Shown: positions 1 to 64,000 of the stretch, one piece after another
Numbering within the stretch: position 1 is the first letter of the stretch
How the letters are laid out: each line of letters opens with the position of its first letter
Assembly (NCBI GenBank): GCA_964575605.1
Contig: CAZNRN010000020.1
Coordinates: forward strand, 306 to 64,305
Origin: an uncultured Micavibrio sp.
Lineage (GTDB): Bacteria > Pseudomonadota > Alphaproteobacteria > Micavibrionales > UBA2020
Direction of reading: 5' to 3'
DNA length: 64,000 nt
Translations under genes and position numbers: made by a program
Notes under the pieces: generated by a model
The model's input: the letters and a program-made list of their open reading frames with translations, nothing else
Told to the model about the DNA's origin: nothing
The model's database searches: none

Positions 1-754
1 TGTCGACCTCGGTGATGCTTTCGATATCGTCGCCGAACATCGACACGCGCCAGGCGCAATCCTCCATGTGGGCGGGGAAAATTTCCACCACGTCGCCCCG
101 CACGCGGAAGGTGCCGCGCTTGAAATCGATGTCGTTGCGGTCGTATTGCACGTCGATCAGCTTTTTCACCAGCTCGTTGCGGTCGATGGTCTGGCCGACG
201 GCGATATCAAACGCCATGCTCTGGTAGGTTTCCACCGAGCCGATACCGTAGATGCACGATACCGAGGCGACGACGATCGTATCGCGCCGCTCCAGCAGCG
301 AGCGCGTTGCCGAGTGGCGCAGGCGGTCGATCTGCTCGTTGATCGCGCTGTCCTTCTCGATAAAGGTGTCGGTTTTCGGCACATAGGCTTCGGGCTGGTA
401 ATAATCGTAGTACGACACGAAATATTCGACCGCGTTGTGCGGGAAAAATTCCTTCATCTCGCCGAACAGCTGCGCCGCCAGCGTCTTGTTGGGCGCAAGG
501 ATGATGGCGGGGCGCTGCAGTTTCGCGATTACCTGGGCGGCCGTGAAGGTCTTGCCGGAACCCGTGACGCCCAGCAGCACCTGGTTCTTGTTCTTCGCCT
601 CGATGCTCTCGATAAGGTCGGCGATGGCCTTGGGCTGGTCGCCCGCGGGCTTGAAATCGGTCACCAGCTGGAATTTGCCGCCGGTGTTCACGGGTTTGTT
701 GATAGCGGGGCTGGCGCCCGTTTCAATTTCTTCTGTCTGCAGTTTTCTTCCCAT
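1..754 (-). CDS. uvrB: Excinuclease ABC subunit B, N-terminal part (gene continues beyond left edge)
   Basis: Absent from the ORF track because it has no stop in the window. My translation of the minus strand from the ATG at 752-754 reads [124 protein letters not shown]... It has Walker A GSGKT and the [10 protein letters not shown] motif. The 68..1189 + ORF is its antisense shadow. Confidence 0.93.
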
Positions 755-763
755 GGCGCCCCC

Positions 764-1153
764 CTAGCGTCGCTTCTTGCTTTTTTTCTTGGGCGCTGGT
801 GCGGGGCGGCAGGGATAGGATTTGTTCAGCGCCAGCACGACCGCCTCGGGCGCGATGAAATCGTCGTGCTGCGGATGCGTGCGCAGGTAGGCCATGACCG
901 ACATCGCGGCATCGGTGATGCGCAGGTTTTCGGGCAGGCAGAAATCGATCGAGGGGTTGGTGCCCAGCGACTGCATCAGCAGGTGGTAATCGATAATCCC
1001 GGCGATATAGTTCAGGCAGGCGGCGATGCGTTCGCGCTTGTCGGAAATGCAGTTGCGCGACATATCGGCCGTCGTCTGGTAAAGCGCATGTGCAGGCCTT
1101 GCCGGATGGGCAAGGATGAATATCGCGCAAAGGATGAGAATCGCCTTTTTCAT
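764..1153 (-). CDS. Secreted Rap1a/Tai-family immunity-like protein
   Basis: 129 aa with signal peptide MKKAILILCAIFILAHPARPAHA. The pattern C-LNYIAGIID ... FCLPEN ... AYLRTHPQ ... ALNKSYPC fits my recollection of the Rap1a/Tai4 periplasmic immunity family (C.gY..G..D ... fC.P ... yl..hP ... PC). Confidence 0.55.
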   Translation of the reverse strand: MKKAILILCAIFILAHPARPAHALYQTTADMSRNCISDKRERIAACLNYIAGIIDYHLLMQSLGTNPSIDFCLPENLRITDAAMSVMAYLRTHPQHDDFIAPEAVVLALNKSYPCRPAPAPKKKSKKRR

Positions 1154-1311
1154 GCCAGCAATATAGACCCCGGAAGCCCCCCTGAGTAGCCCCGATTTAT
1201 GACTACTGTAATAACCTTTATTTAACAGTTTTCTTGCATAGTGTCGCGGGGACCCCTATCTATCTAGTGGTCTTTACCATTATTTCCAGCTCTTACCGAC
1301 AGGGGTGTTCC

Positions 1312-2937
1312 ATGCGCAGTTTCTTCTCTCCCAAAGCCGTTTCCCTCATGACAGCAGCCCTGCTGTTCGCCACCACCGCACATGGCGCCTGGGCCGCCAC
1401 GATCTCCGACAGCGGCGCGGCTGACCTGAAAAAACAGGTCGAGCAGGAAATGGCCTTCAGCGTCAACATGTCTAAGGTCACGGGCGCCGGCCTGACGATG
1501 AACGGCGACGTCACCGTCGTTCCCATGAAGGGCTATTACCAGGTCAAGGTGCCGAACCTTTCCTATTCTCACAGCTTCGCCAAACTCAACATCGGCACGC
1601 TGGTGATGAACGTGTCGCCCGGTGACCAGGGCCAGTACGAAATGAGCATCGCGGTGCCGAGCCCGCTAGTCGTGAGCGACAACAACGGCAAGCCCATGGT
1701 TGAATTCACGCTGGGCGAACAGCGCATGTCGGGCACCTGGTGGCCCAAATTCTCGTCCTTCACCCGCGTTGACGCCGAATACAGCGACGTCAAGGTGCGC
1801 ACGATGGCGGACACCGACAACATGACGGGCACCATTGCCAGCCTGAAAAGCACCATGAACCTGACGCAGAACGCCGACCAGACCTGGTCGGGCCCCACCG
1901 ATTTCCTCATCTCCGGCTTCAAGATGTCGGGCGGGGACAAATCGAAGCTTGATATCAACATCGAAAAAATCGGCGCCAAGGCTTCGGTCACCTCGATGAA
2001 CCTGCAATCCAAGAAAGAGCTGCAGGACAAGGTCGAAAAACTGCTGACCGACTCGCTGGCCAACCAGCAGCCCAACGCCGAACAGTCGCGCGCACTGGTA
2101 TCCGGCCTGCTGCAAAGCATCGAATCCTACATGGACGGCATGGGCAGCCATGTCGGCCTCACCAACCTCTCGCTGGTACTGACCCCCGACCCCAACGCGC
2201 CCGCGCGCCCCGACGGCACGAAGGAAGAGCCGCTCAACGTCAAGGTCGGCTCGCTCGAAAGCGGCTTCGACGTGACGGGCCTGAAGCAGCCCAAAGGCAC
2301 TGTCGCTTTCAAGATCAGCCTGATGGGCCTTGCGCTGTCGGATGTGGGCCTCGACGTGCCGGGCGTTGTCCCGACCGACACCAACCTCGAAATCACGCTT
2401 GAAAACCTGCCCATGAAGGAACTGGGCCAGGCGATCGGCACCGCGGTGACGCAGGGCGTGCAGGCCGCATCGCAAGCGGCATCCGCGACCGACCCGACGG
2501 AAAAACAGGCGCTGGACCAGCAAGCCAAGAGCCAGATCATGATGGCCGCAGCCTCCATCCCGATGCAGCTGGCGGCGGCAGGTTCGGTCGTCTCGGTCAA
2601 GAACACCTATGCCAAGGCGCCCGACATCACGTCCAAACTCGACGGCAGCTTCGCCGCCAACCCGGCCTCGCCCGTGATGGCGTCGGGCGCGATCACGCTG
2701 CTGCTGGTCGGCGTCGACGAGCTGCTGCAAAAGGTGCAGGGCATGGCACAGGCGCCGGGCGCGAACCCGACGCTGATGGCCTGGGTACAGGGCATCGCCG
2801 CGCTGCAAAAGCAAGGCGAACTGGGCAAGGCCGACGACGGCCGCAGCCAGCGCAGCTACAAGATCGTTGTCGGCCAAGACGGCAAGGTCATGCTGAACGG
2901 ACAGGATATGTTCGGCTCTATGGGTATGCCGCGCTAA
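1312..2937 (+). CDS. Secreted protein of unknown function
   Basis: The ORF-track entry 1234..2937 starts at TTG. The in-frame ATG at 1312 follows an AGGGGTG RBS and yields signal peptide MRSFFSPKAVSLMTAALLFATTAHGAWA. Composition is coding-like. No motif recognised. Confidence 0.6.
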   Translation: MRSFFSPKAVSLMTAALLFATTAHGAWAATISDSGAADLKKQVEQEMAFSVNMSKVTGAGLTMNGDVTVVPMKGYYQVKVPNLSYSHSFAKLNIGTLVMNVSPGDQGQYEMSIAVPSPLVVSDNNGKPMVEFTLGEQRMSGTWWPKFSSFTRVDAEYSDVKVRTMADTDNMTGTIASLKSTMNLTQNADQTWSGPTDFLISGFKMSGGDKSKLDINIEKIGAKASVTSMNLQSKKELQDKVEKLLTDSLANQQPNAEQSRALVSGLLQSIESYMDGMGSHVGLTNLSLVLTPDPNAPARPDGTKEEPLNVKVGSLESGFDVTGLKQPKGTVAFKISLMGLALSDVGLDVPGVVPTDTNLEITLENLPMKELGQAIGTAVTQGVQAASQAASATDPTEKQALDQQAKSQIMMAAASIPMQLAAAGSVVSVKNTYAKAPDITSKLDGSFAANPASPVMASGAITLLLVGVDELLQKVQGMAQAPGANPTLMAWVQGIAALQKQGELGKADDGRSQRSYKIVVGQDGKVMLNGQDMFGSMGMPR

Positions 2938-2983
2938 ACGCGGGGGTATGCCGCGCTAATCGATCCGGCTGAAAAATATCAGG

Positions 2984-3013
2984 AAAAGGGCGGCCGTTTG
3001 TGCCGCCCTTTTT
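2984..3013 (+). terminator. Rho-independent terminator after 1312..2937
   Basis: GGGCGGC-cgtttgt-GCCGCCC followed by TTTTT, with an A-run upstream. Confidence 0.75.
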
Positions 3014-3135
3014 CATGCGCGGCGCCTGAAAGCCTTGAAAACACAGGCCAAAATTTGCGCGAATCGCGAATATTTGCTATAAAATAAGTATAGGGTATTG
3101 AAATCCCGATATCTTCGGGGGTTCAAAGGGGAGAT

Positions 3136-3801
3136 ATGGCCGCAACCACGGACCTTCATTTTACCCAGGAACGCAACGATGCCTTTGATTGCATCCTGGC
3201 TCTCGTCCGACGCCACATCGATGGCGCCCCCGCTCCGCTCATCCTCAGTTCAGCCGATGTTTCTGCCTCCTCCGCCAAGGGCCTTGCCGAGCGCGAAGCC
3301 TGGAAGCTGCTGGAAGACGGCATCCGCCATTTGAAGGATGGCGGCGCAGGCGGCGCGCCCGGCCTTCTGACCGGCGCTCTGGTCAAGGCAAGCCTCCGCT
3401 CGTCAACCCTCGCCGCCTCGCTCGGCGTCAAGCCGCCGCGCTTCGAAGACACCAGCCAGGACCTGCACAGCGACAACGGCCGCGAGGATGCGGTGTTGTT
3501 CTGCAAGCGCCTGATCGAGGCCGCAGTCGTCGACATCCCGAAAAGCTGCCACCTGATCCAGCAAAAAATCGCCCTCGCTCCCGGCCTGCAGACGGTGACG
3601 GTCGCCGATGCCGCGCTAGCCGCGATGATGGACGCGGCAGCCGCGCGCAACGAAACATCGATGACGCTGCGCAAGCAGGCCGTGCTGTCATTCAACTGTC
3701 TTCTGGACGCCTACAAGGGCGCGTTCGACATGTTCAGGGCTGAATTGCCCAACGCCTTCAAGCCGCGTACGCCGGGCCCTGCCGGTCCCGCGTTCCGCTA
3801 G
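3136..3801 (+). CDS. Hypothetical protein
   Basis: 221-aa ORF preceded by the RBS AAAGGGGAGAT-ATG. No recognisable motif. Its stop abuts the stop of the convergent GNAT gene. Confidence 0.5.
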   Translation: MAATTDLHFTQERNDAFDCILALVRRHIDGAPAPLILSSADVSASSAKGLAEREAWKLLEDGIRHLKDGGAGGAPGLLTGALVKASLRSSTLAASLGVKPPRFEDTSQDLHSDNGREDAVLFCKRLIEAAVVDIPKSCHLIQQKIALAPGLQTVTVADAALAAMMDAAAARNETSMTLRKQAVLSFNCLLDAYKGAFDMFRAELPNAFKPRTPGPAGPAFR

Positions 3802-4656
3802 TTATTTGTTATCCAAAATATAAAGGCTGGAACGGCCGACGAATTCATAGCCGATCTTGCGGTAGATGGAATTCGACACCGGGTTGCGGGCATCGGCGTA
3901 AAGGCAGCACATCTTTTTGCCCGCTTTCAGCTGCATTTCGCTTAAATTGGCGACGACGGCCTTGGCATAGCCGTGGCCGCGGTCTTCGGGCGGCGTATAG
4001 ACCATGCTGATGCGCGCAACCGCATCGGTGCCGGAAACCGAGGCCTGCGCGACCGCCCTGCCCTTGACGTCCCAGACATACATGCGGCCGGCCGCGATCA
4101 TGTCTTCGGCGCGTTTCAGCGCCGCGCCGTCCGACAGGTGTTCCGATTTCGGCAGCGCGTCTTCGGTGAATTTCGCGATCCATTGCGCGATGGTTTTCGC
4201 CTCGGCCGGTTTGGCGGGGCGCATCTGGCCCTCGACCGGATCAGGCATCAAAACCTTCGTCAGCGAATAGATGATCTGGTCCATGAACTCGACCGGTTTC
4301 TGCCCGGTCAGCGCCGCCCATTTGTCGGCGAAGGCATGGGCGACGTCGGAGGGGCCCACGATGCCGGGAAAGCGGAAATTCTGGTTGGCCAGCGTCTCGG
4401 CCAGCTTATCAACGTCGGGCGCGGACGCCCGGCTGAGGACAAGGTTATGCGGCGGCGTCTGCACCGCCACCATCACCACGCCTTCGTCGCCCGTCATGCC
4501 CGTCAGCTGGATGCCGGCGTCGCCGCCCTTGGCGACGCGCTGTTCCGCCGTCTGGCAGAGCGAGAAAATAAGGTTATGCTCGGCCTCGTGCTGCGCAAGG
4601 TAAGCGCCGTATTTTTTCAAAAAGTCTTTCGGGTTTTTTTCAAAGGCGACTTGCAT
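3802..4656 (-). CDS. GNAT-family N-acetyltransferase (two-domain, about 284 aa)
   Basis: The C-terminal region ARISMVYTPPEDRGHGYAKAVVANLSEMQLKAGKKMCCLYADARNPVSNSIYRKIGYEFV is a typical GNAT acetyl-CoA-binding core (R/Q-x-x-G-x-G/A). Confidence 0.7.
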   Translation of the reverse strand: MQVAFEKNPKDFLKKYGAYLAQHEAEHNLIFSLCQTAEQRVAKGGDAGIQLTGMTGDEGVVMVAVQTPPHNLVLSRASAPDVDKLAETLANQNFRFPGIVGPSDVAHAFADKWAALTGQKPVEFMDQIIYSLTKVLMPDPVEGQMRPAKPAEAKTIAQWIAKFTEDALPKSEHLSDGAALKRAEDMIAAGRMYVWDVKGRAVAQASVSGTDAVARISMVYTPPEDRGHGYAKAVVANLSEMQLKAGKKMCCLYADARNPVSNSIYRKIGYEFVGRSSLYILDNK

Positions 4657-4668
4657 CTTGTTTGCTTT

Positions 4669-5850
4669 TTAACCGAGGAGGAATTTGAGCAGGGCGTCGA
4701 GCCGCTGCCTGCCGTCAGGCGTCGCCCTTACCACATCGCCGGAGATGTCGAGGAGCCCTTCTTCAACCAGTATTTTCGCCTGTTTCGGGTTAACAAAGGC
4801 TGAAAATTCAGTGTCGGCCTCTTTGCGGAAGTTTTCAAGCGAAACGCCTTCCATTAGCCGTAACCCCATCATCAGCATCTCTCGCGCGCGCTGTTCCTGC
4901 GTAACGCTTTCCATTTCATGCGCGCCGTGGCCGTCACGCTGCACGCGCTGCATCCATAACTCTGGCGCCTTGTGCGCGCGCGTCGCGGTCTTGACGCCGT
5001 TCAGCGTCAGGCGGCCATGCGCGCCGGGGCCGATGCCCGCATAATCGCCATAGCGCCAGTAGACAAGGTTATGGCGCGATTCGTCGCCGGGCTTTGCGTG
5101 GTTCGACACTTCATAGGCCGGCAGGCCTGCCTTCTCCGTCATCTCCTGCGTGATTTCGTAGAGCGCGGCGCCCGTGTCGCTGTCGGGCACTTTCAATTCG
5201 CCGCGCGCGTGCAGGGTGTGGAACTGCGTACCTTCCTCGATGGTCAGCTGGTAGAGCGAGAGGTGCCCGCCCGCCATATTAATCGCCTCGCGCAGTTCTT
5301 TTTTCCACGCCTCCGCCGTCTGCCCGGGGCGCGCGTAGATTAAATCAAATGAAAAGCGCGTGAAAACTTCCGAAGCCGCCTTCACCGCCGCCATCGCCTC
5401 GGCCGCCGAATGCTGGCGCGTCAGCATTTTCAGGTCGGCGTCGCTCAAAGCCTGCACGCCCAGCGACACGCGGTTAACGCCCGCGGATTTGAAACCGCGC
5501 AGCTTGCCGACCTCGACCGACGTCGGGTTAGCCTCCAGCGTGATTTCCGTGCCCTGCGGGATGCCCCATAAATCATGCACGGCATCCAGCACGGCCTCGA
5601 CCGTCGCGGGTTCCATCAGCGAGGGCGTGCCGCCGCCGAAGAAAACCGACTGGATATGGCGCGGGCCGGTCAGTGCGCGGTAATGCGCCATTTCCTTCAG
5701 GTAAGCGGCGGCCCAGTCCCTGTGCTCGATTTTCTCGCGCACATGGCTGTTGAAATCGCAGTAATGGCACTTGAACTTGCAGAACGGCCAGTGGACATAG
5801 ACGGCGAGGCCTTTATCCGCCTCCGCATCCGGCTTTTTGTTCAGAAGCAT
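4669..5850 (-). CDS. hemW: Radical SAM heme chaperone HemW (oxygen-independent coproporphyrinogen oxidase-like)
   Basis: VYVHWPFCKFKCHYCDFNS contains the CxxxCxxC radical-SAM motif. Length and HemN-like C-terminus fit. Overlaps rdgB by 10 nt. Confidence 0.85.
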   Translation of the reverse strand: MLLNKKPDAEADKGLAVYVHWPFCKFKCHYCDFNSHVREKIEHRDWAAAYLKEMAHYRALTGPRHIQSVFFGGGTPSLMEPATVEAVLDAVHDLWGIPQGTEITLEANPTSVEVGKLRGFKSAGVNRVSLGVQALSDADLKMLTRQHSAAEAMAAVKAASEVFTRFSFDLIYARPGQTAEAWKKELREAINMAGGHLSLYQLTIEEGTQFHTLHARGELKVPDSDTGAALYEITQEMTEKAGLPAYEVSNHAKPGDESRHNLVYWRYGDYAGIGPGAHGRLTLNGVKTATRAHKAPELWMQRVQRDGHGAHEMESVTQEQRAREMLMMGLRLMEGVSLENFRKEADTEFSAFVNPKQAKILVEEGLLDISGDVVRATPDGRQRLDALLKFLLG

Positions 5851-6467
5851 TTTTCCAGCATTTTCTTGAACGACACCGCGCGATGGTTGGTGGCGTTCTT
5901 TTCTTCCTGCTCCATCTCGCCGTAGGTGCGGCTGTCGCCGTCGGGGATGAACATGGGGTCATAGCCGAAACCCTTGTCGCCGCGCGGCGGCCAGGTGACG
6001 GTACCATGCGCATGGCCTTCGACCACTTCATAATGGCCGTCCGGCCAGGCCAGCACGAGGCAGGACACGAAATGCGCCTTGAGCGTCGAGGGGTTGTCGC
6101 CCATTTCGCGGTGCGCGCGTTCCATGGCCATGTAGAAATCGCGGGGCTTGCCCTCTTCCTCCGCCCAGTCGGCGGAATAGACGCCGGGCGCGCCGTTCAG
6201 CGCGTCGATGCAAAGGCCGCTGTCGTCGGCCAGCGCCGGCTTGCCAGTGGCCTTGGCGACCGTCTGCGCCTTGATCAGCGCGTTCTCGATAAAGGTCGTG
6301 CCGGTTTCCGGCGGCGCCTCGACGCCGTAATCGGATGCGGCCGACAGTTTCTTGACGCGGTCGCCGAACAGCTCGCGCAGCTCTTTCAGCTTGCCCTTGT
6401 TATGCGTGGCGACGACCAGTTCGTCGCCGGTAAAGGGGCGCGGAGTGTCTTTGGGGGCGGGTTTCAT
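5841..6467 (-). CDS. rdgB: dITP/XTP pyrophosphatase RdgB (Ham1 family)
   Basis: LVVATHNKGKLKELRELF ... DDSGLCIDALNGAPGVYSA ... GFGYDPMFIP are Ham1/RdgB signature blocks. Confidence 0.9.
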   Translation of the reverse strand: MKPAPKDTPRPFTGDELVVATHNKGKLKELRELFGDRVKKLSAASDYGVEAPPETGTTFIENALIKAQTVAKATGKPALADDSGLCIDALNGAPGVYSADWAEEEGKPRDFYMAMERAHREMGDNPSTLKAHFVSCLVLAWPDGHYEVVEGHAHGTVTWPPRGDKGFGYDPMFIPDGDSRTYGEMEQEEKNATNHRAVSFKKMLEKCF

Positions 6468-6476
6468 GGCTGCCTT

Positions 6477-7577
6477 TTAAGGTACGGGGGGCTTGGGTTG
6501 CTGCGGCTGAGCGGCGGGCGCTGCCTTGCCGATATGCTCTTCGAGGAAGTCGATGATTTTCAGCGCGGCGGCGTCCTTGTCTTTCCAGCTTTTGGCCAGC
6601 TGCAGCGCATCAGCCGGTTTCGCGCCATAGGACAGGCAGAGGTCGAAGCCCTCGGCGGGCTTTTTCGACGAGCGCAGCGCGGAGAGAAGCATGCTGCTGT
6701 TTTCCGCCGTCACGTCGATGTTGCCGGTATCGAGCAATATCTTCACCGCGTTCAGGCTGCCGTTCAAAAGGCCATGGGCGATATCCTGCCTGTCGCCTTT
6801 CATGCCGAGGCCGAGCATCAGTTTCACCAGCCCGCCATTGTCGCTGCCGACGGCGGTGTAAAGCGCCTCGCCCGCGCTTTTGTCGTTCTGGGGCGTCGCG
6901 CCCTTGCTGACCAGGTATTCGGCGATGTCGTTATGGCCGTATTTCACCGCCTGCAGGAAGGGCGTCCAGAAACCTTCGGCGCCCTTGTTGATGTCGGCGC
7001 TTTTCACCTCGACCAGATGGCGGATCATCTTCATGTCGGGTTCGCGCGTCGAGATGGCGTGCAGCAGCGCCGCGTTGCCGTCGGCGCCGTGTTTCAGCAT
7101 CAGGTTGACTTTTTTCATGTCGCCTTCGTCCATGCCGAAATTCATGGCGGAGGGGAAGTAACCTTCGGGGCGCTGGTCGGCCGAGGTGTTGCAGGCCTTG
7201 ACCAGATATTCGGCCACGCGGTAATGGCCGTGCAGCATCGCGGTGTGATAGGCGGCGGTTGCGGGCGCGTGCAGCGTCCAGCCGCGCTCTTCTTCCGGCA
7301 CAGTCACCTTGAATTTTTCGCAGAGCGTCTGCATCGCCTGCAGGCGGCCGAACATCGCCGCGGTTTTCAGCACGTTGGTCGCGTTGACGCTTTTGATCGC
7401 GCCCTGGCGCCAGCCGTATTTTTCGTTGTCGATCGCCTCGATCGCGGCGTCGATGCGCCACTGTTTGCCCTTGGCCAGTTCCTGCACCAGCGCGGCTTCC
7501 TTTTTATAGACCGGCAGGTCTTTCAGGCGCGCAACCATATGCTTGTAACGGAGCGTTTCCTTGGCGGGCGTGGGCAT
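6477..7577 (-). CDS. Ankyrin-repeat protein with conserved N-terminal TLRYKHMVARLK module
   Basis: ANK-like repeats, e.g. TPFLQAVKYGHNDIAEYLVSKGATPQ and GDMKKVNLMLKHGADGNAALLHAI. The N-terminal ~50 aa are shared with 7704..8690. The C-terminus is a Pro/Gln-rich tail. Confidence 0.7.
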   Translation of the reverse strand: MPTPAKETLRYKHMVARLKDLPVYKKEAALVQELAKGKQWRIDAAIEAIDNEKYGWRQGAIKSVNATNVLKTAAMFGRLQAMQTLCEKFKVTVPEEERGWTLHAPATAAYHTAMLHGHYRVAEYLVKACNTSADQRPEGYFPSAMNFGMDEGDMKKVNLMLKHGADGNAALLHAISTREPDMKMIRHLVEVKSADINKGAEGFWTPFLQAVKYGHNDIAEYLVSKGATPQNDKSAGEALYTAVGSDNGGLVKLMLGLGMKGDRQDIAHGLLNGSLNAVKILLDTGNIDVTAENSSMLLSALRSSKKPAEGFDLCLSYGAKPADALQLAKSWKDKDAAALKIIDFLEEHIGKAAPAAQPQQPKPPVP

Positions 7578-7616
7578 GGCGGGAATCCCTTTTTTGATGC
7601 GTTCAAAGTTGCCCGC

Positions 7617-7645
7617 ATCCTACGCTCGGGGCGATATTATGTCAA
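7617..7645 (-). promoter_or_regulatory. Sigma-70-type promoter for 6477..7577 (TTGACA-N17-TAGGAT)
   Basis: Minus strand: TTGACA (7645..7640), 17-nt spacer, TAGGAT (7622..7617). The GATATTATGTCAA box is shared with the paralog upstream region. Confidence 0.5.
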
Positions 7646-7703
7646 TAAAAAACACGGCGCTCCGCTGTGCGAATAACCCTTTAATAACAATCGCTTGGCC
7701 TGA

Positions 7704-8690
7704 TTAGAGCGCGGGGCCCGTCGTTGTCGGCTTGGGCGCGGTGGCGGGCGGCGGGTTCTTGGGCTCGTAACCCACGACCTTCATGTCCTGCTTTTGCGCT
7801 TCAAGGTACAGAGCTTCCTTCTGCTCGTCCGTGCCATAGACGCGGATCGAGGTCCAGCCGCGGGTGCGCGACGCAGCGACGATGGCGGCGGCGTCGAAAT
7901 TGTCGAAGCCCTGCTGCTGGTTGCGCGTGCCGATAAACTCGCGGTTCTCGGCCTGTTCGCTCCAGCCGAAGGTGCGGCCGTTTTTCAGCGTGAATTCGAT
8001 GCCCTGCGACGAAATCTCGGCCTCTTTCAGCGCGGATTTCAACTGCGGCGCGACGGCGGGCACTTTCCACGCGTCGATGAAAACCTTTTCGCCGTCAAGC
8101 TCGAGGTCGGTTTTGAACTGCACCGGCACGACAGGCACGGCAGCGGGCTGCGCCGCGGGCTCGGACAATTTAGTTTCAAGGTGCGCGGCCGCTTTCTGCG
8201 CGCCCAGCGCCACGGCCTGTTTATGCAGGGTTTCCGCATCGGCGCCGGTTTTCAGCAGGAAGTTCAGCTTGCGCACGTCGCCTTCCGCCATTGCTTTCGA
8301 GGTGGCCTCGGGCGCTTTCGCAGCCGTTGCGCCGCGGTCGTAGAGCGAGCGCGCGGTTTTGTAATTGCCGTTGCGCGCGGCGATGTCGAAGGCCGTCTGC
8401 ACCGGCTGTTCGCCGTGGATCAGGCCCAGCGTATCGACGATTTTTTCAATCGTCTGCTGGCGCGCGTGGATGGCGGTGTTCTTGAGGATATTTTCGATGT
8501 CGAAGGTGCGCCAGTCGGGCGGGCTGACCGCTTCCAGCGCGGCGTCGATGCGCCATTGCTGGCCGTCTGCGATTTCCTCCAGCAGCGCGGCTTCTTTTTT
8601 GTAGGACGGAAGGCCTTTGAGGCGCGCGACCATGTGCTTGTAGCGCAGGGTATCTTTCATGTCCCTCGCGGTGGACGGTTTCGTTGCCAT
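7704..8690 (-). CDS. Paralogous TLRYKHMVARLK-module protein with degenerate ANK repeats and a distinct C-terminal domain
   Basis: The N-terminus DTLRYKHMVARLKGLPSYKKEAALLEEIADGQQWRIDAALEA matches 6477..7577. There are weak ANK repeats (TAFDIAARNGNYKTARSLYDRGA; GDVRKLNFLLKTGADAE). The C-terminal GWTSIRVYGTDEQKEALYLEAQKQDMKVVGYEP is reminiscent of LPD7-type domains (tentative). Confidence 0.55.
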   Translation of the reverse strand: MATKPSTARDMKDTLRYKHMVARLKGLPSYKKEAALLEEIADGQQWRIDAALEAVSPPDWRTFDIENILKNTAIHARQQTIEKIVDTLGLIHGEQPVQTAFDIAARNGNYKTARSLYDRGATAAKAPEATSKAMAEGDVRKLNFLLKTGADAETLHKQAVALGAQKAAAHLETKLSEPAAQPAAVPVVPVQFKTDLELDGEKVFIDAWKVPAVAPQLKSALKEAEISSQGIEFTLKNGRTFGWSEQAENREFIGTRNQQQGFDNFDAAAIVAASRTRGWTSIRVYGTDEQKEALYLEAQKQDMKVVGYEPKNPPPATAPKPTTTGPAL

Positions 8691-8722
8691 GGCTGCTTCC
8701 CCTAAGAATTTGAATTATATCA

Positions 8723-8752
8723 ATTTTAAACCAAGCTGTGATATTATGTCAA
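8723..8752 (-). promoter_or_regulatory. Sigma-70-type promoter for 7704..8690 (TTGACA-N18-TAAAAT)
   Basis: Minus strand: TTGACA (8752..8747) and TAAAAT (8728..8723), in the same GATATTATGTCAA context as at 7633-7645. Confidence 0.5.
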
Positions 8753-8804
8753 ATATTAAAAGCCACCCGTGAAGGCGCGTTTATGTACCTCACAACGCCT
8801 TGAT

Positions 8805-9521
8805 TTACTTAGTTAAAGCAGTTTTCTGGTGGGAAATCAACTCCCCCACGCCTTTACGCGCCAGCGCCATCAGCTCGAGGAACTGGGATTCGCTAAAAGC
8901 CCGGTGCTCCGCCGTGCCCTGCACTTCGACAAGCCCGCCCGAGCCGGTGATGACGAAATTGGCATCGGCCTCGGCGTTTGAATCTTCGGCATAGTCGAGG
9001 TCGAGCACCGCTGCACCCTGATAGAGCCCGCATGAAACCGCCGCGATTGAATCGATCAGCGGGTTTTCTTTCACCGCGCCGATTTTCACCAGATGCGCGC
9101 AAGCCTGCGCGAGGGCGACGTAAGAACCGGTGATCGCCGCTGTGCGCGTGCCGCCGTCGGCCTGTATCACGTCGCAGTCTAAAATAATCTGCATATCCGG
9201 CATGGCTTCCAGTTTCGTCACAGCACGGAGTGCCCTTCCAATGAGGCGCTGGATTTCCTGAGTGCGGCCCGACTGCTTGCCGCGCGCGGCTTCGCGGTCG
9301 GTGCGCGAATTCGTCGATCTCGGCAGCATGCCGTATTCCGCCGTCACCCAGCCCTTGCCTTTGCCCTTCAGCCAGGGCGCGACCTTGTCTTCGATGGTCG
9401 CGGTGCAGAGCACATGGGTGTCGCCGAATTTCGCAAGGCAGGAGCCTTCGGCATGCTTGGCGAAATCGGGTTCAAGGATAATGGTGCGGAGCTGGTCAGC
9501 CGCGCGGCCGGAGGGGCGCAT
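8805..9521 (-). CDS. rph: Ribonuclease PH
   Basis: [12 protein letters not shown] ... [14 protein letters not shown] ... [10 protein letters not shown] are canonical RNase PH blocks; 238 aa. Confidence 0.93.
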
Positions 9522-9547
9522 GGGTTAGCCTTTTGGGTTGTGGAATT

Positions 9548-10255
9548 TTAAGGGCGCGGGCCGGAGGAACGCTTGGCGCGCGAGATAGCCTCGTCCACTT
9601 CGCCCAGGAAGTCGGCGAGGTTTTCGCGGAATTTTTCCAGCGCTTCCAGCGGCACGGCGACATTGCCGCGCAGCTTTTCGGCCGCGTCGGAAACCTTGTC
9701 GGCCACATCGTGGAACGCGTTTGCGGCGGAGCCGCTGTTATCGTTGGAGCTGGCGGGCGAGGAGGTGTCGCTCTTGCCGCGGTTCTTCAGGCGCTCCTGG
9801 CGCGCGCGCTCGCGGCGCTCGGCAGAGGTCAGGCCGTCGGATGCGCCGCCGCTGCCCGAGCTGGTGCCGATGGTGTCGCGGCCCGCGCGGTTTTCAAAGA
9901 AGCTGAGGGTGTCTTCCTCGGTGAAGGGGCCGCGCTTCATGCGGCCGCCTGCGGCTTGCTCATAGGTCTGGCCCGAACCGGCGGCCTTGCCGGCGGCCAT
10001 GTTCTCGACGCCCTTGTGGCCATACTGGTCATAGGCGGCGCGCAGCGAGGGGTCGGTCAAAACTTTTTCGGCCTCGGTCGCCAGCTTGAAGCGGGCGATC
10101 GCCTCGTTCTTCTGCGCCTCGGTCATGTCGGTCTTGTGCTTGACGCGGTCGGGGTGCGAACGCATGACGATTTTCGAGTATGCGGATTTGATCTCCTGCA
10201 ACGTCGCGGTCTTTTTCAGGCCCAGCACTTCGTAATGATCAGGCTTTTCGCTCAT
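9548..10255 (-). CDS. J-domain protein (DnaJ-like, no zinc finger or CTD)
   Basis: DHYEVLGLKKTATLQEIKSAYSKIVMRSHPDRV carries the HPD motif. The rest is low-complexity Gly/Ser/Ala plus a helical C-terminus. It lies 26 nt upstream of rph in the same orientation. Confidence 0.75.
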   Translation of the reverse strand: MSEKPDHYEVLGLKKTATLQEIKSAYSKIVMRSHPDRVKHKTDMTEAQKNEAIARFKLATEAEKVLTDPSLRAAYDQYGHKGVENMAAGKAAGSGQTYEQAAGGRMKRGPFTEEDTLSFFENRAGRDTIGTSSGSGGASDGLTSAERRERARQERLKNRGKSDTSSPASSNDNSGSAANAFHDVADKVSDAAEKLRGNVAVPLEALEKFRENLADFLGEVDEAISRAKRSSGPRP

Positions 10256-10293
10256 CGTCTCGCGCTCTTGTCGGGTTCATTTTGGAGAATCCG

Positions 10294-10321
10294 ACTATAA
10301 GGATTTTGGTTGTTATGTCAA
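10294..10321 (-). promoter_or_regulatory. Sigma-70-type promoter for the J-domain gene (TTGACA-N16-TATAGT)
   Basis: Minus strand: TTGACA (10321..10316) and TATAGT (10299..10294). Confidence 0.5.
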
Positions 10322-10325
10322 TGTG

Positions 10326-10348
10326 CAATGAATCATCCGGATTCATTG
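10326..10348. promoter_or_regulatory. Perfect 9-bp inverted repeat CAATGAATC-N5-GATTCATTG between divergent promoters
   Basis: Arms at 10326-10334 and 10340-10348. The right arm overlaps the -35 of the putative hrcA promoter, and the left arm lies 5 bp from the -35 of the J-domain promoter. Confidence 0.45.
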
Positions 10349-10373
10349 GCTGTTTACGTGATAGCCCTTATAT
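10345..10373 (+). promoter_or_regulatory. Possible RpoH-type promoter for hrcA (ATTG-N18-CTTATAT)
   Basis: Compared with the alphaproteobacterial sigma-32 consensus CTTG-N17/18-CYTATNT, the -10 CTTATAT (10367-10373) matches fully and the -35 matches 3 of 4. Confidence 0.35.
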
Positions 10374-10422
10374 TAGGCGCATGATTTGAAAGATCAATCC
10401 CGCATGTCCAGCGTTATGGAAT

Positions 10423-11460
10423 ATGATTAAAGAGCTCAACGAACGCGCCCGCCAGATTCTCAAACTCGTCGTCGACGCCTATGTCGAGACGGGTGAACCC
10501 GTGGGCTCGATGGCGATCTCGCAAAAGCTCGGCATGAGGCTTTCCCCGGCCACCATCCGCAGCGCCATGGCGGAGCTGGAAGACCTCGGCCTTTTGTATG
10601 CGCCGCATACCTCCGCCGGACGCCTGCCGACCGATACGGGCCTGACTGTTTTTGTGGAAGGCTTGCTGGAGCTGAATACGCTGACAGCCGGCGAGCAGCA
10701 GAAAATCACCGCGCAGATCGAGGCCGTGAAGGGCCAGACGCTGCCGGATATCCTCGAGCAGACCAGCAGTTTCCTCTCGGGTCTATCCTCCTGCGCGGGC
10801 CTCGTCTTCGCGCCAAAATCGGAAGACCCGGTGAAGCAGGTTGAATTCGTGTTACTTTCGCCCGGGCGCGTGCTCGCTGTGCTTGTCACCAGTTCGGGCA
10901 TCGTCGAAAACCGCATGTTCGACGTGCCCGCCGATGTCACCGCCACGTCGCTGACGCGCGCGGCGAACTACCTCAATTCCCGCATCGCCGACAAAACATT
11001 GCAGCAGGCCGCCGACTACGTGACGGCCGAACTCGCGCGCGATAAAACGCAGCTGGATGCGCTGACGGCCAAAGTCGTGTCATCGGGCATCGCCAGCCTC
11101 GCGCCCAAGGAGGCGGGCGGGCATCTGTTTATCAAGGGGCAGTCGAACCTGCTCGACGACGTCACCGCGCTTGAAGACCTCGAGCGCATCCGCACGCTGT
11201 TCGATGCGCTGGAAACAAAGGAAACCATGCTGAAACTGCTGCAGTCGACCAGCAATGCCGAAGGCGTGAAAATCTTTATCGGCGCGGAAAACAAGCTGTT
11301 CAACCATTCCGGCTGCTCGCTGATCGTGGCGCCCTATAAAAACCAGGACGCCCGCGTGGTGGGCGCCATCGGCGTCATCGGCCCCACAAGACTCAACTAC
11401 AGCCGCGTTATTCCCGTCGTGAATTACACGTCGCAGATCATCAGTAAAATTATCGGTTAA
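10423..11460 (+). CDS. hrcA: Heat-inducible transcription repressor HrcA
   Basis: MIKELNERARQILKLVVDAYVETGEPVGS ... SPATIRSAMAELEDLGLLYAPHTSAGRLPT is the canonical HrcA N-terminus; 345 aa. Confidence 0.92.
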   Translation: MIKELNERARQILKLVVDAYVETGEPVGSMAISQKLGMRLSPATIRSAMAELEDLGLLYAPHTSAGRLPTDTGLTVFVEGLLELNTLTAGEQQKITAQIEAVKGQTLPDILEQTSSFLSGLSSCAGLVFAPKSEDPVKQVEFVLLSPGRVLAVLVTSSGIVENRMFDVPADVTATSLTRAANYLNSRIADKTLQQAADYVTAELARDKTQLDALTAKVVSSGIASLAPKEAGGHLFIKGQSNLLDDVTALEDLERIRTLFDALETKETMLKLLQSTSNAEGVKIFIGAENKLFNHSGCSLIVAPYKNQDARVVGAIGVIGPTRLNYSRVIPVVNYTSQIISKIIG

Positions 11461-12110
11461 GCGGCTTCGAAACTGCCGAAATAGAAATGATGCGCGGGCA
11501 GTTCGACCAGCTGCGACGCCGTGCGGTTATGTGTGCGGATGTAATGGTCGGCGATTTCCATGCCAAGCGTATTGCCCGCATAGGGCGGGAAGCCCTGCCC
11601 GGGCGCGCCGTAGAACCATGCGGCGTGGTCGTAGCTTTTATCCTGCAGCATGCCCTGCGCCCTTGCCCACATCTGCTGGAAGCCGTCGATGTCGAGCGCA
11701 AGGCCGTAGAAGGGCGCATTGCCGTCGCGCAGCTCCGTTTCGAAATGGCAGGCCAGGCCTTCGCTCACCAGCGCCTCGCCCAGCGTCGCGCCGAAGCCGG
11801 GGCCGCGGCGGCGGATGCAGTGATGCACCTGGTGCGCCAGCGTGGCCGCGAATTCCATCTCGAAATTTTTCTCGAAGTTCGCGTTCGAGGGGTCCAGCGT
11901 GATTTCCACCGTCGCATTGGTATGGCTGTGCCCCGACACGCCGGTTTCGGGCAGGGTGTAGCCGTCGGCCAGTATCGTCACGTAAATACCGGTCGCCTGC
12001 GGCATCAGTTTCTGGATGCGCTCCTTCGCGCGGGCAAAGCCGCGTTCCAGCTGGCGCGCGACGGCGTCCAGTTTCTTGGTGGGGTCGACGATATGCAGTT
12101 CCATGGTCAT
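11457..12110 (-). CDS. Hypothetical protein, possibly DUF2268-like metallopeptidase fold (HQVHH instead of HExxH)
   Basis: 217-aa ORF; ATLAHQVHHCIRRRGPGFGATLGEALVSEGLACHF resembles Zn-peptidase-like helices. Assignment is weak. It is opposite in orientation to hrcA and grpE. Confidence 0.35.
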   Translation of the reverse strand: MTMELHIVDPTKKLDAVARQLERGFARAKERIQKLMPQATGIYVTILADGYTLPETGVSGHSHTNATVEITLDPSNANFEKNFEMEFAATLAHQVHHCIRRRGPGFGATLGEALVSEGLACHFETELRDGNAPFYGLALDIDGFQQMWARAQGMLQDKSYDHAAWFYGAPGQGFPPYAGNTLGMEIADHYIRTHNRTASQLVELPAHHFYFGSFEAA

Positions 12111-12190
12111 GCCGCTACGTTACAGGCAAACGCGCGAAAAATCATGCGCTTCCCCCACCAAATGCTTGAATAAAATATGAAAAAACCGGG

Positions 12191-12219
12191 TTGACTCATC
12201 CCGACCCATGGGCTAACAA
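12191..12219 (+). promoter_or_regulatory. Sigma-70-type promoter for the GrpE-like gene (TTGACT-N17-TAACAA)
   Basis: TTGACT at 12191-12196 and TAACAA(T) at 12214-12219. The AGGAG RBS at 12236-12240 precedes the ATG at 12250. Confidence 0.45.
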
Positions 12220-12249
12220 TATGAAAATCTTAAATCAGGAGCCAAGACC

Positions 12250-13431
12250 ATGCCCGACGATAAAAAACCCGGCAGCAACCCGGCTGACAAGCCTGTGAGC
12301 GGCAATGGCGACCTGACTCCCGGTGAAAAATACGACCCCAGCGCCGACCCGCAGACCGAAGCGCACAAGAAGCGCATGGAAGACCTTTTCGGCGACCTCG
12401 ACGAAGACGATGAAGGCAATGACATCGTCGAAACGGTCGAGACGCTGCGCGCCGAGCGCGACACCCTGGCCGCACAGGTCGACCGCCTGAAAAATTCCGT
12501 GTCGCGCACGCGCAAGGAAAATTCCGCGCTGATGGAAAAAGTGAACGCCGGCAAGGACGCGCTGCAGGAAATCGAAAACCTGCGCGGCGAAGACAAGAAG
12601 GTTGCCGCGAAACGCCTGCTGGTGGACCTCGCCCCCGTCGCGACGCAGCTGGAAGAAGGCCTGAAAGAGATCAGCGCCGAGGAACGCGCCGCGAACCCGA
12701 AACTGAACACGCTGACCGTCGGCGTCGAAAAAACCGTCAGCCAGCTGTCGGCCGTTTTCAACAAGTACGGCATCGACCCCAAAGCGCCGCCCGCCATCGA
12801 AGCGCCCGCGGTTAAAGAAGAGAAGCCCGCGGCGCCCGAAGCCGATAAACCCGCGCAGCCCGCGAACGACGGCAGCACCACGCCGCCCGCCGTGATCGTG
12901 AAGGCAGACGACACGCTGGAAAGCCTGAAAGCCGAGCGCGCGCAGCTGCTGGCGGAAGTTTCGAGCCTCACCTCCACCGTTTCCCGCGCGCAGAGCGACA
13001 ACCTGACGCTCACCCGCCGCATCGAGGAAGGCAAACAGATTTTGGTGCGCGAGGAAGCCGCGCGCGAAAACGACAAGCAATGGGCGGCCGAAAAACCGCT
13101 GAAAGACCTGATGCCCGTCATCGATACGCTCGAGGCCGGCCTGAAACTCATCAACAACAAGGCGCGTCAGGAAGACCCGAACTTCGACCTGCTCGCCAAG
13201 ACCGTCGAGGGTACGCTGAAGAGCATCAACGCGACCTTCAACAAGCACGGGATCCGGCAGAACAACCCCGTCAACCAGCCCTTCGATGACGAACGCCACG
13301 AGGCCGTGACCACGGCCGTCGTCCCCGGCGTCGAGCCCGGCATGGTGGTTCAGGTGGTGCAAAAAGGCTACGAGCTGAACGGCCGCATCGTCCGCAACGC
13401 AAAAGTCGTTGTGACTCCGGACGATATGTAA
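12250..13431 (+). CDS. Atypical long GrpE-like nucleotide-exchange factor with duplicated helical module
   Basis: The C-terminus KPLKDLMPVIDTLEAGL ... NQPFDDERHEAVTTAVVPGVEPGMVVQVVQKGYELNGRIVRNAKVVVT aligns with the GrpE four-helix-bundle and beta domain. Residues 63-177 repeat residues 223-337 (offset 160 aa). Confidence 0.7.
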   Translation: MPDDKKPGSNPADKPVSGNGDLTPGEKYDPSADPQTEAHKKRMEDLFGDLDEDDEGNDIVETVETLRAERDTLAAQVDRLKNSVSRTRKENSALMEKVNAGKDALQEIENLRGEDKKVAAKRLLVDLAPVATQLEEGLKEISAEERAANPKLNTLTVGVEKTVSQLSAVFNKYGIDPKAPPAIEAPAVKEEKPAAPEADKPAQPANDGSTTPPAVIVKADDTLESLKAERAQLLAEVSSLTSTVSRAQSDNLTLTRRIEEGKQILVREEAARENDKQWAAEKPLKDLMPVIDTLEAGLKLINNKARQEDPNFDLLAKTVEGTLKSINATFNKHGIRQNNPVNQPFDDERHEAVTTAVVPGVEPGMVVQVVQKGYELNGRIVRNAKVVVTPDDM

Positions 13432-13445
13432 GGCCGAACGCCCGC

Positions 13446-13474
13446 CTTGAAATTGGCGCCGAAAAACCCCATTC
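13446..13474 (+). promoter_or_regulatory. RpoH (sigma-32) promoter for grpE
   Basis: CTTGAAA (13446-13452), 14-nt spacer, CCCCATTC (13467-13474). This is a near-perfect match to CTTGAAA-N13-15-CCCCATNT. Confidence 0.65.
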
Positions 13475-13501
13475 TTACACTCAGGTAAGAACGAGGATAT
13501 T

Positions 13502-14092
13502 ATGACAGACCCGCAATCCGCCCCCGACACGCCCGAGGAAGAAACCCCCGCGATGGACGAAGCCGCCGGCGACGAACTTGCCGCAGCCCAGGCGCGCATC
13601 GCCGAGCTGGAAAAGAAAGTCACCGAAATCAAGGACCAGGCGCTGCGCGCGCTGGCCGAGGCCGATAACACCCGCAAACGCATGGAGCGCGAGCGGCAGG
13701 ATATCGCAAAATTCGCCGTGTCGTCCTTCGCCCGCGACCTGCTGACCGTCGCCGACAACCTGCGCCGCGCCCTTGGCGCCATTTCGCAGGACGCCCGCAA
13801 CGGCTCGACCGAGCTCGACAATATCTATACGGGCGTCGAGGCGACCGAGCGCGAGCTGCTGAAGCTGTTCGAGAAAAATTCCATCACCCGCATCGACCCG
13901 CAGGGGCAGAAGTTCGACGCCAACCTGCACGAGGTGATGTTCGAAGTCGACGCCCCCGGCGCCGCCCCCGGCACCATCGTCACGGTGCTCGACCCCGGCT
14001 ACACCATCCACGAACGCCTCCTCCGCCCCGCCCGCGTGGGTGTCGCCCGAAGCGATGCCGCGAATGGCGGTACGGTGGATAAGGAAGTCTGA
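13502..14092 (+). CDS. grpE: Nucleotide exchange factor GrpE (canonical)
   Basis: ELEKKVTEIKDQALRALAEADNTRKRMERERQDIAKFAVSSFARDLLTVADNLRRAL ... GQKFDANLHEVMFEV ... GYTIHERLLRPARVGV; 196 aa. Confidence 0.92.
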   Translation: MTDPQSAPDTPEEETPAMDEAAGDELAAAQARIAELEKKVTEIKDQALRALAEADNTRKRMERERQDIAKFAVSSFARDLLTVADNLRRALGAISQDARNGSTELDNIYTGVEATERELLKLFEKNSITRIDPQGQKFDANLHEVMFEVDAPGAAPGTIVTVLDPGYTIHERLLRPARVGVARSDAANGGTVDKEV

Positions 14093-14103
14093 TTCACTGT
14101 CAG

Positions 14104-14127
14104 GTCGCCCCTGCGAAGGCAGGGGCC
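14104..14127 (+). terminator. Hairpin GTCGCCCCTGC-GAAG-GCAGGGGCC after grpE
   Basis: 8-bp GC stem with a GAAG loop, 12 nt after the grpE stop. There is no clear T-run. An exact reverse-complement copy lies at 14239-14262. Confidence 0.45.
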
Positions 14128-14238
14128 CAGTACCGTTGTCATCAAAAATGCTGTTGGAAAAAACAAGCGCAGGCTGTCGTCGCTTGTTAGTGCTGCCTGC
14201 GACTGCGGCGCGAGCCGCGTTTATAACCCACGGTGCTA

Positions 14239-14262
14239 GGCCCCTGCCTTCGCAGGGGCGAC
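14239..14262 (-). terminator. Mirror copy of the same hairpin after the MORN-like gene
   Basis: GGCCCCTGCCTTCGCAGGGGCGAC is the exact reverse complement of 14104-14127. It lies 15 nt beyond the stop of 14277..14834. Confidence 0.45.
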
Positions 14263-14276
14263 AATGTTTGTATAGA

Positions 14277-14834
14277 TTACGGCGCGGGCCCCGCGCCGGG
14301 TTTCTTGAACTTGATCGGCGCCAGCACCTGCACCTTGTCTTCGGTGACGGTGGCCTGTTCGGCGACTTTTTCCAGCTCGGCTTCTTTTTTCTCCTGCTGG
14401 ATTTTGGGGGTGACGGTTGCGCCCTGCAGCCATTTCTCGCCGTTCTGCCACCATTCGTTGCATTCGGCTTTTTCGACGGCGGGGCCGTCGTCGCGGTGCA
14501 GCTTGTCGTTCTGGTACCACATTTTGTCGCCGTTCGCATGCACGACGGCGGGGCCGTTATCGCGGTGGCGCAACCCGTTCAGGAAATATTCATAGCCGCC
14601 GTCGGCCAGTTCTTTCGCCGGGCCGTCTTCGCGGTGCAGGTTGCCGAATTTATAAAACTCGCGGTGCTTGCCGTTGGCGCTCACGTACGCGGGCTCGCCG
14701 CCGTCGCGGTGGAGTTTCCAGTGGAAATACCAGTACTGGTTGCCGGCACCGTCCATCGTGCGGCCGACCGGCAGGTGGCAGACGTGTTTCAGCCTGGCGA
14801 AGACATCGGTAATTTTCACGGGGTGCGACTCCAT
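14277..14834 (-). CDS. MORN-variant (YwqK-like) repeat protein
   Basis: Repeating W(Y/F)-x-N/G-x-LHR(D/E)(D/G)GPA units: YFHWKLHRDGGEPAY, FYKFGNLHREDGPAKE, YFLNGLRHRDNGPAVV, WYQNDKLHRDDGPAVE. The tail is Lys/Glu/Pro-rich. Confidence 0.6.
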   Translation of the reverse strand: MESHPVKITDVFARLKHVCHLPVGRTMDGAGNQYWYFHWKLHRDGGEPAYVSANGKHREFYKFGNLHREDGPAKELADGGYEYFLNGLRHRDNGPAVVHANGDKMWYQNDKLHRDDGPAVEKAECNEWWQNGEKWLQGATVTPKIQQEKKEAELEKVAEQATVTEDKVQVLAPIKFKKPGAGPAP

Positions 14835-14937
14835 ATGAACGGATAAAAATAATGCGCCGCCATATTAGAAAATTATGGCAATCGGTCAACCCGTAATCAT
14901 GCCGGATGCGAAAATACTTCTTGGCATTATGGGAATA

Positions 14938-15189
14938 TCAGCGGTTATATTCCGCCTTGAACGTGAAGCCGCCGAACGAGGCCGGAATATCGGCAGGCTT
15001 GGTCGCTCCCGTTTTCGACAGCACCACGCGGCCGAAGGGTTCGTTCGTTTTGGGATCGATGTCGAGCATCACGCCCTGCACATCGGGCGAATAGGTCATC
15101 ATCTGGCGCATGGCGGCGTCGTGTTTGTTGAACACGGCATTCAATTCCGACAGCGACCATTCTTTCTTTTTCTCGCCAAACCCTAACAT
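14938..15189 (-). CDS. Small hypothetical protein (83 aa)
   Basis: Start moved to the ATG at 15189 (MLGFGEKKKEW...), which has a GGGAG RBS 5 nt upstream. No motif. Confidence 0.45.
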   Translation of the reverse strand: MLGFGEKKKEWSLSELNAVFNKHDAAMRQMMTYSPDVQGVMLDIDPKTNEPFGRVVLSKTGATKPADIPASFGGFTFKAEYNR

Positions 15190-15260
15190 GCATGCTCCCT
15201 TTTGATGCGGCTGCAGCATCATAGCGGGGAATAATGTTTATGGCAAATACTGGCGGGTAA

Positions 15261-16139
15261 CTACCTGCAATTCCTGGCAATACGGGCATTCAGCGGCTGG
15301 TCGGTTTCGGCGCGCCTGACACAGGAATGGCCGGGATCGCCCGCAGGCGGCTTCACGCCCTCGGCCAGTAAAAACCGCACCGCATGGCTGCCTGTCAGCC
15401 CCGCCGGATAGCGTGGGACATTCTTCACGATTTTGTATCCGTCATCCGTTTTGACGATTTTCTTTTCCTCGGCCAGCTGCGCGAGCCCCGCCTCGCGCGG
15501 CAGCACGTCGTAGGCTTCGGTCGTCGCATCCGAAACGATATCCGCAGGCTTCAAATCGGCGGTTCCCGCTGTCGTCCCTGCAGCGACGTCGACTGTCCCG
15601 TCAGGGGTTATGCCGAAATTCATGACTGTCACGGCCGCGCCCGATGCAGTCACCGCGCGTCCTGCCATGGCCTGCAAGGAAAGCGCGGCCTGCCGCGCTT
15701 CCGCGCTGTCTGCTTCGGGCGAGAGGACGGGAATGCAGTCGCGCAGCTTTACGATTGAAACTTTCGCGGCCGCCAGTCCCGCCACGCCCGCCATGGTTTC
15801 TTTCTGCCCGCGCGCCGCGGGCCCCGCCGCAATGAAACGTGAAATGCGCGACGCATCGCCATCCACCTGCCAGATGACGGATGTGCCGGCCGCCGCGACA
15901 ATGTAGAGCTGTCCCGTTCCCGCCGTCGCCGTGACGCGCACAACAGTTGTCAGTGTGTCCTGCCCCGCGAGGCTCCGGGTCGAAAACAACCCGCCTTCAT
16001 AGGCATTCAGGAAGACGATGGTATCGCCGGCCCCCGCGGCGGGCGCCGCACAGCCCTCCGCCCCTGCCCGGGATGACAGGACAAGGAGCAGGAGCAGCAG
16101 CAGCAGCGCCACAGGGCGAAGGTTCGGATAACGGGGCAT
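15261..16139 (-). CDS. Secreted protein of unknown function
   Basis: Signal peptide with a poly-Leu core: MPRYPNLRPVALLLLLLLLVLSSRAGAEG. 292 aa, Ala/Gly/Thr-rich. Confidence 0.55.
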   Translation of the reverse strand: MPRYPNLRPVALLLLLLLLVLSSRAGAEGCAAPAAGAGDTIVFLNAYEGGLFSTRSLAGQDTLTTVVRVTATAGTGQLYIVAAAGTSVIWQVDGDASRISRFIAAGPAARGQKETMAGVAGLAAAKVSIVKLRDCIPVLSPEADSAEARQAALSLQAMAGRAVTASGAAVTVMNFGITPDGTVDVAAGTTAGTADLKPADIVSDATTEAYDVLPREAGLAQLAEEKKIVKTDDGYKIVKNVPRYPAGLTGSHAVRFLLAEGVKPPAGDPGHSCVRRAETDQPLNARIARNCR

Positions 16140-16185
16140 CCTTTAATTGTAACAAAAACAAGCCACTAAACGATTAACCCGTCAA

Positions 16186-16214
16186 TTGACATATACCGCC
16201 ATTTGTCATACGAT
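16186..16214 (+). promoter_or_regulatory. Sigma-70-type promoter giving a leaderless transcript for 16222..16815
   Basis: TTGACA 16186-16191, 17-nt spacer, TACGAT 16209-16214. The ATG at 16222 is 7 nt after the -10 and there is no RBS. Confidence 0.45.
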
Positions 16215-16221
16215 ACCCGCC

Positions 16222-16815
16222 ATGGATCAGAAAACACTGGCAAAATATCCCCTCGCGGAAATGGCTTTCATGGAGCATGACGATTTTTATGCGCGCCATG
16301 TGAAGGAAGGCATGGACGCGAGCTTGAAAAAATCGCGCGAGCGCATGTTCGAGATTATCGACCAGTGCGTCGACTGCCCGCCGTACCCGAAGGACGCGCT
16401 GATGGTGGTCGCCCTCATCAGCCTAGACCCGCTGGCCTGCAACCAGATGTACGGCGACCCTTACTACGGCACCGATGTCGACGCGCTGATGATCCAGCTG
16501 GTGGAACGTTCCAAAGAACCCGGCGCGGCGCTGCCCTATGGCATTGCCGCGATCGTCACCTCGATCGCGATCGTGAAGATGGAAGAGGCGATAGACAACA
16601 TCCAGGCCGGCCGCCTTGCCGTCACGCCCGGTGAAGTCAAAGCCACGCTGGCGCGCGGCGCCGAGAATGACGGCATGTACCTGCCGAACCTGAAAAACCG
16701 CGACCTGCAGGATTTGTACGAAACCACGCAGTTCGCCTTTTTCTGCGCCGTCGAGCGCGCCGCCAAAATCGACCGCAAACCCCCGCCCCCCGATTTCGGC
16801 GGGCCGGTTTTCTGA
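16222..16815 (+). CDS. Hypothetical cytoplasmic protein
   Basis: The ORF-track start at 16186 is the TTG inside the TTGACA box. The ATG at 16222 (MDQKTLAKYPLAEMAF...) is more plausible. No motif. Confidence 0.5.
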   Translation: MDQKTLAKYPLAEMAFMEHDDFYARHVKEGMDASLKKSRERMFEIIDQCVDCPPYPKDALMVVALISLDPLACNQMYGDPYYGTDVDALMIQLVERSKEPGAALPYGIAAIVTSIAIVKMEEAIDNIQAGRLAVTPGEVKATLARGAENDGMYLPNLKNRDLQDLYETTQFAFFCAVERAAKIDRKPPPPDFGGPVF

Positions 16816-16819
16816 TTAA

Positions 16820-17206
16820 TTACTCGCAGCCGCTCTGCTTGCGGCAGAGCTTCTGGTAGAAGTCGTATTTCTCCAGCCACTTTTTCTTGTTGGGCGAATT
16901 CGGCGCGCACTGGCCGTTCATGCAGTAGGGCATGGCGTTATTCGCGCCTGAGTAGGCCATTTGCTTGCACTTCTTTTGGCAGGCCGCGACGCGCTGCAGT
17001 TCCTCCATCTTCTTCTGCTGCTCGGCCGCGCTCTGGGTGACGCTGTTGCCGGGCAGGTTCTGCTGCGGAACGCCGCCGAAGCCTCCCTGCGGCACGTTGG
17101 CCGGCGTGGTGCGCTGGATGGTAAGGCCCTGTGTGCGCTGCTCGGCCATCGCAGGCGCGGCGAAAACAAGAAGAGCAAGGACGAGGATCAGCAGCCGGGT
17201 TTTCAT
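16820..17206 (-). CDS. Small secreted Cys-rich protein
   Basis: The internal ATG at 17206 gives signal peptide MKTRLLILVLALLVFAAPAMA. The mature part has 7 Cys (ACQKKCKQ ... YCMNGQCAP ... LCRKQSGCE). The upstream extension of the ORF-track entry looks non-coding. Confidence 0.55.
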   Translation of the reverse strand: MKTRLLILVLALLVFAAPAMAEQRTQGLTIQRTTPANVPQGGFGGVPQQNLPGNSVTQSAAEQQKKMEELQRVAACQKKCKQMAYSGANNAMPYCMNGQCAPNSPNKKKWLEKYDFYQKLCRKQSGCE

Positions 17207-17875
17207 GCAATGGGTTCCTTCTAAAAAACTTGATGCGCAAAGGTAATCAGCCCTGTGAAAAGGGTCAAGCGATCTAAAATGTATAAAAAGATACGCCGCG
17301 CGGCTTTCGCAAATTGAAGGTGCCTGCTCGCGAGTTATTGTTATCGTTGTCACTGTCAAAAGCGCGTCGGCCGCGCGGCGTACAAAGTTTATTGGCGGAA
17401 ACCCCCGATCTTTTTTCCGCTTGGTAGTCCAAAATATTCACGATGTGCAAAAACCCTGCGCCCCTGTCTCGCCATATCCCAGGTTCACCCGTTCGATTTG
17501 GGGGGGCGGACTCCCGGGGCACAATTCTATTATACCAATAAATTGCGTTTTTAGCATTCACTTATGGTTACAATTGCGCATTGAACCTTAAAAACGCTGT
17601 CTTTAAACCCTATATTTTGCTGGGTTTTCAATGGAAATATAAAATCACGAAACCGCAATTTTATAAGCCTTGAAAAATCACGCTTTTTTGCACGAAAATT
17701 TGTAATCCGGCAGCGCAAAAGCCCCGTATAAACCTTGAGAAAAACCTTCACATCATGTGCAAAGGGTAGTAATTTTCTGCGACTGAACTACCTGTATGCA
17801 CTGATGAATGGGAATTAGGGAAAGTGCTAGCTTTACAGGCTTTCCCGCATATTTGCCGAACGAAAGGAAACTAAA

Positions 17876-19834
<1,959 letters not shown>

Positions 19835-19905
19835 GCAAGGCGACAGGGCAAGCGGGGGACGATGTAACACGCGTCTCCCGCGCCCCCTTAAGGGCTTAAG
19901 GGCAT

Positions 19906-21087
19906 ATGGCGAAAAAAGATTTTTACCAGTTACTGGGCGTCGACAAGAAAGCCACGGCGGACGAGCTGAAAAAGGCCTACCGCAAGCTTGCGATGCAATA
20001 CCACCCCGACAAGAACCCCGGCAACAAAGAGGCCGAGGCGAAATTCAAGGAAATCAGCGAGGCCTATGGCGTGCTCTCGGACGAGCAGCAGCGCGCGGCC
20101 TATGACCGCTTCGGCCATGGCGCCTTCGAGGCCGGCATGCGCGGCGGCGCGGGCGGCGGTGCCGGCGGCGGCAACCCCTTCGGCGGCGGTGGCGGCGGCT
20201 TCGGCGGCTTTTCCGATATCTTCGAAGAAATGTTCGGCGATTTCGCGGCCGGCATGGGCGGCCAGCAACGCCGCGGCGGCGAGGGCAGCACGGCACGGCG
20301 CGGCGCCGACACCAGCCACGAAATGGAAATTTCGCTGGAGGAAGCCTTCGCGGGCAAGGAAGCCACCATTAAAGTCGCCAGCTGGCAGGGCTGCGTCGCC
20401 TGCAATAACACCGGCGCGGAAAAAGGCACCAAGGCCGAAACCTGCCAGACCTGCCACGGTTCCGGCCGCATGCGCGCGCAGCAGGGCTTCTTCACGGTCG
20501 AGCGCACCTGCCCCACCTGCGGGGGCCAGGGCCAGACGATTAAAACCCCCTGCCATATTTGCGGCGGCGCGGGCCGCACGCGCAAAGAGAAACAACTCCA
20601 GATCTCGGTGCCCGCGGGCATCGAGGACGGCACGCGCATCCGCCTCTCGGGCGAGGGCGAGGCCGGCACGCGCGGCGGACCGCCGGGCGACCTTTACGTT
20701 TTCCTCTCCATACGTCCCCATAGATTTTTGCAGCGCGAGGCGTCCAACCTTTTCTGCCGCGTGCCCGTGCCGATGACGACGGTCGCGCTGGGCGGCACGG
20801 TGGAAGTTCCCACCATCGACGGCAAGCGCATGAAGGTGACAGTGCCCGCAGGCACCCAGACGGGGCAGCAGTTCAGGCTGAAGGGCAAGGGCATGACGAT
20901 TTTGCGCTCCCCCAACCGCGGCGACATGTTTGTCGAAGTGCTGGTGGAAACGCCCGTCAACCTGTCGAAGAAGCAGAAAGAACTGCTGCAGCAATTCGCC
21001 GGCGACGCGCCCGAAGACAAGACCAGCCCCCAGTCCTCCAGCTTCTTTTCCAAAGTGAAAGAGCTGTGGGAAGACCTGAAGGATTAA
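19906..21087 (+). CDS. dnaJ: Molecular chaperone DnaJ
   Basis: J domain with HPD, a G/F-rich region, four CxxCxGxG zinc-finger motifs and a C-terminal substrate-binding domain; 393 aa. Confidence 0.97.
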
Positions 21088-21091
21088 GTTG

Positions 21092-21490
21092 ATGCGTTTC
21101 GTTGCATTCGCACTGGCGCTCTTTGCCTTTTCAGCCAGCGCTTACGCTATCGTTGCACCGATTGAACCCACACCGCCCGCGGTTTATACCTGCACACCTG
21201 ATGCCTTTAAGCTGGAAGCCGACGGTGACGGGCTGCGCCTGACGGGCAGCCTCGATATGCCGACACCGGGTTACAAATACTGGTTCGCCGATATCGAAAC
21301 GCGCCCCGACAATTCCATCCACGCCACCTTGAAAGTCACCGCGCCCGAGGGCATGGTGATACAGGTGATATCGCCGATGGATATCGAACAGGCCTTCGGC
21401 CTCGCGGCGAAACTTGTCATCAAGGTCGACGGAAAATACAACGACGGCGCAGAAGAAATCATCTGCAAGGAAAAAGGTGAAAAAGAATGA
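21092..21490 (+). CDS. Small secreted protein of unknown function
   Basis: The ATG at 21092 (the ORF track starts 3 nt earlier at TTG) gives signal peptide MRFVAFALALFAFSASAYA. It overlaps the dapB start by 4 nt. Confidence 0.5.
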   Translation: MRFVAFALALFAFSASAYAIVAPIEPTPPAVYTCTPDAFKLEADGDGLRLTGSLDMPTPGYKYWFADIETRPDNSIHATLKVTAPEGMVIQVISPMDIEQAFGLAAKLVIKVDGKYNDGAEEIICKEKGEKE

Positions 21491-22287
21491 AACTCGGCAT
21501 CCTTGGCGGCGCTGGCCGCATGGGGCAGATGATTGCCCGCGAGATCCTCGCCAATGACCATGGCGCGAAACTTTTCGCCGCCGTCGACCACAAGAAAAGC
21601 TGGGCGATCGGCAAGGACATGGGCGGCATTCTGGGCGCCGACCCCTGCGGCATCTGCGTCACTACCGACAAGGAAGCGGCGTTTAAAGCCTGCGACGTGC
21701 TGGTCGATTTCACCACGGCAGACGCCGTCACCGAACACGCGGCGCTGGCGCACCAGCACGGCAAGGGGCTGATCGTCGGTACAACAGGTTTGGGCGACAA
21801 GGAAATGGCGGCCATCAAGGCGGCGGCCAGCAAATCCCCGATGCTGCAGGCCGCGAACATGAGCGTGGGCGTGAACCTTCTCGTCTCGCTGGTCGAAAAA
21901 GCCGCAGCCATGCTGGGCCCCGAATACGATATCGAGATTTTCGAAGCGCACCACAGGCATAAAATCGACGCGCCTTCGGGCACCGCCCTCTCCCTTGGCC
22001 ATGCCGCGGCACGCGGCCGCGGCGTCAGGCTGGAAGACGCCATGGTGCCCGCGCGATTTGGCCAGATCGGCGCGCGCCCCGTGGGCGCCATCGGCATGTC
22101 GGTGTTCCGCGGCGGCGACGTCGTGGGCGACCATACCGTTACTTTCGCAGGCACGGGCGAACGCATCGAATTCGCGCACAAGGCTTCCGACCGTTCGCTC
22201 TTCGCCAAGGGCGCGGTCAAGGCCGCCGTCTGGCTGCACGGCAAACCCGCAGGGCTTTACACCATGCGCGACGTGCTCGGCGTTTAA
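21487..22287 (+). CDS. dapB: 4-hydroxy-tetrahydrodipicolinate reductase
   Basis: MKLGILGGAGRMGQ ... EAHHRHKIDAPSGTA ... RGGDVVGDHTV are DapB signatures. Confidence 0.93.
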   Translation: MKLGILGGAGRMGQMIAREILANDHGAKLFAAVDHKKSWAIGKDMGGILGADPCGICVTTDKEAAFKACDVLVDFTTADAVTEHAALAHQHGKGLIVGTTGLGDKEMAAIKAAASKSPMLQAANMSVGVNLLVSLVEKAAAMLGPEYDIEIFEAHHRHKIDAPSGTALSLGHAAARGRGVRLEDAMVPARFGQIGARPVGAIGMSVFRGGDVVGDHTVTFAGTGERIEFAHKASDRSLFAKGAVKAAVWLHGKPAGLYTMRDVLGV

Positions 22288-22313
22288 GTTTCAAAATCAC
22301 AGGAGAAAACAAC

Positions 22314-22781
22314 ATGGCCCCCGCCACTACCGTCAACCAGGAAGAAGTCCTGAAAGTCCTCAACAAAATCCTCGAGGCCGAACTGGCCGGCGTGGTGCGC
22401 TATATGCACTACTCGCTGATGATTTACGGCTATAACCGCATCCCCATCGTCTCGTGGCTGCGCGGGCAGGCGAATGAATCGATGACGCATGCGCAGGAAG
22501 CGGGCGAGCTGATCACCCATTTCGGCGGCCACCCCTCGCTCGGCATCGGCCACCTGCTGGAATCGCACAAGCACGACGTGGGCGACATTCTGAAAGAGTC
22601 GCTGGAGCACGAAAAGGAAACCGTCGGCTATTACTACGAGCTGCTGAAGCTGGTCGAAGGCAAATCGGTGCTGCTGGAAGAATACGCGCTGAAAATGATC
22701 TCGGCCGAAGAACTCCACATGGGCGACGTCGACAAAATGCTGCGCAAGCCCGGCGAAATCCGCCCGGTTGTGAAGGAATAA
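22314..22781 (+). CDS. Ferritin-like (bacterioferritin/Dps superfamily) protein
   Basis: 155 aa with a four-helix pattern: LNKILEAELAGVVRYMHYS ... ESMTHAQEAGELI ... ESLEHEKETVGYY ... ISAEELHMGD (paired E / ExxH ligand motifs). Confidence 0.65.
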   Translation: MAPATTVNQEEVLKVLNKILEAELAGVVRYMHYSLMIYGYNRIPIVSWLRGQANESMTHAQEAGELITHFGGHPSLGIGHLLESHKHDVGDILKESLEHEKETVGYYYELLKLVEGKSVLLEEYALKMISAEELHMGDVDKMLRKPGEIRPVVKE

Positions 22782-22793
22782 GTTAAGGTTTAA

Positions 22794-22820
22794 CCCCGGC
22801 GAAAGCCGGGGTTTCTTTTT
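22794..22820 (+). terminator. Rho-independent terminator
   Basis: CCCCGGC-GAAA-GCCGGGG followed by TTTCTTTTT. Confidence 0.8.
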
Positions 22821-22889
22821 CCGCGCAGGGATTTCCCCTCCACCTCCGTATAAGGTAATGTAGTTCCTGCATTTTCAGGGGGATGCCCT

Positions 22890-24254
22890 ATGCCTGCCAC
22901 GCCCGAAAGTTTTATTGCCGTTAACCGCTTCGGCTATGGCGCCAAGGGCAATGAACTGAACGAGGCCGCCCGCGACCCCCGCGGCTGGCTGCTGTCGCAA
23001 CTGAACCCCCGTTACGCGAATAACAGCGCCTTCAATGGCCTGCCCTCCGGCAAGGAAGCCGTAAAGGACATGCGCGACCGGCTGCAGATGAAAAAGCTCG
23101 CCAAGATGCAGGAAGCCGAGCAGGCCGAAAAGGTCAAGGAGATGCTGAAGGAAGCCGGCAAAGGCTATATCAAGGACGTCGCCCTCCGCACCCGCGTCGC
23201 GGCTTCGTCGCCCGCGCCCTTCTTCGAGCGCCTTGTGCATTTCTGGAGCAACCATTTCACGGTATCCGCCACCAAGCCGCCCGAGCTTGCCATGGCCATG
23301 GCTTTCGAGCGCGAGGCCATCCGCCCGAATATCCTCGGCAATTTCCAGCAGCTGCTGCGCGCCTCGACGCGCCATCCGGCGATGCTGATATATCTCGACA
23401 ACCAGCGCTCGGTCGGGCCGAATTCGATGGGCGGCAAGTTCGCGAAAAAAGGCCTGAACGAAAACCTTGCCCGTGAAATCCTCGAGCTGCATACGCTGGG
23501 CGTTTCCGGCGGGTATACGCAGCGGGACGTGACCGAATTCGCCAAAATCCTGACCGGATGGTCGGTCGATGTCGACGGCAAGGGCGACGGCAGCGGATTT
23601 TTCTTCCGCCGTCCCATCCACGAACCGGGTGAAAAAACCGTCCTTGGCCGCCGCTACGACCAAGGCGGTATCGAGGAGGGCGAGGCCGCGCTCGAGGCCT
23701 TTGCCGCACATCCCTCCACCGCCGTCTTTATCGCGACGAAACTGGCGCGGCATTTTATCGCCGACGAGCCGCCGGTACCCGCCATCAATGCGCTCTCATC
23801 AACCTTTGCCCGCACGCAGGGCGATTTGATGGCTGTTTACCGCATGCTTGTATCGCTGAAAGAAGCCTGGGCGGAGCCATTGCCGAAAATGAAGACGCCG
23901 AACGATTATATCCTGTCCATCCTGCGCGCGACGCAGGCGCATGAAAACGTCGATAACCTGAAACTGGCGGGCGCCTACAAGATGCTGGGTCAGGCGCCCT
24001 TCACCGCGCCTTCACCTGCGGGGTGGAGCGACCGCGCGAAAGACTGGGTGGGGGCAGAAGCGCTGCTGCAGCGCATCGACCTTGCAAGGAAAGTGGCGGA
24101 CGGCGTGCATACCGATTTCGAACCCGCCAAGCTGCTGGAAAACACCATCGGCCCCGTCGCCTCGGCCGAAACCCGCTTCGCCGTGACGCGCGCAGGCTCG
24201 CCCGCCGAAGCGATTACGCTGCTGTTCGCCAGCCCCGAATTCCAGAGGAGATAA
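22890..24254 (+). CDS. DUF1800-family protein
   Basis: 454 aa. The blocks LVHFWSNHFTVS and ELHTLGV are as I recall for DUF1800. It is followed 4 nt later by a DUF1501 gene, the usual pairing. Confidence 0.7.
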   Translation: MPATPESFIAVNRFGYGAKGNELNEAARDPRGWLLSQLNPRYANNSAFNGLPSGKEAVKDMRDRLQMKKLAKMQEAEQAEKVKEMLKEAGKGYIKDVALRTRVAASSPAPFFERLVHFWSNHFTVSATKPPELAMAMAFEREAIRPNILGNFQQLLRASTRHPAMLIYLDNQRSVGPNSMGGKFAKKGLNENLAREILELHTLGVSGGYTQRDVTEFAKILTGWSVDVDGKGDGSGFFFRRPIHEPGEKTVLGRRYDQGGIEEGEAALEAFAAHPSTAVFIATKLARHFIADEPPVPAINALSSTFARTQGDLMAVYRMLVSLKEAWAEPLPKMKTPNDYILSILRATQAHENVDNLKLAGAYKMLGQAPFTAPSPAGWSDRAKDWVGAEALLQRIDLARKVADGVHTDFEPAKLLENTIGPVASAETRFAVTRAGSPAEAITLLFASPEFQRR

Positions 24255-24257
24255 GGT

Positions 24258-25460
24258 ATGGACGATATCTGCATCAACCGCCGTAAACTTCTCCAGGGCG
24301 CAGGCTTGCTGGCATGTGCTTCCGCACTGCCGATGCGCGTTTCTTTCGCCGCGGCCCCCACCGAACAGCGTTTTATTTTCGTCATCCTGCGGGGCGCGAT
24401 GGACGGGCTTGCCGCCATACCGCCCTATGGCGACCGCGCCTATGCCGCGGCGCGGGGCGGCATGGCGCTGCCGAAAACGGCCTATACGCCGCTCGATAAT
24501 TTTTACGGCGCGCATATCAGCCTTGCCAATTTCACCGCTATGTTCAAAAACGGCGAGGCCGCTGTGCTGCATGCCGTCTCGACGCCCTACCGCGAACGCT
24601 CGCACTTCGATGCGCAGAACGTGCTGGAAACAGGCGGCACCACGGCGCATGGGCTGCATGACGGCTGGCTGAACCGCGCGCTGTCTGTCTATGGCGCCAG
24701 CGGCCTTGCGGTCGGGCAGACGATCCCCCTGGCGTTGCAGGGGGATAAAGCCGTCGGCACCTGGGCGCCCGCAGCCGACGGCTTGCCAGAAGACACCTTG
24801 TTAATCGCGCTTGAAAAGCTTTACCGCAAGGATGCCTTGCTGCATGCGGCGCTGGAACAGGCGGTGGGAGTGCATGGCATTGCCGATGGCGCGACGCAAG
24901 GCATGGGCAAGATGAAGCAGGGGCCCAAAGGCCTCGCCAATAAACAGGCGATGGAATCGACCGTCACGGCGGTCGGCAAAATCCTCTCCGACCCCAAGGG
25001 CCCCCGTATCGCGACCATCGAGCTGGGCGGCTGGGATACGCATGCGCAGCAGGGGCTGGACCGCGGCGCGCTGGCCAACAACTTTGCCGCGCTCGACGCC
25101 GGTTTCGGCGCGATCAAGCCCGCCATGGGCGCGCTCTGGGATAAAACCGTGATATTGGCCGCGACCGAATTCGGCCGCACCGTCGCGGGCAACGGCACCA
25201 ACGGCACCGACCACGGCACGGCCTCCTGCGCCTTCCTGCTGGGCGGCGCGGTCAATGGCGGGCGCGTGGTTGCAGAGTGGCCGGGGCTGGACAAGGCGCA
25301 GCAGTTCGAGGGCCGCGACCTGCGCCCCACCATGGACCTGCGGCAGGCGGCCAAGGCCGTACTGGCCGACCACTTACGATTGGCATCAGCCGATATCGAT
25401 ACGCGCGTGTTTCCGAACAGCAGCGGGCTGCGCGGGCTGGAAGGGCTTATAAAGGCTTGA
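24258..25460 (+). CDS. DUF1501-family protein with Tat signal
   Basis: Twin-arginine leader INRRKLLQGAGLLACASAL. Blocks SHFDAQ, GGWDTHAQQ, EFGRT and GTDHG are typical of DUF1501 (sulfatase-like fold). Confidence 0.72.
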   Translation: MDDICINRRKLLQGAGLLACASALPMRVSFAAAPTEQRFIFVILRGAMDGLAAIPPYGDRAYAAARGGMALPKTAYTPLDNFYGAHISLANFTAMFKNGEAAVLHAVSTPYRERSHFDAQNVLETGGTTAHGLHDGWLNRALSVYGASGLAVGQTIPLALQGDKAVGTWAPAADGLPEDTLLIALEKLYRKDALLHAALEQAVGVHGIADGATQGMGKMKQGPKGLANKQAMESTVTAVGKILSDPKGPRIATIELGGWDTHAQQGLDRGALANNFAALDAGFGAIKPAMGALWDKTVILAATEFGRTVAGNGTNGTDHGTASCAFLLGGAVNGGRVVAEWPGLDKAQQFEGRDLRPTMDLRQAAKAVLADHLRLASADIDTRVFPNSSGLRGLEGLIKA

Positions 25461-25516
25461 TTTTACAGCTGATATTATATTTTGCATAATGCTGCGTTCT
25501 TTGGTATAAAGTGCGC

Positions 25517-25548
25517 AGGCGGCAGTCCAGTGCCGCCTTTCTCATTTT
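25517..25548 (+). terminator. Rho-independent terminator after the DUF1501 gene
   Basis: AGGCGGCA-gtccag-TGCCGCCT followed by TTCTCATTTT. Confidence 0.6.
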
Positions 25549-25561
25549 AACGGAGCGCGCC

Positions 25562-26119
25562 ATGACCGAGCCTGTCGTCAAAACCTTCGCCCAATTCGAG
25601 ACGTCCAGCTATGGCCGCGGCCCCGCGATTGAAATCGCCGATGTGAAGGACGCCGTCGCCTATGGCATCAAGAACGGCTGCGCGCGCTTTTCGATTTACG
25701 AGACGACATCGATGACGGTGGGTGGCAAGACGATGTCGAGCGACCCTGAATTCAAGCCGGGCTCATACAAGCTGTTCGTCGATAAAATCATGACGGCTGC
25801 CGATATCGTTGCTTTCTATGACCAGAAAATCGCCGACGACAAATCGGGCAAGGGCCGCGCCAACAAATCGGGGTTCATGGGCGATACGGACGCGCTCGTG
25901 AACCGCCAGATGCGCGACCACTTCAAGGAATATCCGGCAGACAAGCCGTTTTACGACGACCCCTTCGGCCGCGGCGAGGAATTCAGCAGCCTGAACGACG
26001 GCGATATCGCCTTCAACCGCAAGGGCGAACAGGTCTGGCCCGTCCCCGCCCCTTCCGTCGCCGTCGACCACAAGGTCGCGCCGATGAAGCCGCTGAAACT
26101 GAAAACGCCGAAGCCCTAA
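25562..26119 (+). CDS. Hypothetical protein
   Basis: The ATG at 25562 (MTEPVVKTFAQ...) follows a GGAG RBS. The ORF-track start at 25511 lies inside the terminator hairpin. No motif. Confidence 0.5.
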   Translation: MTEPVVKTFAQFETSSYGRGPAIEIADVKDAVAYGIKNGCARFSIYETTSMTVGGKTMSSDPEFKPGSYKLFVDKIMTAADIVAFYDQKIADDKSGKGRANKSGFMGDTDALVNRQMRDHFKEYPADKPFYDDPFGRGEEFSSLNDGDIAFNRKGEQVWPVPAPSVAVDHKVAPMKPLKLKTPKP

Positions 26120-26646
26120 ACGCCCTCGCCTTTCAGCAGCGCTTTTTTCACGGCGGGGCCCCAGCCGTAATTCACCTTTTTACCGTCCTTGTTCACCACG
26201 CGGTGGCAAGGAACGATAACAGAAACAGTGTTGCGCCCGACGGCGGAGCCGACCGCCCGCATGGCGGAAGGCTTGCGCAGTTTCTTCGCGATATCGTGAT
26301 AGGTGCAGGTGCTGCCGGGTTTTATTTTTAGCAGTTCCTTCCAGACCTTCAGCTGGAAGGGCGTGCCGTAGAGCACCAGCGGGATGCTGAGTTTATCCAT
26401 GTTATCCGGCCAGATCTTCGCGATTTCGGCGGCCGTCCTTTTGGTCAGTTTCTGGTCTTCAATCAGGTTCGCACCCGGCCAGTAGGAAGCAAATTTATCG
26501 TAGGGGCAATTGATGCCGAGCCAGCAGAGCCCCTCGGCGGTCAATCCCACCATGATTTTCCCCACGGGAAACGGGTGTTCGCCCCAGACGATGGTCAGGT
26601 TGCGCCCGCGCCTGGTTTTGGGCATCGCTTTGGTGATGACTTTCAT
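26116..26646 (-). CDS. ogt: Methylated-DNA--protein-cysteine methyltransferase
   Basis: TPFQLKVWKELLKIKPGSTCTYHDIA ... RAVGSAVGRNTVSVIVPCHRVV contains the PCHRV active site. Confidence 0.88.
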   Translation of the reverse strand: MKVITKAMPKTRRGRNLTIVWGEHPFPVGKIMVGLTAEGLCWLGINCPYDKFASYWPGANLIEDQKLTKRTAAEIAKIWPDNMDKLSIPLVLYGTPFQLKVWKELLKIKPGSTCTYHDIAKKLRKPSAMRAVGSAVGRNTVSVIVPCHRVVNKDGKKVNYGWGPAVKKALLKGEGV

Positions 26647-26684
26647 GCGCCAACTCCCTATAAAATGATAACGGAAGTTAACGC

Positions 26685-27326
26685 ATGACCCCCGACAAAG
26701 TCGAACAGTTTTTCGCGCGGCTGAAAAAACAGAACCCCGAGCCCCAGGGGGAACTGGAATACACCAATGCCTATACGCTCCTGGTGGCGGTCGTGCTGTC
26801 GGCGCAGGCGACCGATACGGGCGTGAACAAGGCGACGCGCGCGCTGTTCGGGAAAGTTTCCACGCCGTGCGAGATGGTCGACCTCGGCCTCGACCGCCTG
26901 AAAGATTATATCAAGACCATCGGGCTTTATAACGGCAAGGCGAAAAACGTCATCGCGCTCTCCGAAATCCTCGTGAACGAGCACGAGGGCGAGGTGCCGC
27001 AGTCGATGGAGGAGCTTATCAAACTGCCGGGCGTCGGGCGCAAGACGGCGAACGTGGTCCTCAACATCGCCTTCGGCCAACCGACGATTGCGGTCGACAC
27101 ACACCTCTTCCGCGTCGGCAACCGCACGGGGCTTGCCCCCGGAAAAACGCCCGAGCAAGTGGAGGAAAAGCTGTTAAAAGTCGTACCGAAAAAATACCTG
27201 CGCCATGCGCATACGTGGTTAATCCTGCACGGCCGCTATACCTGCAAGGCGCGCGTGCCCTTATGCCCGACATGCCCCGTAAAAGACCTCTGCGGCTATA
27301 AAATGAAAACGGTTTTGGGCGGTTAG
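26685..27326 (+). CDS. nth: Endonuclease III
   Basis: HhH-GPD LPGVGRKTANVVL and the C-terminal 4Fe-4S cluster CKARVPLCPTCPVKDLC. Confidence 0.93.
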   Translation: MTPDKVEQFFARLKKQNPEPQGELEYTNAYTLLVAVVLSAQATDTGVNKATRALFGKVSTPCEMVDLGLDRLKDYIKTIGLYNGKAKNVIALSEILVNEHEGEVPQSMEELIKLPGVGRKTANVVLNIAFGQPTIAVDTHLFRVGNRTGLAPGKTPEQVEEKLLKVVPKKYLRHAHTWLILHGRYTCKARVPLCPTCPVKDLCGYKMKTVLGG

Positions 27327-28417
27327 GCGAGGATCGAGAGGCCGTTACGGCGCAGGGTCCGGCCCTTGTCGCGCAGCTGTTCGGGCGGCAGGCCGTCGGC
27401 GTAAAGGCCTTCGCGCAATTTGAATTCGCCTTCCTTGCCCGCGTTCAATCTATCCTCGACAAATTGCTCCACCGCCTTTTTGAAGGCTTCGTTGGGCAGG
27501 CCGTAGCTTTTGTTCATCGCGAAAACTTCGGGCCGGCTGCCATCCTCGCCGCGCAGATATTTCACCGCCGACCGGAAGGCGCATTTAATCCCCTGCTGCG
27601 CATAGGGCTTGATGACGATGCGGGCCAGCGGGTCGACGATATCGGGGTCTTTTTCCGAGACCAGATAGGCAACCAGCGCGCCCTGCCGCACGTCTTCGGG
27701 CACATAGGGCGTGAAATTCATGCCGCCCGAACCCATGCAGGACGACCAGGCGCGGCCCGTGGCCATGGTGGCGATATCGTCGGGGTTGCGCGAGATAACA
27801 GCCAGCAGCGAGGGCGCTGCACGCGAAGGATCAACGCGGAATTTTTCCTTCAGCCTTTCGTTGTCCTTCAGCAGCTTGCCGATCTTGAATTGCTGCTTGC
27901 CGGCGGCGTCGGTGGCATAGCCGCCCGCGTAATCGACCATGCGGTAGCCCGCGCGGGTGAGCCATTGATCGATTTCTTTTTCCGTTTCGCCCTGCGCGCC
28001 GGCTTTGATGCGCAGGTACAGGCGCTCCTCGCCCGCGAAGGCGTTCTTGACCGCTTCGTCCTCGTGCCGTTTTGCGGCGGCGGCGGCCACGCGGGCCTTT
28101 TGGTAACCGGCCAGCTGCGGCGAAGGATACTGCGTCACATCGGGCATGCCGACATGCAGGGTTTTATCGTAGTCGATGCGGCGGCGCTCGGCCTCGTTCA
28201 CGCCACTGGATGCTACGGCCGCGAGATCGTCGGGTTTCAGTTCGATGCCCTTGTGGCGGGCCGCGACGATCAGGTCTTTCAGCGCGGGCAGCAGGCCGGG
28301 ATTTGTATTGCCTGCGGGGATGGCCTTTTGCGCCTTGGCCGTCAGCTCGGCGTCGAAGGCGGCGCGCAGCTGGCGCACCTCTTGGGGTGACAGGACTTCG
28401 TAGACAGTGTCGTTCAT
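27323..28417 (-). CDS. Hypothetical protein (364 aa)
   Basis: Start set at the ATG at 28417 (MNDTVYEV...) because the predicted promoter (28461-28489) would start transcription downstream of the ORF-track ATG at 28471. No family recognised. The RBS is weak, so the start is uncertain. Confidence 0.5.
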   Translation of the reverse strand: MNDTVYEVLSPQEVRQLRAAFDAELTAKAQKAIPAGNTNPGLLPALKDLIVAARHKGIELKPDDLAAVASSGVNEAERRRIDYDKTLHVGMPDVTQYPSPQLAGYQKARVAAAAAKRHEDEAVKNAFAGEERLYLRIKAGAQGETEKEIDQWLTRAGYRMVDYAGGYATDAAGKQQFKIGKLLKDNERLKEKFRVDPSRAAPSLLAVISRNPDDIATMATGRAWSSCMGSGGMNFTPYVPEDVRQGALVAYLVSEKDPDIVDPLARIVIKPYAQQGIKCAFRSAVKYLRGEDGSRPEVFAMNKSYGLPNEAFKKAVEQFVEDRLNAGKEGEFKLREGLYADGLPPEQLRDKGRTLRRNGLSILA

Positions 28418-28460
28418 ACGCCGAGATGGGCCTGCAGGGCTAAGGGTTAAGCCTGCAGGA

Positions 28461-28489
28461 AGATTAGCCAATTTATATTGTTATGTCAA
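28461..28489 (-). promoter_or_regulatory. Sigma-70-type promoter (TTGACA-N17-TAATCT)
   Basis: Minus strand: TTGACA (28489..28484) and TAATCT (28466..28461), in the same TTGACATAAC context as at 10311-10321. Confidence 0.5.
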
Positions 28490-28503
28490 ATAAAAAGGCG
28501 CAC

Positions 28504-29028
28504 TCAGAGCGCAATCTTTTTCAGGCAGCGGCGCTGGTGGCGCATGCTGGCGCGGCTGTCGTTCGCGGGCGTGCCGGGGACGAGGTCGCCTTTCAGGCGG
28601 TAGTCGACATAGGCCACGCTGCTCTCGTTCGGGTGGCTCTTGTCGTCATAGAAATAGAAATCCACCACACAGCCGTCGCCGCGGTATTGCCAGATGCGGG
28701 CGTCGGCGTCGCGGCGCTCCATCGTCGGCTTGCCGTACATATAGACGATTTCCTGCTGCGTCAGGCGCGTCAGCACCGAGGGGTCGCCCGACACATAGGA
28801 CTGCGCCCGCGCCACATAGCCCGCGGCGGGTGTATAGCCCGCGTCGCGCGCCAGCGCACGGTCGGGAAAGAGGGCCGAGCGCACGTAATCGACACCCGCC
28901 TGCATGGCGTTGAGTTCAGCGCTTTCCGTCTTGCAGGAGCCCACCAGCAACATCATCAGCGGCACCAGCGTCAACCCGATGCGCGTGATGCGCGCCGCGT
29001 TGCGGCGGGTCTCCTGGTAGAGGCCCAT
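28504..29028 (-). CDS. Putative lipoprotein
   Basis: The internal ATG at 29028 gives MGLYQETRRNAARITRIGLTLVPLMMLLVGSC with lipobox LVGS-C. The ORF could also start at 29112, directly after the bactofilin stop. Confidence 0.5.
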   Translation of the reverse strand: MGLYQETRRNAARITRIGLTLVPLMMLLVGSCKTESAELNAMQAGVDYVRSALFPDRALARDAGYTPAAGYVARAQSYVSGDPSVLTRLTQQEIVYMYGKPTMERRDADARIWQYRGDGCVVDFYFYDDKSHPNESSVAYVDYRLKGDLVPGTPANDSRASMRHQRRCLKKIAL

Positions 29029-29112
29029 GAAAGCGCCGTCGACCGCATCGACCAGCAGGCCGGCGGGGTCAAACCCTTTCAACTCCTTGAATTTCAAGGC
29101 TGTTTTAACCAA

Positions 29113-29652
29113 TTAATACCCGATCGCCCGGCGGAATACTTTGGGGCGCTCCTCTGACGTTTCCTCAGACGAAGCGGTCGTCGCTTCGCTGTTATCATTG
29201 GTCTGGACGATGGCAATCGGTTGCGCCACTTCGGCGGCGACAGGCGACAGCACCAGCAGCTGGCCTTCGATGCGGGAGCCAGCTTCGGCTTCCAGCGTGC
29301 CGTATTCGATCTCGCCATAGACGCGGCCGGTCGCTTTCACGATCAGGCGGCCATGGACTTTAATCTTGCCTTCGACGCGGCCCGCCACGATGGCGTCCTG
29401 TACTTCGGCTGAACCTGCGAAATAACCGCTTTCCAGCACGTCGATACGGCGCGCCTGGAAGGCCTGCGCCTGCACCGTGCCCTCGACGACCAGATGGTCG
29501 CAGGAAGCGATGTCGCCGTTGAGAGTGATGTCGCGGCCGACAGTCAGGCGGCGGCCTTCGTCCTGCGGCGAGGCATAGCCGGAAAGGCCCGCGCTCATCA
29601 TGCTCTGATGACCCGGAATGTCACTGCGAATGGTTTTCTTTTCGACTGTCAT
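29113..29652 (-). CDS. Bactofilin (polymer-forming cytoskeletal protein, DUF583)
   Basis: ITLNGDIASCDHLVVEGTVQAQ ... AGSAEVQDAIVAGRVEGKIKVHGRLIVKATGRVYGEIEYGTLEAEAGSRIEGQL is the beta-helical bactofilin repeat. Start at the ATG at 29652 (MTVEKK...). Confidence 0.8.
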   Translation of the reverse strand: MTVEKKTIRSDIPGHQSMMSAGLSGYASPQDEGRRLTVGRDITLNGDIASCDHLVVEGTVQAQAFQARRIDVLESGYFAGSAEVQDAIVAGRVEGKIKVHGRLIVKATGRVYGEIEYGTLEAEAGSRIEGQLLVLSPVAAEVAQPIAIVQTNDNSEATTASSEETSEERPKVFRRAIGY

Positions 29653-29994
29653 GTGTGCCTCGTATTTTAAAGCGGCTATCCTGTTTGCCAACACAAAAAC
29701 GCTTTGATTAAGGATTATGTATTCAGGCTCAGGGAACGCAGATTTATAGCACAACGGCAGTTTGGGAAGAGATATTTATCCACCATTATCCATAATCCAA
29801 TTTAAGGGGTGTGGGATATCAAGGGGGTGGCGGTTTCGCCAAGGGGTTAGGCCACGGGGATTTTAATTACATAATGTCGAGTTTCGGCGCGGGTGTGCGC
29901 GGGGTTTGAACGGGTGATACGAATCGGGTTGGCGGGTGTGGCTTCTGAGTCACGCGCCGACCCCCGCAGCAAGCGGACGGTTCGATAACCCTTC

Positions 29995-30900
29995 TCACGT
30001 TGTGTTGCGGGATAGCCTGCGTTTGTCGGCCTCGATGGCGTAAAGCCCTGTGCCCTTGTGAACAAAAACATCGCCTTCGACAATCTCTCCCGCTTCGTAT
30101 TCGGCCTGCCCCTTCAGCGCCGCGTAGATGGGCGTAAAGTCTTCGCGGGTTTCGTTGAAAAGCTGCTCGAAACTGTCGATGACGAAATAGTTGTCCTGAA
30201 AATCGTCTATCTGATAATGGGTCTGGAGCATCCGCTCGCGGTCGAATCTAATCCGGTGCGGGGAGCAGCTTTCAAGGCTGAACACGGCCTCCTGCGGTGA
30301 CGATAAAATACCGGCGCCGTATATCCGCAGCCCCTGCGGCTCCTGTATCAGGCCGAATTCAACGGTATACCAGTAAAGCCTGGAAATCTTGTCCACCATC
30401 CCGAGCTTGGCCGCCTTCAGCCCGCCCTGCCCGTATTCCTGCATGTAACTCGCGAACACCGGATCCGCGAGCAACGGGATATGCCCGAAAAGGTCGTGGA
30501 ACACATCGGGCTCCTGGATGTAATCCAGCTGCCCGGCCGAGCGGATGAAGTTCCCGATGGGAAACCGCCGGTTGGCGAGGAGTTCGAAAAACGGCTCTTC
30601 GGGGATAAGGCCCGGCACCGGCACCGCCTGCCAACCAGTGCGGCTTTTCAGTATCTGGTTCACCTCGGCAATATCAGGGACCTTATCCTGCCGGATGCCC
30701 AGCGTCGACAATGAATCCATGAACAGGCTGATGGCGCGGCCGGGCAGGACGCCCAGCTGGCGTTTATAAAGGGTACGCCAGATTTCATGTTCCTCCGCGG
30801 TCCAGTCCTTTTGCGCCGTGCAAAAGAAATCGAGGTTACCGGGCGTCCAGCCCTGCGCGGGCGTGAAGTGGTAAGCCGTGTTCAGGCCTTTGTCTTCCAT
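29995..30900 (-). CDS. phhA: Phenylalanine 4-monooxygenase
   Basis: PDVFHDLFGHIPLL (iron His ligands), YWYTVEFGL, GAGILSS. Start at the ATG at 30900 (MEDKGLNT...), since the longer ORF-track version would overlap hmgA. Confidence 0.9.
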   Translation of the reverse strand: MEDKGLNTAYHFTPAQGWTPGNLDFFCTAQKDWTAEEHEIWRTLYKRQLGVLPGRAISLFMDSLSTLGIRQDKVPDIAEVNQILKSRTGWQAVPVPGLIPEEPFFELLANRRFPIGNFIRSAGQLDYIQEPDVFHDLFGHIPLLADPVFASYMQEYGQGGLKAAKLGMVDKISRLYWYTVEFGLIQEPQGLRIYGAGILSSPQEAVFSLESCSPHRIRFDRERMLQTHYQIDDFQDNYFVIDSFEQLFNETREDFTPIYAALKGQAEYEAGEIVEGDVFVHKGTGLYAIEADKRRLSRNTT

Positions 30901-30928
30901 CGGTTTTGCTCCTATGCCGGCAATGCCG

Positions 30929-32071
30929 TCACGCGGCCGCCGCACCTTCTTTAGCCTTCCATGTATTGACGTAGTCTTTCCATTCGACGGACCTTGCATG
31001 ATCGGTAATCGCAAGCGCGTCCCGCGTGTCAATCATCACCGCCACTTCATCAGTCATTTTCCCTGCATTGCCCTCGGCCGCAAGAAACGCTTTCGGATGG
31101 GGGCCATGGGGAAAGCCGCAGGGGTGCAGGGTGCACATGCCCGGCTTGATGTTGTCGCGGCTGAAAAACTTCCCGCGATGATAGAACAAAAACTCGTCGT
31201 AATCGTCGTTGCTGTGGAAAAATGGCAGCTTCAGCGCGTCAGGAGCGCTTTCCATGGGCCGCGGCACGAAGGTGCAGACCACGAAGCCGTCAGCGACGAA
31301 AGTGATATGGGCCGACGGGGGGAGGTGATAGCTATGGCTCATTAGGGGGCGGATATCGCGCCAGTTGAGCCGCACGACGCTAAGGTCGCCTTTCCAGCCG
31401 ACGGCGTCCAGCGGATTGAAGGGATAGGTGATGGTGGTCACGTCGCCCAGTCGCTTCACCAACACTTTCCATCTGTCTTCGTTCTGCTGCGCCTTGAATT
31501 TTTCATCGATACGCGGCACGGCCAGCACCGCGGGATCAAAAATGGCATGGCGGCCCGCAATCCCCTTGTTCGGCAGCATAAAACTGCCGTTCGTGGCCTC
31601 GACAAGCAGGATTTGCGTATGGGCCGAAGGCGCAAGCCGCCACATGGCGCTGCGGGGCACGACCAAATAGTCCCCTTCGGAATATTCGAGATGCCCGAAA
31701 TCGCAGAAGAAATCACCCGAACCCTTGTGAACGAACAACAGCCAGTCGCCGTCGCCGTTTCGCACCAGGTAGTCCATGGGCTTGTCGCAGGACCACATTG
31801 AAATCCGGCATTTTGCGTTTTCCATGACGGGCTTGACGGAAAAAGGCGTGGTTTCTTCCTGCGCCAGCGCGAGCAGGTCAAAAGCGCTGGGCCGAAGCGG
31901 GCCGTCGAAATCGATCCAGCCGGTGGGCGGATGTTTGTGGAACAGGTGCGTCGCAGGGCCGAAAAAGCCTTCGCGCCCCATTTCACGCTCGTAGGTGCCC
32001 TTGGGAAGGTCGCAATGCGCCTGGCGGCTGGCGTTGCCTTCGACGTGCTGGAAGGAAATCCATTCTCTCAT
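30929..32071 (-). CDS. hmgA: Homogentisate 1,2-dioxygenase family protein (short, 380 aa form)
   Basis: Cupin-type blocks FHSNDDYDEFLFYHRG and LHPCGFPHGPHP. It sits between hpd and phhA. Start at the ATG at 32071 with a GAGG RBS, 10 nt after the hpd stop. Confidence 0.72.
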   Translation of the reverse strand: MREWISFQHVEGNASRQAHCDLPKGTYEREMGREGFFGPATHLFHKHPPTGWIDFDGPLRPSAFDLLALAQEETTPFSVKPVMENAKCRISMWSCDKPMDYLVRNGDGDWLLFVHKGSGDFFCDFGHLEYSEGDYLVVPRSAMWRLAPSAHTQILLVEATNGSFMLPNKGIAGRHAIFDPAVLAVPRIDEKFKAQQNEDRWKVLVKRLGDVTTITYPFNPLDAVGWKGDLSVVRLNWRDIRPLMSHSYHLPPSAHITFVADGFVVCTFVPRPMESAPDALKLPFFHSNDDYDEFLFYHRGKFFSRDNIKPGMCTLHPCGFPHGPHPKAFLAAEGNAGKMTDEVAVMIDTRDALAITDHARSVEWKDYVNTWKAKEGAAAA

Positions 32072-32081
32072 TTTTAAAACC

Positions 32082-33146
32082 TCATAAACCCGTGGCCGTG
32101 TCGCGCAGGTAACCACGGCGGATCTGGTCAAGCTCGATCGAGTCGAAAAGGGCCTTGAAATTCCCCTCGCCAAAACCCTCGTTGCCCTTTCGCTGGATAA
32201 GCTCGAAGAAAACGGGGCCGATTTCATCCACCGTGAATATCTGCAGCAGGATGCCCTGCCCCTTGGTCGGCGCTCCGTCCATCAGGATGCGCAGGTCACG
32301 CAACCGCGGGATATCTTCGCCATGTCCGGGCACGCGCGTGTCGAGCGCTTCATAATAGGTGTCCGGGGTATCCTGGAACGCGACGCCCAGCGCCTTCATC
32401 TTCTTCACCGTCGTGACGATGTCGCCGGTTTCGAAGGCAACGTGCTGGATTCCCTCGCCATTAAAGCGCTCCAGGAACTCGTTGATCTGCGATTTCGCAT
32501 CGGTGCCCTCGTTTAGGGGGATGCGTATCCTACCGCAGGGGCTCGTCATGGCGCGGCTGATAAGCCCGGTCAGCTTGCCTTCGATATTGAAATAGCGGAT
32601 TTCGCGGAAACCGAAGACGTCTTCATAAAATTTCCCCCATACAGCCATATTCCCCTTACGCAGGTTATGGGTCAGATGGTCGATATGCGTCAGCCCCACG
32701 CCGAAGGTATCAGGCAAGGGTGAAATAAATTCAAAATCCTGCCCGTAGATATCATCATTATCAACCAGGTAAATCACAGCGCCGTCGACGCTTTCGATAG
32801 CCGGCACCCCAGCGGTGTCGAATGCACCCCCTGCACCAGTGATCGCGCGCGCGCCGCGCTTCAGCGCTTCCTTGTAAGCGAAGCGGGCATCTGCGACGCG
32901 AAAACCCATGGCGCTTGCGCCGCCCTTGTGTTTATCGCGGAAGGCTGCAGCTCGGCCACCCTGCTCTGCGTTCAGGAGCAGGGTGATGTTTCCCTGCCGG
33001 TACAACAAAATGTCGCGGGACTTGTGGTGCGCGACCTTGGTAAACCCGAATTCACTGAAAAGTTTCGCAAGCTGCGTTGCGTCGCCCGTATATTCGATAA
33101 ACTCAAATCCTCGGGTGCCGAGCGGATTGTCGAAGAGATCTGCCAT
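32082..33146 (-). CDS. hpd: 4-hydroxyphenylpyruvate dioxygenase
   Basis: GFEFIEY ... LTHIDHLTHN ... GIQHVAF ... FFELIQRKG ... GFGEGNFKALFDSIE are the canonical HPPD blocks. Confidence 0.93.
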   Translation of the reverse strand: MADLFDNPLGTRGFEFIEYTGDATQLAKLFSEFGFTKVAHHKSRDILLYRQGNITLLLNAEQGGRAAAFRDKHKGGASAMGFRVADARFAYKEALKRGARAITGAGGAFDTAGVPAIESVDGAVIYLVDNDDIYGQDFEFISPLPDTFGVGLTHIDHLTHNLRKGNMAVWGKFYEDVFGFREIRYFNIEGKLTGLISRAMTSPCGRIRIPLNEGTDAKSQINEFLERFNGEGIQHVAFETGDIVTTVKKMKALGVAFQDTPDTYYEALDTRVPGHGEDIPRLRDLRILMDGAPTKGQGILLQIFTVDEIGPVFFELIQRKGNEGFGEGNFKALFDSIELDQIRRGYLRDTATGL

Positions 33147-33303
33147 GGGCTTGAACTCCGGCTATGTTTTTGTGGATATAGCGCAGGATATGCCTGTGGC
33201 CTTCCCCTTCCTTGACTTTTATCAACTCACTCCGGTTAATTTTTCATAGGCGCATAGGCATGCGGCCGGCAGCGCGGCCGGGGGCGCCGGGCTGAAAACC
33301 TGC

Positions 33304-34815
33304 TTACTGCTTATGCGTATGACGCAGCGTCGGGAACGCGATCACATCACGGATGCTGGCGGAATTGGTGAGCAGCATCACAAGGCGGTCGATGCCGATG
33401 CCGAGGCCGCCCGTCGGGGGCATGCCGTATTCCAGCGCTTCGACGAAATCTTCATCCAGCATCTGGGCTTCCTCGTTGCCTTTTTCGCGCGCGTTCATCT
33501 GTTCCTTGAAACGCGCCAGCTGGTCGAAGGGGTCGGTCAATTCGGAGAACGCGTTGGCGACTTCCCAGCCGTTCACATAGCTTTCGAAACGTTCGGTCAG
33601 CGTGTCGTGGTCGCGGTGCACCTTGGCCAGCGGAGAAATGTCCTTGGGCAGGTCGACGATATGGATGGGCTGGATAAGGGTATGTTCGACCTTTTCGGCG
33701 AAGACCTGTTCCACCACCTCGCCCCAGTTGGAGCCGGGATTGATATGGATGCCGAGGCTGGCGGCTTTTTTCGCGGCCTCGCCCGCGTCGGGGATCTTGC
33801 CGAAATCGACGCCGGCTTTTTCCTCCACCAGCTCGACCATCGTCTTGCGCGGCCAGGGGGCCTTGAAGTCGATCTCGTTCTCGCCGAATTTCACTTTGGT
33901 CTGGCCGTCATGCGTCACCTTGCAGGCACCCTCGATGATGCGTTCGGTCAGCGCCATCATATCGCCGTAATCGGCATAGGCCTGATAGATTTCGACCGAG
34001 GTGAATTCGGGGTTGTGCTTGATCGAGATGCCTTCGTTGCGGAAGCAGCGGTTGATCTCGAACACGCGGTCGAAACCGCCGACGATCAGGCGTTTCAGGT
34101 ACAACTCGGGCGCGATGCGCAGGAAAAGGCGCATGTCGAGCGCGTTGTGGTGCGTGACGAAGGGTTTCGCCGAGGCGCCGCCCGCGATCGGGTGCAGCAT
34201 GGGGGTTTCGACCTCCATGAAATTCTCGCCCTGCAGCATGGCGCGGATAAAGGCGATGATCTGGCTGCGGCGGCGGAAGGTCTCGCGGCTGTGCTCGTCC
34301 ATGATGAGGTCGAGGTAGCGCTTGCGGTATTTAATCTCGGTATCTTGAATCCCGTGGTGCTTTTCGGGCAGCGGGCGCACCGATTTGCCCAGCATCTCGA
34401 GGCGCTCGGCGTTGATGGTGAGTTCGCCGGGGGGCGTGCGGCGCACGATGCCGGTCACGCCGATGATATCGCCGATATCGTAATGCTTCAGCTGTTCCAG
34501 CACCTCGGGCGGGAGGCTCTGCTTGTGGCTGAAAATCTGGATCTTGCCCGATGAATCATGCAGGTCGATGAACATGCCCGAATTGCGGTAGGCCATGATG
34601 CGGCCCGCGACCGAAACCTTGTCGGGCGTCACTTCGCCGTTCGCCAGCGCCGCGTATTTGCGCTGCAGGTCGGCCGCGTAGGCGGTCACGTCGAAGCGGT
34701 AAGGGAAAGGGTTGATGCCCCGCATCTGCAGCTGTTTCAGGTTTTCGATCTTCGCGTCGGTGAGCGCGTTTGCATCGGCCACCTGTTGCGGCGCTTCTGA
34801 GCTGTGTTTGGTCAT
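33304..34815 (-). CDS. lysS: Lysine--tRNA ligase (class II)
   Basis: [17 protein letters not shown] and [14 protein letters not shown] are class II motifs 1-3; 503 aa. Confidence 0.95.
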
Positions 34816-34830
34816 CGTGCGGTTTCCTTC

Positions 34831-35262
34831 TTATTTCTCGAGCACCATATCATAATGCGGAATGCCCGCATCAATGTATTCCGAGCCGCGCGTGCGGAAG
34901 CCCAGCTTCTCGTAGAACGGCACGGCATAGCTCTGGGCGCTTAATTTGAACAGTTGTACATCGCCGCTGCGGCCGAGCTCGTTCAGCACATAGCGCATCA
35001 GGATGCGGCCGACGCCGATCTTGCGGAAGTCTTTCAGCACGGCCATGCGCTCGATCTTGGCGGCGGAGCCGAGGAAGCGCACGCGGCAGGTGGCGATGAT
35101 GCGGTCGTCCTTCTTGACGGCGAAGTGGCGCGCGGCGGGATCCATGCCGTCGACCTCGAGGTCGGCGGGCACGTTCTGCTCGCCCACGAAAACCTCTTTG
35201 CGGATGGCGAGGCATTCCTGCATCTCGTCGTCGGTCGTGATGGGGGAGCATTTAAGTTGCAT
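34831..35262 (-). CDS. GNAT-family N-acetyltransferase
   Basis: 143 aa. AAKIERMAVLKDFRKIGVGRILM ... FYEKLGF is the GNAT core. Confidence 0.8.
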   Translation of the reverse strand: MQLKCSPITTDDEMQECLAIRKEVFVGEQNVPADLEVDGMDPAARHFAVKKDDRIIATCRVRFLGSAAKIERMAVLKDFRKIGVGRILMRYVLNELGRSGDVQLFKLSAQSYAVPFYEKLGFRTRGSEYIDAGIPHYDMVLEK

Positions 35263-35413
35263 TTATTCAGGTACCTTTATGCGCGTGACGGATGATTTTT
35301 GCCTGAATTCAAGCGCTTGCGCAAGGGATGATATGTGAACTGCGGCAGATTTGTTGTGGCCGAATTTCCAAAAATAGGATAAAACAAAACGTGAACTGAA
35401 TCGAAGTGAATAA

Positions 35414-38215
35414 GTGTCCCAAGCCCTTGCCCCTCAAGCGGCGCAAAAGCGCCTGTTGGTCCCGAAAGCCCCCGTGCTGGTGCTGGCGGGGCACAGCCTG
35501 TACTGCCTGACGCTGGACGGGGAGCTGAAACGCGTCGACGAGGCCGAGGCCAGGGGCATCGCCCAGCGCAACATGCCCATCGTCTGCAACGCGCCGCAGG
35601 TGGCCGCCCGCTTGAGGCTGGAGCGCCTGCCCGCCTATGACGTCCTTGAATTGTTTGCTTTCGTGAACCCCGGCACCTTCTGCGTGCCGACGCCCCGCGG
35701 GCTGAGCAAAGCCTTGGGATTGTTCGAACCCGAAACGCCCGAAGACCACTGCACGGGGCTGCGCGACGCCATCCGGCACCTGCTGGCCGACCTTGGCGCG
35801 GCGGGACGGGTGGAGAAAAGCGACCCCGCAGGCCTCGCCGCCATGATGGGGCTGATGGGCGGCGCGAACGACGAACCGCAATCACCCGCCGGCTGGCCCT
35901 GGACGCCCAGTGTGCTGGCAGCCCTCGGGCGGACGGAAACGCCGCCGACCCGCGCCGAGATGAAACTGGCCGCCAAGGTCTGGGACAAGCTGCCCGAATG
36001 GTCGGTGCATGCGCCCGAACCGGCCCCCGGCCATGTGGGCGTGGCCGATGCGGAAGTTGAAGAACGCCTCGCGCAATTACTACTGCGCCAGAAAAAGGAA
36101 GACCGCCCGCAGCAGCGCGATTACGCGCGCACGCTGGCCAGCGCCTTTGCACCCTGTAATGAAGAAGGCGAAACGCATGTGGTACTGGCCGAGGCCGGCA
36201 CGGGCACCGGCAAGACGTTAGGATATTTATCGCCCGCAACCGTCTGGGCGGAGAAAAACGGCGGGCCGGTCTGGGTCTCGACCTATACGCGCAACCTGCA
36301 GCGGCAGGTGGATGCGGAGCTTGAAAAGCTTTACGACGACCCCGTGACCAAGGCGCGCAAGGTGGTGACACGCAAGGGGCGCGAAAACTATCTTTGCCTG
36401 TTGAACCTTGAAGACGCGGCGCAAAGCCCGGGCGTCGCGGCCAGCGATATCAACGCGACCGCCTTCGGCCTGATGGCGCGCTGGGCGGCGATGACCGACG
36501 ACGGCGACCTGATGGGCAAGGATTTCCCCGGCTGGCTGGCGGGGCTGATGGGCTGGCAGCGCATGGCCGCCTTTGCCGACAAGCGCGGCGAATGCATCTA
36601 TACCGCCTGCCCGCATTTCAACAAATGCTTCGTCGAGAAAAGCATCCGCAAAGCCAAGCGCGCCGATATCGTGATCGCGAACCACGCGCTGGTGATGCAC
36701 CAGACGGCGGTGACAGGGCCGGAAGACGTGCTGCCCGGCCGCTATATTTTCGACGAAGGGCATCATTTATTCGAGGCCGCCGACAGCGCCTTCGACGCGC
36801 AGCTGAACGGCCAGTGGACAAGCGATCTGCGCCGCTGGCTGCTGGGCACCGAAACGGGGCAGAAGACCCGCGCGCGCGGCTTGAAACGCCGTATCGAGGA
36901 CATGATCGCGGGCGAGGAAGAAAACATCGCGCATGTCGAGGCGATACAGGAGGCCGCGCGCGCCCTGCCCGGCCCGCAATGGCGGCAGCGTATGGGCGAG
37001 GGAGAGCCGCGCGGCGTGACGGAACAGTTTTTGCTGCTCTGCCGCCAGCAGGTCTATGCCCGCACGAAAGACCACGGCGGTTATTATTCGCTGGAAACCG
37101 CGGTGCAGCCCGCGATACCGGGATTGCTGGAGGCAGCCAGCGCGCTGGCCGCGAAACTGGGCGATTTGCAAAAGCCGATGATGGCGCTGATCCGAGCGCT
37201 ACAGAAAAAGCTGGAAGACGAGGCCGAAACGCTGGATACCTCGCAGCGCGAACGCATCACCTTTATCCGCAACAGCCTCTACCGCCGCGCGCATTACGAA
37301 CTGGGCGGCTGGATAGAGATGCTGAAGGCGCTGAAAGACCCGCAGCCGGAAAACTGCGTCGACTGGCTGGAGGTTTCCCGCGTCGACGGGAAGGATTACG
37401 ACGCCGGTTTCTACCGTTATTACGTCGACCCCGCGCGCGTTTTCGCCGAACAGCTGAAACCCCATGCGCATGGCGTCGTCATCACTTCCGCAACCCTGCG
37501 CGACGCCTCGGACGAAGATGCCGAAGGCTGGAAAAGCCCGAAATCGCGCACGGGGTTTGAAGTATTGTCGAACCCCGGCCATGCGAATACATTCGCCGTC
37601 GCCTCGCCCTTTAACTATAAGGAACAGACCCGCGTGCTGGTCGTGGGCGATGTGGCGAAGGATAACCCGGGCGAAGTGGCCGCCGCATATCGCGAGTTGT
37701 TCCGCGCGTCACAGGGCGGCGCGCTCGGCATTTTCACCGCCGTGCAGCGCCTGCGCTCCGTCCATGACAAAATCATCCAGCCGCTGGAAAACGAAGGCAT
37801 CCACCTGTATGCCCAGCACGTCGACCCGCTGGATACCGGCACGCTGATCGATATTTTCCGCGAGGAAGAAAACGCCTGCCTGCTGGGCACCGATGCGACC
37901 CGCGACGGAATCGACGTGCCGGGGCGTTCGCTGCGATTAGTGGTTTACGACCGCGTACCCTGGCCGCGCCCGACCATTTTGCACAAGGCGCGCCGCCAGC
38001 ATTTCGGCAAGAGCCTCGACGACATGCTGACACGCTTCAAGCTGAAGCAGGCCTACGGCCGCCTGATCCGCCGCAGCGATGATAAGGGCGTTTTCGTGAT
38101 GCTCGACGGCGCCCTGCCCTCGCGCCTCCTCACCGCCTTCCCCGAAGGCGTGGAGGTGCAGCGCATCGGCCTTAAAGAAGCGATTGCGGCGGTAAAAGAT
38201 TTCCTGAAGGACTAA
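35414..38215 (+). CDS. ATP-dependent DNA helicase, DinG/Rad3-like (933 aa)
   Basis: Walker A LAEAGTGTGKTLGYL, DEGHHL (DEAH-type box), a Cys cluster (CLLNLED ... CIYTACPHFNKC) consistent with an Fe-S domain, and C-terminal helicase motifs. GTG start as in the ORF track. Confidence 0.8.
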   Translation: MSQALAPQAAQKRLLVPKAPVLVLAGHSLYCLTLDGELKRVDEAEARGIAQRNMPIVCNAPQVAARLRLERLPAYDVLELFAFVNPGTFCVPTPRGLSKALGLFEPETPEDHCTGLRDAIRHLLADLGAAGRVEKSDPAGLAAMMGLMGGANDEPQSPAGWPWTPSVLAALGRTETPPTRAEMKLAAKVWDKLPEWSVHAPEPAPGHVGVADAEVEERLAQLLLRQKKEDRPQQRDYARTLASAFAPCNEEGETHVVLAEAGTGTGKTLGYLSPATVWAEKNGGPVWVSTYTRNLQRQVDAELEKLYDDPVTKARKVVTRKGRENYLCLLNLEDAAQSPGVAASDINATAFGLMARWAAMTDDGDLMGKDFPGWLAGLMGWQRMAAFADKRGECIYTACPHFNKCFVEKSIRKAKRADIVIANHALVMHQTAVTGPEDVLPGRYIFDEGHHLFEAADSAFDAQLNGQWTSDLRRWLLGTETGQKTRARGLKRRIEDMIAGEEENIAHVEAIQEAARALPGPQWRQRMGEGEPRGVTEQFLLLCRQQVYARTKDHGGYYSLETAVQPAIPGLLEAASALAAKLGDLQKPMMALIRALQKKLEDEAETLDTSQRERITFIRNSLYRRAHYELGGWIEMLKALKDPQPENCVDWLEVSRVDGKDYDAGFYRYYVDPARVFAEQLKPHAHGVVITSATLRDASDEDAEGWKSPKSRTGFEVLSNPGHANTFAVASPFNYKEQTRVLVVGDVAKDNPGEVAAAYRELFRASQGGALGIFTAVQRLRSVHDKIIQPLENEGIHLYAQHVDPLDTGTLIDIFREEENACLLGTDATRDGIDVPGRSLRLVVYDRVPWPRPTILHKARRQHFGKSLDDMLTRFKLKQAYGRLIRRSDDKGVFVMLDGALPSRLLTAFPEGVEVQRIGLKEAIAAVKDFLKD

Positions 38216-38234
38216 TCAAATCCCCAAATAGAAA

Positions 38235-38252
38235 CTCCGGCGAAGGCCGGGG
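38235..38252. terminator. Bidirectional hairpin between convergent genes
   Basis: CTCCGGC-GAAG-GCCGGGG (7-bp stem with one G-U pair) lies between the helicase stop (38215) and the DUF1476 stop (38283). Confidence 0.5.
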
Positions 38253-38282
38253 TCTCAAGTCGTTGCAGACTATTCGGGTTAC

Positions 38283-38603
38283 TTACCCCTGCATCACGGC
38301 CTTCTTGGCCGCGGCAAGATGCACGTTGTATTCGTTTTCCAGCTGGTGCTCGGACATTTCGATGCCCTTACCGGAAAGGTCTTTCGCGACCTTGCGCAGC
38401 ACGTCCTTGATGCCGGGTTCGTCGAAATCGGCGTCCAGCACTTCGGCGGCGTAGGTTTCGACATCGGCGCCGGTCTTGCCGAGCTTGCCCGCGGCCCAGG
38501 CGCCAAAGAGCTTCACGGCTTTCGCCTGCACTTTGAACTGCAGTTCCTGGTCGTGCTTGAACTTGTTTTCAAAAGCCTTTTCGCGATCGTCGAATCCCAT
38601 CAT
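38283..38603 (-). CDS. DUF1476 protein (F1-ATPase inhibitor zeta-subunit family)
   Basis: MMGFDDREKAFENKFKHDQELQFKVQAKAVKLFGAWAAGKLGKTG ... DFDEPG closely parallels the Paracoccus zeta subunit as I recall it. Start at 38603 rather than 38642. Confidence 0.8.
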   Translation of the reverse strand: MMGFDDREKAFENKFKHDQELQFKVQAKAVKLFGAWAAGKLGKTGADVETYAAEVLDADFDEPGIKDVLRKVAKDLSGKGIEMSEHQLENEYNVHLAAAKKAVMQG

Positions 38604-38681
38604 CCACTCCGTTATTACGTTATATTGACTATTGTACCCCAAGCACCTAGATAACTACAAACACCAAAGAGATATTTCAAG

Positions 38682-39335
38682 ATGGCTGATAAACAAGAGA
38701 AAAAACCGCCGAATTTCTGGTACGAAGGCGACACCAGCCTGCACGATTTACCGGAAATCGCCACGGGCGTGAAGAAACTGGTGAAGGCGCATCCGGAACT
38801 GAAAGCCGCGATGAAGCGCATCGGCACCCTGCCATGGAAAAAACAGCCCGACGGTTTCGAAGGGCTGGTCTGCATCATCCTCGGCCAGCAGGTGTCGGTG
38901 GCGGCCGCCGCGCATATGGCCGCGCGCCTGCGCGACGCCATCCCCGAAATCACGCCGAAACGCTTCATGAAACTGGATGACGACAAATTGCGCGCCATCG
39001 GTTTTTCGGGACAGAAAATCAATTACAGCCGCAACCTGGCCGAGCAGATCATCGGCAAGAAATTCAATCCGGCCGACCTTGTGGACGCGCCCGAGGAAGA
39101 GGCGATGGAAATGCATACAGCGCTCAAGGGAATCGGTCCCTGGAGCGCCGAGATTTACCTGATGTTCTGCCTGGGCCGCGGCGACGTCTGGCCGGCCGCC
39201 GACCTTGGCCTGCAGAACGGGCTGCAGCGCATGCGGGGCCTTAAAACCCGCCCCGATACCAAGGAAACAAGGGTTTTGGGCGAGATTTTTGCGCCCTACC
39301 GCTCGGCCGCCTCCCTTATTGTCTGGCGGGCGTGA
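38682..39335 (+). CDS. DNA-3-methyladenine glycosylase II-like (HhH-GPD, AlkA type)
   Basis: ILGQQVSVAAA ... LKGIGPWSAEIYLMFCLGRGDVWPAADLGL contains the HhH motif plus the catalytic Asp context. Confidence 0.8.
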   Translation: MADKQEKKPPNFWYEGDTSLHDLPEIATGVKKLVKAHPELKAAMKRIGTLPWKKQPDGFEGLVCIILGQQVSVAAAAHMAARLRDAIPEITPKRFMKLDDDKLRAIGFSGQKINYSRNLAEQIIGKKFNPADLVDAPEEEAMEMHTALKGIGPWSAEIYLMFCLGRGDVWPAADLGLQNGLQRMRGLKTRPDTKETRVLGEIFAPYRSAASLIVWRA

Positions 39336-39353
39336 CTGGGGTATAAACCCGTC

Positions 39354-39959
39354 ATGGCCACAAAACGCAAACTGACCCCGCAGCAGATCAAGCGCCCCTC
39401 CCGCGACGAGGCGGAGGCCGCGATCGCAACGCTTATCCGCTGGATCGGCGAGAACCCCGAGCGCGAAGGATTGAGGGAAACGCCCCGCCGCGTCGTGCGC
39501 GCGTTTGAAGAATATTTTGCAGGCTATGCGATGAAACCCGAAGAAGTGCTGGACCGGTACTTCAAGGAAGACATGGGCGGCTATACCGACCCTGTGCTGA
39601 TCCGCAATATCGAGGTTGAATCGCGCTGCGAACACCACATGGCGCCCTTTATCGGGCAGGCGCATGTCGCCTATATCCCGAACGGCCGCGTGCTGGGCCT
39701 CTCGAAAATCGCACGCGTCGTCGATATGTATGCGCGCCGCATGCAGGTGCAGGAACGCCTGACATCCGAAATCGCCAATACCCTGAATCAGTACGTGAAG
39801 CCCAAGGGCGTCGCCGTGCTGATCGAGGCCGAGCATTTCTGCATGAAGGTCCGCGGCGTCAAGAAAGACCACTGCAAAACCGTCACCACGCGCTTCCTCG
39901 GCGCTTACAAGCGCGATGCCGCTTTGCGCGAGGAATTCTTCGCTTCCATCAAAGGCTGA
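39354..39959 (+). CDS. folE: GTP cyclohydrolase I
   Basis: [14 protein letters not shown] ... CEHHMAPF ... RMQVQERLT are FolE signatures. Confidence 0.93.
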
Positions 39960-41323
39960 GCGGTAACCGCCGCCGCTTTCTGCATCGACGCCGTGACCTC
40001 CGCCAGGTTCGCGAATTTTTCGGCGAATATCTTGCCGTCGCAATTGCCGGTCATCAGCACGTCCGTCAGGCGCTCCATGTCTTTCGCCGGGATTTTGCCG
40101 TCATAGGCGTTCACGAGGATGCCCGCGACATCGGCTGCGAAATCGCGCAGGCGTCCGGTGCCGAAGGTGACATCCATGAACTTGCCGCCGTTATTCACCG
40201 CCGCATCGCGCGATTTCAGGTAGAGGTCTGCGTCCTGCTTGGGGTTGCCCGTGAAGCCATAGTCTTTCAGCAGCGCGTCGAAATCATCCGCCGCCTTGCC
40301 GTCCGGTACCAGCGCCGCGGTCAGCAGTATCGCCATCACGGGCTGGTCGTAACCGCTGTCCGCGCCGCGTACTTCCATGCGCTTGCCGATGGCTTTGCCC
40401 GCTTCGTCGCGCAGGTTGCAGATTTTCACGTCGTTATAGAGGAAGGTTTCGGCCAGTTCATAGTTTGACTGCGTGCCCAGCCCCTGCTCCACCAGTTTCG
40501 CATAGGTGATGCGGTTTTCTTTCGACGCGGGGATCAGGCCGCCCTCGGCGTTATAGGCGAAGTGCATCGGCGCGTTGAAGACCGCTTCGATGTGGTTGCG
40601 GATGAATTCATCGCCGGTTGACGATTTCAGGAATGCGGGCGAGACGCCGCCGGCCTCGCCATAACCGAGGTAATATTTACCGCGCGGCAAATAATCGAGT
40701 TTTTTGTCTTCATCCATGATGTAGTTGGACGAGGCGTTGCAGGACGCCATCAGCAAAGGCGTCAGCGCATAGGCGCGCTTCACCATGCGAAACATCTGCT
40801 CGGGGTCTTCGGGGCTGAAACTGGTTTGCACAGATGAGGTGAGCATCGGCAGGCGCAGGGTGTTTTCGTCGAAAATTTCCTGCATGGCCTTTAACGACAC
40901 CTGCAAGCGCTCGCGGCTGACCATGTTGCCGAGCGCTTCTTCGCGCGTCGTCGTGGGCACGATGGAGAACTGCGGGCGGGTGAAGCCTTCGTCATTCGCG
41001 GCCTTGTCGAACACCGCGATATCTTTTTTCACCGCACGCAGCAGCGCCGCGACATCGTCGTTTTGTAAGGCGGGACTGGCGTATTCGATGACGCCCGCAG
41101 GTTCCAGCTGCGCGTCGTAGCCCATGTCCTTCATTTTTTTTTGCAGCGCCTGCATTTCGAGGGCGGTGGGCAGCGCGGGTTTCGATAGGCCCGGTTTCAC
41201 CAGCGGCATTTCAACCTCGGCGCCAATTTTTCCGGTGTACCGTTTGGGCGGCGGCGCATAGAGCGGCAGCGCGTCTTCAAACGACGAAATCTTTTTCAGG
41301 TTGGTTTTTTGCACGTCCGTCAT
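39905..41323 (-). CDS. Glutamate--cysteine-ligase-family (GCS2 / plant-type-like) carboxylate-amine ligase, paralog 1
   Basis: [47 protein letters not shown] and [10 protein letters not shown] parallel the plant/alpha-type GCL blocks IGTEHE, T.TVQVNLDFS.E.DM..K.R..L.L.P...A.FANSP and LEMRGADGG. Its 3' end overlaps folE convergently by 55 nt. Confidence 0.62.
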
Positions 41324-41405
41324 GACGGTTAATCCTTATGATGCCCTGCATCGGGGCGAATGATTTACGGGTAGTTGGGGGTGGGCGGTTATGAACCGCA
41401 AATGA

Positions 41406-41426
41406 CAAAAACTGGCTTAGTGCCAG
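41406..41426 (-). promoter_or_regulatory. Hairpin + T5 overlapping the mini-ORF-1 stop codon (candidate attenuator)
   Basis: Minus strand: CTGGC-ACTAA-GCCAG then TTTTTG. The 5' arm is formed by the last two sense codons (TGG CAC) and the TAA is in the loop. Confidence 0.35.
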
Positions 41427-41479
41427 TGATGATGCTGGACGTGATGGAAGGCTGCGATGTACTGCACGCGGTTTGTCAT
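41417..41479 (-). CDS. Candidate 20-codon leader/precursor mini-ORF 1 (MTNRVQYIAAFHHVQHHHWH)
   Basis: Hand-translated codon by codon. The ATG at 41479 lies 31 nt after a TTGACAGAAT box and has no SD. It is homologous in its 5' half to mini-ORF 2 and ends 93 nt upstream of ligase paralog 1. Confidence 0.45.
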   Translation of the reverse strand: MTNRVQYIAAFHHVQHHHWH

Positions 41480-41516
41480 GGCGTCTACTGTCGCCGATTC
41501 TGGCGCATTCTGTCAA

Positions 41517-41552
41517 TGAAAGAAAAATACGGTGCCCGGAAAGGCACGGTAT
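41517..41552 (-). terminator. Rho-independent terminator after ligase paralog 2
   Basis: Minus strand: AUACCGUGCC-uuucc-GGGCACCGUAU (9 bp with one C-C mismatch) followed by UUUUCUUUC. It starts 10 nt after the stop at 41562. Confidence 0.75.
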
Positions 41553-41561
41553 TTCATAGGC

Positions 41562-42968
41562 TTACATCGACGGTTTTCTTTGGCGCGCCGCCACCAGCTG
41601 CGCGGGTGAGCTTGCGTTTTTCTGCAGCGCCGCCGTCACATCGGACAATCGCGGATAGTTCTCGGCATGGCGTTTCGCATCGCAGTCGCAGGTCAGCAGG
41701 ATATGGCAGAGCGTGGACAGTTCGGCCCTCACCTGTTTATCGGCGCCGTAATGGTTCACCATCAGCCCAGCGACATCCGCCGCGAAATCACGCAGGGAGC
41801 CGGTGCCGAAGGGCACATCCATGAAGCGCCCGCCATGATCGACGACGGCAGCGCGGGAGGATTTCAGCAGCGCCGCATCCTCGCGCGGGTTGTTGGTGAA
41901 GCCGTAGTCTTTCAGCAGCGCGTCAAACTGCTCCGCCGTCTTGCCGTCGGGCAGCAGGGCGGCCGCGAGCAATAACACGCTGGCCGGCTGGTGCAGGCCT
42001 GAATCGGCGGGGCGCAGTTCGATGCGCTTGCCCACCGTGTTGCCCTCGGCATCGCGCAGGTTGCAAATTTTGATATCGTTATAGAGAAAGCTTTCGGCAA
42101 GCTCGTAATTCGCCTGCGTGTTCATGCCCTTTTCAGCCAGCTTCGCGAAGGTCAGCACATTGCCCTTGGTCGAACGCACCATGTTGCCTGCGGGGTCGAA
42201 GGCGAAGAACATCGGCGCGTCGAAAACTTCGCGGATATGGTTATCCACCAGCTCCGCGCCGTTGGTTGATTTGAGGAAGGCCTCCGATATGCCCCCCGAT
42301 GCGCCGTAAACCTCGTAGTATTTCGAGCGCACATGCGCATCCTGCCGGGTATTGTCGTTGCAGGCGAAGCCCGTGCCGCTGTTCATCGCCGCAATCACCA
42401 GCGGCACCAGCATGTAACCGCGGCGCGCCATGTTGAACATCTCGTCGTTGTTGCGGGGCGAAAGGCTTGCCTGCACGCCCGTCGTCAGCAGCGGGATATT
42501 GGCGGTTTCGGGGGTATAGACCTCGTTAATCACCGCCAGCGCCGCCTCCAGCCTTTCGCGGCCGACCTTGTTTTCCAGCGCTTCCTCGCGCGTGGTGGTG
42601 GGCAGGATGGAAAAGGGCGCGCGGGTATAGCCGTGTTTGGCGGCTTCCGCCTCGAACAGCGCGATATCGGCCTTTGCCTGCGCGATCAGCTTCGGCGTAT
42701 CGGCGACCGGCACCGGCGGGCTTGCGTATTCAAGCACGCCTGCGGCTTCCAGCTGCGCGTCATGGCCTTTTTTCTTTAAATCGGCATGCATCTGCAGCAT
42801 TTCGGCGGCGGTCGGGATCTGCGGCTTTGTCGCGCCCGGTTTGTACAGCGCCATTTCAACCTCCAGCCCTATCTTGCCCTGATAATCGGGCGGGGGCGCG
42901 GCGTAGAGGCTGCGCGCTTCTTCGATGGAATTGATAAGACGTGTCCGGTCTTTCCTGACGTCGGTCAT
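41562..42968 (-). CDS. Glutamate--cysteine-ligase-family carboxylate-amine ligase, paralog 2
   Basis: Collinear with paralog 1, with roughly half the residues identical by eye. Blocks: KIGLEVEM, LTTGVQASLSPRNNDEMFNMARRGYMLVPLVIAAMNS, RIELRPADSG. Confidence 0.62.
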   Translation of the reverse strand: MTDVRKDRTRLINSIEEARSLYAAPPPDYQGKIGLEVEMALYKPGATKPQIPTAAEMLQMHADLKKKGHDAQLEAAGVLEYASPPVPVADTPKLIAQAKADIALFEAEAAKHGYTRAPFSILPTTTREEALENKVGRERLEAALAVINEVYTPETANIPLLTTGVQASLSPRNNDEMFNMARRGYMLVPLVIAAMNSGTGFACNDNTRQDAHVRSKYYEVYGASGGISEAFLKSTNGAELVDNHIREVFDAPMFFAFDPAGNMVRSTKGNVLTFAKLAEKGMNTQANYELAESFLYNDIKICNLRDAEGNTVGKRIELRPADSGLHQPASVLLLAAALLPDGKTAEQFDALLKDYGFTNNPREDAALLKSSRAAVVDHGGRFMDVPFGTGSLRDFAADVAGLMVNHYGADKQVRAELSTLCHILLTCDCDAKRHAENYPRLSDVTAALQKNASSPAQLVAARQRKPSM

Positions 42969-43032
42969 GGGTAATCTGCCTTGGGCCTTCGCGTTTGCGC
43001 GGCCTGATAAATGTTACGGTGATGTGGGCTGG

Positions 43033-43049
43033 GAGACGCTTAACGTCTC
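43033..43049. promoter_or_regulatory. Perfect palindrome GAGACG-CTTAA-CGTCTC in the leader of ligase paralog 2
   Basis: 6-bp arms at 43033-43038 and 43044-43049, between mini-ORF 2 and the ligase start. Confidence 0.35.
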
Positions 43050-43061
43050 AGTACAATTAAT

Positions 43062-43078
43062 GGCGGGCTTTATCCGCC
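43062..43078 (-). promoter_or_regulatory. Hairpin overlapping the mini-ORF-2 stop codon
   Basis: Minus strand: GGCGG-AUAAAGC-CCGCC. The 5' arm is the last two sense codons (GGC GGA) and the TAA is in the loop. It is followed by AUUAAUU. Confidence 0.3.
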
Positions 43079-43132
43079 AAAATAGGAAAAGCTATAAAAA
43101 TAGGGTGCAGCGATGTAGGTCATCGTCGTCAT
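43070..43132 (-). CDS. Candidate 20-codon leader/precursor mini-ORF 2 (MTTMTYIAAPYFYSFSYFGG)
   Basis: Hand-translated codon by codon. The ATG at 43132 lies 31 nt after the TTGACAGAAT box and about 8 nt after the -10, with no SD. It ends 101 nt upstream of ligase paralog 2. Confidence 0.45.
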   Translation of the reverse strand: MTTMTYIAAPYFYSFSYFGG

Positions 43133-43140
43133 GGCGGTGA

Positions 43141-43169
43141 TTCTTACAGAATACGGGCGATTCTGTCAA
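43141..43169 (-). promoter_or_regulatory. Sigma-70-type promoter TTGACA-N17-TAAGAA(T) with embedded 7-bp inverted repeat
   Basis: Minus strand: TTGACA (43169..43164) and TAAGAA (43146..43141). ACAGAAT-N7-ATTCTGT (43146-43166) spans the spacer, an operator-like position. Confidence 0.5.
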
Positions 43170-43192
43170 GTCGCGCGCCCCGCGCCGGTTAT

Positions 43193-43950
43193 TTAGGGCA
43201 TAAACTGCTCTTTAATCATGCGCTCGTCGAGGTTCATTTCAGGGTCGAAGAGCAGCGAGAGCGTGATGTTCTTGTCCATCCAGACCTCGACCGTTTCGAC
43301 ATCCCTGATCTCGGTGAAATCGGCGACGGCAGACACGGGGCGGTTGTGGGGTTCGAGGATATTGATTTTCAGCATGGTCGATTGCGGCACCAGCGCACCC
43401 CGCCAGCGGCGCGGGCGGAAAGCGCTGATGGGCGTCAGCGCGAGAATATCGGCGCCCAAGGGAATGATGGGGCCATGCGCCGAAAGGTTATAGGCGGTAG
43501 AGCCCGCAGGCGTCGAAAAGATGATGCCGTCACAGATCAGTTCTTCCAATCGCACGACGCCGTCGATTGAAATGCGGAGTTTCGCGGCCTGTCGCGTTTC
43601 GCGGAGCAGCGAGACTTCGTTCACGGCCAGCGCGTCGCGGATGCGGCCGGTCATGGTGGTGACGCGCATGCAGAGCGGATGCAGCTCCACCGTCTGCGCG
43701 CGGCCGAGGCGCTCGATCAGCCCCTTTTCACGGTATTCGTTCAGCAAAAAGCCGACCGAGCCGCGGTTCATGCCAAAGACGGGCTTTTTATGCCGGAAAC
43801 TTTCGTGCAGCGCGCGCAGCATGGAACCGTCGCCGCCCAGCGCCACGACGGCGTCGGCCTCTTCCAGAGACACCTCGCCATAGGCCTCGATCAGGCGTTT
43901 GCGCGCGTCCTGCGCCTGCGGTGTTTCGGCTGAAAAGAAATGCGCTTTCA

Positions 43951-43951
<1 letters not shown>
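43193..43951 (-). CDS. nadK: NAD kinase
   Basis: The GGDGSMLRA motif; 252 aa. Its start overlaps the glmM stop by 1 nt (TGATG). Confidence 0.9.
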
Positions 43952-45309
<1,358 letters not shown>

Positions 45310-45453
45310 TTATTCATTCCCTCAATTACGGAACGTAACCTACTTGAATCATCGCATGCGGGACAACAAAACAGAAGCGTTTTAATTTCCATAAAATAAG
45401 GAGTTTGGATAACGTTTTGATGCAGATTGCGACAGACGAGCAGGAATAAGGGG

Positions 45454-46269
45454 TTAGTTACCGAGCCGCGGCGGCTTCGACAGGCCGCCGATGGCCGAAA
45501 CGTCCGAGGTGCCGCCACGCTGGCGCAGTTCGGCCAGGGCGGATTCGAGGCTGGATTTGTCGCCGATCTGGTCGAAGCCGCGGGTTTCCACCGTTTCGGC
45601 GCTGGTCTCGAGGTTGCGGTAGAGCGTGGTGCGTTCGCGCGCCGCAAAATTGAAAATCTCGGTGATGCGGTAGCCAATGGCGGGCTCTTCCGTCACGCGC
45701 GCGATGCGCTCGCCGGGCAGTTTGCGCCACTGGCCGTCGTCTTCGGGTTTGGCCTCCGCCACGGCGGCGGGCGTTGCCGCCGCGGGCATCAGGCTGCGGA
45801 GCAGCGCCGCCGCATCTTCCTGACGGTTCTGTTGCGCCATATAGAGCGGCGTGCGGTTGTTGTAATTTTTCTCGGACGGGTTCATGCCCTGCGCGACAAG
45901 GTACCGGATAACGTCTTCATGCCCGCGTTCCGCCGCCGTATGCAGCGCGCTGCTGCCGTTGCTGTTCTTTTTATGCAGCAGCTGCGGGTTGACGGCCAGC
46001 AGCATCTGGCAGATCTCGACGCTGCCGTTGCGCGCGGCGTGGTGGAGCAGCGTGCCCTCCCCGCCGTCCGGCGCATCGACGCGCGCGCCCTTGTCGAGCA
46101 GCATCTGCGCCGCGTCGCGGTTGCCGTTGTAAACCGCATGCCAGAGCAGCGAACGGCCTTCGGCATCGGTGCCGTTGGCGTCGACGCCGCGGTCGAGCAG
46201 CCCTTTCACTTCCGCGTTCTCGGCGTGGGAAATGGCGTAAATCACCCTGTTGCGGCCGAAGAAAACCAT
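45454..46269 (-). CDS. Ankyrin-repeat protein with conserved FNFA-RER C-terminal module (copy A)
   Basis: ANK repeats (RSLLWHAVYNGNRDAAQMLLDKGARVD, TLLHHAARNGSVEICQMLL, SALHTAAERGHEDVIRYLVAQGMNP). CTD: W..L....IA.VT.....GYRITEIFNFAARER ... FD ... GG ... KPPRLGN. Confidence 0.8.
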   Translation of the reverse strand: MVFFGRNRVIYAISHAENAEVKGLLDRGVDANGTDAEGRSLLWHAVYNGNRDAAQMLLDKGARVDAPDGGEGTLLHHAARNGSVEICQMLLAVNPQLLHKKNSNGSSALHTAAERGHEDVIRYLVAQGMNPSEKNYNNRTPLYMAQQNRQEDAAALLRSLMPAAATPAAVAEAKPEDDGQWRKLPGERIARVTEEPAIGYRITEIFNFAARERTTLYRNLETSAETVETRGFDQIGDKSSLESALAELRQRGGTSDVSAIGGLSKPPRLGN

Positions 46270-46270
46270 G

Positions 46271-47044
46271 TCAGCCCTGCTGCGGCGGCGGCAACCGCGG
46301 CGATTTTTTCAGGCTGCCGGATTCCACAACCGCGGGGTCGGCATGGCCGCCCAGCGCCTGCAGCGCATTGAAGGCATCCTGCAACTGCTGGCGGTCGGGC
46401 AGGCGGTCGAAAGACGTGCTTTCCATCGTATCCGCGCCGGTTTTAAGGTTGTTGACGATACGGATGCGTTCGCGGCTGGCGAAATTGAACACATCGGTCA
46501 TCTTGTAGCCGAGCTTGGCATTCAGCGAGGTGACAGCCACCTGCCCGTCGCCCATCAGTTCCCACTCGCCCGCCTTTACAACAGGCGCGGGTGCTGCGGG
46601 TGCGGCCTCGATCGCTTTGGGCTGCGGCTGCAGGTCGACAAGGTGCGCGATTTTCTTGGTGAAAGGCGCCAGCACTTCGGCCACTTCGGTGGCGCCGCGC
46701 GCGCGGGCCCAGCCGAAAGCGGTGCGGCCCTCGACGCTGAGCAGGTTCGCATTTGCGCCTGCGTTCATCAGGCGCACGACGACGGCAAGGCGGCCTTCGT
46801 AGGCGGCGGCATGCAGCGGCGTCCAGTCATACTGGTTCTTGCGGTCGACTTCCGCGCCTTTTTTCAAAAGCATCTCGACCATTTCCTCGTAGCCGTTGAC
46901 GGCGGCAAGATGCAGCGCCGTGTCGCGGCAGTCGCCGATATCAAGGTCGATACAGCCGGGGTGTTCGTCGATCAGTTTCGACAGCTTGTCGGTTTTGCGG
47001 CTCATCACAAGCTTGCGCATCTTGCGCTTGAGGAAATAATGCAT
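46271..47044 (-). CDS. Ankyrin-repeat protein with conserved FNFA-RER C-terminal module (copy B)
   Basis: ANK repeats (TALHLAAVNGYEEMVEMLLKKGAEVD, TPLHAAAYEGRLAVVVRLMNAGANAN). CTD: GYKMTDVFNFASRERIRIVNNLKTGADTMESTSFD. There is a 1-nt gap to each neighbouring gene. Confidence 0.8.
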   Translation of the reverse strand: MHYFLKRKMRKLVMSRKTDKLSKLIDEHPGCIDLDIGDCRDTALHLAAVNGYEEMVEMLLKKGAEVDRKNQYDWTPLHAAAYEGRLAVVVRLMNAGANANLLSVEGRTAFGWARARGATEVAEVLAPFTKKIAHLVDLQPQPKAIEAAPAAPAPVVKAGEWELMGDGQVAVTSLNAKLGYKMTDVFNFASRERIRIVNNLKTGADTMESTSFDRLPDRQQLQDAFNALQALGGHADPAVVESGSLKKSPRLPPPQQG

Positions 47045-47045
47045 A

Positions 47046-47891
47046 TCAGGGCTTCCTTTCCGGCGCCTGCAGCCGCGGTTTCACGGAGGCGAAGCCCGCG
47101 GTATTGCCGCCCAGTTCTTTTAGCGCGGCATGCGCTTCGTCCAGCTGGCGGCGGTCGGGCAGCGCGTCGAAAGGCGTGGTTTCGATGTTGTCGGCCTTGG
47201 TCTTGAGGTTATTCACGATGCGCAGGCGTTCGCGGCTGGCGAAATTAAACACTTCGGTAATCTGGTAGCCGAGTTCGGGCATGGACGACACAGTGGCAAC
47301 GCTGCTGTCGGATACTTTTTTCCACTTCGCGGGCGGTGCAACGGGTACGGCCTCGATTGCCTTCACTGCGGGTTTCTTGACGCTTTCCAGCAGGTCGACG
47401 ATGTCCTGGTGGTTGCCCTGGAAGGCGTAACCGATGGCCAGCTTGTCATGCGCGCCCTTGATGGCGGGATCGAAGCCGTGCTTCAGCAAAATCTCGACAA
47501 TTTCTTTATGCCCGGCCGCCGCGGCGCAATGCAGCGCGGTGTTGCGGTGGCCGTCAACGCGGTTTTTCAGCGTATTGTCGTATTTGTCGTGTTCCAGCAG
47601 GCGTTCGACCAGCGCCTTATGCCCGTGCTCGGCCGCCACGTGCAGCAGCGTGCAGTAACGGTTGCCGGTTGCTTCGTGATGGCCGTAGTTTTTGGTGAAA
47701 TCGGCGCCGCGGCGGATGAGCAGGTCGACAACCTCGACATGGCCCGCAATCGCGGCGGCCAGTATCGGCGTCATGCCGTAAAATGTTTCGCTGGAAACGT
47801 CGTAGCCCCGGTCGAGAAGCTTCTCGACCGTCTTCACGTCGCCCCGTTCGATAGCGGCATAGATGCGCTCATGGCGGCTCAGGCCGAACAT
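47046..47891 (-). CDS. Ankyrin-repeat protein with conserved FNFA-RER C-terminal module (copy C)
   Basis: ANK repeats (TPILAAAIAGHVEVVDLLIRRGADF, TLLHVAAEHGHKALVERLL, TALHCAAAAGHKEIVEILLKHGFDP). CTD: GYQITEVFNFASRERLRIVNNLKTKADNIETTPFD. Confidence 0.8.
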   Translation of the reverse strand: MFGLSRHERIYAAIERGDVKTVEKLLDRGYDVSSETFYGMTPILAAAIAGHVEVVDLLIRRGADFTKNYGHHEATGNRYCTLLHVAAEHGHKALVERLLEHDKYDNTLKNRVDGHRNTALHCAAAAGHKEIVEILLKHGFDPAIKGAHDKLAIGYAFQGNHQDIVDLLESVKKPAVKAIEAVPVAPPAKWKKVSDSSVATVSSMPELGYQITEVFNFASRERLRIVNNLKTKADNIETTPFDALPDRRQLDEAHAALKELGGNTAGFASVKPRLQAPERKP

Positions 47892-47978
47892 GCGGCCTCA
47901 CTCGACTTCAGCAAGCGGAAATAAACGCGGCGCATGCACATGGCCCGAACTTCGCTGGTGATTGTGTAACGATGTACT

Positions 47979-48007
47979 TTGATAGCCGTAATAACGCGCA
48001 GCGTCAA
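47979..48007 (-). promoter_or_regulatory. Sigma-70-type promoter for the ANK operon (TTGACG-N17-TATCAA)
   Basis: Minus strand: TTGACG (48007..48002) and TATCAA (47984..47979), about 90 nt upstream of the start at 47891. Confidence 0.4.
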
Positions 48008-48066
48008 TTCTGGCAAAGGCGCAGGACGCGGCCTAAAATATCCATAATCTTAAAACAAGCGTGAAA

Positions 48067-48825
48067 TTATTTGCGTTTCTTGCGCGCGGGGGCTGTGCGC
48101 TTGGCCTTTGCGGCAGGCTTCGCGCGTTTTATGGGTTTCGGCGTCTCGGCCAGCAGCGCCTTGCGCTCCTTCTCCGGGAATCGCTCGATGGCATATCTGA
48201 GCGTCGTGCGCGGCATGCGCGGGCCGTTCTTTTTGATAAAGGCCTTCAGGCGCGGCATGTCTTTCTTGCCGGCTTCGCGCAGCATCCAGCCCGTCGCCTT
48301 GTGGATCAGGTCTTCGTCGTCATCCAGCAGCTTTTCCGCCAGCTTGAAAGCATCATCGACATCGCCGTTGCGGATGAAGTGCCAGGTCGAGACCATGGCG
48401 ATGCGCCTGTCCCACATCGATTTGGCAATCGCCATGCGGTAAAGCAGCTCGCGCCCGCGTTCCATCAGGTAAGGGCCCACGATATAGGGCGCGCTGTCGT
48501 CGACGCCGTCCCACTGCCGGATGGAGCCGCGGTGTTCCATGTAGAACTCGAAGATCTTGCGCTGCGCGATATCGTCGGCCTTCTTGAACTGCAACCGCAA
48601 AATCGCATGGGCGAGCGAGCGTTCGTCATGCACGTTCGAGGTAATAAGCTCTTTCAGGTGGTCGAAGCCGAGGTCGTGGAACTCCTTCGCAACGCCGCGC
48701 AGCAGCGGCGTGGTGACGCCCAGGAATTCGTCGTTCTTCGTATCCTTGAAGAAGCCGCGGTAGGTCTTCGCCTTTTTGGGGTTGGCGTGGCGGCGCAGGG
48801 CCTTGCGCGCGGCGGCAGCTGTCAT
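48067..48825 (-). CDS. DNA alkylation repair protein (AlkD-like HEAT-repeat)
   Basis: RRHANPKKAKTYRGFFKDTKNDEFLGVTTPLLRGVAKEF ... HDERSLAHAIL ... WMLREAGKKD fits the AlkC/AlkD-like family pattern. The tail is Lys/Ala-rich. Confidence 0.72.
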   Translation of the reverse strand: MTAAAARKALRRHANPKKAKTYRGFFKDTKNDEFLGVTTPLLRGVAKEFHDLGFDHLKELITSNVHDERSLAHAILRLQFKKADDIAQRKIFEFYMEHRGSIRQWDGVDDSAPYIVGPYLMERGRELLYRMAIAKSMWDRRIAMVSTWHFIRNGDVDDAFKLAEKLLDDDEDLIHKATGWMLREAGKKDMPRLKAFIKKNGPRMPRTTLRYAIERFPEKERKALLAETPKPIKRAKPAAKAKRTAPARKKRK

Positions 48826-48843
48826 GACGGCACCTTTTGAAGG

Positions 48844-50808
<1,965 letters not shown>

Positions 50809-50897
50809 GCAGCTCCACCCTCGTAAAAGCGCAAAAAAGCGCGCGCATTCCACGCGCACTTTGTGCGCATTTACAATTATATAGTGCCACAGAGGGC

Positions 50898-52184
50898 TTA
50901 AACAATATTTACAGGGGGCGGGAAAATGGCCTGCCCTTTTTCGAGGCCTTTGGCGGCGGGCGAAACCCAGCTAAGGGACGGAAGCGCAAGGATAATATCG
51001 CCTTTGATGATGGCCGGAAGGGTCTTTTTGACCTTGAAAGGCAGGCTTTCAAGGCGCTTGAGCGCGTCCTCGTGCGGCGGAGATGCGGTTCTGATGGCCG
51101 CCAAGCCCTGTTCTCCAAGCGCGCTGATGGCGCCGGAGTCGGGCGGAAAGCCGGTCAGGCGGAAGCGTCCGTCCCAGACCATGCCCTCCGTCACGGCGGC
51201 GGCGGGGGCGACCGCGGCATATTCGCGGCAGAAAAGGATGTCCTCGCTTTGATAGAAAATTTCACAACCGGCGAGCGTGCGCCCCGAAAATTCCATTTCC
51301 AGCATGGCGAGGCGCAGCGCCTCCACCGCCTCGAACCCCGTCGCGTAATGCCCCTGTTCAAAGGGCGCGAGGCAGAGGGAGAGCAGGCGGCGCTGCAGGT
51401 CGGCGGGCAGGTTTTTCCAGCCTTCCGCTTTCAGCGAAACAAATCCTTCGGGATGGAGTGTGGCGAGGGACTGAAAGTATGTTGCTGCAACAAATTGCAA
51501 AGCATCGCGCGCATCGCCCAGTTTTTGCAATACCTGCGACAGGCGGCGCGGCGTGAGGCCTTCGCCCGCCAGCAGGTCTTCGAACTGGCGCAGCTTCACG
51601 CGCAGGAATTTTTCGTTGGCGTTGGAAGGATCTTCGATCCATTCGATATTGTTGTCACGGCACACGGTGCGTAGGTCTTCGCGCGACACGTTGAGAAGCG
51701 GGCGGATTATCGTCACACCGATTTCCGTCCTCACTTCTGCCATGGCAGCGAGGCCGTCGATGCCGCTACCGTGGGCGAGGCGCATCCAGAAGGTTTCAAC
51801 CTGGTCTTCAAGGTTATGCGCGACAGCCAGAACGGGGATATCGTGGCGGCGGCAGGCGGCCAGCAATAAACGGTAACGCGCGGCGCGCGCTTCTTCCTGT
51901 ATATGCGTCAGCGGCTTGTCGCCCTGCCATTTCAAGATTTCATGGGCGATGCCGCGCGCGGATAAAATCTTTTGCACCGCCAAAGCTTCGTCGCTTGATC
52001 CCGCGCGCAGGCCGTGGTCGACGGTGAAGGCTGTCAGCCGAACGTTGTTTGTTTTCGCCCATTCCTGCAACAGCACAGCCAATGCCATGCTGTCGCCGCC
52101 GCCCGATACGGCCACGGCAATATGCGATGCAGGGGGCATCAGCCCCTGCAGGACAGCGGCGAATGTTTCAGGTGTCAGGGACAT
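50898..52184 (-). CDS. tilS: tRNA(Ile)-lysidine synthase
   Basis: PP-loop [12 protein letters not shown]; 428 aa; position upstream of ftsH. Confidence 0.88.
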
Positions 52185-52202
52185 GTGAAGCCGCGTGAGC
52201 CC

Positions 52203-53129
52203 TTAACCCGGGCAATTTATCTGCTTCATTTCCTGCTGCGCGGCGCGCATCACGGCGGTCTGTTCGCCCGGGAAATCTTTTTTCAGCTGCTTGAACGACA
52301 GGCAGGCGTCGTCCTTCTTGCCGAGGCGGGAGAGCGACAGGCCGAGCTTGAGCAGGCTGTCGGGCGCTTTCGAGCCCTGCGGATAATCCTGGTAGCCTTG
52401 CGCGAACAATTTCGCCGACTGGCGGTAATCGCCGCGCACGTAATAGGTTTCGGCCAGCCAGTATTGCGCGTTGGAGGCCAGCGCATGGTTCGGGTAGCTG
52501 CCCATGAAGCTGCGGAATTTTGTCGCCGCGCTGTCGTATTTCGCGTTGCGGATATCCGTGAAGGCGTCTTCGTAAAGGCTGTCGGCCGAACCGCCCGCCG
52601 CGCCGCCCGAGGACGACATGGTGCCCAGCACGTTCGATTTATAGCCGTTGCTGTTATACACGGGGCCGCCGCTGCTGCCGTCCGAGACGGGTGCGACATA
52701 GCTTGCGCCGCCCGAAGCGGAAGAGGTTTGCGCGCTGCGGCTGGCCGGCATCGCGCCGTCCATCGCCGCGCGGTTCAGGCGGTCGTTCATCTGGGTCAGT
52801 TCGTATTGCATTTGTTCGAGCTTGCCGGTGATTTCGCGCTGCTGCTGCTCGATCGCCGCCATGCGGTCTTCGTAGGCCGCGGCGGAGCCGGGCGAGACGT
52901 CGGCGGAATAGCTGGGCGTGGCCGCAGGCATGGGGCCGCCGCGGTACATCGCGCGGCTCATGGTCTGCACCTGGTTTTCCAGCTGGTTGATGCGCGAGAT
53001 CAGCTGGCTGTTGTCCTGGTTCTGCGAGAAGGCGGCTGTCGCGGGCGCCGCCGACAGCATAAAGCACAAGGCCCCTGCTGTGAGCAGGAGCCTTGCGTTA
53101 AAGCCTTTATGATAGAAAGCGGCAGCCAT
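52203..53129 (-). CDS. cpoB: Tol-Pal system protein CpoB/YbgF
   Basis: Signal peptide, a coiled-coil (QLENQVQTMSRAMY ... LEQMQYELTQMNDRL) and C-terminal TPR repeats (YEDAFTDIRNAKYDSAATKF ... AQYWLAETYY ... LKLGLSL). Confidence 0.85.
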   Translation of the reverse strand: MAAAFYHKGFNARLLLTAGALCFMLSAAPATAAFSQNQDNSQLISRINQLENQVQTMSRAMYRGGPMPAATPSYSADVSPGSAAAYEDRMAAIEQQQREITGKLEQMQYELTQMNDRLNRAAMDGAMPASRSAQTSSASGGASYVAPVSDGSSGGPVYNSNGYKSNVLGTMSSSGGAAGGSADSLYEDAFTDIRNAKYDSAATKFRSFMGSYPNHALASNAQYWLAETYYVRGDYRQSAKLFAQGYQDYPQGSKAPDSLLKLGLSLSRLGKKDDACLSFKQLKKDFPGEQTAVMRAAQQEMKQINCPG

Positions 53130-53647
53130 TACTGGACCACCAGCACTCCGCGGCGGTTTTGCGCCCAGGAGGTTTCATCCGCGCCCATCACAGCCGGGCG
53201 TTCTTTGCCGTAGCTGATGGTCTGGAGGCGGGAGGGCTCGACGCCGTTCGCGATCAGGTAGTTGCGGACCGCAGAAGCGCGTTTTTCGCCGAGTGCGATG
53301 TTGTATTCGCGGGTGCCGCGCTCGTCTGCGTGGCCTTCGACCATGATGCTGACCGAGGGATAGGTTTTCAGCCACTGTGCCTGGCGCTCGATGGTCGAGC
53401 GGGCTTCGGAGGTCAGGTCGTACTGGTCGTAACCGAAGAAGACGCGGTCGCCGACGTTGACGACGAGATCCTGCTGCGAACCGGGCACGGGGCCGTTCGG
53501 GTCGGTCGAGGTGGTCTGCGTCGTGGTCTGGTCCATCTGGCCCGTACCGACGCTGTCACCGGTGTTCTTGTTCTTGGGATCGCAGGCCGTCAACCCGGTG
53601 ACAAGCACCGCAATGGCGAGGAAACTGATGATCTGACGCGCACCCAT
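53129..53647 (-). CDS. pal: Peptidoglycan-associated lipoprotein Pal
   Basis: Lipobox LTAC, and the OmpA-like domain VEGHADERGTREYNIALGEKRASAVRNYL. Confidence 0.92.
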   Translation of the reverse strand: MGARQIISFLAIAVLVTGLTACDPKNKNTGDSVGTGQMDQTTTQTTSTDPNGPVPGSQQDLVVNVGDRVFFGYDQYDLTSEARSTIERQAQWLKTYPSVSIMVEGHADERGTREYNIALGEKRASAVRNYLIANGVEPSRLQTISYGKERPAVMGADETSWAQNRRGVLVVQ

Positions 53648-53824
53648 TTGATAACTCCTTGTATCTTTTGCTGGTTTGGGGAGAAATTCCCCTCTGACTG
53701 TTTTATACGTACCTATTTATGAGTACAAGACCTTCCGCAGGTTTTTTTTGGCGAAGGCCAACCCCATATCTGCTATAAAACCCCTGAAAAGCGATTGGAG
53801 TTCCTTTTGACCTTATTTCCGGCC

Positions 53825-56047
53825 ATGCAAAGCGGCGACCCTTTGTCATATCTCGACACCCTGAACCCTGCACAACGCGAAGCGGTGGAAACGACCGATG
53901 GCCCCGTGCTGGTGCTGGCGGGTGCGGGCACAGGCAAGACCAAGGTTTTGACGACCCGCCTTGGCTATATCATGGCCACGCACCGTGCCGACCACTGGCA
54001 GATTTTCGCCGTCACCTTCACCAACAAGGCGGCGCAGGAAATGAAGAACCGCGTGTCGTGGATTCTGGGCGGGCGCCCGGTGGAGGGCATGTGGATCGGC
54101 ACCTTCCACTCGCTGGCCGCGCGTATGCTGCGCGCCCATGCGGGGCTGGTGGGGCTGAAGCCCAATTTCACCATCCTGGACGAAGACGACCAGATACGGC
54201 TGCTGAAACAGCTGCTCGAGGCCGAAAACATCGACCCGAAAAAATGGGCGCCCAAGATGCTGCTGGGTATCATCCAGAAATGGAAGGACCGCGCCGAACT
54301 GCCCGGCCAGCAGCGCGCCAGTGACGCGGGCGAGGCGGCGGACGGCAAGCTGCCGAAACTTTACGCACAATATCAGGAACGCCTGCGCACGCTGAACGCC
54401 TGCGATTTCGGCGACCTGTTGATGCACATGATCACCATCTTCCGCGACCCCGCGAATACCGATGTGCTGGCGCGCTACCAGAACCAGTTCAAATATCTAC
54501 TGGTCGACGAATATCAGGACACCAATACGTCGCAATACCTGTGGCTGCGGCTGCTGGCGCAGAAGCACAAGAACATCTGCTGCGTGGGCGATGACGACCA
54601 GTCGATTTACGGCTGGCGCGGCGCGGAGATTGGCAACATTTTGAAATTCGAGCAGGACTTCCCCGGCGCGAAAATCATCCGGCTGGAGCAGAACTACCGC
54701 TCGACCCAGCATATCCTGAGCGCTGCGAACGGCGTCATCGGGCATAACAAGGGGCGCCTTGGCAAAAACCTTTGGAGTGCGGCGGGCGACGGCGAAAAGG
54801 TGCGCCTGAGGGGCGTCTGGGACGCGCAGACCGAAGCGCAGTCGGTGGCCGAGGAAATCGAGGATTTGCAGCGCAAGAAAACATCGCTGAACGAAATGGC
54901 CGTGCTGGTGCGCGCCGCGCACCAGATGCGCACGTTCGAGGATGTTTTTTTAAAGCTCAGCATCCCCTACCGCGTCATCGGCGGCCCGCGCTTTTTCGAG
55001 CGGCAGGAAATTCGCGACGCCATGGCCTATATCCGCGTTATCGTGCAGCCGGATGACGACCTTGCCTTCCAGCGCATCATCAACGTGCCCAAACGCGGCA
55101 TCGGCGACGCGACACTGAACATGCTGTCGGGCTTCGCGCGCACCAAGGGGATGTCGATGACCGCGGCGCTGCGGCTGCTGCTGGACACGGATGAATTCAA
55201 GCCCAAGGTGCGCGACACGCTGCGCATCCTGATGCGCGATTTCGACCGCTGGCGCGAGCAGCTGCGCACGATACCGCACCCCGAACTGGCGCAGATCGTG
55301 CTGGATGAATCGGGATACACCGGAATGTGGCAGGCCGACAAATCGCCGGAGGCCGCAGGCCGCCTCGAGAACCTGAAAGAACTTGTTTCGGCCATAACCG
55401 AATACGATAACTTCGATTTATTCCTCGAGCACGTGGCGCTGGTCATGGAAAACCAGCAGGCCGAAGACGTGGAAAAAGTCACCATCATGACGCTGCATGC
55501 GGCCAAGGGCCTCGAGTTCGACGCGGTCTTCCTGCCCGGGTGGGAGGAAGGGCTTTTCCCCAGCCAGCGCAGCATGGATGAAAACGGCGTGACGGGGCTG
55601 GAGGAAGAACGCCGCCTTGCCTATGTGGGCATCACGCGCGCCAAAAAACTGTCGTATATCTACTTCGCAGCCAACCGCGTCACCTATGGCAACTGGCAAA
55701 GCTGCCTGCCGTCGCGCTTCCTGGACGAACTGCCGAAGGACCATGTGGACGTGAAATCCGACAGCGGGCTTTACCGCCCGCAGGCGCAGACTTCGTCTTC
55801 TTCATACGGCGCAGGCTGGCACCGGCAAAGCCGCGCCGAGCTGGTCGACAACAGCATCGACCGCATCAGCCCGTCCCTTGCCTCCGAAGGCGGTTTTTCG
55901 GCGGGCGACCGCGTCTTCCACCAGAAATTCGGCTATGGCACCGTGGTGATGACCGAGGGCGACAAGCTCGACATCAAATTCGACAAGGCCGGCCGCAAAA
56001 AAGTCATCGACAGCTTCGTTTCCAAAGAGGGCGAGGAAAACCCGTAA
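53825..56047 (+). CDS. uvrD: ATP-dependent DNA helicase UvrD/Rep family
   Basis: LNPAQREAV ... AGAGTGKT ... VDEYQDTN ... TLHAAKGLEF ... YVGITRA. The ATG at 53825 is preferred over the TTG at 53795. Confidence 0.92.
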   Translation: MQSGDPLSYLDTLNPAQREAVETTDGPVLVLAGAGTGKTKVLTTRLGYIMATHRADHWQIFAVTFTNKAAQEMKNRVSWILGGRPVEGMWIGTFHSLAARMLRAHAGLVGLKPNFTILDEDDQIRLLKQLLEAENIDPKKWAPKMLLGIIQKWKDRAELPGQQRASDAGEAADGKLPKLYAQYQERLRTLNACDFGDLLMHMITIFRDPANTDVLARYQNQFKYLLVDEYQDTNTSQYLWLRLLAQKHKNICCVGDDDQSIYGWRGAEIGNILKFEQDFPGAKIIRLEQNYRSTQHILSAANGVIGHNKGRLGKNLWSAAGDGEKVRLRGVWDAQTEAQSVAEEIEDLQRKKTSLNEMAVLVRAAHQMRTFEDVFLKLSIPYRVIGGPRFFERQEIRDAMAYIRVIVQPDDDLAFQRIINVPKRGIGDATLNMLSGFARTKGMSMTAALRLLLDTDEFKPKVRDTLRILMRDFDRWREQLRTIPHPELAQIVLDESGYTGMWQADKSPEAAGRLENLKELVSAITEYDNFDLFLEHVALVMENQQAEDVEKVTIMTLHAAKGLEFDAVFLPGWEEGLFPSQRSMDENGVTGLEEERRLAYVGITRAKKLSYIYFAANRVTYGNWQSCLPSRFLDELPKDHVDVKSDSGLYRPQAQTSSSSYGAGWHRQSRAELVDNSIDRISPSLASEGGFSAGDRVFHQKFGYGTVVMTEGDKLDIKFDKAGRKKVIDSFVSKEGEENP

Positions 56048-56052
56048 ACCCT

Positions 56053-56208
56053 CATCTCCCCCTGCGGGAGAGGAGATGTCGCGAAGCGACAGAGGTGAGG
56101 GGCGCGCGCGTCTGCGCGCATTGAGCTCTTACGCCTTCTCACGTACACTTACGCATCGCGCAGACGCGCGTACCCCTCACCCTAACCCTCTCCCGCAAGG
56201 GGAGAGGG
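56053..56208. repeat. Nested inverted-repeat block preceding the DUF559 gene
   Basis: Three elements: hairpin CATCTCC ... GGAGATG (56053-56078); a 25-nt inverted repeat 56094-56118 / 56157-56181 (23 of 25 matches); and hairpin CCCTCTCCC-GCAAG-GGGAGAGGG (56186-56208). Confidence 0.7.
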
Positions 56209-56223
56209 AAAAGCGGACAAAAA

Positions 56224-56559
56224 TTGACTGAGTTCAGATCAAAACAGTTACGGGCGAACGCGACAGAGGCAGAAAAACTTCTCTGGCAGCGTATCCGCAA
56301 CCGCCAGCTGGGATGTAAATTTCGCAGGCAAGTAGAGGTTGGCCCCTATTACCCCGATTTTACCTGTTTTGAATTGCGCCTGATTATCGAATTGGATGGC
56401 GGACAACATACACAGGACAAGGACAAAGAAAGAACATCCGTTCTTGAAAGATACGGCTACACCGTTATCCGCTTTTGGAACCACGATGTTTTGGGTAATA
56501 TCGACGGAGTGCTGGAAACGCTCCAGACCGCTATCGCCGCACAGGAGAAACCCCCATGA
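56224..56559 (+). CDS. DUF559 endonuclease-domain protein (Vsr-like fold)
   Basis: LRANATEAEKLLWQRIRNRQLGCKFRRQVEVGPYYPDFTCFELRLIIELDGGQH ... RFWNHDV is the canonical DUF559 pattern. It has a TTG start and overlaps the next gene by 4 nt. Confidence 0.88.
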   Translation: MTEFRSKQLRANATEAEKLLWQRIRNRQLGCKFRRQVEVGPYYPDFTCFELRLIIELDGGQHTQDKDKERTSVLERYGYTVIRFWNHDVLGNIDGVLETLQTAIAAQEKPP

Positions 56560-57530
56560 CGCTCAATCAGAAAACCATCACCGTCTTCGGCGGCACCGGG
56601 TTCCTCGGGCGGCATATTATCTGGCAGCTGGCGAAGACGGGGGCTAATATCCGCGTCGCGACGCGCGCGAAGGAACGCGCTTACTTCCTCCGTCCCGCGG
56701 GAACGGTCGGGCAGATTACGCCCATCTTCTGCAACATCCACAGCGACGCTTCGGTCGCAGCCGCGCTGGACGGTGCGACACATGCGATTTACCTGCCGGG
56801 GCTGCTGTTTGAGCACGGCAAATACGGCACGTTTAAAAAAATCCATGTCGAGGCGGCGGAGCGCATCGCGAAAGCGGCCAAGGCCGCGCGGCTGCAGCTG
56901 CTGATCCATTTCTCGGCGCTGGGCGCGTCGAACGATGCCCCCTCGGAATACCTGCGCACCAAGGCGGAGGGCGAGGGCAAGGCGATCCATGCTTTCTCGC
57001 GCACTGTCGTGCTGCGCCCCTCGGCGGTTTTCGGGCCGGAGGATGGCCTGTTTAACAAATTCGCCAATATGGCGCGCGTCTATCCGATGCTGCCGCTGGT
57101 GGGCAGCGGCAAGACGCAGATGCAGCCTGTGTATGTGGGCGACGTCGCGAAAGCTGTCTATAACATCATCGCCGACCCGGAATGCGAGCGTTACAGCGGG
57201 CATATCTATGAACTGGGCGGCCCCGCCACCTATACGCTGCGCGAGCTGATGGAGCTGACGCTGCGCCATACGCACCGCAAAAAAATCCTGCTGCCCCTGC
57301 CCGTGCCTGTCGCGAAAATCGCGGGCGTGGCCTCGGGCATCTGCTCGTCCCTTTTCTCCTGCGCGCCGACGATCACGGTCGACCAGGTGAAAACGCTGTC
57401 CCGCCACAACATCCTGCAGCCGGGCACCCCCGGCTTGAAAGACCTTGGCGTCACGCCGACGGGGGCGGATGCGATACTGCCCACCTATCTCGCGCGCTTC
57501 CGCCCGGGCGGGCGTTTCGGCGGCGCTTAA
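56556..57530 (+). CDS. NAD(P)H-binding NDUFA9-like / NAD-dependent epimerase family protein
   Basis: Rossmann VFGGTGFLGRHI; 324 aa; overall pattern of the alphaproteobacterial complex I NDUFA9-like family. Confidence 0.75.
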   Translation: MTLNQKTITVFGGTGFLGRHIIWQLAKTGANIRVATRAKERAYFLRPAGTVGQITPIFCNIHSDASVAAALDGATHAIYLPGLLFEHGKYGTFKKIHVEAAERIAKAAKAARLQLLIHFSALGASNDAPSEYLRTKAEGEGKAIHAFSRTVVLRPSAVFGPEDGLFNKFANMARVYPMLPLVGSGKTQMQPVYVGDVAKAVYNIIADPECERYSGHIYELGGPATYTLRELMELTLRHTHRKKILLPLPVPVAKIAGVASGICSSLFSCAPTITVDQVKTLSRHNILQPGTPGLKDLGVTPTGADAILPTYLARFRPGGRFGGA

Positions 57531-57637
57531 AAGCCTATAAAACAGGGCTTTAGACGGTCAGGAAAGCACGTGCATTCGGGCGGGTTATGGGCTATTTTCT
57601 AGGCCAATAGCCTTTTAACGTATCAGGATATACCCGC

Positions 57638-59149
57638 GTGCAAAAACTGTCCGCTCTTCTTCTCCTCTGCCTTGCCCTGCTGCCTCTTGGCGCAGAGGCC
57701 GCCCAACCAGCTGCACAGGCCGCGCAGGCCGCCCGCACCCGCATCGGCATCGCCGCCATCGTCAACGACGACGCCATCACCTGGTCAGACATCGAAAACC
57801 GTACGCGCCTGTTTATCGCCAGCGCCGGCAAGGGATCGCCGCCGCCCGAAGCGCGCCAGCAGGTCGAAGCCATGGTGCTGAACCGCCTGATCGACGAGCG
57901 CCTGCAGCTGCGCGAAGCCAAGAATCTCGGCATCACGGTCGAGGATATCATGGTGCAGAAGGCTTTCGCCGACATCGCCCGCCAGAACAACCTGACGCCC
58001 GAGGAATTCCGCGACAAGCTGCAGGGCTCGGGCATCAAGATGAGCGCGCTTACCGACCAGATCAAGGCCGAGATTGCCTGGTCGCTGGTCGTGCGCCGCA
58101 AGCTGCGCCCGCAGATCGTCGTCTCCGAAAACGAAATCGACACGGCCATCACGCAGCTGCAAAGCAAGCAGGGCCAGACCGAATACCAGGTCGCCGAGAT
58201 TCTGCTGAAAGTGCCCTCGACCGAAATGGAAGGCATGGTGCGCACCGACGCCGAGAAACTGGCGCAGGATATCACCGCGGGCGCGCAGTTCTCGATGGTC
58301 GCCCGCCAGAAAAGCCAGGCGCCCGGCGCCGCCACCGGCGGCGACCTCGGCTGGATCCAGCAGGGCGTGCTGGACAAGGCGCTCGACGAACAGCTGGCCC
58401 GCATGCATCCCGGCGAGGTGAGCCCGCCCATCCGCACCGACAAGGGCTATCATATCCTCTTCCTGCGCAACATGCGCGATGCCGGCGCCGCCATGGCGCC
58501 GCAGGCCCCCGCGCCGCAAGCGCCGCCGCAGCAGGCCGCCGCAGCGCCCGTCCCCGCTGTGTCTAACGGCCGCCCCAGCCTTGTGCAGGCCGATACCATC
58601 TTGCACCTGAAACAGCTGGTCATGCCGGTCGCCACGGGCGAACCCGCCGCCGTCACCAACGCGAAACTCGCCCGCGCCGAAAGCCTGAAGGGCGAGGTTA
58701 CCTCCTGCGAGGCGATGGACCAGAAGGCGCGCGAATTCCTGGCGGAAGGCAGCGGCGACCTTGGCCGCGGCAAGCTGAGCCAGCTCCCCGAACACCTGCG
58801 CCACGCGGTCATCAGCCTGCCCGTCGGAACTTTAAGCGAACCGATCAAAACCGAAAACAGCATCGCCGTCGTGATGGTCTGCGAACGTGAAGATATCGCA
58901 GGCGCGCCGGTCGGACAGCAAGCTGCCTCCGCACCCGCAACGCCTGCCCCGGCTCCTGCCGAACAGGCAAACAGCAACGGCGGCCCAACGTCTGAACAAT
59001 CCGGCGGCGCGCCGGTACCGCAGGCACCCAAACCGCCGGACGCCGCGCGCGAGCAGGTCGCCAACCAGATCGGCATGAAGCGCCTGAACCAGCTGGCCGA
59101 CCGCTACCTCAAAGACCTGCGCGCCACGGCCTACATTGAGCGCCGTTGA
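57638..59149 (+). CDS. surA: SurA-like periplasmic peptidyl-prolyl isomerase/chaperone
   Basis: Signal peptide, SurA N-domain (IAAIVNDDAITWSDIENR), a parvulin block (GGDLGWIQQG ... GYHILFL) and long Pro/Ala/Gln linkers. Confidence 0.8.
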   Translation: MQKLSALLLLCLALLPLGAEAAQPAAQAAQAARTRIGIAAIVNDDAITWSDIENRTRLFIASAGKGSPPPEARQQVEAMVLNRLIDERLQLREAKNLGITVEDIMVQKAFADIARQNNLTPEEFRDKLQGSGIKMSALTDQIKAEIAWSLVVRRKLRPQIVVSENEIDTAITQLQSKQGQTEYQVAEILLKVPSTEMEGMVRTDAEKLAQDITAGAQFSMVARQKSQAPGAATGGDLGWIQQGVLDKALDEQLARMHPGEVSPPIRTDKGYHILFLRNMRDAGAAMAPQAPAPQAPPQQAAAAPVPAVSNGRPSLVQADTILHLKQLVMPVATGEPAAVTNAKLARAESLKGEVTSCEAMDQKAREFLAEGSGDLGRGKLSQLPEHLRHAVISLPVGTLSEPIKTENSIAVVMVCEREDIAGAPVGQQAASAPATPAPAPAEQANSNGGPTSEQSGGAPVPQAPKPPDAAREQVANQIGMKRLNQLADRYLKDLRATAYIERR

Positions 59150-59966
59150 CCAACTCCCCCCCTTGCGCGAGGTTATCGACCGTTTCGGGTTGATGGCCAA
59201 GAAATCGCTTGGCCAGAACTTCCTGCTCGACCTCAACCTCACCGCCAAAATCGCGCGCGCGGGCGGGCCGTTCAAAGGCATCAACGTCATCGAAGTCGGC
59301 CCCGGCCCGGGCGGTTTGACGCGCGGGCTGCTCGGCACCGATGCTGTTGCCGTCCATGCCATCGAGCGTGACGACCGCTGCGTCGCAGCCCTGCAATCGC
59401 TGGTCGAGGCCGCGGACGGCCGCCTGATACTGCATGCCGATGACGCGCTCGAGGCCGATTACGAGGCGCTCTGTCCCGCGCCGCGCGCGATAGTGGCCAA
59501 CCTGCCCTATAACATCGCGACCACGCTGCTGATCGGCTGGCTGAAACAGCTGCAGCTGTTCGAGAGCTTCACATTAATGTTTCAAAAAGAGGTCGCCGAC
59601 CGCCTTGCCGCCGAAACGCGCACCAAGGATTACGGGCGCCTGTCGGTGCTGGTGCAATGGCTGTGCACGGTCGAGCGCAAGCTGGACCTGCCGCCCTCCG
59701 CCTTCACCCCGCCGCCCAAGGTCACCTCGACCGTCGTGCATATCACGCCCAAAAAGCGCAGGGACGATATCGATATACCGCTGATGGAAAAGGTCACCGC
59801 CGCCGCCTTCGGCCAGCGCCGCAAGATGCTGCGCCAGAGCCTGAAGACGCTGGGCGTGAACGCCGAACAACTGCTGGAAAAAGCCGATATCGCGGGCACC
59901 AGGCGCGCGGAAGAGCTGTCGGTGGAGGAATTCCTCCGCCTTGCGGCCGCGCTCAAGTCTTCTTGA
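59136..59966 (+). CDS. rsmA: 16S rRNA (adenine1518/1519-N6)-dimethyltransferase
   Basis: KSLGQNFL ... VIEVGPGPGGLT ... NLPYNI. It has a TTG start overlapping the surA stop by 14 nt. Confidence 0.92.
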   Translation: MSAVDQLPPLREVIDRFGLMAKKSLGQNFLLDLNLTAKIARAGGPFKGINVIEVGPGPGGLTRGLLGTDAVAVHAIERDDRCVAALQSLVEAADGRLILHADDALEADYEALCPAPRAIVANLPYNIATTLLIGWLKQLQLFESFTLMFQKEVADRLAAETRTKDYGRLSVLVQWLCTVERKLDLPPSAFTPPPKVTSTVVHITPKKRRDDIDIPLMEKVTAAAFGQRRKMLRQSLKTLGVNAEQLLEKADIAGTRRAEELSVEEFLRLAAALKSS

Positions 59967-59969
59967 AAA

Positions 59970-60662
59970 TTATTTAGGCGGCTTCAGCGTCGTCACGAAG
60001 CTGTCGACATCCGTCAGGCGGTGGCGTTTCAGGCGTTCGCCGTCGATGATGGCCTGCACGCGGCGTACGCTTTCCTCGAAATCATGGTTGATGATGACGT
60101 ACTGGAATTCCTTGTAGTGCTTGATTTCGTCCTTGGCCTTGGCCAGGCGCTTGCGGATCTCGTCCTCGCTGTCCTGCGCGCGGTTGTGCAGCCGGTCTTC
60201 CAGCGCTTTCCAGCTGGGCGGCAGGATGAAGACGGAAACCACGTCTTCGGGCATCATGGCCGAGAGCGAGCGGTTGCCCTGCCAGTCGACGTCGAACAGC
60301 ACATCCTTGCCGGACGCCAGCGCGGTTTCGACCGGCGCCTTGGGCGTTCCGTACATCTGGCTGTTGTAGACCAGCGCGTATTCCAGCATTTCCTCGGCCG
60401 CCACCATCTGCTCGAACTTCTCGCGGCTGACGAAATAATAGTGTTTCGCTTCTTCTTCGCCCGGGCGCTGCTTGCGCGTCGTGGCGGAAACCGAAATCAC
60501 GGTGTCTTCGTCGCGCCTTGCGATCTCGCGCGAGATGGAGGTCTTGCCGCCGCCGGGCGGCGATGCGAGCACCAGCATCATCCCGCGGCGCTTGAGCGCC
60601 TTGGCCGGTGAGGGCGTCGCCGTGGGGGAGCCGCTTTCTGCTTTCATCGCCGTGCTTCGCAT
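59970..60662 (-). CDS. gmk: Guanylate kinase
   Basis: P-loop LASPPGGGKTS with the RRGMMLVL lead-in, then ISVSATTR and YFVSREKFEQM. The true start may be an internal Met (60647). Confidence 0.88.
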   Translation of the reverse strand: MRSTAMKAESGSPTATPSPAKALKRRGMMLVLASPPGGGKTSISREIARRDEDTVISVSATTRKQRPGEEEAKHYYFVSREKFEQMVAAEEMLEYALVYNSQMYGTPKAPVETALASGKDVLFDVDWQGNRSLSAMMPEDVVSVFILPPSWKALEDRLHNRAQDSEDEIRKRLAKAKDEIKHYKEFQYVIINHDFEESVRRVQAIIDGERLKRHRLTDVDSFVTTLKPPK

Positions 60663-60747
60663 GTAATATGTTTGAATAGATTCTAATTAAGGTTGGGACG
60701 TTATAACGCGGCGCAGCACGTTAAACAAGTCTCGGGAAAATAATAAT

Positions 60748-61509
60748 ATGACAAGCCATAAAGTCATTTTGATTACAGGGGCTTCCAGCGGCATCGGCCG
60801 CGCGCTGGCCGAATCTTACGCCCTGCCCGGCGTCACGCTGCTGCTGACAGGCCGTAACCCCGACCGCCTGTCCGAAGCCGCCGCCGCCTGCACCGCCCGT
60901 GGCGCGACCATCAAGACCACGACCATCTGCGTCACCGACCGCGTTGCGCTTGAAAAGCAGTTGTTTGAATGGGACGACGCGGCCCCCATCACGCTCGTCA
61001 TCGCCAACGCAGGCATTTCCGGCGGCCTCGGCAAGGAGGCGGAGGGCGACAAGCTGTTCCGCGAAATCATGTCGATCAACCTCGACGGCACTTTCAACAC
61101 CGTCAACCCGCTGATCCCCCGCCTGAAGGCGCGCAGAGCGGGGCAGATTGTGTTGATGAGCTCCATGGCGGGCTTCCGCGGCCTGCCCTCCGCCCCCGCC
61201 TATAGCGTCAGCAAGAACGCCGTGCGCGCCTATGCCGAGGCGCTGCGCCCGCTGCTGAAAAAAGACGGCGTGAAGGTGAACGTTATCTGCCCGGGGTTTA
61301 TCAAGACGCCGCTGACGGCGGTGAATACCTTCATCATGCCGTTCCTGATGCATGTCGACCCCGCCGTGCGCGCGATAAAACGCGGCATCGCGCTGAACAA
61401 GCCTGTCATCGCCTTTCCCTGGCAGATGCGTGTGTTGATGATGCTGATTACCGCGCTGCCGCGCTTTATCGGCGATGCGCTGCTGGCGCGTGCGCCCGAG
61501 AAAAACTAA
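60748..61509 (+). CDS. SDR-family oxidoreductase
   Basis: ITGASSGIGRALA (TGxxxGxG), NAG and the YSVSK catalytic YxxxK. Confidence 0.85.
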   Translation: MTSHKVILITGASSGIGRALAESYALPGVTLLLTGRNPDRLSEAAAACTARGATIKTTTICVTDRVALEKQLFEWDDAAPITLVIANAGISGGLGKEAEGDKLFREIMSINLDGTFNTVNPLIPRLKARRAGQIVLMSSMAGFRGLPSAPAYSVSKNAVRAYAEALRPLLKKDGVKVNVICPGFIKTPLTAVNTFIMPFLMHVDPAVRAIKRGIALNKPVIAFPWQMRVLMMLITALPRFIGDALLARAPEKN

Positions 61510-61519
61510 TCCGCAACAA

Positions 61520-61822
61520 TTACTGGTTCAGGTTGCCGTAGCTGGATGCAATGCGGCTGGAAAAGCTGCGCGCCGCCATGTAACGGCCGCGCGGCGTGGA
61601 ATAGAATTTCCGGTTGCGCTGGTACTGCGTCATGCGGCGCTTGACGGGGCGCGGCGCATGGATGGTGCCCGCAGTGCGCACATCGCCATAGGTATAGGCG
61701 CCCTGCACGGTGCCCCTGTTCAGGTCGATCGAGTATTTCTTGGACTCCGGCGCGGCGGCCATGACGTTTGCGGCCGCGAATATTGCGGTGCAAAAAACCA
61801 TAATGACAAAGAACTTTTTCAT
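61520..61822 (-). CDS. Small secreted basic protein (100 aa)
   Basis: The internal ATG at 61822 gives signal peptide MKKFFVIMVFCTAIFAAANVMA. The rest of the 221-aa ORF-track entry looks like antisense shadow of 61898..62734. Confidence 0.5.
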   Translation of the reverse strand: MKKFFVIMVFCTAIFAAANVMAAAPESKKYSIDLNRGTVQGAYTYGDVRTAGTIHAPRPVKRRMTQYQRNRKFYSTPRGRYMAARSFSSRIASSYGNLNQ

Positions 61823-61897
61823 AGGCCGCCTTTTCTTTCGTTGCCCTGATGGTACAATCCGGACACCATAAAAACAACAAGGATAAGTGACGGCCCC

Positions 61898-62734
61898 TTG
61901 AAAGAGGAATTTAACAATTCTTCGAAGGACCGCATCGACGGCCTTTTGGCCCGGCTCGACAAAGTGCCGGAGGGAAAGCTTGTTGCCGATTTCATCCGCG
62001 ACAACAAGGTCACCATCAGGCTGGAGGAAGACCCCGACAACTGGGCGGCCTCGACGCTGACCATCACGGGCATCAGGGACGGCAACTACAGCTATAAAAA
62101 ACCCGTCATCATCCTGAAGAAAGATTTGGCCGACGACAACCTTGTGCAGGCGATCGTGCACGAAGCCCAGCACCTGAAACAGCACCTCTCGGGCGTCGGC
62201 AACCCCGACCGTATTTTAAGCGAAGCGGAATATATCCTGTTCTACCGCGCGGCCGAGGCCGATGCACAGGCTGCCTGCACGCATGTGGCGTGGAAGCTGA
62301 AAGAGTCCGGTGATGCGGGGCCGTGGGAGGCCGCGAAATTTGTCGGCTATGACGATATCTGCGATGCCTACGAGAAAGCCGTGGGTGAGGGCGCAGATGA
62401 CGCAAAGGCGCAGCGCACCGCCTTCGACGCCTGGTTCGGCCGCGACAGCCGCCTGGCGGGATATAACAAGGCGACGGCGGAAAACATGATCCCCTTCCTG
62501 AAAAAAGGCCGCGAGGAAGTGTTCAAGGACCACGGGCTGGAGGAAAAGCCGCTGGACAGCAGCTGGCTGCAAAAGCTCGACCGGGCCTCGCATTTCCCCT
62601 ACCTGCTGTCGGATGGCGGGCGCGATGTGCTGGCGGATGCGCATTTTATCCGCGACACGCATACCCGCCCGCCCGAGCGGAAAAAGAAACCCGCAAACGA
62701 AAACAGGCGGCCCGGTAAACCCGATGCCGCCTGA
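61898..62734 (+). CDS. HExxH-motif protein (putative metallopeptidase-like), unknown family
   Basis: 278 aa with AIVHEAQHLKQH. It has a TTG start, no signal peptide and a basic tail (RPPERKKKPANENRRPGKP). Confidence 0.5.
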   Translation: MKEEFNNSSKDRIDGLLARLDKVPEGKLVADFIRDNKVTIRLEEDPDNWAASTLTITGIRDGNYSYKKPVIILKKDLADDNLVQAIVHEAQHLKQHLSGVGNPDRILSEAEYILFYRAAEADAQAACTHVAWKLKESGDAGPWEAAKFVGYDDICDAYEKAVGEGADDAKAQRTAFDAWFGRDSRLAGYNKATAENMIPFLKKGREEVFKDHGLEEKPLDSSWLQKLDRASHFPYLLSDGGRDVLADAHFIRDTHTRPPERKKKPANENRRPGKPDAA

Positions 62735-62771
62735 ATCCGCGTAATCTTATTCTCCGTGGTGCCGACGCTAC

Positions 62772-63104
62772 TTATCTGTAGCGGATTGTAGAGCCTTTCA
62801 TGTAGTCCATGCACACGATGCCGTTCACGGTCTTGCCGCGTGCGTTGGTGCCGCTGAATTCGATGCCATAGGCGTCGTCCTGCGCGCAGCCGTAATAATT
62901 CCTGTTGCCGAGCTGGACCTTGTCGATGCCCGCGTCGTCAAGCGCGCGCTTGGCCTTGTCTTCGCCGGGCATGCTGGCAGCAAGCGATTGCGGGTCGGTG
63001 ACAGCCTGATAGGCGACCGCGCCGAAAATGCCCGCGATGGAAAGGCAGACAAGACCTTCGACAAGGCTAAAGCCTGCGAACCTGGAAAATTTGTTGGACT
63101 TCAT
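62772..63104 (-). CDS. Prepilin-type N-terminal cleavage/methylation domain protein (orphan pilin/pseudopilin-like)
   Basis: MKSNKFSRFAG-FSLVEGLVCLSIAGIFGAVAY shows the G/F cleavage site, Glu at +5 and a hydrophobic helix; 110 aa. No pilus assembly genes are nearby. Confidence 0.7.
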   Translation of the reverse strand: MKSNKFSRFAGFSLVEGLVCLSIAGIFGAVAYQAVTDPQSLAASMPGEDKAKRALDDAGIDKVQLGNRNYYGCAQDDAYGIEFSGTNARGKTVNGIVCMDYMKGSTIRYR

Positions 63105-63223
63105 GTGACACACCTTCTTGTTATTGTTTTTCAGTTGAAGGAATGTAGCATCGATAGTTTACATAATCAAGAATTTTTTAGTACTTATTTATTATTATTT
63201 TCAATTAGTTAGGAGATAGTGGA

Positions 63224-63631
63224 TTATTCCATCCCTATCGCATGGAGCCATTCGGGCGTGGGCAGGACGAGCTTGCGCGCTTGCATATCCATCAGCCCCA
63301 GCACAAGCTGGCTTTCGAAGCACAGCTCGTTCGCGGCATTGTAGATATTCTGCTGCATGACGCCGATTTTTTTGGTGTAGCTGAGCATTTCCGTTTCGAC
63401 GCGGATTTCCTGCCGCAGCGTCAGCTCTTTCATGAACGTCATGGTGAATTTTAAAATGACGGGGCCGAACTGTTTCGCCTTGATTTCGGGGATGCCGTAG
63501 CCGCGCGGCGCGATGATGTCCCAACGCGCTTCCTCGAGGATTTGCAGGTATGTCGCGTTGTTCACATGTCCGAAGGTGTCGAGATGGCTTTCGCGGATCA
63601 ACAGGTTATAGGTGAATTTTTTCGCGCTCAT
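63224..63631 (-). CDS. Acyl-CoA thioesterase (4HBT/YbgC-like hotdog fold)
   Basis: IRESHLDTFGHVNNATYLQILEEARWD is the 4HBT catalytic-Asp context; 135 aa. Confidence 0.75.
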   Translation of the reverse strand: MSAKKFTYNLLIRESHLDTFGHVNNATYLQILEEARWDIIAPRGYGIPEIKAKQFGPVILKFTMTFMKELTLRQEIRVETEMLSYTKKIGVMQQNIYNAANELCFESQLVLGLMDMQARKLVLPTPEWLHAIGME

Positions 63632-63855
63632 GCCGCCGCCTTTAAAATGGTGATGTCGAAGCCGCCGTCCTGTTGTGTCACGCCCTGCAGAGTATAGCCG
63701 GATTCAGCGCAGAACAGTTCGAAGTCTTTCGGCGCATGGGCGTCGGTGACGCGAACCGTCAGCTGCGCGCCGGCGGGCAGGGAAAGAAGAATCTTGCGCG
63801 CCTTCAGCACAGGCAAGGGGCAAATCAGGCCGCGGGCGTCGAGATGGTGGCTCAT
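63628..63855 (-). CDS. TusA/SirA-like sulfurtransferase
   Basis: LDARGLICPLPVLKARK contains the CPxP motif; 75 aa. It overlaps both neighbours by 4 nt. Confidence 0.8.
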   Translation of the reverse strand: MSHHLDARGLICPLPVLKARKILLSLPAGAQLTVRVTDAHAPKDFELFCAESGYTLQGVTQQDGGFDITILKAAA

Positions 63856-64000
63856 GCTGCCTCCGTTACCTTTCTGGGATGCAGGTTTTTCATCACGTCG
63901 TCGACGGAAATGCCGTCGATCTGCTGTGACTGTATAATAGTCACGGCCGCGCCGACGGGTGCGGAAAGGTCGGGATTGGTGGTGCCCGAAAACAGCACGG
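63852..64000 (-). CDS. 3' end of an unidentified gene (start beyond right edge)
   Basis: My minus-strand translation reads ...LFSGTTNPDLSAPVGAAVTIIQSQQIDGISVDDVMKNLHPRKVTEAA*, with an ATGA overlap onto the tusA-like start. It is too short to assign. Confidence 0.4.
   Translation of the reverse strand, partial: VLFSGTTNPDLSAPVGAAVTIIQSQQIDGISVDDVMKNLHPRKVTEAA

Follow-up and report, generated by a model that had tools for sequence, protein, structure and literature searches.

Adjacent GCL-fold ligase genes preceded by candidate ribosome-stalling leader peptides rich in His or Phe/Tyr codons

Two adjacent ligase genes in the window, the 64 kb stretch of DNA analysed here, are each preceded by a 20-codon mini-ORF, rich in His codons ahead of one ligase and in Phe and Tyr codons ahead of the other, with a promoter box at a fixed distance upstream and a hairpin around the stop codon. 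We consider it probable that each module is a cis-acting attenuator, in which a ribosome stalls on a leader peptide encoded by a leaderless or nearly leaderless transcript. On this reading the leaders are a new variant within a known kind of regulator, and the ligases an uncharacterised set, each tied to one amino acid. The features are listed below.

39905..41323, minus strand: ligase 1 (472 aa), GCL-fold carboxylate-amine ligase, His-leader subfamily (AlphaFold2 model, structure matches)
41324..41410, minus strand: module 1 spacer, with U-rich tail, H2 at 41399..41385 (GCGGUU-CAU-AACCGC), C-rich tract 41384..41358, H3 at 41357..41343 and ribosome-binding site AAGGA 41337..41333 (per-sequence folds)
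41411..41427, minus strand: module 1 H1, ACUGGC-ACUAA-GCCAGU with the UAA stop in the loop, then UUUUUGUCAUUU (terminator-like in the hairpin scan)
41417..41479, minus strand: mini-ORF 1, putative His leader peptide MTNRVQYIAAFHHVQHHHWH-stop (24/24 orthologous loci)
41487..41516, minus strand: predicted module 1 promoter, TTGACA 41516..41511, 18-nt spacer, weak −10 GACAGT 41492..41487, then 7 nt to the ATG
41521..41547, minus strand: intermodule intrinsic terminator, GUGCC-UUUCC-GGGCAC then CGUAUUUUUCUUU, hairpin at 41547..41532 (hairpin scan)
41562..42968, minus strand: ligase 2 (468 aa), GCL-fold carboxylate-amine ligase, Phe/Tyr-leader subfamily (sequence comparison, clade placement)
42969..43060, minus strand: module 2 spacer, with U-rich tail, H2 at 43049..43033, C-rich/G-poor tract 43032..43005, H3 at 43004..42984 and weak ribosome-binding site AAGG (per-sequence folds)
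43061..43079, minus strand: module 2 H1, UGGCGG-AUAAAGC-CCGCCA with the UAA stop in the loop, then a U-rich tail (terminator-like in the hairpin scan)
43070..43132, minus strand: mini-ORF 2, putative Phe/Tyr leader peptide MTTMTYIAAPYFYSFSYFGG-stop (22/24 orthologous loci)
43140..43169, minus strand: predicted module 2 promoter, TTGACA 43169..43164, 18-nt spacer, AAGAAT 43145..43140, then 7 nt to the ATG

A preliminary description of this DNA had pointed to two adjacent minus-strand ligase paralogues with about half of their residues identical, a His-rich and a Tyr/Phe-rich 20-codon mini-ORF ahead of them, a constant 31 nt between TTGACA and ATG, a poor −10 box in module 1, stop codons within hairpin loops and a terminator between the modules. 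Each of these is borne out: the ligases share 52% identity over 458 residues, the mini-ORFs are found as described, the 31-nt gap recurs in both modules, the module 1 −10 box is indeed weak, both stop-codon hairpins are flagged as terminator-like by the scan and the intermodule hairpin is present. The equal length claimed for the mini-ORFs holds in this genome, while their orthologues span 16–21 codons.

The proposed relationship of both proteins to glutamate-cysteine ligase is clear in the modelled fold of ligase 1 and weak in the sequence profiles. The AlphaFold2 model of ligase 1 (mean pLDDT 93.6) has the plant glutamate-cysteine ligase 2GWC as its best solved match (TM-score 0.72–0.78, 17% identity), followed by YbdK. 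Matches to Pfam GCS2 are weak (18.4 and 16.1 bits, under the gathering cut-off of 21 bits) and neither ligase matched any NCBIfam model. The G-x-E-x-E and R-x-E-x-R metal-binding residues are invariant. Ligases 1 and 2 belong to a rare GCL-fold family, within which they have diverged; ligase 2 groups in one clade with its orthologues, every one of which lies 3′ of a Phe/Tyr mini-ORF.

The window contains just two copies of the TTGACAGAAT box, at 41516 and 43169, and in both modules the ATG lies 37 nt past the first base of the box. This geometry is retained among orthologues, with a TTGAC to ATG distance of 35–37 nt in 24/24 module 1 copies and 37–40 nt in 22/22 module 2 copies. The module 2 promoter agrees with the consensus at 10/12 positions and has a TG preceding the −10 box; since only 7 nt separate that box from the ATG, a leaderless transcript is predicted. 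Module 1 orthologues carry improved −10 boxes in the same position (CATAGT, CATATT, CATTAT).

Conservation was examined in approximately 25 related genomes, all of them metagenome-assembled. The preliminary description had proposed looking for mini-ORFs upstream of orthologous ligases, and these are found. A mini-ORF ending HHW[HRQL]-stop, with 3–6 His codons (only three in some orthologues), precedes the module 1 ligase at 24/24 loci, and one ending [FY][FY].[YF].YFG[GA]-stop is present at 22/24 module 2-type loci, the exceptions being two divergent loci at which the mini-ORF is degenerate (L025) or absent (L026). The reading frame is intact in 46/46 modules and all indels in module 1 mini-ORFs are multiples of three. 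The last four codons are the most strongly conserved part (pN/pS 0.13–0.27; in mini-ORF 2, 0.27 against 0.49 overall), while the N-terminal part of the peptides (MANTNNIA.. and MTNRVKNISAL.. among the orthologues) drifts at pN/pS 0.5–0.75. Drift of the peptide with frame, codon class and hairpin all retained is the behaviour of a regulatory ORF. Codon composition also exceeds chance: at least four His, at least six Phe/Tyr or at least four Met codons in the last 10 residues were found only in ligase-linked ORFs, when compared with 3945 background small ORFs drawn from the window and all loci.

It is extremely improbable that the open frames are accidental by-products of a structured, riboswitch-like 5′ untranslated RNA. 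Such an RNA would fit the invariant H1, the conserved H2 and H3, and a codon-position entropy in module 1 that is atypical for coding sequence. However, the fixed promoter to ATG distance, the intact frames and in-frame indels, the synonymous CAT/CAC and TAT/TAC changes and a Shine-Dalgarno sequence ahead of the mini-ORF of a remote relative (L034) all argue against it, as does the lack of any Rfam match.

Stop codons enclosed by the loop of a stem of 5 bp or more were found in 17/21 candidates, compared with 22% of the background. Among the module 2 H1 orthologues, compensatory changes (GGCGG/CCGCC, GGCG/CGCC, GGCUG/CAGCC) preserve the stem while the last residue of the peptide varies. The module 1 stem is invariant in 24/24 orthologues. 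Invariant stem sequence takes in the Trp codon (UGG) and some of the His and Phe codons, which makes constraint on the RNA inseparable from that on the codons. With only 6 bp, H1 is a short hairpin, and in some orthologues the tail that follows it is not rich in U. Further downstream, the arms of module 1 H2 show G:C to A:U variation among orthologues.

These features suggest how an attenuator might work. We infer that a ribosome translates the mini-ORF and that how readily it passes the clustered codons of a single amino acid, within the last few positions, would report tRNA charging, with His sensed in module 1 and Phe and Tyr in module 2. A ribosome waiting at HH (module 1) or YF (module 2) would cover the 5′ arm of H1, so that H1 and its U-rich tail could not form and transcription, or expression, would proceed into the ligase gene. 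With the amino acid plentiful, the ribosome would finish and depart, H1 would form and the leader would adopt an ‘off’ fold. It is counter-intuitive, and evidence against an attenuator, that starvation would induce an enzyme that uses up the scarce amino acid. Folding of both leaders revealed no terminator/antiterminator alternative in the window, and modelling a stalled ribosome did not consistently alter how exposed the ligase ribosome-binding site was; these results also weigh against an attenuator, as do the weak −10 box of module 1, the low His count of some orthologues and the shortness of H1. Two candidates for the switch are H1 together with its U-rich tail and the action of Rho on the C-rich spacer; C exceeds G in 24/24 module 1 spacers and in 22/22 orthologous module 2 spacers (mean C/G 1.61 versus 1.02 in coding sequence).

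Known attenuators offer close parallels. The Sinorhizobium trpL attenuator has a leaderless start and a stop codon at the hairpin apex, and the mini-ORFs here resemble it in peptide N-terminus and in layout, the leaderless start being predicted in our case. In mycobacteria, Cys attenuation by leaderless small ORFs whose regulatory codons come last has been proven (bioRxiv 10.1101/834739), and the putative sensing codons here are likewise 3′-terminal.

Remote relatives of the ligases carry leaders of other types: Trp-type in L030–33 (VWR.WA-stop), L034 (IWWSWRWR-stop), L037 (SWHNWRWR-stop) and L042; Met-type in L035 (MMMMM), L036 (AMMMRMM) and, with just two Met codons each near the end of the mini-ORF, L029, L040 and L044; and Phe-type in L047 (FTVFFGSAYFWR-stop). 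In L035 there is a strong terminator (AACCGCC-GCAAA-GGCGGUU, then U8), and GGCGGU, the final codons of the mini-ORF, could pair with the 5′ arm of this terminator as an antiterminator, a layout predicted to form a textbook attenuator. Upstream of P0153, the ligase relative at L047 (profile hit E = 1.3e−40), lies CUGGC-GCUA-GCCAG, the same hairpin as module 1 H1. This breadth of comparative evidence, from the approximately 25 genomes to the Trp, Met and Phe leaders, L035 and the trpL-like layout, strongly supports the earlier suggestion of ribosome-stalling attenuators serving ligases of non-Cys specificity.

Arrest peptides of the TnaC/SpeFL type are an unlikely alternative. Here the nascent peptide, inside the ribosome tunnel, would sense a free metabolite, for instance the substrate or product of the ligase, and block release at the stop codon, and the ribosome parked on H1 would prevent Rho-dependent termination on the spacer. 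The strong conservation of the last four codons, the W-R/H-stop ending that recurs in His-, Phe- and Trp-type leaders, the invariable placement of the stop codon at a hairpin apex, spacers resembling Rho loading sites (46/46 with C in excess) and the lack of a classic intrinsic antiterminator in the window would all suit it. Known arrest peptides, however, are not enriched in the sensed amino acid, whereas the leaders here carry runs such as MMMMM, HHHH and WW.W.W; the final residue of the leaders is not fixed, a plain intrinsic terminator and antiterminator are present in L035, and the C-rich tract begins approximately 35–40 nt past the stop, out of reach of the parked ribosome.

It is less likely still that the adjacent ligase modifies the mini-ORF products, whether as RiPP-like precursors or substrates or as Pup-like tags, with H1 serving as the usual leaky terminator behind a precursor gene. 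The order of peptide gene, hairpin and enzyme gene is conserved with a distinct peptide type per ligase subfamily, the fold superfamily includes the Pup ligase PafA, and Gly-Gly or Gly-Ala forms the C-terminus of module 2 peptides. An I-A/S motif is also conserved, and the VFF.S.AYF of L047 resembles the module 2 peptide although the ligases are only remotely related; a pure codon sensor would not require this much conservation of the peptide. Nevertheless, this second suggestion of the preliminary description was not supported. The orthologous peptides have no conserved Asp, Glu or Lys, leaving the peptide termini as the only universal carboxylate and amine. Several residues occur at the C-terminus (G/A/C/none or H/R/Q/L), which is missing altogether in L001, and the RNA stem co-varies with these changes. 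The N-terminal half is near-neutral in module 1 (pN/pS 0.75), Met-type cores are homopolymer-like, and the attenuator layout of L035 also speaks against a substrate. Neighbourhood annotation (nadK, glmM, folE) showed no protease, exporter or immunity gene near the modules, PafA is a weak structural match (ranks 13–14, TM-score 0.32) and no literature precedent was found.

There is only a slim chance that the leaders, as short terminated RNAs or as peptides, work chiefly in trans, with control of the ligase secondary, in the manner of the small RNA rnTrpL and peptide peTrpL of Sinorhizobium. A transcript terminated at H1 and its U-rich tail would be approximately 75–80 nt long, and H1 is nucleotide-invariant across very divergent ligases, beyond the need of a hairpin, as might befit a base-pairing seed; the apex of SL1 in S. 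meliloti trpL is the part that pairs with targets. However, no targets are known, and the close and ancient association with a single enzyme family, in which leader class follows ligase clade, speaks for a primary role in cis.

A cis-acting attenuator also bears on enzyme function. The leaders fall into His, Phe/Tyr, Trp and Met classes, one to each ligase subfamily, so a ligase probably acts on the amino acid that its own leader would sense, and the leader codons hint at what that amino acid is. Across the family, leader class matches ligase clade.

The gene order on the minus strand is glmM, NAD kinase, module 2 and module 1, each module consisting of a promoter, a mini-ORF and a ligase gene:

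43951..45309, minus strand: glmM
43193..43951, minus strand: NAD kinase (nadK)
Module 2, minus strand: promoter, mini-ORF 43132..43070, ligase 2 gene 42968..41562
41547..41532, minus strand: inter-module terminator, terminator-like by scan
Module 1, minus strand: promoter, mini-ORF 41479..41417, ligase 1 gene 41323..39905

The mini-ORFs translate as MTTMTYIAAPYFYSFSYFGG and MTNRVQYIAAFHHVQHHHWH, each followed by a stop codon, and their last 10 codons include six for His in module 1 and six for Phe/Tyr in module 2. Every item in the preliminary description of this stretch was confirmed in the sequence. The TTGACAGAAT box occurs exactly twice in 64 kb, once upstream of each mini-ORF; as a motif common to a wider regulon it was rejected, the exact box being confined to the two modules and the one-mismatch matches lying at unrelated genes. 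A consensus scan called the module 2 promoter (TTGACA, 18 nt, AAGAAT) and scored both stop-codon hairpins, together with the inter-module terminator, as terminator-like. Counted from TTGAC, the ATG lies 35–37 nt downstream in module 1 and 37–40 nt downstream in module 2 (35–40 nt in 46/46 modules), with a −10-like hexamer 7 nt upstream of the mini-ORF ATG, which for module 1 is better in the orthologues (CATAGT, CATATT) than in the window. No Shine-Dalgarno sequence was found upstream of the mini-ORF ATGs in the window or in the orthologous modules. This promoter geometry (−10 box, 7 nt, ATG) predicts that the transcripts are leaderless or nearly so, their starts being predicted positions only.

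In the module 2 promoter a perfect inverted repeat, ACAGAAT-N7-ATTCTGT (43146..43166, minus strand), covers the −35 box and the spacer and, given that position, could be an operator. The palindrome is retained only in L011, the closest relative, and the module 1 promoter has a direct repeat, CAGAAT-N4-CAGAAT, in its place.

A scan of species-representative genomes returned 33 loci, about 20 of which share the tandem arrangement of NAD kinase, ligase 2 and ligase 1; all comparisons rest on metagenome-derived relatives only. The preliminary description had proposed looking for mini-ORFs upstream of orthologous ligases, and they are present: all 24 ligase-1 orthologues are preceded by an ORF of 16–21 codons ending ..HHW[HRQL], and 22 of 24 ligase-2-type loci by one of 16–20 codons ending ..[FY][FY].[YF].YFG[GA]. 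The two exceptions are divergent ligase-2-type loci, one having lost the stop codon (L025, 31 codons) and the other having no such ORF (L026). Length differences between mini-ORFs are all multiples of three, the frame is kept in 46/46 modules and synonymous changes are present. When 3945 control small ORFs were considered, at least four His, at least six Phe/Tyr or at least four Met in the last ten residues were found exclusively in ligase-linked ORFs.

Constraint is concentrated at the 3′ end of the mini-ORFs. For the last four codons pN/pS is 0.13 (module 1) and 0.27 (module 2); without them it is 0.75 and 0.51, respectively, and the N-terminal and middle parts drift. The last codon of module 1 varies (CAC, CAT, CGC, CAG or CUA), with the first base alone fixed, and this base pairs in the stem of H1, the hairpin that holds the mini-ORF stop codon in its loop. 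In module 2 the final residue is Gly, Ala or Cys, or is missing, while the H1 stem compensates. No Asp, Glu or Lys is conserved in the mini-ORF peptides across orthologues. The drifting residues, compensating stem and variable last codon suggest that selection keeps the RNA hairpin, the reading frame and the codon class, and not a defined peptide, a pattern that would fit a regulatory ORF and suits a ligase substrate poorly.

One of two readings offered in the preliminary description, that the mini-ORFs encode substrate or precursor peptides for the ligases, thus becomes very improbable, given the lack of conserved Asp, Glu or Lys, the variable C-terminal residue and the absence of accessory genes. 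As a RiPP precursor with its modifying ligase the pair was rejected, as the peptides offer no conserved Asp/Glu/Lys to join and their C-terminal residue is variable or absent; nor is there a protease, exporter or immunity gene of a RiPP cluster, the neighbours being glmM, nadK, folE and an HhH-GPD repair gene. Tagging of the Pup–PafA kind was likewise discarded: the peptides end in GG, GA, WH or WR, not Gly-Gly-Gln/Glu, and the TM-score with PafA is about 0.32. Literature searches for any pairing of a GCS2 or carboxylate-amine ligase with precursor or leader peptides turned up no relevant report.

In both window modules the stop codon lies at the apex of H1, the first stem-loop. The module 1 hairpin (ACUGGC, loop, GCCAGU) is identical in 24/24 sequences, and that of module 2 exists in compensatory stem versions (GGCGG/CCGCC, GGCG/CGCC and GGCUG/CAGCC). 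The H1 tail is U-rich in all modules (5–9 U in 12 nt), so H1 could be a weak intrinsic terminator or pause hairpin. RNAalifold on MAFFT leader alignments recovered H1 alone; indels blur H2 and H3, the later hairpins in the spacer before the ligase, which are therefore based on per-sequence folds and reading by eye. A search of window positions 38000..45000 against Rfam at E ≤ 1 gave nothing, including His_leader, Phe_leader and Trp_leader.

Constrained folding of the window modules yielded no antiterminator pairing alternative to H1, leaving H1 and its U-rich tail only. Modelling a stalled ribosome had no consistent effect on exposure of the ligase Shine-Dalgarno sequence, whose mean unpaired probability for free RNA, a ribosome stalled at the sensing codons and one at the stop codon was 0.44, 0.45 and 0.46 in module 1 and 0.38, 0.40 and 0.38 in module 2. 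The absence of an antiterminator pairing in the window would also suit Rho-dependent attenuation or an arrest-peptide mechanism, as would the spacers, which are C-rich and G-poor in 46/46 modules (C/G 1.3–1.6 versus 1.02 in coding sequence), a composition suited to Rho loading that keeps this a live alternative. The arrest peptides TnaC and SpeFL sense a free metabolite without being enriched in its codons. They share with the window modules a short upstream ORF, at the end of which a held ribosome decides transcription, and a C-rich untranslated spacer; the window leaders, however, are enriched in one codon class, and a role for Rho here is only putative.

The module 1 transcript opens with 8 nt (AUGACAAA) able to pair with UUUGUCAU, which lies immediately past H1 (41406..41479). 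Matching pairs occur in some other clades (AAAACGG:CCGUUUU, AAACGAC:GUCGUUU and AUGACGA:UCGUCAU), though not in all, and AUGACGA:UCGUCAU versus AUGACAA:UUGUCAU is a compensatory change. As a general feature this helix is not supported (mean z −0.4 to −0.7), being confined to some clades, where it might occlude the 5′ end or stabilize a short RNA.

Remote ligase relatives (<50% identity) were examined individually in 17 sampled clades. A profile search with remote members through a word index gave only 8 proteins, so genomic contexts were fetched protein by protein. In 12 of the 17 clades the ligase is preceded by a small ORF in which one amino acid, or one related group, is enriched.

Leaders of remote ligase relatives, by homologous locus; each peptide is followed by a stop codon.
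L030: Trp leader, ..VWRNWA
L031-33: Trp leader, ..VWRLWA
L034: Trp leader, MTSVTTSRIWWSWRWR; Shine-Dalgarno sequence upstream
L037: Trp leader, MKTMTRTSWHNWRWR; terminator downstream of H1
L042: Trp leader, ..SRWQTSSWRS
L035: Met leader, MDKNTNMMMMMKSPSRR
L036: Met leader, ..SAMMMRMMSGRE
L029: Met leader (weaker), ..QAMRMRG
L040: Met leader (weaker), ..KAMLMRGGRG
L044: Met leader (weaker), ..QAAMRMTTGRN
L047: Phe/Tyr leader, MINFAAAFTVFFGSAYFWR

The Met assignment is weaker for L029, L040 and L044 because each has two Met codons. Among the candidates, 17 of 21 have the stop codon in the loop of a stem of at least 5 bp, compared with 22% of control small ORFs. The L047 hairpin (CUGGC-GCUA-GCCAG) is that of module 1, though its ligase, P0153, is remote (profile E = 1.3e-40), and L044 copies the entire window layout of H1, H2, C-rich tract, H3 and ribosome-binding site. 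L035 carries a strong intrinsic terminator (AACCGCC-GCAAA-GGCGGUU followed by U8), the 5′ arm of which can pair alternatively with GGCGGU, the last two sense codons of its mini-ORF. By its sequence, this is a classic terminator/antiterminator arrangement: stalling of a ribosome on the Met codons further upstream would free the antiterminator. The leader class, that is, the amino acid dominating the mini-ORF codons, is common to closely related ligases, while deeper neighbour-joining branches are not cleanly sorted by class. No clear leader was found in the regions upstream of P0128 (L038) and P0129 (L039), and none in those of P0133 (L041), P0157 (L045) and L026.

At L045 1127..1200, the gene for P0157 (533 aa) directly follows rsmE and has a TTGACA-N17-TATAAT promoter and a Shine-Dalgarno sequence without a mini-ORF; it may be a housekeeping branch of the ligase family. 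L031 has an extra insertion of approximately 200–250 nt (~5925..6170) between the Trp-type mini-ORF and the ligase, absent from L032 and L033. With the insertion, the leader measures 323 nt and folds into a long, almost perfect hairpin (whole-leader MFE about −100 kcal/mol); the insertion resembles a small palindromic mobile element that has inserted at this site.

The other reading in the preliminary description, that the mini-ORFs are ribosome-stalling attenuators, is the best supported: the conserved codon clusters, unique against the 3945 controls, the Trp and Met leaders of remote relatives and the L035 terminator/antiterminator all argue that the modules are probably cis-acting, amino-acid-sensing leader peptides. 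We are less confident of how H1 would act. The conserved sensing codons, HH for module 1 and YF for module 2, lie directly on or beside the 5′ arm of H1, so that a ribosome held up at them by a shortage of the aminoacyl-tRNA would melt the hairpin. Starvation would then turn the ligase on, a direction we infer from L035 and by analogy with known systems. Such an attenuator would be compact, its hairpin bearing the stop codon at the apex and the sensing codons on the 5′ arm, with a switching mechanism that is only a proposal.

Control of amino-acid biosynthetic operons by leader-peptide attenuators is textbook knowledge. The E. coli hisL peptide (MTRVQFKHHHHHHHPD) is much like MTNRVQY..HHHWH here, and the E. 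coli pheL leader peptide much like MTNAKHIAVFFFSYAYF here. Like enterobacterial hisL and pheL, the window leaders are short ORFs in which His or Phe codons cluster ahead of a regulated gene, but they are predicted to be leaderless, have mixed Phe/Tyr codons and fewer His codons, and match nothing in Rfam. In addition, the genes regulated here are not biosynthetic operons, and a terminator/antiterminator pair was not found in the window.

The trp attenuator of Sinorhizobium meliloti is a closer parallel. Its transcription starts at the trpL ATG, making it leaderless, and it encodes the 14-aa peptide peTrpL, with the N-terminus MANTQNIS; the Agrobacterium trpL peptide is MNIVSKNIANWWWSSFLRP (PMC7298713). 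Both systems are alphaproteobacterial with regulatory codons near the C-terminus (PMC7298713; PMC6614838), and in rnTrpL, as in the window modules, the stop codon lies at the apex of the first stem-loop (PMC6614838). The leaderless start is established there, whereas here it is predicted from promoter geometry. Orthologous mini-ORFs start MANTNNIAAP.., MANNKNIAAP.. or MTNRVKNISAL.., and from the likeness of such N-termini (MANTNNIAAP.., MTNRVKNISAL..) to trpL the window elements look like trpL-type leaders with Trp codons exchanged for His or Phe/Tyr. They differ in having His or Phe/Tyr codons instead of consecutive Trp, with Trp versions preceding other ligases of the family; in a downstream gene that encodes a GCL-fold ligase and not trpE(G); and in a longer spacer (~95–100 nt) and the lack of a clear SL2/SL3 antiterminator/terminator pair in the window. 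The leaderless polycysteine small ORFs of mycobacteria (the 'Cys ribulon') are experimentally proven attenuators in which stalling relieves repression (bioRxiv 10.1101/834739). They too have the sensing codons at the ORF 3′ end and a spacer of approximately 100 nt, but in that system attenuation is translational, the codon tract base-pairing with the Shine-Dalgarno sequence of the downstream gene, whereas in the window modules the stalled-ribosome model did not consistently alter Shine-Dalgarno exposure.

The two ligases are 52% identical to each other. Pfam GCS2 scores of 18.4 and 16.1 bits fall below the gathering score of 21, NCBIfam assigned no family and a search of PDB chains with the ligase 1 sequence gave no match; neither protein thus passes as GshA by curated family models. 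The AlphaFold2 model of ligase 1 (34 homologues) is confident, with a mean pLDDT of 93.6. Its closest structure is the plant glutamate-cysteine ligase 2GWC (TM-score 0.72–0.78, 17% identity), followed by E. coli YbdK (TM-score 0.53–0.73; identity to 2GWC and YbdK 14–17%), E. coli GCL and yeast GCL, with PafA and the glutamine synthetases distant. Model and alignment show a GCL fold with metal- and ATP-binding residues present, and the G-x-E-x-E motif and several Glu/Arg residues are invariant even in the remote family, which suggests that the ligases are probably active ATP-dependent enzymes. Among 1.84 billion cluster representatives, a profile search recovered 127 family members at E ≤ 0.001, the named sources being nearly all uncultured Alphaproteobacteria, many labelled Micavibrio. 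The window ligases therefore share the fold and the conserved metal/ATP motifs of the plant/alphaproteobacterial GCL 2GWC and of YbdK, but lie below the GCS2 gathering score in a tiny separate family. Whereas Cys would be the cue for a GCL, the leaders here indicate His, Phe/Tyr, Trp or Met, and clusters of Cys or Glu codons are absent from the mini-ORFs.

The ligase N-terminus MT[DE]V.. (ATGACNGAYGT) is conserved even in remote members. Mini-ORFs and ligases alike begin with ATGAC; in the ligases the start sequence, CGTCATGACG, is a palindrome.

That leader class goes with ligase clade suggests that each ligase handles the amino acid sensed by its own leader. If so, the substrate of every subfamily could be read from its leader class, giving a testable prediction for each branch of an uncharacterized enzyme family. 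The gene immediately after the ligase belongs to the N-formylglutamate amidohydrolase family (Pfam FGase, E = 7.8e-29) in L031–L033 (7182..8131), where the ligase is Trp-type, and in L038 (2202..2993); this neighbour hints at an N-acyl- or gamma-glutamyl-type product. Elsewhere the next gene encodes GDPD (L025, L035), an MFS transporter (L042) or a LivG-like ABC ATPase (L047).

The hosts are presumably uncultured, predatory, Micavibrio-like Alphaproteobacteria. The one sequenced Micavibrio, Micavibrio aeruginosavorus ARL-13, is missing several pathways, those for His, Met and Trp included, as well as all known transporters of amino acids, peptides and amines (PMC3189940); its genome is not among the 33 loci returned by the ligase scan. 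A tentative and rather doubtful proposal is that the ligases form an unrecognized ATP-dependent family, each member serving one costly amino acid (His, Phe/Tyr, Trp or Met) and induced through its leader at shortage, for capture, trapping or salvage. One salvage route may be ligation to glutamate, later reversed by the neighbouring N-formylglutamate-amidohydrolase-type enzyme. The idea of a high-affinity step for capture or salvage, induced by starvation, is attractive but speculative. The modules would represent a leaderless alphaproteobacterial attenuator re-coded for His, Phe/Tyr, Trp or Met that has spread with a rare, uncharacterized GCL-fold branch, and would point to an undescribed piece of the amino-acid economy of uncultured predatory bacteria.

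The 3′ end of the ligase 1 gene overlaps that of the convergent folE (39354..39959, plus strand) by 55 nt (39905..39959). A 431-aa ORF antisense to folE (38748..40043, minus strand) has no family match and is probably spurious. Elsewhere in the window, tandem paralogous genes (7300..8760, minus strand) lie approximately 1.1 kb apart, each with an upstream TTGACATAAT promoter box (7645..7636 and 8752..8743), and their products start MPTPAKETLRYKHMVARLKDLPVYKKEAALVQELAKGKQWRIDAAIEAI.. and MATKPSTARDMKDTLRYKHMVARLKGLPSYKKEAALLEEIADGQQWRIDAALEAV...

Follow-up and report, generated by a model that had tools for sequence, protein, structure and literature searches.

ANKM, a lineage-specific family of ankyrin-repeat proteins with a constant C-terminal domain in Micavibrio-like Alphaproteobacteria

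Introduction

The ANK-PRANC and ANK-F-box proteins of poxviruses, Orientia and Wolbachia, like the eukaryotic ASB (ANK-SOCS box) proteins, form large paralogous families in which a variable N-terminal ankyrin-repeat (ANK) head binds the client and a short constant C-terminal domain docks into one common machine. The PRANC, F-box and SOCS box are helical motifs of ~40–50 aa that bind SKP1 or Elongin. In the Bep proteins of Bartonella (BID domain plus positive tail) and the XVIPCD proteins of Xanthomonas and Lysobacter, diverse paralogs share a conserved C-terminal domain of ~100 aa, followed by a tail that is charged or of low complexity; the BID fold is a bundle of helices, and XVIPCD is a type IV secretion system (T4SS) recognition domain used in contact-dependent killing of bacteria. 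SspB-type adaptors of AAA+ proteases combine a body rich in β-structure with a flexible linker, and a short C-terminal peptide of basic/hydrophobic character tethers them to the machine.

ANK expansions in bacteria are classically secreted effectors, and in Orientia, Ehrlichia and Rickettsia ANK proteins with C-terminal signals serve as substrates of type I (T1SS) or type IV systems. The Dot/Icm Ank effectors of Legionella and Coxiella (NCBIfam T4SS_AnkX/Y/G/H and others) are likewise bacterial ANK-repeat proteins of host-dependent organisms. Bd3460 of Bdellovibrio, the ANK protein of an obligate bacterial predator, is periplasmic and consists of ANK repeats only, and its gene adjoins those of its DD-endopeptidase partners (PMC4686830).

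Here we describe ANKM, a family named in this analysis and defined by ANK repeats plus a C-terminal module with a predicted β5α fold, followed by a net-positive tail. The starting point was a three-gene array in a stretch of 64,000 nucleotides from an uncultured Micavibrio sp., referred to below as the window.

Results

The array consists of gene A (47891..47046, 281 aa), gene B (47044..46271, 257 aa) and gene C (46269..45454, 271 aa). A reading of the DNA made from the sequence alone (the sequence-only reading) had described co-oriented ANK genes one nucleotide apart, and so they are: all three open reading frames lie on the minus strand, and the A/B and B/C junctions read TGA-t-ATG and TGA-c-ATG. 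The proposed common architecture, ANK repeats followed by a Pro/Ala linker, a C-terminal module and a basic tail, is likewise present in A, B and C. Pfam ANK matches have E values of 1e-16 to 1e-30 (2e-27 for gene A), and Ank_2 scores 60–104 bits against a cut-off of 27.3, which places the three in the Pfam clan Ank, defined by tandem ~33-aa helix-turn-helix repeats that match Ank or Ank_2 above the gathering score. PADLOC and PHROGs matched the ANK repeats only, and the gene B protein is identical to the database representative P0001. The GC content of the genes is similar to that of their surroundings, and the third-position GC of the minus-strand frames (0.77–0.83) is high, like that of the flanking genes and typical of the genome. 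Three overlapping plus-strand open reading frames (45427..46371, 46250..47206 and 47130..47924) were rejected as genes because the ANK domains and the homologs sit in the minus-strand frames.

The family profile found no further copy of the module in the window beyond A, B and C. An earlier count of five ANK-type proteins in the window had also included 6477..7577 and 7704..8690. The former does have ANK matches, but the latter has none at E<=1e-3; it bears an LPD7 domain, and its paralogy to 6477..7577 is confined to the first ~170 aa. Neither protein has the module.

Upstream of gene A, the promoter sequence TTGACG-N17-TATCAA noted earlier was found at 48007..47979 on the minus strand; a strict consensus scan passed over it for want of the final T in the -10 hexamer. 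It is contained in a 59-nt block (47954..48012, minus strand) that is identical to the closest relative (L001) at 53 of 59 positions, whereas the flanking intergenic DNA and the synonymous sites have diverged (dS of the flanking genes ~0.78). Judged by this conservation, the block is likely to be the promoter and leader of the array. The block was not found ahead of any other array, nor did more distant genomes show it.

The module occupies 47106..47336 in A (residues ~186–262; AlphaFold2 (AF2) and a profile match, E 6e-33), 46340..46570 in B (residues ~159–235; AF2 full-length model) and 45484..45711 in C (residues ~187–262; alignment and a profile match, E 3e-36), all on the minus strand. 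Aligned over ~76 aa, the three agree at 29 invariant positions, among them W, GY, T, FNF, RER, NL.T.A, FD and GG, and they match the family profile at E 1e-33 to 1e-36. The family-wide motif is W…[IV]A.V…GY.[IL]T[ED][IV]FNF..RE…N[LI].T.AE…FD…L..A...L...GG, and A, B and C all carry both the module and a net-positive tail. From an alignment of 52 sequences, AF2 predicted five antiparallel β-strands and one helix (pLDDT 88.3). In the full-length model of B (pLDDT 92.4, pTM 0.66) the strands span residues 161–165, 168–175, 180–187, 192–199 and 205–211 and the helix residues 218–230, paired helices extend across residues 1–135, and the ANK and module domains each have a pLDDT >94. The linker, residues 140–160, was modelled at low confidence (63–80). 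These domain and linker pLDDT values and the pTM suggest that the ANK head and the module would be independent domains. The model of B showed no N-terminal signal peptide, its N-terminus being the first ANK-capping helix.

The sequence-only reading could place the C-terminal module in no known family, and the module is indeed a real domain, common to all members; no other part of the proteins is as well conserved. It had no match in Pfam, NCBIfam, PADLOC, PHROGs or the PDB sequences, and Pfam gave none on 52 family modules. A Foldseek search with the module model found no neighbour in the PDB and BFVD, a scope that a distant known fold may escape. Three apparent leads were rejected: a PHB_acc_N (PhaR) match in a single one of 150 full-length members is noise and was absent on the 52 modules; a weak phmmer kinship to ribosomal protein uS11 (E 0.16) was gone once a profile was used; and a PilZ-like RxxxR reading of 'RERLR' fails on the variable second Arg (RERTT in C) and on the absence of a PilZ match.

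The C-terminal tails of A (47049..47105, net +3), B (46274..46339, ending …SLKKSPRLPPPQQG) and C (45457..45483, ending …GLSKPPRLGN), all on the minus strand, are basic, that of A being Pro/Lys-rich with a low pLDDT and apparently disordered. The tail sequences given previously are correct and the basic character extends to the family, with the last 15 aa net positive in 97% of 288 members (median +3). A tail motif, L-x-K-[PK]-x-L-P, is only loosely conserved.

Word-index homology searches returned nothing for the module alone and only four short proteins for the module profile. As these searches found next to nothing, an exhaustive profile HMM search was needed; in a library of 1.84 billion proteins it found 656 cluster representatives with the module. 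In every case the module sits at the C-terminus, nearly always behind ANK repeats: Pfam ANK is found in 138 of the 150 top matches, and the remainder are mostly fragments. Among genomes, the module occurs only in metagenome-assembled genomes of Micavibrio-like Alphaproteobacteria, with at least 4–9 family copies per genome, and it is absent from the plasmid and phage collections. In the supplementary tables accompanying the ARL-13 paper, a source of expression data, no 'ankyrin' entry occurs. The genes form co-oriented, translationally coupled arrays of 1–4 members, located at four syntenic sites with housekeeping neighbours (these include ftsH, glmM, rpiB, glyA and the genes for phenylalanine hydroxylase and HPPD), and the stop-to-ATG spacing is -8 to +6 nt in 58 of 68 adjacent family gene pairs. 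One site lies directly downstream of ftsH (ftsH-glmM). There the order A-(B)-C is kept in more than 20 genomes, and orthologs of gene A open the array in 12 genomes; the most widespread ortholog is that of type C, which is the form found as a singleton at the ftsH-glmM site. Singleton genes are found at two of the four sites.

Conservation declines from the module through the ANK repeats to the linker and tail. Compared with the closest relative, identity is 84–91% in the module, 69–88% in the ANK repeats and 58–67% in the linker, and in all ortholog and paralog comparisons the ANK repeats fall behind the module in conservation. The dN/dS of the array genes, 0.135–0.245, compares with 0.06–0.25 in neighbouring genes; the array genes are under purifying selection at a housekeeping level of constraint. 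ANKM is a lineage-specific family and part of the core genome in Micavibrio-like Alphaproteobacteria, and its conserved synteny reflects vertical descent, which has no direct word on function. Two proposals of the sequence-only reading hold: the genes are true paralogs, and the host-associated lineage that it envisaged is a host (prey)-dependent one, that of Micavibrio-like predators.

Discussion

With its variable head and constant C-terminus, ANKM recalls the ANK-PRANC, ANK-F-box and ASB families. Unlike the helical PRANC, F-box and SOCS motifs, its constant part is a 76-aa domain predicted to hold five strands and one helix, there is no ubiquitin system for it to dock into, and Pfam detected neither PRANC nor F-box in A, B, C or the 52 modules. 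As we read it, the likeness is an analogy of design, not homology. We lean, tentatively, towards the view that ANKM proteins are modular adaptors serving a core function of the lineage in fixed stoichiometry, each made of a client-binding ANK head, which varies, and of a constant part, domain and tail, for docking or assembly. The paralog-specific ANK solenoid would bind a protein client, the heads differing in specificity, and a flexible Pro/Ala stretch would tether it to the constant ~76-aa β5α domain. This domain and the basic Pro/Lys-rich tail might bind one common partner, or each other, so that the products of a coupled array would work in concert and in fixed stoichiometry, whether joined in a hetero-oligomer or serving one machine as alternative adaptors. 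We infer client binding by the ANK repeats, docking or assembly by the module, and a main site of action within the predator cell and not the prey.

In favour of adaptors we count the separate domains, the C-terminal place and higher conservation of the module, the conserved sites and gene order, the housekeeping-like dN/dS, a GC content like that of the surroundings, the missing signal peptide, the absence from plasmids and phages and the family-wide basic tail. The tight stop-to-ATG coupling is as expected if the products are made in a fixed ratio, and the singletons show that hetero-oligomerisation cannot be obligatory. The protease adaptors of the SspB type offer a further parallel in their β-rich body, linker and tail, as does the position of one ANKM site next to ftsH; however, there is no homology, the tail motif is loose, and the ftsH site is one of four, where adjacency may be inherited synteny.

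Alternatively, the proteins could be translocated effectors, a reading that we consider possible though rather doubtful. The β5α domain and basic tail would then be the two parts of a bipartite export signal at the C-terminus, comparable to BID with its charged tail or to XVIPCD; an export machine would recognise this signal for delivery across the predator–prey junction, and the ANK heads would bind proteins of the prey or of a eukaryotic host. The confinement of the family to an obligately prey-dependent lineage speaks for this, as do the several paralogs with variable head and constant C-terminus and the resemblance of that C-terminus, basic in nearly all members, to such a signal; a positively charged C-terminal tail is also a feature of VirB/D4-type (Bep-like) T4SS effectors. 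Micavibrio raises secretion upon attaching to prey (PMC3189940). As a Sec signal is absent, any export must go by a C-terminal or other non-Sec route.

Several observations point the other way. The type IV secretion link made by the sequence-only reading found no support: no secretion genes are adjacent in the flanks of ~85 family loci, no T4SS or coupling protein was seen in the window or those flanks, and the genome of the cultured relative Micavibrio aeruginosavorus reportedly lacks both a type III system and a T4SS (PMC3189940). Of the roles that it offered for the module, targeting or oligomerisation fits the data better. Pfam found no BID, PRANC, RTX or other known signal domain in the proteins, and unlike the BID helical bundle the module is predicted to be β-rich; neither sequence nor Foldseek matches tie it to BID or XVIPCD. 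The Dot/Icm Ank models of NCBIfam reach 18–49 bits against cut-offs of 450–1400, some 10–20 times below and through the ANK repeats only, and the C-terminal regions are unrelated to those effectors. For a type I substrate we found neither RTX repeats nor adjacent T1SS genes, and in the last 50 aa LDAVTSIF residues amount to 0.52 and KHPMWC residues to 0.18, values that are not discriminating for T1SS. Fixed core positions, a paralog order kept across the order and housekeeping-like dN/dS are, moreover, not the usual behaviour of arms-race effectors. It is unlikely, in our estimate, that the β5α domain and tail are the recognition signal of an undescribed contact-dependent delivery route of epibiotic predators.

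A third reading, which we hold to be quite improbable, is that the basic tail, possibly with an exposed β-sheet face, anchors the ANK heads to an anionic surface, either nucleic acid or the inner face of the membrane, for example at the attachment pole; the proteins would then serve as localisation scaffolds. The K/P/R-rich basic tail is nearly universal, and in strands β3 and β4 every other position tends to hold a hydrophobic residue, with conserved Arg, Asn and Thr in between; going by the alignment and the predicted secondary structure, the Arg, Asn and Thr should share one sheet face. The module itself, however, is neutral to acidic (pI 4.9–7.2), the tail motif is loosely conserved, and matches to nucleic-acid-binding families or folds are absent. 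It is very improbable that ANKM comprises self-protection (immunity) proteins neutralising the predator's own hydrolases, as Bd3460 does in Bdellovibrio, since, for all that a bacterial predator provides a precedent for an ANK immunity protein (PMC4686830) and Micavibrio encodes many hydrolases, ANKM differs from Bd3460 in lacking a Sec signal peptide, no array is paired with toxin or hydrolase genes, its neighbours being housekeeping genes, and the extra constant domain would be left unexplained.

As modular adaptors or otherwise, ANKM proteins are of interest for the biology of their lineage. We know of no account of the way in which epibiotic predators of the Micavibrio type kill their prey and drain it, nor of a predator-specific protein family tied to this process. 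A family that is multi-copy, strongly conserved and lineage-restricted, with a confidently predicted domain that has no curated relative, is an obvious candidate for lineage-specific biology, and predation, organisation of the attachment pole and cell-cycle control are candidate roles. Should the β5α domain and tail direct delivery into prey by an undescribed route, ANKM would become the first family of effectors assigned to 'leeching' predation of the Micavibrio type, and its ANK heads would take hold of conserved proteins of the prey. With its single constant domain and single tail, the family offers an experimental handle, and it adds a bacterial case to the design of variable ANK head plus constant docking domain that, as far as we are aware, was previously known from ANK-PRANC and ASB proteins.

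Results

Genes A (47891..47046), B (47044..46271) and C (46269..45454) are all on the minus strand and encode proteins of 281, 257 and 271 aa, as the sequence-only reading had it. They are joined by TGA-t-ATG and TGA-c-ATG junctions, with a Shine-Dalgarno-like run, GGAAAGGAAG, upstream of gene B, and the GC content of the array is uniform with its surroundings. In all three proteins Pfam places ANK repeats over the N-terminal 135–170 residues (E 1e-16 to 1e-30), with no match for the last ~100; NCBIfam returns ANK-repeat matches only, all sub-threshold. The proteins are present in NCBI and IMG, from an environmental contig, as 'ankyrin repeat protein' or 'hypothetical protein'.

Alignment of the three C-terminal regions gives 29 invariant positions and the very motif that had been proposed, and the family profile, run over all six frames of the window, found exactly these three copies (E 1e-33 to 1e-36). 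The earlier failure to place this module in any family was confirmed by searches of Pfam (with 3, then 52 members), NCBIfam, PADLOC, PHROGs and PDB sequences (single-sequence and profile searches), none of which gave a match. The AlphaFold run that had been suggested was made with AlphaFold2 on the 52-sequence module alignment (pLDDT 88.3, pTM 0.73), and predicts a five-stranded antiparallel meander (β1 6–11, β2 14–21, β3 26–33, β4 38–45, β5 50–57), then an amphipathic helix (64–76) and, after a GG turn, a tail of low confidence. We call it the β5α module, and proteins combining ANK repeats, module and basic tail ANKM. The module is neutral to acidic (pI 4.9–7.2). The tail after the GG turn spans a median of 22 residues, is enriched in Pro, Lys, Gly, Leu, Ala and Arg, and follows only a loose motif, L-x-K-[PK]-x-L-P; of 288 members, 97% carry a net positive charge over its last 15 residues. 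Modeled at full length, protein B reaches a pLDDT of 92.4 and a pTM of only 0.66, with the ANK part and the module each above 94 and the Pro/Ala linker at 63–80, which indicates two independently folded domains joined by a flexible tether. Since the N-terminus is modeled as the opening helix of the ANK cap, an N-terminal export signal is predicted to be absent.

An exhaustive search of 1.84 billion cluster representatives with the module profile recovered 656 proteins with E<=1e-3, of which 249 reach E<=1e-10. The best 150 of the 656 are 250–480 aa long with the module at the C-terminus in every case, and 138 of these 150 have ANK repeats by Pfam; the others are mostly fragments or have divergent ANK repeats, while one has a non-ANK N-terminus and one bears two modules. 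P0096, a database representative of 249 aa, carries two tandem, divergent copies in one polypeptide, which may hint that the module works in pairs. A locus survey that took a single genome from each species gave 79 loci, all from metagenome-assembled genomes, holding 151 module copies in co-oriented arrays of 1–4 genes; the 4–9 copies per genome are a lower bound. The genomes are labelled Alphaproteobacteria, Micavibrio sp., Rhodospirillaceae or 'Bdellovibrionales', and these labels agree because NCBI taxonomy still places Micavibrio under Bdellovibrionales. The exception, DASPMW01 (loci L009, L020, L040), is labelled Patescibacteria group, which we take to be a misassignment. The module was not found in plasmid and phage collections.

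As defined by clustering of neighbouring genes, ANKM arrays occupy four conserved chromosomal sites: ybgF-tilS-ftsH-[DNA-alkylation repair]-ANKM(1-4)-glmM-NAD kinase (site I; 24 loci including the window), glutaryl-CoA dehydrogenase-ANKM-rpiB-glyA (site II), phenylalanine hydroxylase-ANKM(2-4)-FAA hydrolase-HPPD (site III) and aspS-FAD oxidoreductase-ANKM (site IV). Distant subfamilies likewise lie among housekeeping genes, in arrays of 2–5 genes, and no secretion, mobile-element or toxin genes adjoin ANKM in any locus examined. Paralog order at site I is kept, with the A-type first, the B-type second (often missing) and the C-type, which is also the singleton form, last. Stop-to-ATG spacing is -8 to +6 nt in 58 of 68 adjacent family pairs, and 21 of the 68 have ATGA overlaps.

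In proteobacteria, folP is usually found between ftsH and glmM. Within 43951..50859 of the window a DNA-alkylation-repair (AlkD-like) gene and the ANKM array occupy this position, and folP was found there in none of 24 related site-I loci. About ten related genomes (site-I loci L005-L012 and L030) carry an oppositely oriented, unannotated ~450-aa gene (cluster c20) between array and glmM, which is not present in the window. Two tandem ~470-aa paralogs at 39905..41323 and 41562..42968 (both minus strand) have no match in Pfam or NCBIfam; their homologs come after glmM-NAD kinase in nearly all related site-I loci, often as a duplicated pair, and they look like a second lineage-conserved family without assigned function. 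The FtsH ORF at 48844..50859 (minus strand), as listed, has a GTG start and is extended at its N-terminus by a stretch that includes an Asn/Asp run, reflecting either a mis-called start or an unusual low-complexity N-terminus.

Against L001, the closest relative, dN/dS is 0.245, 0.135 and 0.195 for A, B and C, and 0.247, 0.211, 0.175 and 0.122 for the neighbouring tilS, alkylation-repair, ftsH and glmM genes. Identity to L001 is 84–91% in the module, 69–88% in the ANK part and 58–75% in linker and tail, and the module is more conserved than the ANK part in all deeper-ortholog and paralog comparisons.

The TTGACG-N17-TATCAA promoter proposed for gene A does lie at 48007..47979 (minus strand), but a strict consensus scan did not list it. 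It is enclosed by a 59-nt block (47954..48012, minus strand) with 53/59 positions identical in L001, despite a dS of ~0.78 at synonymous sites of flanking genes, and the intergenic DNA around the block has diverged. This footprint lends modest but real support to a putative promoter and leader. A segment, ATCGTTACACAATCA, sits downstream of the promoter-like hexamers inside the block, which may combine a promoter with an operator or a leader. No such block was found upstream of other arrays.

Two further genes had been counted as ANK-type, correctly for 6477..7577; 7704..8690 has no ANK match and carries a C-terminal LPD7 domain (PF18821) instead. Both are on the minus strand and are adjacent paralogs with 40% identity across the first ~170 aa, including a strongly conserved segment, K[ED]TLRYKHMVARLK.LP.YKKEAAL..E.A.G.QWRIDAA.EA, which in 6477..7577 is followed by the repeats. 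Neither contains the β5α module, to which they are unrelated. LPD7 is known in polyvalent proteins of phages and conjugative elements.

Discussion

The data show ANKM to be a core family of a single lineage, ancient, present in multiple copies and passed on by vertical descent. A protein-binding solenoid forms the variable part of its members, and a small globular domain plus basic tail the constant part; by the conservation gradient, a common job falls to the constant domain and paralog-specific ones to the ANK heads. Products needed in fixed ratio typically show tight translational coupling and long-conserved gene order. Gradient, coupling and fixed gene order therefore favor adaptors or scaffolds, which we propose tentatively. 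The ANK head would bind a client, and the β5α domain and tail would dock to a shared partner or assemble the paralogs. A parallel design is seen in ANK-PRANC and ANK-SOCS-box receptors and in tethered adaptors like SspB. Membership in these families is excluded, as the fold differs and there are no sequence matches. Joining ANK repeats to a constant C-terminal adaptor domain is an already-known design, and the module is apparently a new domain; in the literature on Micavibrio and ankyrin and on Micavibrionales we found no description of either ANKM or β5α.

The sequence-only reading rightly saw a paralogous family with a constant C-terminal module, and its interpretation is supported in part. 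Taken more broadly, the effector role it proposed would rest on a bipartite export signal at the C-terminus, comparable to BID plus tail or to XVIPCD; this is the main rival, and we consider it somewhat less likely than the adaptor model. In its favor are the predatory way of life, a basic tail in nearly all members and the lack of a Sec signal; constraint at housekeeping level with synteny kept, the absence of secretion linkage and of any known signal domain, and the report that M. aeruginosavorus ARL-13 has neither T3SS nor T4SS (PMC3189940) argue against it. Judged by composition alone, ANKM proteins may be T1SS substrates. Both remaining readings are less likely than the adaptor and export-signal ones: tethering to an anionic surface is improbable given an acidic module, and immunity of the Bd3460 kind (PMC4686830) highly improbable because partner genes and a signal peptide are absent.

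Whether as adaptors or scaffolds, the functional role of ANKM proteins is a predicted one, and the family itself is clean, testable and lineage-defining in poorly understood predators.
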